Shown here: one piece after another, positions 1 to 32,000 of the stretch
How the letters are laid out: each line of letters opens with the position of its first letter
Numbering within the stretch: position 1 is the first letter of the stretch
Source: Moraxella nasicaprae
Lineage (GTDB): Bacteria; Pseudomonadota; Gammaproteobacteria; Pseudomonadales; Moraxellaceae
Assembly (NCBI RefSeq): GCF_025643275.1
Contig: NZ_CP089977.1
Location: 990,001-1,022,000, forward strand
Length of the DNA: 32,000 nt
Direction of reading: 5' to 3'
Made by a program: the position numbers and the translations under genes
Notes under the pieces: model-generated
The model's database searches: none
What the model saw: only the letters and a program-made list of their open reading frames with translations
What the model was told of the DNA's origin: nothing

Positions 1-55
1 TGACACTGCCAAGAAGCCCAATAATCGCAAGGCTTAACGCATTGTATTTCATCAT
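1..55 (-). CDS. 5' end of a gene running off the left edge; the N-terminus looks like a signal peptide (secreted or membrane protein)
   Basis: The reverse complement of 1-55 reads ATGATGAAATACAATGCGTTAAGCCTTGCGATTATTGGGCTTCTTGGCAGTGTC, which translates to MMKYNALSLAIIGLLGSV. This is a basic N-terminus followed by a hydrophobic core. Only 18 codons are visible. Confidence 0.35.
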   Translation of the reverse strand, partial: MMKYNALSLAIIGLLGSV

Positions 56-107
56 CTTTAACAATCCCTGAACAAGAAAAAAGTATATTATAACATTGAT
101 ACATTAT

Positions 108-122
108 TGTTACAATATTACA
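108..122. promoter_or_regulatory. Candidate Zur box upstream of the left-edge gene
   Basis: TGTTACAATATTACA matches 13 of 15 positions of the TGTTAT-N3-ATAACA type Zur operator reported for Neisseria and related bacteria. It lies about 53 nt upstream of the ATG at 55, in a very AT-rich region next to a ZnuD-like receptor gene. Confidence 0.3.
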
Positions 123-190
123 TTATAATAATGTCGTGATTGTACTGCTTATCCATCTTAGCAGACATGATAACCCAATACACCAACAAT

Positions 191-220
191 AAAAAAACAC
201 CCATCGCTGGGTGTTTTTTT
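191..220. terminator. Bidirectional rho-independent terminator
   Basis: The sequence is AAAAAAACACCCAtcgcTGGGTGTTTTTTT. It forms a 7-bp GC-containing stem (197-203 and 208-214) with a 4-nt loop, flanked by an A-run on one side and a T-run on the other. Confidence 0.5.
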
Positions 221-373
221 GGGTGGATATTGATATTTGGTGGTGGTCTAAACAGTATGCCAAACTGGTTTTTTCGTTCGCCATTAAGCTTGTCTGCGGG
301 TGGGAAAACCGTGACGGTTCGACAAGCTCACTACGAACGGTTTTCTTTGTAGCATACTTTTTTGAACCAGAAC

Positions 374-2941
374 CTAATATTTAAAGTTCACGCCCAAACT
401 AAAATTTCTGCCCATTTGTGGAATGTATGGCAGGTAGGTTTCGTGGGCATATACCTGCTGATTTAGCAAATTATTCGCCTTAAAGAACACCGAATAATCG
501 CCCAAGCCTAGCGTGGTTTGATAATCCACACCAAGATTTAGCAAATGATGTCCTTTGGTTGGGCTTTCAAAATTAGAAGTTTTGGTTTGTTCAAAGGTTT
601 TGACATATTCCACATTGCCCGACCAACGCTCATTAAAGTTGGCTTTGATGTTCGCACCCAATCGCATTGGCGGCAAGCGTGGCGTATGACGGTCATCAGG
701 TTTGGTGTACTCAGTTACACCATTGCTCCAAAAACTTGGTGCTTCATATTTGCTGATAATCGGTGGTAAATCGTGCAACTTGCCATCAATATAATCGCCA
801 AAAATCGACCCATAATAGGTGTCATTAAATTGATAGCCAATTTTACCCTCAAAGCCATAAAATCTAGCAGGACTCTGGTCATAGCGATTGATACGCAAAT
901 GATAAGGGTGGGCAACTTTGGCAGTGCCTAGATATTCATTGATGGTATGCAAGTAGATATAATTATCAAAATCATACAAATAGCCAGACAGTTTATAATC
1001 CAGCTTATCGCCTTGATACGCCAAGCCCAACTCATAATTATTGGCTTTTTCTTTGGTGAGATGGCGATTGCCCACCTCAAATGAGTTGGTAGCAAGGTGC
1101 ATACCGTGCGTATAAAGCTCTTGGCTATTAGGCAGTCTTTCTTGCTTGCCAATATTTAAGGACAATTTATAATTAGGCAAAAATTTCCAATGCACGCCCA
1201 GTGCATAAGAATGGGCAGTTTTTTTGTGTGGCTTGGCTGCCTCTTTGCCGTAGGCGATGACCTCTTCTAGTCGCTCTGGCGTTAAGCGAGTATGACGACG
1301 GCGAGTTACCTCCTCGATATAATCCAAATCATAATCCATTGAAACCTTTTGTTTTTCGATACGGCTGGCAAGCTCTACCTGAACTTTGCCTGTATCGTAT
1401 TGCCCCATTGCAAACAGGCTTTGATTTTTTAGATTATTTTGGGTTAATAGTGGCAGTTTTCGCCACTCAGTTTGTGGTGATAATCCTTGATTATCCTGCT
1501 CAATATATTGTACACCCCACAAAGCTTTTAGGCGGTCGCTGAGCGTATGGGTCAATTCAAGTCGTGCTACTTTGCCCTTGTTAATGAATGAGGTATTAAT
1601 AATATCGCCTTCTTTTTCGTCATGTTGATAATCCACATAGCCGATATTGCCTCGCACCTTGCTCACAAAAGGCAGCGGATTATCCCACTCGGTGCGTAAA
1701 TCATAACGGCGAGTGGTTAAATCCACATAAGGCGGTGTGGCATGGTCGTGCTGTCTATGCACGCCGTGCGAGTGGTTGAAATTCTCGTGGGCATGTGTGG
1801 CACAGTCAGGGCGTGGATTGATATAATTGATGTCCGCCTCGTCCAATAGTTGTGGGTATCTTGCCAAATAAGGCTTGTCTCGCAAACTGTCGTGCGTGGT
1901 AATCACACCACAACCCTCATACAGATGATTGTGTGCAGGCAAGCCATATTTATCCTTTCGCTCGCTGGCGGCAATGCCAATATATCCCTGATTGCCAACC
2001 CAAGACAAACCGATACTACCCGCCTTAGAGTCCGCCCAACTTTCTGGCAAGCGGTCAAGCTGCTGATATTTTGCCCCTGCCAAATCCTTATCCAAAATCG
2101 CTTTTTGTTTTAGATAACCTTCCTCATCTTTGATGAAATAGGTTTTATCACGCCAAGACAACGCCACACCCTCTTTAAGTGCCGTCCATTCTTTTTCTAG
2201 GGCGGCTAAGCGTTCTGGTGCTTTGGTATAACGATTTAAAGTTTCCCAGTTTTCAAAATCCTGTTTGGTATAATTTGGTGTTTTATAATCGTCAGAAGTT
2301 TTGTGCAAACCCTCTGCTCGCCATACCAAATTTGAACCCATTTGTACCGTAACGCCACCTGTCAAAAGTTTTTCATTATTGCCTGTGTTATAGCGGACAC
2401 CTGCTTCTAGTTCGGTGCGTTTTTGCGGCAAAGCAGTTGGGATTTTATTGTCAATAATATTAACCGCTCCCGCCAAATTACCTGATTTATACAACAAGGT
2501 ACTTGCTCCACGCACGACCTCAGCACGATTGGCAAGCACGGTATCCACCATCACAGCGTGGTCTGGCGATAAATGTGCCATATCAATGACATCAGCATTG
2601 TTTTGCAAAATGGTAATGCGTTTGCCCTCTTGTCCACGAATAATAGGAGCTGATGCACCGCCACCAAACTGATTAGAATAAATGCCTAGCTCGCCATCTA
2701 AGGCATCGCCCAGTGTGGTTGGGCGTTGTTTTAGCTCTTTGGCTTTGATGGTTTGGTCAGAGATGTTTTGGCGTTTGCCCAAAAGATTGGCTTGATTTGG
2801 CACTGCCGAAGAGATTGTGATGGTCTGCACACCCAAATCAACCTCGTCATCATCGTGCCCAGTATCATCAGCTGTGGCAGCATTCATCGCAAAAACCACG
2901 CTCATCGAAAGCGTCAAGGTGGTCAGTTTGGCTATGGTCAT
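374..2941 (-). CDS. znuD: TonB-dependent outer-membrane receptor, ZnuD-like (candidate zinc uptake receptor)
   Basis: The ORF is 855 aa with a signal peptide (MTIAKLTTLTLSMSVVFAMNAATA). Plug-domain motifs are present (QTITISS; GIYSNQFGGGASAPIIRGQ; NRAEVVRGASTLLY). The barrel terminus is NFSLGVNFKY. A His/Cys-rich insert (HNHLYEGCG...RPDCATHAHENFNHSHGVHRQHDH) resembles the zinc-binding loops of ZnuD. The receptor family call is firm; the zinc specificity is an inference. Confidence 0.85.
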   Translation of the reverse strand: MTIAKLTTLTLSMSVVFAMNAATADDTGHDDDEVDLGVQTITISSAVPNQANLLGKRQNISDQTIKAKELKQRPTTLGDALDGELGIYSNQFGGGASAPIIRGQEGKRITILQNNADVIDMAHLSPDHAVMVDTVLANRAEVVRGASTLLYKSGNLAGAVNIIDNKIPTALPQKRTELEAGVRYNTGNNEKLLTGGVTVQMGSNLVWRAEGLHKTSDDYKTPNYTKQDFENWETLNRYTKAPERLAALEKEWTALKEGVALSWRDKTYFIKDEEGYLKQKAILDKDLAGAKYQQLDRLPESWADSKAGSIGLSWVGNQGYIGIAASERKDKYGLPAHNHLYEGCGVITTHDSLRDKPYLARYPQLLDEADINYINPRPDCATHAHENFNHSHGVHRQHDHATPPYVDLTTRRYDLRTEWDNPLPFVSKVRGNIGYVDYQHDEKEGDIINTSFINKGKVARLELTHTLSDRLKALWGVQYIEQDNQGLSPQTEWRKLPLLTQNNLKNQSLFAMGQYDTGKVQVELASRIEKQKVSMDYDLDYIEEVTRRRHTRLTPERLEEVIAYGKEAAKPHKKTAHSYALGVHWKFLPNYKLSLNIGKQERLPNSQELYTHGMHLATNSFEVGNRHLTKEKANNYELGLAYQGDKLDYKLSGYLYDFDNYIYLHTINEYLGTAKVAHPYHLRINRYDQSPARFYGFEGKIGYQFNDTYYGSIFGDYIDGKLHDLPPIISKYEAPSFWSNGVTEYTKPDDRHTPRLPPMRLGANIKANFNERWSGNVEYVKTFEQTKTSNFESPTKGHHLLNLGVDYQTTLGLGDYSVFFKANNLLNQQVYAHETYLPYIPQMGRNFSLGVNFKY

Positions 2942-2978
2942 GGGAAATCCTTACAATGGCTATTTTTTGTTAAAATAA

Positions 2979-2993
2979 TGTTATAAAATTGCT
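2979..2993. promoter_or_regulatory. Weak Zur-box-like half palindrome upstream of the ZnuD-like gene
   Basis: TGTTATAAAATTGCT has a perfect left half-site (TGTTAT) and a degenerate right half, for about 12 of 15 matches to TGTTAT-N3-ATAACA. It lies 38-52 nt upstream of the receptor ATG at 2941. Confidence 0.2.
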
Positions 2994-3251
2994 ATTTTGT
3001 AAAAATTCGTAATAATATAGTATAATAATAAGCAAGTCAATAAATGCTCATTCAAGTGATTATTTTTTGTACAAATACGGATTTGTAAGAAATTTCGTAC
3101 AAGATTTGACGAATTTTGCCACTTTATCGAACAAGGTGCATTTGGCATAATACACCCAAGCAGCAACGGAACAACGGCAAATGACTTGCCAACTAAGGAT
3201 AGACTGGCTGCGATATGGAAATACCTTATGGATAGTTAGCATGAATGCTCC

Positions 3252-3285
3252 AAAAAAAACCACAAGCGAAAGTTTGTGGTTTTTT
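3252..3285 (-). terminator. Rho-independent terminator downstream of yigZ
   Basis: The stem AACCACAA (3258-3265) pairs with TTGTGGTT (3274-3281), with A and T runs on both sides. On the minus strand the hairpin is followed by an 8-nt T-run, and it starts about 20 nt after the yigZ stop. Confidence 0.6.
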
Positions 3286-3303
3286 GCCATTTTATCAGGC
3301 GAA

Positions 3304-3906
3304 TTAACAGCCCTCCTCGTCCAAAACCTGCCCAAACACGCCCAAACTTTCGATGAATGCTGACCGTTTTGCCAAATCCATCTGCACGCTCATCTGCACC
3401 TGATTGGCATAATCTACCGTCACAATCTGCCCATCTACGGCTGACACCAGATAGCGGATTTGGGCTTCGTGAGCAAAAGTTGTCTGTACAGTCACCTGAC
3501 AACGAGCCACGAACGGCACTAGCACCATCTGCTCTACCGCAAGCTGTGCTGCTGTACCGTACGCACGAGTCAAGCCACCAGCACCAAGCTTAATACCGCC
3601 AAAATACCGAACCACGACGATGATGACATTACCAATGCCTTTGTGCTGCAACACATTCAAAATCGGTCTGCCTGCCGTGCCATTCGGCTCGCCGTCATCA
3701 TCAAACCCTGCACTGGTGGTGTTGTGCGGATTGCCAATCACATAACCATAGCAATGGTGGCGAGCATCTGGGTATTGCTCTTTTAGCTGCATCACACAAG
3801 CCATCGCCTGCTCCCTATCATCAATGGGATAAGCAAACGCCAAAAACTGACTCTTTTTGATGTCGTAGATGGCTTGACAAGGTGCGGCAAGGGTTTGATA
3901 GCTCAC
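3304..3906 (-). CDS. yigZ: YigZ/IMPACT-family protein (UPF0029)
   Basis: The ORF is 200 aa. It uses a GTG start preceded by GGAGA. Family-typical segments are present (KKSQFLAFAYPI, HHCYGYVIG, DDDGEPNGTAGRPIL, VVVVRYFGGIKLGAGGLTRAY). Confidence 0.8.
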   Translation of the reverse strand: MSYQTLAAPCQAIYDIKKSQFLAFAYPIDDREQAMACVMQLKEQYPDARHHCYGYVIGNPHNTTSAGFDDDGEPNGTAGRPILNVLQHKGIGNVIIVVVRYFGGIKLGAGGLTRAYGTAAQLAVEQMVLVPFVARCQVTVQTTFAHEAQIRYLVSAVDGQIVTVDYANQVQMSVQMDLAKRSAFIESLGVFGQVLDEEGC

Positions 3907-4052
3907 AAACAGTCTCCAAGTGGTTTTTGGGTAATTGTTGGTAAAATGGGATAAATTTTTACAATCTTATACAGCCAAGTCAAATTGTACCAAACAAAAT
4001 GTGCTACACTAAGCATATTTTTACATTGAAGTCCAATTTTGACCAAAAAACT

Positions 4053-4757
4053 ATGCGTTTAGATAAATTTTTAAGCAAAGCCACCGAGCTGTCTCGCAAA
4101 GATGCCAAAAAAGTCCTGCACGCAGGCGAAATCACCGTCAATGACATCGTTGTCAAAGACAGCAGTCATCACATCGACATCGCCAATGATGAAGTGCTAT
4201 GGGCGGGCGAACCTTTGTCTGTTGCTGAGGGTAATCGCTATATTTTACTGTATAAACCTGATGGTTTTGAATGCACCCTAAAAGCCAAAGAGTACCCCAT
4301 CGTCACTGATTTGATTGCCGTGCCAGAAGTGGCAAGCATTCGTATCGCAGGACGGCTTGATGTGGACACCACAGGAGCGTTGCTACTGTCTGATGACGGC
4401 TCTTGGCTACACCGTGTGACCAGCCCAAAACGCCATCAACCAAAACGCTATGAGCTGACCCTTGCCGACCCAATGGACGAAGCCGCCCAAGCACACGCCA
4501 TCAAACAAGTCGCCAATGGCATCTTATTAGAAGGCGAAACCGAAAAAACCCGTCCCGCCACACTGTCCTTCGTGGACGAGACACACGCTGTCTTAATTTT
4601 GACCGAAGGCAAATACCATCAAGTCAAACGCATGATGGCATATTTTGGCAACAAAGTCATCGAGCTACACCGTGCCAGCATTGGGACAATCACACTTGAT
4701 GGGCTAGAAATGGGCGAATGTCGCTTTTTGACCGCTGATGAAATTGCACAATTTTAA
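4053..4757 (+). CDS. rsuA: 16S rRNA pseudouridine synthase (RsuA family)
   Basis: An S4 domain begins at MRLDKFLSKATELSRKDAKKVLHAGEITVN. The catalytic motif GRLDVDTTGALLLSDDG and the segment GKYHQVKRM are present. I chose the ATG at 4053 because the family N-terminus begins at MRLDKF; the ORF track's 3999 start adds 18 non-conserved residues. Confidence 0.85.
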   Translation: MRLDKFLSKATELSRKDAKKVLHAGEITVNDIVVKDSSHHIDIANDEVLWAGEPLSVAEGNRYILLYKPDGFECTLKAKEYPIVTDLIAVPEVASIRIAGRLDVDTTGALLLSDDGSWLHRVTSPKRHQPKRYELTLADPMDEAAQAHAIKQVANGILLEGETEKTRPATLSFVDETHAVLILTEGKYHQVKRMMAYFGNKVIELHRASIGTITLDGLEMGECRFLTADEIAQF

Positions 4758-4772
4758 CTAAGAAAATACAAT

Positions 4773-5753
4773 ATGACTATTAAACAATACTACAAATTAG
4801 CACTGGCAAGCTGTTTAACCTTTTGTTCGATTGGCAGTCAGGCAGGCATTGATACCCAAACAATCCAACAAACCCTAAATCAAGCAGGACTAAACGCCCC
4901 TGTGCTTGGCACGCAAGACAGTCCACTGTCGGGGATTAGCACCATTAAGCTGGGCAATGGCGGGCAGATTCTCATCAGTGATGACTTACGCTATCTGGTG
5001 GCAGGTTCGCTAGAAGCCAATCCCAGCCCCATCACGCCCATCAATCCTGCCGTGATGGCAGACCAGCCTGCTGGCACACCAGTATCGGCAGCATACAAAA
5101 AAGCCTTGCTTGCCAATATGAGTGCCTTGCCAAACATGAATGAGCATTCAGCATTTTTCCATACCAACTTACCCAGTCTGCTTTGGGGTGTGTCTGGCAA
5201 AGGCGGTGTGCCATTTTTGGTCAGCAAAGATGCCAAATATCTAGCCAGTGGCGATATTGGCGTACTTCATGATGGGCAATTTTCTGCCAATGACGAAGCC
5301 TTTGAGATTGCCAAAAATCGCCATGTTTTGCACGCTCTGCCAGAGGCTGCCTTAGCAATCTATCCAGCCATTGGCAAGGAGCGAGCGGTGGTCTATGTGG
5401 CAACCGACATTCATTGCCCTTATTGCCGAATGTTTCACGAAAAAATCCACGAATTCAACCAAAAAGGCATCACCATCAAAGCCATCGGCTATCCTGTCTA
5501 TGATGAATCCGCCAAACCAATGCGTAAACTGTGGTGTGAAACTGACAACGCCAAGCGAGCCACTCTACTCAGTGCTGGCATGAAAGGCATTTTTGACAAA
5601 GACACCAGCTGCCAGTCACCAGTCATTGACCAGACATTTTTGCAAACCCAAGCCTTGGGCATCTATGCCACACCAGCCATTTATAGCGATAAAGGCGAGT
5701 TGTTTATGGGTGATTTTACTGGCAAGTCCTTTTATGAATTTTTGGGTTTATAA
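4773..5753 (+). CDS. Periplasmic thiol:disulfide interchange protein, DsbC/DsbG family, with an extended N-terminal region
   Basis: A signal peptide is present (MTIKQYYKLALASCLTFCSIGSQAG). The N-terminus resembles DsbC (TIQQTLNQAG...ILISDDLRYLVAGS). A thioredoxin fold carries a CPYC active site (VVYVATDIHCPYC), and the C-terminal segment is ATPAIY. The protein is about 90-100 aa longer than E. coli DsbC. Confidence 0.8.
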   Translation: MTIKQYYKLALASCLTFCSIGSQAGIDTQTIQQTLNQAGLNAPVLGTQDSPLSGISTIKLGNGGQILISDDLRYLVAGSLEANPSPITPINPAVMADQPAGTPVSAAYKKALLANMSALPNMNEHSAFFHTNLPSLLWGVSGKGGVPFLVSKDAKYLASGDIGVLHDGQFSANDEAFEIAKNRHVLHALPEAALAIYPAIGKERAVVYVATDIHCPYCRMFHEKIHEFNQKGITIKAIGYPVYDESAKPMRKLWCETDNAKRATLLSAGMKGIFDKDTSCQSPVIDQTFLQTQALGIYATPAIYSDKGELFMGDFTGKSFYEFLGL

Positions 5754-5770
5754 TAAACCACTCCAACCGA

Positions 5771-5797
5771 CCGCCAAACTTGCTTGGCGGTTTTTTT
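5771..5797 (+). terminator. Rho-independent terminator after the dsbC-like gene
   Basis: CCGCCAAacttgcTTGGCGG is followed by TTTTTTT. It starts 18 nt after the stop codon. Confidence 0.7.
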
Positions 5798-5903
5798 GGG
5801 CAAAATTGATGTTTCACATGAAACAATAGCAATCTTGGCGACAATCCTGCTTGGTTTTTTAGAAAATTTTTTACCCAAATCCACACTTTTTATCCGTCTT
5901 TGG

Positions 5904-5931
5904 CTTGATAAATTGGCAAAAAACTCCATAA
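5904..5931 (+). promoter_or_regulatory. Candidate sigma-32 (heat-shock) promoter for dnaJ
   Basis: CTTGATA (5904-5910), a 13-nt spacer, then CTCCATAA (5924-5931). This compares with the E. coli sigma-32 consensus CTTGAAA-N13-15-CCCCATNT. It lies about 40 nt upstream of the dnaJ ATG. Confidence 0.45.
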
Positions 5932-5969
5932 ACAGGCAAGATTTTGACAAATTGACGAGAAACTAAGCA

Positions 5970-7130
5970 ATGAGCAAAGATTTTTATAGTGTTTTGGGCG
6001 TGGAACGCTCGGCTGACGAAAAAGAAATCAAAAAAGCCTACCGCAAGCTGGCAATGAAATATCACCCAGACCGCAACCCAGACGACCCTGCTGCCGAAGA
6101 AAAATTCAAAGAAGCCAGCATGGCATACGAGGTGCTGTCTGATGCCGAAAAACGAGCCGCTTATGACCGCATGGGGCATGCAGCCTTTGAACAAAGTATG
6201 AATAATGGCGGCTTTGGTGGCGGTGGTTTTGGTGGTTTTGAAGGCTTTGGCGGTGGCAGTTTCCAAGATATTTTTGGCGACTTATTCGGTCAAGCCTTTG
6301 GTGGCGGCGGTGGTTTTGGCGGTCGTGGTCGCCGTGCCAGCAAAGGGGCAGACCTGCTATACCAAGTCAGCTTGACGCTAGAAGAAGCGGTGGCTGGCTG
6401 TAAAAAAGAAATCAGTTTTAGCAGTGCTGTCAGCTGTGATACCTGTGATGGCAAAGGGGCAAAATCTGCTGGCGACATCGTCACTTGTAGCCATTGTCAA
6501 GGTTGTGGACAGGTGCATATGCAGCAAGGTTTCTTTGTGATGCAACAAACCTGCCCTGTATGTCAAGGCAGCGGCAAACAAATCAAAAATCCTTGCCCTG
6601 ATTGCCATGGCGAAGGCAAACAACAAAAACAGCAAACATTGCAAGTCTCTATCCCTGCTGGTGTGGACAATGGCGACCGTGTGCGACTGGCTGGCAAAGG
6701 TGAAGCAGGCGAAAATGGCATGCCAAATGGCGATTTGTATGTCGAGATTCATGTCAAACCGCACGCCATCTATACCAGAAATGGGGCAGATTTGCACATC
6801 GATGTGCCCATCTCTATCGCCAGTGCCGCTCTTGGTGATGATATCGAAATCCCAACGCTGGACGGCAAAATCAATCTAAAAATCGCCGAAGGCACACAAA
6901 GTGGCAAACTGCTGCGTGTGCGTGGCAAAGGCGTTACCACCGTGCGTGGACGAATGCAGGGCGATTTGATTTGTCGTGTCATCGTGCAAACACCGACCAA
7001 CTTGACCAACGAACAAAAAGAGTTGCTTGAAAAATTCCAAGCAACCTTAGGCGACGAAAATAGCCAAATTGGCAAGAAAAAAGGATTCTTTGACAAAATC
7101 AAAGATGATGTCAAGGACTTATTTGACTAA
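5970..7130 (+). CDS. dnaJ: Molecular chaperone DnaJ (Hsp40)
   Basis: A J-domain with the HPD motif is present ([10 protein letters not shown]). It is followed by a G/F-rich region and four CxxCxGxG zinc-finger repeats ([32 protein letters not shown]). The C-terminal substrate-binding domains are present. Confidence 0.97.
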
Positions 7131-7150
7131 GTCTGTCAGCACACCTCATT

Positions 7151-7180
7151 AAGCCCTTAGCAGCAGCTGGGGGCTTTTTG
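7151..7180 (+). terminator. Possible terminator after dnaJ
   Basis: AAGCCC...GGGGCTTTTTG forms an imperfect stem with a long loop, followed by a T-run. Confidence 0.35.
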
Positions 7181-7312
7181 TTTGATTGTTGCTCAAACTT
7201 AACAAAAAAGTGAATTTTTGCAACGACATCATCTTGCTTTTACCCCTCTTTTATTGAATAATAGCGAAAATTTCGTTTTCTTTTATTTGGTCAGATTCTG
7301 GAATGGATTCTT

Positions 7313-17363: not shown

Positions 17364-19303
17364 CAGACAAGCTCCTGCTCCAATGTTTCTAGCTCGTCCA
17401 TTGCCAACAGCAACGCCTCTTCGATGTCAGCAAGTCGCTTTTGTTCTTCATTTTGCTTGGCAAGCAGTTGCAGCAACTGCTCTTTATTGGCATCATCGTA
17501 CAGCTGACCATCGCCAAGCAGTTCATCAATCTGAGCAAGCTTACTGGTTATTTGATTCAGCTTATCTTCAAGATGAGCAATCTTTTTACGCACAGGTGCG
17601 GTCTGCTCTCGCAATTTGGCATTCTTTTTTCGCCGCTCTTCTTTGCTTAGCTGCTCATTTTTGGGTTCGTCTTGGGCGGTCTTGGCAGAATTAGCCGATG
17701 ACTGCTGGGCGGTTTTGGCAAGTCTTGCTTGTCGCAAATGCTCAGCGTAGTCGCTCATGTCGCCCACAAAGGTTGTCGCCTTGCCATCTGCCACCAATAA
17801 TAGCTCGTCACACACCGATAAAATCAGCTCCCTATCGTGCGACACCAAAATCAATGCCCCTTGATAATCCTGTAAAGCAAGCATGAGGGCATTTCGCATT
17901 TGTAAATCTAGGTGGTTGGTTGGCTCGTCCAGCACCAAGACATTGGGGCGTTGCCAAACCAATAGTGCCAGCATCAATCTGGCTCGCTCGCCACCTGAAA
18001 ACAACCGTGCCACCGTATCAATGCGGTCACCACGAAAATCAAAACTGCCCAAAAATGCTCGCAACTGTGCATCTGATGTCTGTCCTGCCAAGCGTCTTAG
18101 CATTATCATGGGTGTGGCATCATCATCTAGACTGTCCATCTGATGCTGATTAAAATAGCCCAATTTGAGCGTCTGTGAGACCTTATGCACACCGCTGATG
18201 AGTGGCAACTGCCCCACCAACGCCTTAATCAGCGTGGATTTACCTGCACCATTTGCACCCAAAATGCCCAAACGAACCTCTGGCGTGATTTGTACATTGA
18301 CTCGGCTGATTAACGGAGCATCAGCAGTATAGCCAATCGTTGCATTATCCAGCGTGATGAGTGGCGATGCCATGTGTGATGGTTCATAAAATTGGAAACT
18401 AAATGCACTGTCTGCCATCACAGGGGCAAGCTCATTCATGCGGTCAAGTTGCTTGATGCGACTTTGGGCTTGCTTGGCTTTGGTTGCTTTGGCACGAAAA
18501 CGGCGGATATAATCTTCCAAGTGAGCCTTGACTGCCTGCTGTTTTTCGTAAGCTTGTTGCTCTTGGGCGAGGCGTTCGGCACGCATCTTGACAAACTGGC
18601 TATAATTACCCGAATACAGCGTGATTTTTCCATGTTCGATGTGCAAAATATGCCCACAAACCGCGTCCAAAAATGCTTGGTCGTGACTGATGAGCAGGAC
18701 CAAGCCATCAAAACCTGCCAGCCATTCTTCTAGCCACAAAATAGCGTCCAAATCCAAATGGTTGGTCGGCTCGTCCAAAAGCAACACCTCAGCACGGTGC
18801 ATCAAGGTGCGAGCCAGATTCAGTCGCATTCGCCAGCCACCAGAAAACAGTGCTACCTGCCTTGCATGGTCTGCCTCGCCAAAACCCAAGCCCGACAAAA
18901 TAATCGCCGCCTTAGCACGAGTACGATAGCCATCAATCTCCTCAAAGCGTTGGTATAACGCAGCGATTTGCTCAGTAGATAGCCCATCTTGCTGTGCCAG
19001 TTTGTCAGACAACGACCACCATTCGCCATCGCCTGACAGCACATAATCCATCGCCGTCATGTCTGTGGCATGAATCTCTTGTGCCATGTGGGCAATCTGC
19101 CAATCTTGTGGCATCACAATCTGCCCTGCATCTGTGCCATATTCGCCCAAAATGGCGGCAAACAAGGTAGATTTGCCCGTGCCATTATTGCCTGTCAGAC
19201 CGATTTTTTGGGTTTTGTGCAGTTGTAAATTCACATCACTAAACAGCACTCGCCCCTCACGGCGTATCGCCACTTCTTTAAATTCAATCACGATTTTTTC
19301 CAT
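17363..19303 (-). CDS. yheS: ABC-F family ATPase (YheS-like translation-associated ATP-binding protein)
   Basis: Two ABC cassettes are present and there are no TM domains. The Walker A motifs are GNNGTGKST and GANGAGKST. The signature motifs are FSGGWRMR and FSGGERAR. The Walker B motif LLLDEPTNHLD occurs in both cassettes. The tail is a K/E-rich coiled coil. Confidence 0.9.
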   Translation of the reverse strand: MEKIVIEFKEVAIRREGRVLFSDVNLQLHKTQKIGLTGNNGTGKSTLFAAILGEYGTDAGQIVMPQDWQIAHMAQEIHATDMTAMDYVLSGDGEWWSLSDKLAQQDGLSTEQIAALYQRFEEIDGYRTRAKAAIILSGLGFGEADHARQVALFSGGWRMRLNLARTLMHRAEVLLLDEPTNHLDLDAILWLEEWLAGFDGLVLLISHDQAFLDAVCGHILHIEHGKITLYSGNYSQFVKMRAERLAQEQQAYEKQQAVKAHLEDYIRRFRAKATKAKQAQSRIKQLDRMNELAPVMADSAFSFQFYEPSHMASPLITLDNATIGYTADAPLISRVNVQITPEVRLGILGANGAGKSTLIKALVGQLPLISGVHKVSQTLKLGYFNQHQMDSLDDDATPMIMLRRLAGQTSDAQLRAFLGSFDFRGDRIDTVARLFSGGERARLMLALLVWQRPNVLVLDEPTNHLDLQMRNALMLALQDYQGALILVSHDRELILSVCDELLLVADGKATTFVGDMSDYAEHLRQARLAKTAQQSSANSAKTAQDEPKNEQLSKEERRKKNAKLREQTAPVRKKIAHLEDKLNQITSKLAQIDELLGDGQLYDDANKEQLLQLLAKQNEEQKRLADIEEALLLAMDELETLEQELV

Positions 19304-19359
19304 TTATTGATTTGATTCATTTGGCGGCTATTTTAGCATAATTTTTCTCAAAACAAGAC

Positions 19360-19387
19360 TTGCCATTACCCCCCCCTGTGCTAGATT
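19360..19387 (+). promoter_or_regulatory. Candidate sigma-70 promoter with a poly-C tract in the spacer
   Basis: TTGCCA (19360-19365), a 16-nt spacer containing C8, then TAGATT (19382-19387). It lies about 95 nt upstream of the ATG at 19483. Confidence 0.3.
19369..19376. repeat. Homopolymeric C8 (G8 on the minus strand) tract in an intergenic region
   Basis: A direct count gives 8 consecutive C between the divergent ABC-F gene and the secreted-protein gene. Confidence 0.95.
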
Positions 19388-19482
19388 ATGTGTTTCTTAG
19401 TTTGTCAGGCTGCGATATTTGTTTAGGCGGTCAGCTTAGGCTATCAGCAATGCCAAATACAGTACAATCAACAGGAGTTGTG

Positions 19483-20193
19483 ATGAAAAATTTTACCATT
19501 GTCAGCTTGGCTTGTGCCAGTTTATGCCTTACCCCAATGACCGTCCACGCCAAAAAGCTAGACAACAAGGACAAGGAGCTGATTGTTGGCTTGGCAGGCG
19601 TCCTAATTGGCGGTATTCTATCAAACAAACAAAACCAGCAGCACGCCAAGCAACAACAAAACCAACAACAAAATCAGCAACAAACCATCTTTGACAACCA
19701 AGAAAAAGAAAAATTTGTCCGCCAAATTTACGAAAAAACGCTTGAATTGTCATTGGAACGACAAATAATGGCTGGCAGGGAATCTGAAAAAGACCTTGAC
19801 TTTATCCCCAACGCATCACTTAGCCCAAAATATATGAGCCGTGCCTTGCTATCGGTGGATTATCTACAACTTAAACACAGTCAAAGTCTTCCAGAATTCT
19901 ATGGCTTAGATGATTGCAATGAGAGTGGCTTTGATTTGTTTTGGGGTTATCAAGACTCAATTCTCTACCACCCCAATCATCAAATAGATTATACCGCCCA
20001 AGATGACGGCACGGTCAAAGTCGCCATCAAGCTGTATGACCAATGGAGTGATACATACCGTTTGCAAGATGTCATTTATCATCTGGTGCAAGAAGATGGT
20101 CAGTACAAAGTTGATGACATCGGCTATATCGACCACACTTATCAAGTTCGTATCCCAAGCCAAAAAGCAGCACTCACAAACTACTGTTCATAA
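19483..20193 (+). CDS. Hypothetical secreted protein with a Q/N-rich linker
   Basis: The ATG at 19483 is preceded by ACAGGAG. The signal peptide is MKNFTIVSLACASLCLTPMTVHA|KK. A low-complexity segment (NKQNQQHAKQQQNQQQNQQQ) is followed by a globular domain of about 170 aa. The ORF track's 19360 start is a TTG located within the putative promoter. Confidence 0.6.
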   Translation: MKNFTIVSLACASLCLTPMTVHAKKLDNKDKELIVGLAGVLIGGILSNKQNQQHAKQQQNQQQNQQQTIFDNQEKEKFVRQIYEKTLELSLERQIMAGRESEKDLDFIPNASLSPKYMSRALLSVDYLQLKHSQSLPEFYGLDDCNESGFDLFWGYQDSILYHPNHQIDYTAQDDGTVKVAIKLYDQWSDTYRLQDVIYHLVQEDGQYKVDDIGYIDHTYQVRIPSQKAALTNYCS

Positions 20194-20318
20194 ATCCATC
20201 GGGCAAAGACATTTTGTGACAGTTTGAGATAAAAAATCGCTTATTTTTATATCAAAAACCTTGTATAATTGATAATCGCTCATATTTAAAGCGTAATTGA
20301 TTAACGACACGAGTTTTT

Positions 20319-20651
20319 ATGAACACCGATTTGACCCTCACAGACAATGCTGCCGCCAAACTTGCCAAACTAAAAGCCGCCGAAGGTAATGATGCCTTGA
20401 TGCTCAGAGTCTATGTGACAGGCGGCGGCTGTTCGGGGTTTAGCTATGGCTTTGATTTTGCCGAAGAACTCGAAGAAGATGACACCACTTTTGACAACGG
20501 TGGAGAGATTTTGGTGGTTGATAGTCTCAGCTATCAATATTTGGCAGGTTCAACCATCGACTACACCGAAGGCTTAGAAGGTTCTCGCTTCATCGTGGAC
20601 AATCCTAACGCCACCACCACCTGCGGCTGTGGCTCATCATTCTCCATCTAG
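20319..20651 (+). CDS. erpA: Iron-sulfur cluster insertion protein ErpA (HesB/IscA family)
   Basis: The ORF is 110 aa. It contains [11 protein letters not shown] and the C-terminal motif [10 protein letters not shown]. Confidence 0.9.
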
Positions 20652-20799
20652 TCAATCGCACACGCTGGCTTGTTTTATTGGATTTTGCCTATCAATATGC
20701 AAAATCAGCACAATAAATCATCAAAAAATAACTTTTCCAAGCCAGCGTTTATCCTTATAATGACACATCATATCCCATCATTTTTTTAAGTATATTATT

Positions 20800-22356
20800 A
20801 TGACAAATTCCACTTTTGTACTGCCAGCTTGGTTTGAATCAAAGTTGGTTGCAGGCATGCAACGAGGTGTTGAAAAAGAGGGCTTGCGTATGCAGCCAGA
20901 TGGTTTTGCCGCCAAGACTTTTCACCCTGCCAAACTGGGTTCGAAACTCACTCACCCTTACATCACAACCGATTATTCTGAAAATCTTTTGGAGCTAATC
21001 ACATCGCCCAAGCCAACCATCAAAGAGGCGTTGGATATGCTAAGAGATTTGCATGTCTTAGTACATCGCTCGCTAGAAAATAATGAGCTGATGTGGCCTT
21101 TGTCTATGCCGTGTATGAGTTCGGATACTGACAGCGATATTCCTTTGGCGGACTATGGCACTTCTAATATCGGTAAGCTAAAAACCCTATACCGCTCAGG
21201 TCTTGGGGTGCGTTATGGTCGCAAAATGCAGACCATCGCTGGCTTGCATTACAATCTGTCAATCGGCGATGACCTATTTGCAGCGTGGCAAAACGCTGAG
21301 GGTGCTGATGACCTGACCGCCTTTAAAAACGCCAAATATCTTGCTTTGATTCGTAATTTTAAACGCCTAACACCGCTGGTGCTGTATCTGCTTGGGGCAA
21401 GTCCTAGCGTGTGCGGTACTTTTGTCAGTGGTCGTGAACATGACCTGATACCATTATTTGAAAATAGTTGCAGTTATTATCAGCCCAATGGCACAAGCCT
21501 TAGAATGGGCAAACTGGGCTACACCAACAGCGTCCAAGAAGACCTAGACATTCGCTACAACGACCTAGATGAATACATCGCAGGACTAAGACGAGCCATC
21601 GGCACGCCGTTTGATGAATTTGCCAATATTGGTGTTGATGACAAAGACGGCAATCCGATTCAGATTAACAGTCATATTCTACAAATCGAAAACGAATATT
21701 ACAGTCCAATCCGCCCAAAACAAGTCACCAAATCAGGCGAAACACCCACCGCCGCCCTTGCTGCTCGTGGCATCGCTTATGTGGAATTTCGAGCCATCGA
21801 CCTTGACCCATACAGCGACATTGGCATCACCAAAGAGACAGCGTGTTTCCTAGAAGTGCTGGCATTATACTGCCTACTGACCGACTCGCCTGCCTTGTTG
21901 CCAGAGGAAGAAAAACGCCTTGCCGCCAATATTGACACCGTTGTCAATCACGGACGACAAGCAGGGGTGCAGATTGATGATGGTGCTAACTTGGTTGATT
22001 TGCACGATTGGATTGTCAATCATCTAACCAACATGCAAATCATCGCTGATGCGTTTGATGCTCATCATGGCGGCAATGATTATCGCTCGGCATTATCCTT
22101 GATGCAAGGCAAGGCCACCAATCCAAACTTCACGCTATCCGCCCAAATCGAAGAAGACAGTCGTCGTGCTGGTGGTACTTGGGCATTGGGTAAAATTCTT
22201 GCCCAAAAACACCAACAAGAACTGCTCACACACGCTCTAAGCCAAGAACAAGAACAAGCCTTTGCCAAGATTGCCCAAGATTCTGTGCGTGAGCAACAAG
22301 ACATCGAAGCATCTGATACGATGAGTTTTTATGATTTTGTGCAGACCTACCGCTAA
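20800..22356 (+). CDS. gshA: Glutamate-cysteine ligase
   Basis: The ORF is 518 aa. The N-terminus resembles GshA (GMQRGVEKEGLRM...HPYITTDYSENLLELITSP). The segments GLHYN, YVEFRAIDLDP and NEYYSPIRPK are present. Confidence 0.9.
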   Translation: MTNSTFVLPAWFESKLVAGMQRGVEKEGLRMQPDGFAAKTFHPAKLGSKLTHPYITTDYSENLLELITSPKPTIKEALDMLRDLHVLVHRSLENNELMWPLSMPCMSSDTDSDIPLADYGTSNIGKLKTLYRSGLGVRYGRKMQTIAGLHYNLSIGDDLFAAWQNAEGADDLTAFKNAKYLALIRNFKRLTPLVLYLLGASPSVCGTFVSGREHDLIPLFENSCSYYQPNGTSLRMGKLGYTNSVQEDLDIRYNDLDEYIAGLRRAIGTPFDEFANIGVDDKDGNPIQINSHILQIENEYYSPIRPKQVTKSGETPTAALAARGIAYVEFRAIDLDPYSDIGITKETACFLEVLALYCLLTDSPALLPEEEKRLAANIDTVVNHGRQAGVQIDDGANLVDLHDWIVNHLTNMQIIADAFDAHHGGNDYRSALSLMQGKATNPNFTLSAQIEEDSRRAGGTWALGKILAQKHQQELLTHALSQEQEQAFAKIAQDSVREQQDIEASDTMSFYDFVQTYR

Positions 22357-22362
22357 GGAAAG

Positions 22363-22863
22363 ATGATGACTTATCGCTTACTGAACGGTCTGCTGGTGCT
22401 GATTGCCGCCGCTGCAAGCCTATTTGCCATCGGTTATTTACAATTAAGACTGGGGCTTGACCCCTGTCCGTTGTGCATTTTCCAGCGGATTGGGCTGTGG
22501 TCTATGGCGGTCTTTGCTCTACTTGCCAGTCTCATCAATCCACAAGGCAAGATTTTGCGAGCGTTATTTTGGCTTGGGAGTGTGGCTGGCACACTGTGGG
22601 GTCTGGGTGTGGCACTACGACATACTTGGCTGCACTATTCGCCATCAGCCGTGCCCAGCTGCGGTGCAGGCTTGGGCTACTGGGTGGACACCCTGCCAAT
22701 GGCGGAAGTCATCAGCATTGTGCTGGCTGGCAATGGCGATTGTAGCATGATTGATTGGAGCTTTTTGGGTTTATCAATTCCTGCGTGGACGGCAGTGTTG
22801 TTTTTGGTGATTTTAGGCATACAATTTGTCATCTTGACAAAAATCATCAAAAAACTTCCTTAA
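22363..22863 (+). CDS. dsbB: Disulfide bond formation protein B
   Basis: The ORF is 166 aa with four hydrophobic segments. A CPLC motif follows TM1, and there are cysteines in the second periplasmic loop. An AAGGAAAG Shine-Dalgarno sequence is present. Confidence 0.85.
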   Translation: MMTYRLLNGLLVLIAAAASLFAIGYLQLRLGLDPCPLCIFQRIGLWSMAVFALLASLINPQGKILRALFWLGSVAGTLWGLGVALRHTWLHYSPSAVPSCGAGLGYWVDTLPMAEVISIVLAGNGDCSMIDWSFLGLSIPAWTAVLFLVILGIQFVILTKIIKKLP

Positions 22864-22888
22864 CTTTCGTCAATTTTGCTTTATAATG

Positions 22889-22912
22889 GGTGGAAATTTT
22901 TTCCACCTTTTT
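22889..22912 (+). terminator. Rho-independent terminator after dsbB
   Basis: GGTGGAAatttTTTCCACC is followed by TTTTT. It ends only 14 nt before the mpl ATG. Confidence 0.6.
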
Positions 22913-22925
22913 ATTTAGGATTGTT

Positions 22926-24305
22926 ATGCATATTCATATTTTGGGCATTTGCGGTACTTTTATGGGGTCGCTTGCCCTGCTGGCTCGTGATTTGGGGCAT
23001 AAAGTAACAGGCTCAGACACAGGCATCTATCCACCGATGAGCACTCAGCTTGCCAATGCTGGTGTTGAGATTTGGGAGGGTTATAAAGCAGAACACCTAC
23101 AACCTGCTCCTGACTTGGTTGTGGTTGGCAACGCCTGCAAACGAGGCATGGAGGCGATTGAATACATGCTAGATGCTCGCCTGCCCTACACATCAGGCCC
23201 TCAGTTTTTGTACGAAACCGTCCTAAAAGACCGCCATGTCCTAGCGGTGGCAGGCACACACGGCAAAACCACCACAACCACGATGCTTTCTTGGATTATC
23301 CAATACGCTGGCATTGACACAGGATTTTTGATTGGCGGTGTGCCACTGGTCAGCACCGACGATGAACGACTAAAATCCGCTTTCGCCCACAGCTCACATT
23401 TGGGCGATAAATACTTTGTCATCGAGGCAGACGAATACGACAGTGCGTTTTTTGATAAGCGTTCTAAATTCGTACATTATCGCCCCAGCACCGCTATTTT
23501 GAATAACTTAGAATACGACCACGCTGATATTTTTGCGGATTTAAACGCCATTCAAACCCAATTTCATCACATGATTCGCATGATACCCAGCAACGGACAA
23601 ATCATCATGCCAGCAGGGACAGACAGTCTAGAACAGACACTAGAAAAAGGTGTCTGGACACCAGTGCTGCGTACCAGCGTCGATGGTCAAAGCGACTGGC
23701 AAGCCAAATTACACCAAGATGACGGCGGTGCATTTGAGGTGCGATTTGGCGATGAAGTTGGGCAGGTTGTTTGGCAAATGAGTGGTTTGCACAATGTCAA
23801 TAACGGTCTGTGTGCCATCGCTGCTGCCCATCATATTGGCGTAGAGATTAGCACCGCCTGTGAAGCATTATCCAACTTTGGTGGCATCAAACGCCGCATG
23901 GAGCTGATTGGCGAGGTGAATGACATTCAGGTTTATGATGATTTTGCTCATCACCCAACCGCCATCACCACCACGCTGGACGGAGCAAAAAAACGCCTAC
24001 AAGGTCGCACCATTTGGGCAGTCATTGAGCCTCGCTCCAACACAATGAAGCTGGGCAGCCACAAGGCAAGTCTTGCCCCATCAGCGGCGATTGCCGACCA
24101 TGTGCTATGGTATGAACCAAAAGATTTGGCGTGGGGCTTGACCGATGCCATCGGCAATGCCACCAACCAACAAGTGCTAGACAGCACCGATGCCATCATC
24201 GAACATCTGGTCACGCACGCCAAAGCAGGCGATGCGATTATCATCATGTCTAATGGCGGTTTTGAAGGCATTCACACCCGATTGGTTGAGGCATTACAAC
24301 GCTAA
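22926..24305 (+). CDS. mpl: UDP-N-acetylmuramate:L-alanyl-gamma-D-glutamyl-meso-diaminopimelate ligase
   Basis: The family N-terminus is MHIHILGICGTFMG. The Mur-ligase P-loop GTHGKTTTT and the segments EADEYDSAFFDKRSKF and NLEYDHADIF are present. I chose the ATG at 22926 over the GTG at 22890, which lies within the terminator hairpin. Confidence 0.9.
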   Translation: MHIHILGICGTFMGSLALLARDLGHKVTGSDTGIYPPMSTQLANAGVEIWEGYKAEHLQPAPDLVVVGNACKRGMEAIEYMLDARLPYTSGPQFLYETVLKDRHVLAVAGTHGKTTTTTMLSWIIQYAGIDTGFLIGGVPLVSTDDERLKSAFAHSSHLGDKYFVIEADEYDSAFFDKRSKFVHYRPSTAILNNLEYDHADIFADLNAIQTQFHHMIRMIPSNGQIIMPAGTDSLEQTLEKGVWTPVLRTSVDGQSDWQAKLHQDDGGAFEVRFGDEVGQVVWQMSGLHNVNNGLCAIAAAHHIGVEISTACEALSNFGGIKRRMELIGEVNDIQVYDDFAHHPTAITTTLDGAKKRLQGRTIWAVIEPRSNTMKLGSHKASLAPSAAIADHVLWYEPKDLAWGLTDAIGNATNQQVLDSTDAIIEHLVTHAKAGDAIIIMSNGGFEGIHTRLVEALQR

Positions 24306-24312
24306 ACCAACC

Positions 24313-24347
24313 AAAAAAACCATCGGTCCGCTACTGATGGTTTTTTT
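24313..24347. terminator. Rho-independent terminator after mpl
   Basis: AAAAAAACCATCggtccgctactGATGGTTTTTTT. Confidence 0.65.
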
Positions 24348-24408
24348 ATTCATCACTAAGTGCTATGCAGTCTTATATCTATTGCTGTTTTGGCGATGAA
24401 AAATAAAC

Positions 24409-24678
24409 ATGGTCTATATCCTAGAACAGGATATCTTGGCAAGCCTCATCGCTTTTTTGGCATTGGCAAGCCTCATCGTGGCTTATGTGGATTATCGCCC
24501 AAAGATGGCTGATTATCTGGCATTTGCCGCCATTTTTGCCATCTTTGGTTTTGTGGCGTGTTTGTATTTTAGTGAAGCAAATTGGACATATCTGATTGCT
24601 GGCACACTCTGCTATGGCATCGGAGCGGTGGTGGTGCTATTTGCCAAATCAACATTCATCAAAAGCAAACAACAATAG
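24409..24678 (+). CDS. Small hypothetical membrane protein
   Basis: The ORF is 89 aa with three hydrophobic stretches. No clear Shine-Dalgarno sequence is visible and I recognise no family. Confidence 0.4.
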   Translation: MVYILEQDILASLIAFLALASLIVAYVDYRPKMADYLAFAAIFAIFGFVACLYFSEANWTYLIAGTLCYGIGAVVVLFAKSTFIKSKQQ

Positions 24679-24683
24679 GTCTT

Positions 24684-24712
24684 AAAAAAACCATCAACTC
24701 TTCGCTGATGGT
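24684..24712 (-). terminator. Rho-independent terminator downstream of the thioesterase gene
   Basis: On the minus strand the sequence reads ACCATCAgcgaagagtTGATGGTTTTTTT. Confidence 0.6.
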
Positions 24713-24725
24713 CATGAATTATCTT

Positions 24726-25184
24726 TTACAGATGGGTCAATTGTTGTCGCTCATCATCACGCCAAGCCATCTTTTTGCCATCAGCATCTGCTTTGACCAT
24801 CACGGCATCGGCGGTTGCCACGATGGCAGACTGGGCAGTGCTATAAAATGCTTTTTCAAAAACCACGCTCGTTGTGCCCATGCTTTTGACACGCACACCA
24901 ACAAGCAATGTATCAGGATAAGTCACAGGGCGTTTGTATTGACAGCTATTTGCCGCCAAGATGGTCGAAATGTCGGTGCGTGTCTGCACCAGACCTGTCG
25001 CACGCAGATAGCTGATGCGTGCTGATTCGGCATAGCGATAGTACACCACATTATTCACATGATTAAAACCGTCCATGTCGCCCCACGCCACAGGTTGCAC
25101 ATGCACCACAGGGAAGTCCATCAGTTCTTTGGGTCTGTCATCGCCCATCAATATCGGTTCAAACACGCCATCAACTTTTAGCAT
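24726..25184 (-). CDS. Acyl-CoA thioesterase, 4HBT/hotdog fold
   Basis: The ORF is 152 aa. It carries the YbgC/4HBT-type motif VAWGDMDGFNHVNNVVYYRYAE. An AAGGAG Shine-Dalgarno sequence precedes the ATG, and the gene starts immediately after the yggX stop. Confidence 0.8.
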   Translation of the reverse strand: MLKVDGVFEPILMGDDRPKELMDFPVVHVQPVAWGDMDGFNHVNNVVYYRYAESARISYLRATGLVQTRTDISTILAANSCQYKRPVTYPDTLLVGVRVKSMGTTSVVFEKAFYSTAQSAIVATADAVMVKADADGKKMAWRDDERQQLTHL

Positions 25185-25198
25185 TATCGCTCCTTGAC

Positions 25199-25486
25199 CT
25201 AGTCTTTGGGCTTAAACCCTGCTGGGCGTTCATAATCGCCATTGTCTAAAAACAACTCTCGCTGCTCAGCGATGAATTTTTTGGCATCTTTGTCCACCAT
25301 GCTTAGGTGCTTTTCGTTGATGAGCATGGTTTGTAGCTCAATCCACTCGTCCCATGCTTTTTTTGAGACGGTATTTTGGATTTCTTCGCCTTTGGCATTG
25401 GGAAATGGTGGCTTAGGTAATTTGGGTAAATTTTGTTGATATTTGCGACAAAACACCATGTGTTCGGCTGGGTTGAAAGTTTGCAT
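25199..25486 (-). CDS. yggX: Fe(2+)-trafficking / oxidative-damage protection protein YggX
   Basis: The conserved core is VFCRKY...[23 protein letters not shown]. The start is uncertain. An alternative ATG at 25459 (MVFCRKY) matches the usual family N-terminus but has no Shine-Dalgarno sequence. Confidence 0.8.
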
Positions 25487-25636
25487 GACAGTCTCTTTTA
25501 TCTACATTATCATAAAAATTGACTTGATTATAGCAAAATTTTGGGCATTTGTGCCAAATTTCACGACCAAAAACCCAAGCAAAATATGGCAAATCCTACC
25601 AAAAATGCTATACTAAATGACGCTTAAAAGTAGTTT

Positions 25637-25666
25637 TTGGTAATGATTTTCTTGTTTTGGTATAAT
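25637..25666 (+). promoter_or_regulatory. Candidate sigma-70 promoter (extended -10) abutting the adenosyltransferase start codon
   Basis: TTGGTA (25637-25642), an 18-nt spacer, then TGgTATAAT (25658-25666). Only 5 nt separate the -10 element from the ATG at 25672. Confidence 0.4.
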
Positions 25667-25671
25667 GACTT

Positions 25672-26235
25672 ATGGGCAATAGACTTTCAAAAATCACCAC
25701 TCGCACAGGCGATGATGGCACAACAGGCATGGCAGACGGCAGTCGTCTTTCCAAAGCGGATTTACGATTTGATGCGATGGGCGTGATTGATGGGCTAAAT
25801 GCTCATATTGGGCTATTGCAAGCCTATCTTGACGACCCAAAAATAATCAAACAGCTTAGTGACATTCAGCATCGCTTATTTAATATCGGTGGAGAACTCG
25901 CCCTGCCCAACCATGCTGACATTGGCTACATCGCCATCACAGATACTGACATCATCTTGCTAGAAGAGCAGCTTGATGAGCATAACGACACCCTGCCTTA
26001 TCTTAAAGAATTTATTTTGCCAGCTGGGTCTGTTGCCACTGCACAGACGCACATTGCTCGTAGCATTTGCCGTGATGCCGAACGCACGCTGATTAAGCTG
26101 TCATTAAGAGACGGCAACATTCGCAAGCAAACCCTGCAATACCTAAATCGCTTGTCTGACTATCTGTTTGTACTGGCAAGAGTGGTGGTGCGTCTTGATG
26201 GCGGACAAGAAGTGCTATGGCAAAAGGATTTATGA
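25672..26235 (+). CDS. ATP:cob(I)alamin adenosyltransferase, PduO type
   Basis: The ORF is 187 aa. It has the N-terminal motif KITTRTGDDGTTG and the C-terminal motif YLNRLSDYLFVLAR. Confidence 0.9.
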   Translation: MGNRLSKITTRTGDDGTTGMADGSRLSKADLRFDAMGVIDGLNAHIGLLQAYLDDPKIIKQLSDIQHRLFNIGGELALPNHADIGYIAITDTDIILLEEQLDEHNDTLPYLKEFILPAGSVATAQTHIARSICRDAERTLIKLSLRDGNIRKQTLQYLNRLSDYLFVLARVVVRLDGGQEVLWQKDL

Positions 26236-26241
26236 TGAAAG

Positions 26242-26263
26242 CCCCAAAGTATGTACTTTGGGG
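26242..26263. terminator. Hairpin shared by the convergent adenosyltransferase and res genes
   Basis: CCCCAAAGTatgtACTTTGGGG forms a 9-bp stem. No strong T-run follows on either strand. Confidence 0.45.
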
Positions 26264-26275
26264 GTTATAATCCAA

Positions 26276-29071
26276 TTAAAAAATACGAGACCTAAAATCC
26301 CCTCCAAAGTCATTTACACCTCGAGGATCGCTATTAAAGAATTTAAAGCCTAAGCATTTTATTTCTTGGTAATTTTTGGATTTGACTTCCTCCAAATATT
26401 GGGGATTATCCACATTGTCATTACCTGCTTTAAAGCTCACTTGACTATTTTTCTCCAAGGAAATCAAAGCCTTTTCTTTCCATTCATCGTGTGCCAATAA
26501 ATGTCCACCTTTTGGTTCAATCAAACATTGATAATACATTTGTTGATTGATAACATCATTGATGATTAGCATATAGTCAGGACTAAATCGTCTTCCATCC
26601 TCAAGGTTAAACAAATAATAATCCAATTCATTACGAATTAAAAAGATTTCAGCACCTTGATATTTTTGCTTTAATTCATCAATTTGACTATCAATAAATT
26701 TAACAAAACGCTTTTCTTCGCTTGTACCATAGTTTTCATTATAAGCATACCAATCTGATTGACTAATATCTAAACTAAGCTCAGTATTTTGATGATTGGT
26801 TTGTTCTTTTGCCCGCTCATTTGGCGTTATGTACTCTCGCTCACCCGTATTTTCGTTAATGCTTGGATAAGCCACCAAATAGATGTTTTTTTCTTGTTCA
26901 AAGACTTGTGCCAAAGGCTTTGGTCTAAACACTTTTGAACCAATGATTTGTGGCAAATGTTTGTCAATCAATTTGCGAATCTCTGGCAAAATAACATTAA
27001 CCAATAATTGCAATTTTTCATTGGCACTCAGCTCGTCAATATCCTTACCTTGTTCATAAGAAAAACAAATATCATATTTTGGCAAATAATCCTCAATCAA
27101 AGTATCAATGCTATCTAAATCAGTAATGTGATTTTTGATATTTTTAAACCAAAAAAAGCCGTTTTCTGCACCAATCAGGGCTTTTCTTAGTAAAGCACGA
27201 GAAAAAAATTCATCCGTTAGCCTGATATTTTTTTCTTGAATGCTAGCTTGTCGCTTATTTTGCTCAACATCGGTCAAGCCACGACTATGCAAACGATAAA
27301 AACTCGCTTTAATAGAGCGATTAAAGGCTTTATCAATATCGCTTTGCTCGGTTTTTTTACGATATTCTTGTTCATTAACCAATACAAAGCCGTGCTGATA
27401 AGTCTGACTTTGCATAAACGATGTTTTTAGACGAATGGTGCGTTTTTCCACGCCTTGATTGACAATGCCTTCGTCTAATAATTGCTTTTGCAATTCGTCC
27501 AAAAACACACCAGTTTTGACAAAATGATAATAAAAAGTTTCTAAGATTCTGCCATTTTCGGTAGGGGCGTGATCAAATTTTCTTTGATATTTTTTATTCT
27601 CAAGTTGCACCCCAAACCAATCTCCCTTTAAAAGAAAGTTTTTTGGTACATCATAAGGACATAATCTTGCTCCACGCCCAATCAACTGAATATCTTGCAA
27701 TGATACTTTTTTGCTTGCCGAAATATCAAAATGCACAATATCAAACAGACTTAATACATCCCAGCCCTCGTTTAATGCATTAACCGAAAAAATCGCCCGA
27801 ATGGTATTTCTGACATTGTCCAACAATGGCAACAAATCTGCACGCTCTTTATCTTTACTGTTATAAATCATCGTATTATTTTCAGCAAAGCGTTCTTTGA
27901 TATGCACAATAAATGTTCGTAAACCACGCTCATCATTTGTAGAACCCAAATGATTTTTAATCCATTCAAACATTTGACGGATTAAAACCTGACTGTCATC
28001 AAGCAAATCGGCTGGATGATTTTGCTGCAAATGTTCAAAGTCCTCAATACGCAAAGATGCAATCACACGATGAAAAAATTCACGATCTTTGGCACTTTGA
28101 GCGATTTTGATTGATTTAATTAACACAATCGGATTAATGATGGCTTTCATTTCTCGTTCAGCATACAGCCGACGATATTCGCTCAATGCCACCGCATTGA
28201 CAATCAAGCGTCTTTTTTGGTCTTCAATTTGCGTTTCTTCATTAAATAAAAACTTCACATCTTTACTAAAACCGTCTTTATTAAACTGCAAAAAGTCGTA
28301 TTTATAAACCAGTTTATCGCTATACTTTTTGTGAATGGCTTCATTTTGCAAATCCACAGTCGCCGTAAACTCCAACAACAGATTGTTTGGATTGGCATAC
28401 AAAACAGATTGTACGGCTTTTTCCCAGTTATTTTCATCAGCAACTTCGGTTTTTCTGCGAGTATCTACATTTAAACGATGAGCCTCATCGGCGATGATGA
28501 CCGTCTGATGATGCTGAAAATGTTCTGCGGTAATGGCATTTTCTTTGGGTTCGGTAATGCGTTTAAAAAGCAGTTGCGTGCTAAAAAACAAAAAGTTAAT
28601 ACCTTCTTTTTTGGTATCTTCAAATCGCTCTATGGCTTTTATAGGGACACTTTTACCATTTAATTTAACCGATTTTTTAAACAAAAATTTTTCAAAAGTG
28701 GAATCGGTAAAGTTTTTAATCGCCTGATCTTTAATTTGTACTTGATGCACCAAAAACACAAAATTACGATAGCCCTGTTCATACAGATACAGCACAATCG
28801 CTGCCATAGTCAGTGTTTTGCCAGAGCCTGTCGCCATATTAAACAGCAAATGTTTGGCTTTTTCTAAGCCTTCATTTTCATATAAAAAAATAAAGGCTTT
28901 GACGGCATTTAGCTGATATTCACGCAATGGTTTTGCCAAATTATCGCTAATAAAATTCGGTAATTCAAAATCAGCCAACCACGCTTGATAATCCTGACGA
29001 TCTTGAATTTTTTTAAACAAAAAATCATCCAAAGTATGCTTTAACTTCACTTTTTTACTGGTCTTAGTCAT
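26276..29071 (-). CDS. res: Type III restriction-modification system restriction subunit (Res; SF2 helicase plus PD-ExK nuclease)
   Basis: Helicase motifs are present: NMATGSGKT (I), IIADEAHR (II, DEAH), LLEFTATV (III) and QLIGRGARL (VI). A C-terminal nuclease motif is present (FSPDYMLII...LIEPKG). I chose the ATG at 29071 (MTKTSKK), which overlaps the mod stop in the sequence ATGACTAA. The ORF track's 29149 start lies inside mod. Confidence 0.9.
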   Translation of the reverse strand: MTKTSKKVKLKHTLDDFLFKKIQDRQDYQAWLADFELPNFISDNLAKPLREYQLNAVKAFIFLYENEGLEKAKHLLFNMATGSGKTLTMAAIVLYLYEQGYRNFVFLVHQVQIKDQAIKNFTDSTFEKFLFKKSVKLNGKSVPIKAIERFEDTKKEGINFLFFSTQLLFKRITEPKENAITAEHFQHHQTVIIADEAHRLNVDTRRKTEVADENNWEKAVQSVLYANPNNLLLEFTATVDLQNEAIHKKYSDKLVYKYDFLQFNKDGFSKDVKFLFNEETQIEDQKRRLIVNAVALSEYRRLYAEREMKAIINPIVLIKSIKIAQSAKDREFFHRVIASLRIEDFEHLQQNHPADLLDDSQVLIRQMFEWIKNHLGSTNDERGLRTFIVHIKERFAENNTMIYNSKDKERADLLPLLDNVRNTIRAIFSVNALNEGWDVLSLFDIVHFDISASKKVSLQDIQLIGRGARLCPYDVPKNFLLKGDWFGVQLENKKYQRKFDHAPTENGRILETFYYHFVKTGVFLDELQKQLLDEGIVNQGVEKRTIRLKTSFMQSQTYQHGFVLVNEQEYRKKTEQSDIDKAFNRSIKASFYRLHSRGLTDVEQNKRQASIQEKNIRLTDEFFSRALLRKALIGAENGFFWFKNIKNHITDLDSIDTLIEDYLPKYDICFSYEQGKDIDELSANEKLQLLVNVILPEIRKLIDKHLPQIIGSKVFRPKPLAQVFEQEKNIYLVAYPSINENTGEREYITPNERAKEQTNHQNTELSLDISQSDWYAYNENYGTSEEKRFVKFIDSQIDELKQKYQGAEIFLIRNELDYYLFNLEDGRRFSPDYMLIINDVINQQMYYQCLIEPKGGHLLAHDEWKEKALISLEKNSQVSFKAGNDNVDNPQYLEEVKSKNYQEIKCLGFKFFNSDPRGVNDFGGDFRSRIF

Positions 29072-30864
29072 GACGCTCTCCATAAAATGCCTTTGATAAT
29101 GCCTTGTCTGCATCCGATACCTGATAGCGAGCGTCATCAATATCTGCATAATTAAGATAAAGTTGATTTTCGTCCAAAATTTCTAGCAATTTATTTTTGC
29201 GTTCACTCAAATCCTCAATCAAATCATCGTCATCATCTTTAAACCACTCTTTAAAATCATCAGCTTCAAACCAAAACTTCAAAAAGGCATTTTCTTTCAT
29301 TTGACGATAAACGGCATTAAGTTCCGTTTTATTATTTGCCGATATAATTTGTTCCACAAAAAGCTGATTGTACTTTTTGAGCTCAAAATAGACAAACGAG
29401 CCGCCACCTTGCCAATTGACAGCCTTGCTAATACCGCCTTGTTCGCCATCTAATACCTTTAAAAGACGAGTTTTGGTAATATCCTCAATATAATCCATCT
29501 GTTCAATGCCAATCCAACGGCGACCCATTTTATGAGCGACCGCACAAGTTGTGCCACTGCCCAAATGATAATCTAGGACGATATCGTTTTCGTTTGTACA
29601 ACTTTGGATAATTAATTGAAATAGGCTTTCAGGTTTTGGAAAGTCAAAAACTTTATTATCAAACAATTTAATTAATTCTTTTGTTGCAACTTGATTTAAA
29701 TATTGATTATCAGCAGTATCTAAACTACCGATTAATTTAAATGTGCTTTTAACTTCATTTTTATATCTTTTAAAAATAAAACCACGCTCATTTTCGCCAT
29801 GTGATTTCTTAAAAACAATTTTTCCACTTGCTACTAAATCATTAAATGAACTTTCTGCAAAACGCCAACGCAAACCCGCATTTGGAACATCAATTTTTCC
29901 TGTATAGGGATTTTTAATTTCCATTAGATTTTTAGTTTTTCTACCATCATCTTGTGCTGTAGGGTCAGCAGACACCCAATCACCATTAGGATCATTATCA
30001 GGATTTTTATAATTATCAAATGTTTTTTCATCACCAATTAAAAATACATTTTCTTTTATTTTTGCAAAAATCAAAACATATTCATGTTGGATATTTAATC
30101 CCGTTTTAACATCATTGGCGGTTGATTTCGTTTTTCTAATCAACTCTCCAATAAAATTATTACGCCCAAAAATTTCGTCCATTAAAACTTTTAAATAAGC
30201 ATGCTCATTTTCATCAATTGAAACAAAAATCACCCCATCATCAGCCAATAATTCTTTGGCGATTTCTAGGCGGTTTTTCATAAAAACCAGCCACGATGAA
30301 TGGTTAAAATTATCATTATATTTAAAACTGTCATTACTGGTATTATAAGGCGGGTCTATATAAATCAGTTTGATTTTTCCACTTAATCGAGATTTAAGCG
30401 AATGCAAGGCAAGTAGATTATTGCCTTTGATGAGTAGATTTTGAGTTAGGTTATTATCATCATCAAAAAAATTGATTTGACTGACTTGACTTAGGTCTAA
30501 ATCAGGCGATAATGGTTGGTTGGTTGGTTGGTTGGTTGGTTGGTTGGTTGGTTGGTTGGTTGGTTGGTTGGTTGGTTGGTTGGTTGCCAATATTGTGTGC
30601 GTGATATTCAAAGCCTGTCAATACTTTTTGTTCAAAAAGTACATCGATGTCTTTGCCGTCCATTTCAAGGTGCAAAAAGCGTTCATTTCGTCCTGCATCT
30701 TCCTTATTCATGCCTGCTTCTAATACGCAGTCTTTAAACGGAAAATTCAAAACCACATCATTTTGTGTTTGTACAAAGCCTATACGCTCTGGATTGGTGC
30801 TATACAAACCAATTTTATTGCTATGCGTGGTGTAATGCCCTTTTTTCAATGAATTATCAGACAT
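29064..30864 (-). CDS. mod: Type III R-M DNA methyltransferase (Mod, N6-adenine, beta class). The gene is phase-variable and is frameshifted (OFF) at the repeat count seen here, so it would be annotated as a pseudogene.
   Basis: The ATG at 30864 has an AGGAG Shine-Dalgarno sequence (30873-30877). The N-terminal region carries the conserved Mod motif [15 protein letters not shown]. This frame reads into the CAAC tract and stops at the TGA at 30504-30502. The methyltransferase body runs from 30611 to 29064 in another frame and carries [25 protein letters not shown] (motif IV) and [10 protein letters not shown] (motif I). The span is 1801 nt, which is 3n+1. Confidence 0.9.
30513..30586 (-). repeat. 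Tetranucleotide repeat (CAAC)18 (GTTG on the + strand) inside mod
   Basis: A direct count gives 18 GTTG units from 30515 to 30586, and the periodic tract spans 30513-30586 (74 nt). It encodes NQPT repeats in all three frames. Confidence 0.97.
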
Positions 30865-30883
30865 ATTATATACTCCTGTTTTT

Positions 30884-30922
30884 GTAAAAATCAAAACAGA
30901 CCAATAAGCATTGATCTGTTTT
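30884..30922 (-). terminator. Rho-independent terminator after argH
   Basis: On the minus strand the sequence reads AAAACAGAtcaatgcttattggTCTGTTTTgaTTTTT. It lies between the argH stop (30936) and the mod ATG (30864). Confidence 0.6.
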
Positions 30923-30935
30923 ATCAATCTTAAAA

Positions 30936-32000
30936 TCAAGCAATCCGCTCTCGCCCTTTGGCAATCGCCAATTTTACCGCCTGTGGGGCTGTACCGCCAA
31001 GATGGTTACGAGCGTTTAATGAACCTTCAAGGGTCAAACACTCAAACACATCATCGCCAATCAAATCACTAAATTGCCTTAATTCATCAAGCGACAATTC
31101 TGCCAAATCCACGCTTTTTGCCACGCCAAGCCCCACAGCTTTACCCACGACTTCGTGAGCGTCCCGAAACGGCAAGCCTTTTTTAACCAAATAATCCGCC
31201 AAATCGGTGGCGGTGGCATAGCCTTTTAAGGTCGCTTGTCGCATATTTTCGGAGTTTGGCACAAGGTTTGGGAGCATATCGGCAAACGCCAAAAGCGAAC
31301 CTGTCAAAGTATCCACAATGTCAAACAAAGGCTCTTTGTCTTCTTGATTGTCTTTATTATATGCCAACGGCTGATTTTTCATCAAAGTCAAAAGCGTGGT
31401 CAAATCGCCAAATACTCGTGCCGCCTTGCCTCGTACCAGCTCTGGCACATCAGGATTTTTCTTTTGGGGCATAATAGATGAGCCTGTACAAAAGCGGTCA
31501 GGCACTTGTACAAAGTTAAATTGAGCCGACATCCACAAAATAATCTCTTCGCTCATTCTGGATAAATGCATCATCAAAATGCTGGCGGAGCTTGCAAATT
31601 CAATGGCAAAATCACGGTCAGAAACTGCGTCCAGCGAGTTTTGGCAAATGCCTTCAAAACCCAAAAGACGAGCGGTCATCGTACGGTCAATCGGATAAGT
31701 CGTGCCAGCAAGGGCGGCACTGCCTAGTGGCATTTGGTTAATTCTTTTACGAGTGTCCGTCAATCTTTCACTATCACGCACCAGCATTTCAAACCACGCC
31801 ATCAAATGATGGGCAAAGCTAATCGGCTGGGCGGTCTGTAAATGGGTAAAGCCTGGCATAATGGTATCGGTGTGCTTGTCGGCAAGGTCAAGCAGTCCGC
31901 TTTGCAGGCGTTTGAGTAGTGCCAAAATGTTGTCGGTCTCATCTCTTAGCCATAGGCGAATGTCGGTCGCCACTTGGTCGTTGCGACTTCTGCCCGTGTG
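30936..32000 (-). CDS. argH: Argininosuccinate lyase (5'-truncated by the window edge)
   Basis: The reading frame is open to nt 32000 ([17 protein letters not shown]). The fumarate-lyase signature [16 protein letters not shown] is present. The ORF track's 31973 start is an internal GTG. Confidence 0.95.

Follow-up and report, generated by a model that had tools for sequence, protein, structure and literature searches.

A stretch of 32,000 nt of Moraxella nasicaprae DNA (hereafter the window) carries, on its minus strand, a CAAC array that separates the 5′ segment of a mod gene from the frame in which the methyltransferase is encoded. The question raised by this locus is whether the array works as a reversible switch, or whether the apparent frame break has another origin. 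In our reading the locus is very probably a phase-variable Type III restriction-modification system (mod-res), caught with mod out of frame. As the initial annotation had already stated, the class is known and the system is not novel: M. nasicaprae contributes a new example of a well-known kind.

Tandem Repeats Finder reported a perfect period-4 array (100%, 18.5 copies) at 30513-30586, and direct reading of the minus strand gave (CAAC)18 at 30515..30586, the putative slipped-strand switch; the tract first assigned to mod by inspection was recovered by both routes. No other short-unit repeat tract was reported anywhere in the 32 kb. When a 6-unit probe was scanned with ≤2 mismatches, all 14 overlapping matches fell inside the tract, with 0.00 matches expected from 100 dinucleotide-preserving shuffles. 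The repeat lies in an ORF and its unit length is not a multiple of 3, as in the phase-variable mod genes surveyed by Atack et al. (2018, PMC5909438), and (CAAC)18 is far longer than the short tracts counted as phase-variable in that survey, which cites a tetranucleotide tract of 3 units with measurable switching. A tract 100% perfect over 72 nt is expected only with ongoing slippage that keeps the copies homogeneous.

The mod 5′ reading frame as assembled (30502..30864, minus strand; translation and orthologue alignment) starts at the ATG at 30864-30862, with an AGGAG Shine-Dalgarno sequence, read directly from the sequence, 8 nt 5′ of it (30873..30877, minus strand). This frame 0 reads MSDNS...FPFKDCVL...NIG(NQPT)n TIIA, with FPFKDCVL at 30744-30721, and ends at the TGA at 30504-30502 to give a 120-aa product (OFF). 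The methyltransferase body (29064..30512, minus strand) lies in the +1 frame, which is open from 30611 to the TAA at 29066-29064, with no other lesion in the body; translation upheld the earlier proposal that N-terminus and body occupy different frames. The tract encodes (NQPT)n in each of the three frames, as had been predicted, and beyond it one non-productive frame reaches a stop at codon 4 (IIA*) and the other at codon 6 (HYRLI*), within the 7 codons first given. The TGA had been placed 5 codons after the tract, a count that includes the codon straddling the tract end and is a point of wording, not an error. From the ATG to the body stop (30864-29064) the span is 1801 nt. Simulated tracts reproduced the predicted frame fusion: 17 or 20 units yielded a single ORF of 598 or 602 aa, respectively, and 16, 18, 19 or 21 units a stop after 119-124 codons.

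The assignment of the gene to Type III mod was confirmed by ORF reading together with Pfam (N6_N4_Mtase, 2.1e-48), PADLOC (MTase_III, 1.6e-154) and PDB Mod chains (6k0w, 8.5e-95; EcoP15I Mod, 4zcf, 4.5e-35). DPPY (30356-30345, residue 169 of the repaired protein) is N-terminal to HLGSG, the FxGxG motif (29567-29553, residue 432), and the recognition domain lies between them, the order that defines a Type III Mod. The mod body is 100% identical to GenBank UXZ05809.1 from M. nasicaprae, of which PGAP calls only a truncated 447-aa Mod with an annotated start at TTG 30407. The switch is hidden by this truncated database entry, and the present reading corrects the annotation.

The OFF call applies only to the assembled consensus. 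This single consensus is the source of the 18-unit count, which could be wrong through assembly or sequencing error or as the consensus of a mixed culture, with the true majority in frame (17 or 20 units); the architecture would then stand and the OFF call would fail. Tetranucleotide tracts that are long and perfect are difficult to size, Ns interrupt the orthologous tract of M. canis, and cultures of M. catarrhalis mix 34-37 units (PMC6902483). Against this, the tract in the window is clean, without ambiguity, and the truncated 447-aa GenBank protein indicates that the deposited sequence is in the same frame. We regard a wrong count as improbable. Exact look-up of the 447-aa Mod, of Res (931/957 aa) and of the 120-aa OFF peptide returned no other M. 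nasicaprae assembly, and two metagenome scans, one with the 5′ flank and tract start and the other with the tract end and 3′ flank, gave no match.

Codon-level comparison shows that the translation start upstream of the tract is real. The 92 codons before the tract are ∼70% identical to those of Moraxella and Acinetobacter orthologues, in which the pre-tract segment is joined in frame to the methyltransferase body. Differences number 40-48 at third codon positions vs. 15-23 at first or second positions, a two- to threefold excess. Purifying selection acts on the segment in frame 0. The start at ATG 30864 with its AGGAG, as initially proposed, was thus borne out by both the sequence and codon-position conservation. 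The description of FPFKDCVL as a conserved Mod N-terminal motif held in direct alignment of homologues only, since the ModA-type N-terminal domain, Pfam PF12564, was absent from the 93-aa N-terminus even at E ≤ 1. Alternative-frame ATG starts have been reported for H. influenzae mod; here no ATG reads into the tract in either of the other two frames.

This conservation bears on a second explanation, in which Mod is made constitutively from TTG 30407 (447 aa) or from the +1-frame TTG codons 30611/30590 (515 aa), leaving the repeat without control. The +1 frame is indeed open from 30611 through the 18 units, the TTG codons at 30611 and 30590 are both upstream of the tract and could allow low-level initiation, PGAP called the 447-aa form, and a promoter-like TTGACA...CACAAT lies at 30621-30592. 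However, all of these TTG codons lack a Shine-Dalgarno sequence, the 447-aa product begins inside the conserved segment that precedes DPPY in all homologues, and protein-level conservation of the pre-tract codons is seen in frame 0 and not in +1. TTGACA is explained by conserved K-V-L-T codons, and promoter-like sites occur at chance frequency. In M. catarrhalis, an out-of-frame tract gave no detectable ModM3 (PMC6902483). Constitutive expression is therefore very improbable, and a normal start downstream of the tract, which the initial annotation had named as evidence that would overturn it, is made improbable by the missing Shine-Dalgarno sequences and the frame-0 conservation.

The neighboring res (26276..29071, minus strand) encodes an intact 931-aa protein, identified from its ORF, Pfam ResIII (5.6e-29) and PADLOC REase_III (3.1e-103). 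Its ATG at 29071 overlaps the mod stop by 8 nt, with GGAGAG 4 nt 5′ of that ATG. The protein carries the helicase motifs TGSGKT and DEAH (28489-28478) and a C-terminal PD-x19-EPK nuclease motif from 26581 (PD-ExK type), so that mod is accompanied by the adjacent, co-oriented res (SF2 helicase-like ATPase plus PD-(D/E)xK nuclease) expected of a Type III system. The gene is ∼75% identical at the nt level to res of Moraxella orthologues. Since the mod body is free of stops and of any further frameshift and the res motifs are kept, the locus fits a reversible switch rather than decay. That mod belongs to a horizontally acquired cassette and is decaying as a pseudogene, with the repeat frozen and the frameshift permanent, is the least probable alternative: the cassette is a low-GC island and lesions occur in the family (the ATCC 23246 ORF ends after 399 aa though its tract is in frame), but there is no second lesion in the 1.45 kb mod body or the 2.8 kb res, the tract is perfect over 72 nt, and a single slippage step restores the frame.

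In the composition profile, the mod-res island (26276..30900) has a GC content of 0.34-0.37 vs. 0.43-0.50 in the flanks. A cob(I)alamin adenosyltransferase gene (plus strand, 25672-26235) lies on one side of it and argH (minus strand, 30936-31973) on the other, both identified by Pfam match. A terminator-like hairpin with a T-run between the argH stop and mod (30892..30923, minus strand) may mark the upstream cassette edge; it comes from a consensus scan only, and such sites are no commoner in the region than in shuffles. In the same kind of scan, sigma-70-like sites were at chance level (19 found vs. 19.6 in shuffles), the best of them overlapping the mod start codon, and therefore we claim no promoter for mod. 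We considered whether the cassette occupies a conserved Moraxella restriction-modification locus, and dropped the idea because tblastx detected no flank synteny with the M. cuniculi, M. canis, ATCC 23246 or Acinetobacter loci.

In the phase-variable reading, slipped-strand mispairing at replication would add or remove 4-nt units of (CAAC)n. Only n = 2 mod 3 (14, 17, 20, 23...) would join the ATG-30864 segment to the body, giving a Mod of ∼600 aa with an (NQPT)n linker, and with 18 units translation would end after 120 codons and no methyltransferase would be made. The helicase-nuclease subunit of Type III systems, Res, is dependent on Mod. Since Res requires Mod for DNA recognition, an OFF cell would have neither methylation nor restriction, and loss of one unit or gain of two would restore both in one slippage event. 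The overlap of the res start codon with the end of mod suggests that res expression probably falls too. By analogy with modM of M. catarrhalis, modA of H. influenzae and the Neisseria systems, we infer that such slippage switching takes place in M. nasicaprae and that Mod, when made, would methylate N6-adenine in a short, asymmetric sequence specified by the recognition domain.

Comparison of orthologues supports switching of mod. Repeats of different lengths, and of different units, occupy the same linker position. M. cuniculi DSM 21768 has (CAAC)28, in frame, and the M. cuniculi genome LR134343 has (CAAC)21, out of frame and called as fragments of 123 aa and 470 aa. Moraxella sp. ATCC 23246 has 19 CAAC units, in frame, although its ORF is the shortened one mentioned above, and the M. 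canis tract is broken by the run of Ns in its assembly. Moraxella sp. RCAD0137 carries (CAATCAG)17 at the equivalent position, two Acinetobacter species carry (GCACA)16 out of frame vs. (GCACA)3 in frame at the same linker site, and a Rhodothermales MAG carries G12 at the equivalent position.

The central target-recognition domain (∼171 aa; 29649..30161, minus strand) was delimited by region-wise identities and nucleotide comparison. It is 72-73% identical (123-124 of ∼170 residues) to an H. influenzae ModA cluster, the closest match among 5.8 billion proteins aside from the protein itself, and only 24-37% identical to the corresponding domains of the Moraxella and Acinetobacter relatives with which the framework is shared. 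On these identities the recognition domain is a new allele, which agrees with the earlier suggestion that the allele might be uncharacterised. As to the proposed alignment of this region to modM and modA alleles, the nearest domain is that of an H. influenzae ModA allele, and no retrieved Moraxella domain is as close. The H. influenzae 10810 allele is probably modA2 (M.Hin723I, 5′-CCGA(m6A)-3′), as inferred from Fox 2007, and the target site in M. nasicaprae is possibly related to the ModA2 site 5′-CCGAA-3′. An identity of 72-73% is far below same-allele level, so the target site may differ from that of the ModA allele.

A further reading, which we offer tentatively and rate at somewhat below an even chance, is that a Moraxellaceae framework (modN/Acinetobacter-type) has been combined with a recognition domain of the Pasteurellaceae ModA (probably ModA2) lineage, that the linker has gained at least four repeat units independently, and that an unstudied regulon of this goat respiratory bacterium is switched. 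If this were true, (i) the locus would document that recognition domains are exchanged between mod gene families and between bacterial families; and (ii) the linker that follows the ∼90-aa N-terminal segment would be a general hot spot for phase-variable Type III mod genes (CAAC, CAATCAG, GCACA and poly-G).

Among host-adapted bacteria of mucosal surfaces, phase-variable Type III methyltransferases are well documented; the random split into methylated and unmethylated cells alters the barriers to phage and to DNA uptake and also, in several pathogens, how surface and virulence genes are expressed. The M. nasicaprae locus extends the list of such systems to a recently named goat nasal species and supplies a new recognition-domain allele; it leaves the understanding of the switching mechanism unchanged. 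Differences between ON and OFF states in methylation and multi-gene expression have been shown for ModM2, ModM3 and ModA alleles only, and a downstream regulon (phasevarion) in M. nasicaprae would be a pure extrapolation from them. Because res is intact, the locus may be nothing more than a switchable defence.

How does this locus compare with known systems? With EcoP15I it shares the DPPY...FxGxG N6-adenine methyltransferase, and its similarity to the solved Mod subunit (4zcf) is significant. EcoP15I, in contrast, is not phase-variable and has no repeat tract, and the overall similarity is distant. With modA of Haemophilus and Neisseria it has in common a phase-variable Type III mod gene with a tetranucleotide tract in the ORF, and the FPFKDCVL motif upstream of that tract. 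However, modA has AGCC or AGTC repeats and a longer N-terminus with Pfam PF12564, which together define modA membership, whereas the M. nasicaprae gene has CAAC repeats and its protein no PF12564 match; the C-terminal framework is only ∼54% identical to modA, and the likeness is confined to the recognition domain and FPFKDCVL.

The closest known systems are modN and modM of M. catarrhalis (Mca23246IIP and Mca25239IP; Seib 2002, Blakeway 2014 and 2018). As judged from the comparisons made here, the M. nasicaprae gene is, strictly speaking, no modM allele. The modM primers Mcmod2F and McmodrepR2 (PMC6902483) had no match to the mod region within 5 mismatches in the window (a spurious one fell at 15190). 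The framework is only 74-83% identical at the nt level to the ATCC 23246, M. canis and M. cuniculi loci, the range also seen for the nearest Moraxella and Acinetobacter relatives retrieved, whereas modM alleles share 91-97%. The comparison with modM rests on published primers and the literature, and, judged by these primers and the retrieved relatives, the 5′ and 3′ regions are outside the 91-97% nt identity to modM1-6 of a modM framework. No M. catarrhalis entry appeared among the matches listed, either in the pattern scan of genome contigs or in the framework-only protein search. The recognition domain likewise appears to fall short of the ≥95% nt identity to one of modM1-6 that would assign it to a modM allele, since in the search ranking an identical domain in any deposited ModM would stand above the 72-73% matches. 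Of the likeness to modM first proposed, the CAAC repeat and the Type III mod gene remain, and membership among the modM alleles does not.

The M. nasicaprae gene and the ATCC 23246 locus (L033) have a common N-terminus, carry the tract at the same position and continue with shared sequence after it; nt identity is 74-79% in the framework and 75% in res. Membership in the modN (Mca23246IIP) family would take >70% nt identity to the reference system, the same-system rule of Blakeway 2018, together with a CAAC tract in the ORF. We take L033 to be modN1 rather than modM1 by elimination only, because the modM primers are absent. The retrieved Moraxella relatives carry recognition domains unrelated to this one, and the chromosomal site here, next to argH, differs from theirs, the flanks not being shared. 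M. nasicaprae mod resembles modN and modM in other respects: they have in common the genus, a Type III mod-res operon, low GC (modN is listed at 36.5%), and conserved N- and C-terminal frameworks flanking a variable central recognition domain. Both modN and modM contain CAAC repeats (PMC6241649), and here too (CAAC)n lies in the 5′ part of the mod ORF. In M. catarrhalis, (CAAC)n in the modM ORF sets ModM3 ON at 36 units and OFF at 37, with the res transcript 5.5-fold lower in the OFF state (PMC6902483).

The mod start, the tract and the reading frames were read directly on the minus strand (28400-31100). The ATG at 30864-30862 is preceded by AGGAG (30877-30873), and the frame opened there (frame 0) passes through a pre-tract segment ending in NIG, (NQPT)n and TIIA to a TGA at 30504-30502. 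On the coding strand the tract is an exact (CAAC)18 (30586-30515, minus), which Tandem Repeats Finder (TRF) reported as a period-4 array of 18.5 copies with 100% matches (30513-30586). Matches to a six-unit CAAC probe were confined to this tract, with 0.00 expected from 100 dinucleotide-preserving shuffles. At 18 units the frame 0 product is 120 aa long, and the methyltransferase body, with DPPY (30356-30345) and HLGSG (29567-29553), lies in frame +1, which is open from 30611 to the TAA at 29066-29064 (minus).

When 16 to 21 CAAC units were swapped in silico, 17 and 20 units each yielded one ORF (598 and 602 aa, respectively), and 16, 18, 19 and 21 units led to termination after 119-124 codons, the post-tract stops of the two non-productive frames falling at codons 4 and 6. 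The initial annotation had placed the mod start at this ATG with its Shine-Dalgarno sequence, read 18 units through to the TGA, set the DPPY and FxGxG body in another frame, and predicted fusion at 17 or 20 copies and termination of the non-productive frames within 7 codons of the tract; all its numerical statements were confirmed. The verified anatomy and the orthologue comparison also support its reading of a slipped-strand ON/OFF switch of known class. We consider it highly probable that the locus is such a switch of a Type III restriction-modification system, captured OFF, and the rival explanations are all minor. The best placed of them, a miscount of the tract, has a slight chance of being correct.

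The repaired Mod matched Pfam N6_N4_Mtase (2.1e-48), PADLOC MTase_III (1.6e-154) and the solved Mod chains 6k0w (8.5e-95) and EcoP15I Mod 4zcf (4.5e-35). The downstream res gene (29071-26276, minus; 931 aa) matched Pfam ResIII (5.6e-29) and PADLOC REase_III (3.1e-103), and its product carries TGSGKT, DEAH and a C-terminal PD-x19-EPK. The final 8 nt of mod are shared with the start of res, whose ATG at 29071 has GGAGAG upstream. GenBank UXZ05809.1 (Moraxella nasicaprae, 2.1-Mb contig) is 100% identical to the post-tract part of Mod, and is annotated as 447 aa (29064-30407, minus) from a TTG at 30407, within the conserved segment preceding DPPY. The phase-variable architecture is thus concealed in the public record, where the 120-aa N-terminal ORF and the repeat are unconnected to UXZ05809.1.

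Tracts with n = 2 mod 3 would set the gene ON: the resulting Mod, ~600 aa long and containing an (NQPT)n linker, would methylate a short asymmetric sequence, and unmodified DNA would be restricted by complexes of Mod and Res. When OFF, the gene would yield just the 120-aa N-terminal peptide; methylation would be absent, and Res would be inactive because Mod is missing. ModM3 is ON with 36 units and OFF with 37, and the res transcript is 5.5-fold lower in the modM3 OFF state (PMC6902483). By analogy, and given the overlapping res start, Res expression is probably lower in the OFF state here too.

Expression would be constitutive if translation began within or beyond the tract region. The N-terminus encoded from ATG 30864 is joined in frame to the methyltransferase body in Acinetobacter and Moraxella homologues (P0004 and P0064) and at loci of M. 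cuniculi DSM 21768, Moraxella sp. ATCC 23246 and A. tandoii. When codons were threaded on the protein alignment (88-92 pre-tract codons, five orthologues), 40-48 differences fell at third positions vs. 19-23 at first and 15-18 at second positions, and this excess is the signature expected of a translated frame. No ATG was found after the last pre-tract stop in the other two frames, and the frame open at 18 units offers only two upstream TTG codons (30611 and 30590), both lacking a Shine-Dalgarno sequence. A promoter-like TTGACA-N18-CACAAT lies inside mod just 5′ of the repeat (30621-30592, minus; consensus scan), with a perfect -35 hexamer. The hexamer coincides with conserved K-V-L-T codons and is retained in Moraxella orthologues because it codes for the conserved V-L-T, and promoter-like sites in the mod region were no commoner than in shuffles. 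The site is probably coincidental, and an internal transcript from it could arise. Since the other two frames offer no ATG that reads into the tract, the TTGs lack Shine-Dalgarno sequences and the promoter-like site falls on conserved codons at shuffle-level frequency, constitutive expression from such a start is rated unlikely, at a very small probability.

Scanning a single genome for each species gave 80 related loci, several with simple-sequence repeats at the same place, ~265-275 nt past the start. M. cuniculi DSM 21768 carries (CAAC)28 in frame (L001 4267-4378), but M. cuniculi LR134343 carries (CAAC)21 out of frame (L081 1411-1494), its mod being called as two genes (123-aa and 470-aa products); tract length and frame state thus vary among strains of one species. 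At the ATCC 23246 locus (L033) 19 units are in frame, yet the ORF (3998-5194) stops after 399 aa and similarity runs to 5828; this stop may reflect either a sequencing error or a second lesion, which would lie in the recognition-domain region. The CAAC-type tract of M. canis is broken by a run of Ns. Other units occur at this linker: (GCACA)16, out of frame, in Acinetobacter genomosp. 15BJ (L014 4275-4354); (GCACA)3, in frame, in the near-identical A. tandoii gene (L004, within 4241-4400); G12 in a Rhodothermales MAG (L005 4276-4287); and (CAATCAG)17 in Moraxella sp. RCAD0137 (L082 1766-1884). On this comparison, different lineages have gained different repeat units at one permissive linker, suggesting repeated independent gain of phase variability after the ~90-aa N-terminal segment. 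Exact-protein look-ups and two metagenome scans found no second M. nasicaprae sequence for tract comparison; by analogy, we infer switching in M. nasicaprae itself. A fixed pseudogene is the least probable explanation of the OFF frame. On large plasmids of A. seifertii and A. proteolyticus, mod relatives each matched in two pieces, annotated as separate 'site-specific DNA-methyltransferase' genes; such pairs may be additional repeat-containing copies that are out of frame.

The cassette (26276-30900) has a GC content of 0.34-0.37 vs. 0.43-0.50 in its flanks (composition profile). It has argH on one side and a cob(I)alamin adenosyltransferase gene on the other (Pfam), and its higher-GC housekeeping neighbours are argH, a murC-like ligase, gshA and dsbB. 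The flanks showed no synteny with orthologous loci, and relatives of mod were found on Acinetobacter plasmids. Owing to its low GC, unshared flanks and plasmid-borne relatives, the cassette looks like a horizontally acquired island. Elsewhere in the window, a 2050-aa IgA1-protease/SPATE-type autotransporter (7313-13465, plus; Pfam Peptidase_S6 1e-43, with pertactin and autochaperone domains) contains a long internal stretch of glutamate/lysine/arginine-rich imperfect tandem repeats (10307-11856, plus; TRF periods 42, 87 and 324); it may be a host-interaction factor of M. nasicaprae, a goat nasal bacterium. A 12-nt repeat, CAACAACAAAAC x 2.8 (19651-19684, plus), lies in a 277-aa ORF without a Pfam match (19360-20193); because the unit length is divisible by 3, the frame is left intact.

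Region-wise amino acid and nucleotide identities revealed that Mod is a mosaic. Its N-terminus (~70% aa) and C-terminal region (~68% aa) are shared with Moraxella/Acinetobacter relatives, which the core preceding the recognition domain likewise resembles (framework 74-83% nt overall). The central 171-aa recognition domain is only 24-37% identical (aa) to those relatives, with no nucleotide similarity, and is 72-73% identical to that of a Haemophilus influenzae ModA cluster to which a strain 10810 fragment and a nearly identical protein from M. nonliquefaciens belong. Since the top matches of a 5.8-billion-protein search held no closer domain, it is, as judged from sequence, a new allele. The M. 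nonliquefaciens protein (P0140, 672 aa) is a full-length ModA-type protein within the 90%-identity cluster of H. influenzae ModA, which suggests that a complete modA gene passed recently between Haemophilus and a Moraxella of the human nasopharynx. Serotype b strains, by implication 10810 too, were placed in mod group 2 (Fox et al., 2007), and ModA2 methylates 5′-CCGA(m6A)-3′. At 72-73% identity, the M. nasicaprae enzyme could recognise this target or a different one.

In M. catarrhalis, the ORFs of modM and modN each contain a (CAAC)n tract, and the modM alleles are 91-97% identical (nt) apart from the recognition domain (PMC6241649). With up to 5 mismatches allowed, published modM repeat-flank primers failed to match the mod region of the window, so this mod is not strictly a modM allele; they were likewise unmatched in the M. 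cuniculi, M. canis and ATCC 23246 loci. Strain ATCC 23246 has both modM1 and modN1 (PMC6241649), and by elimination its locus here is probably modN1, with a framework 74-79% identical (nt) to the M. nasicaprae mod. The modA-type N-terminal domain PF12564 was not detected in Mod. The literature searched contained no paper on this gene or on a phasevarion in M. nasicaprae or other animal Moraxella. A dedicated regulator role was proposed for modA2 strains with a mutated res gene (Fox et al., 2007). In contrast, res is intact in M. nasicaprae, and the system has therefore not turned into a dedicated regulator in that manner. The mod-res system adds a new member, carrying a new recognition-domain allele, to a thoroughly characterised class.
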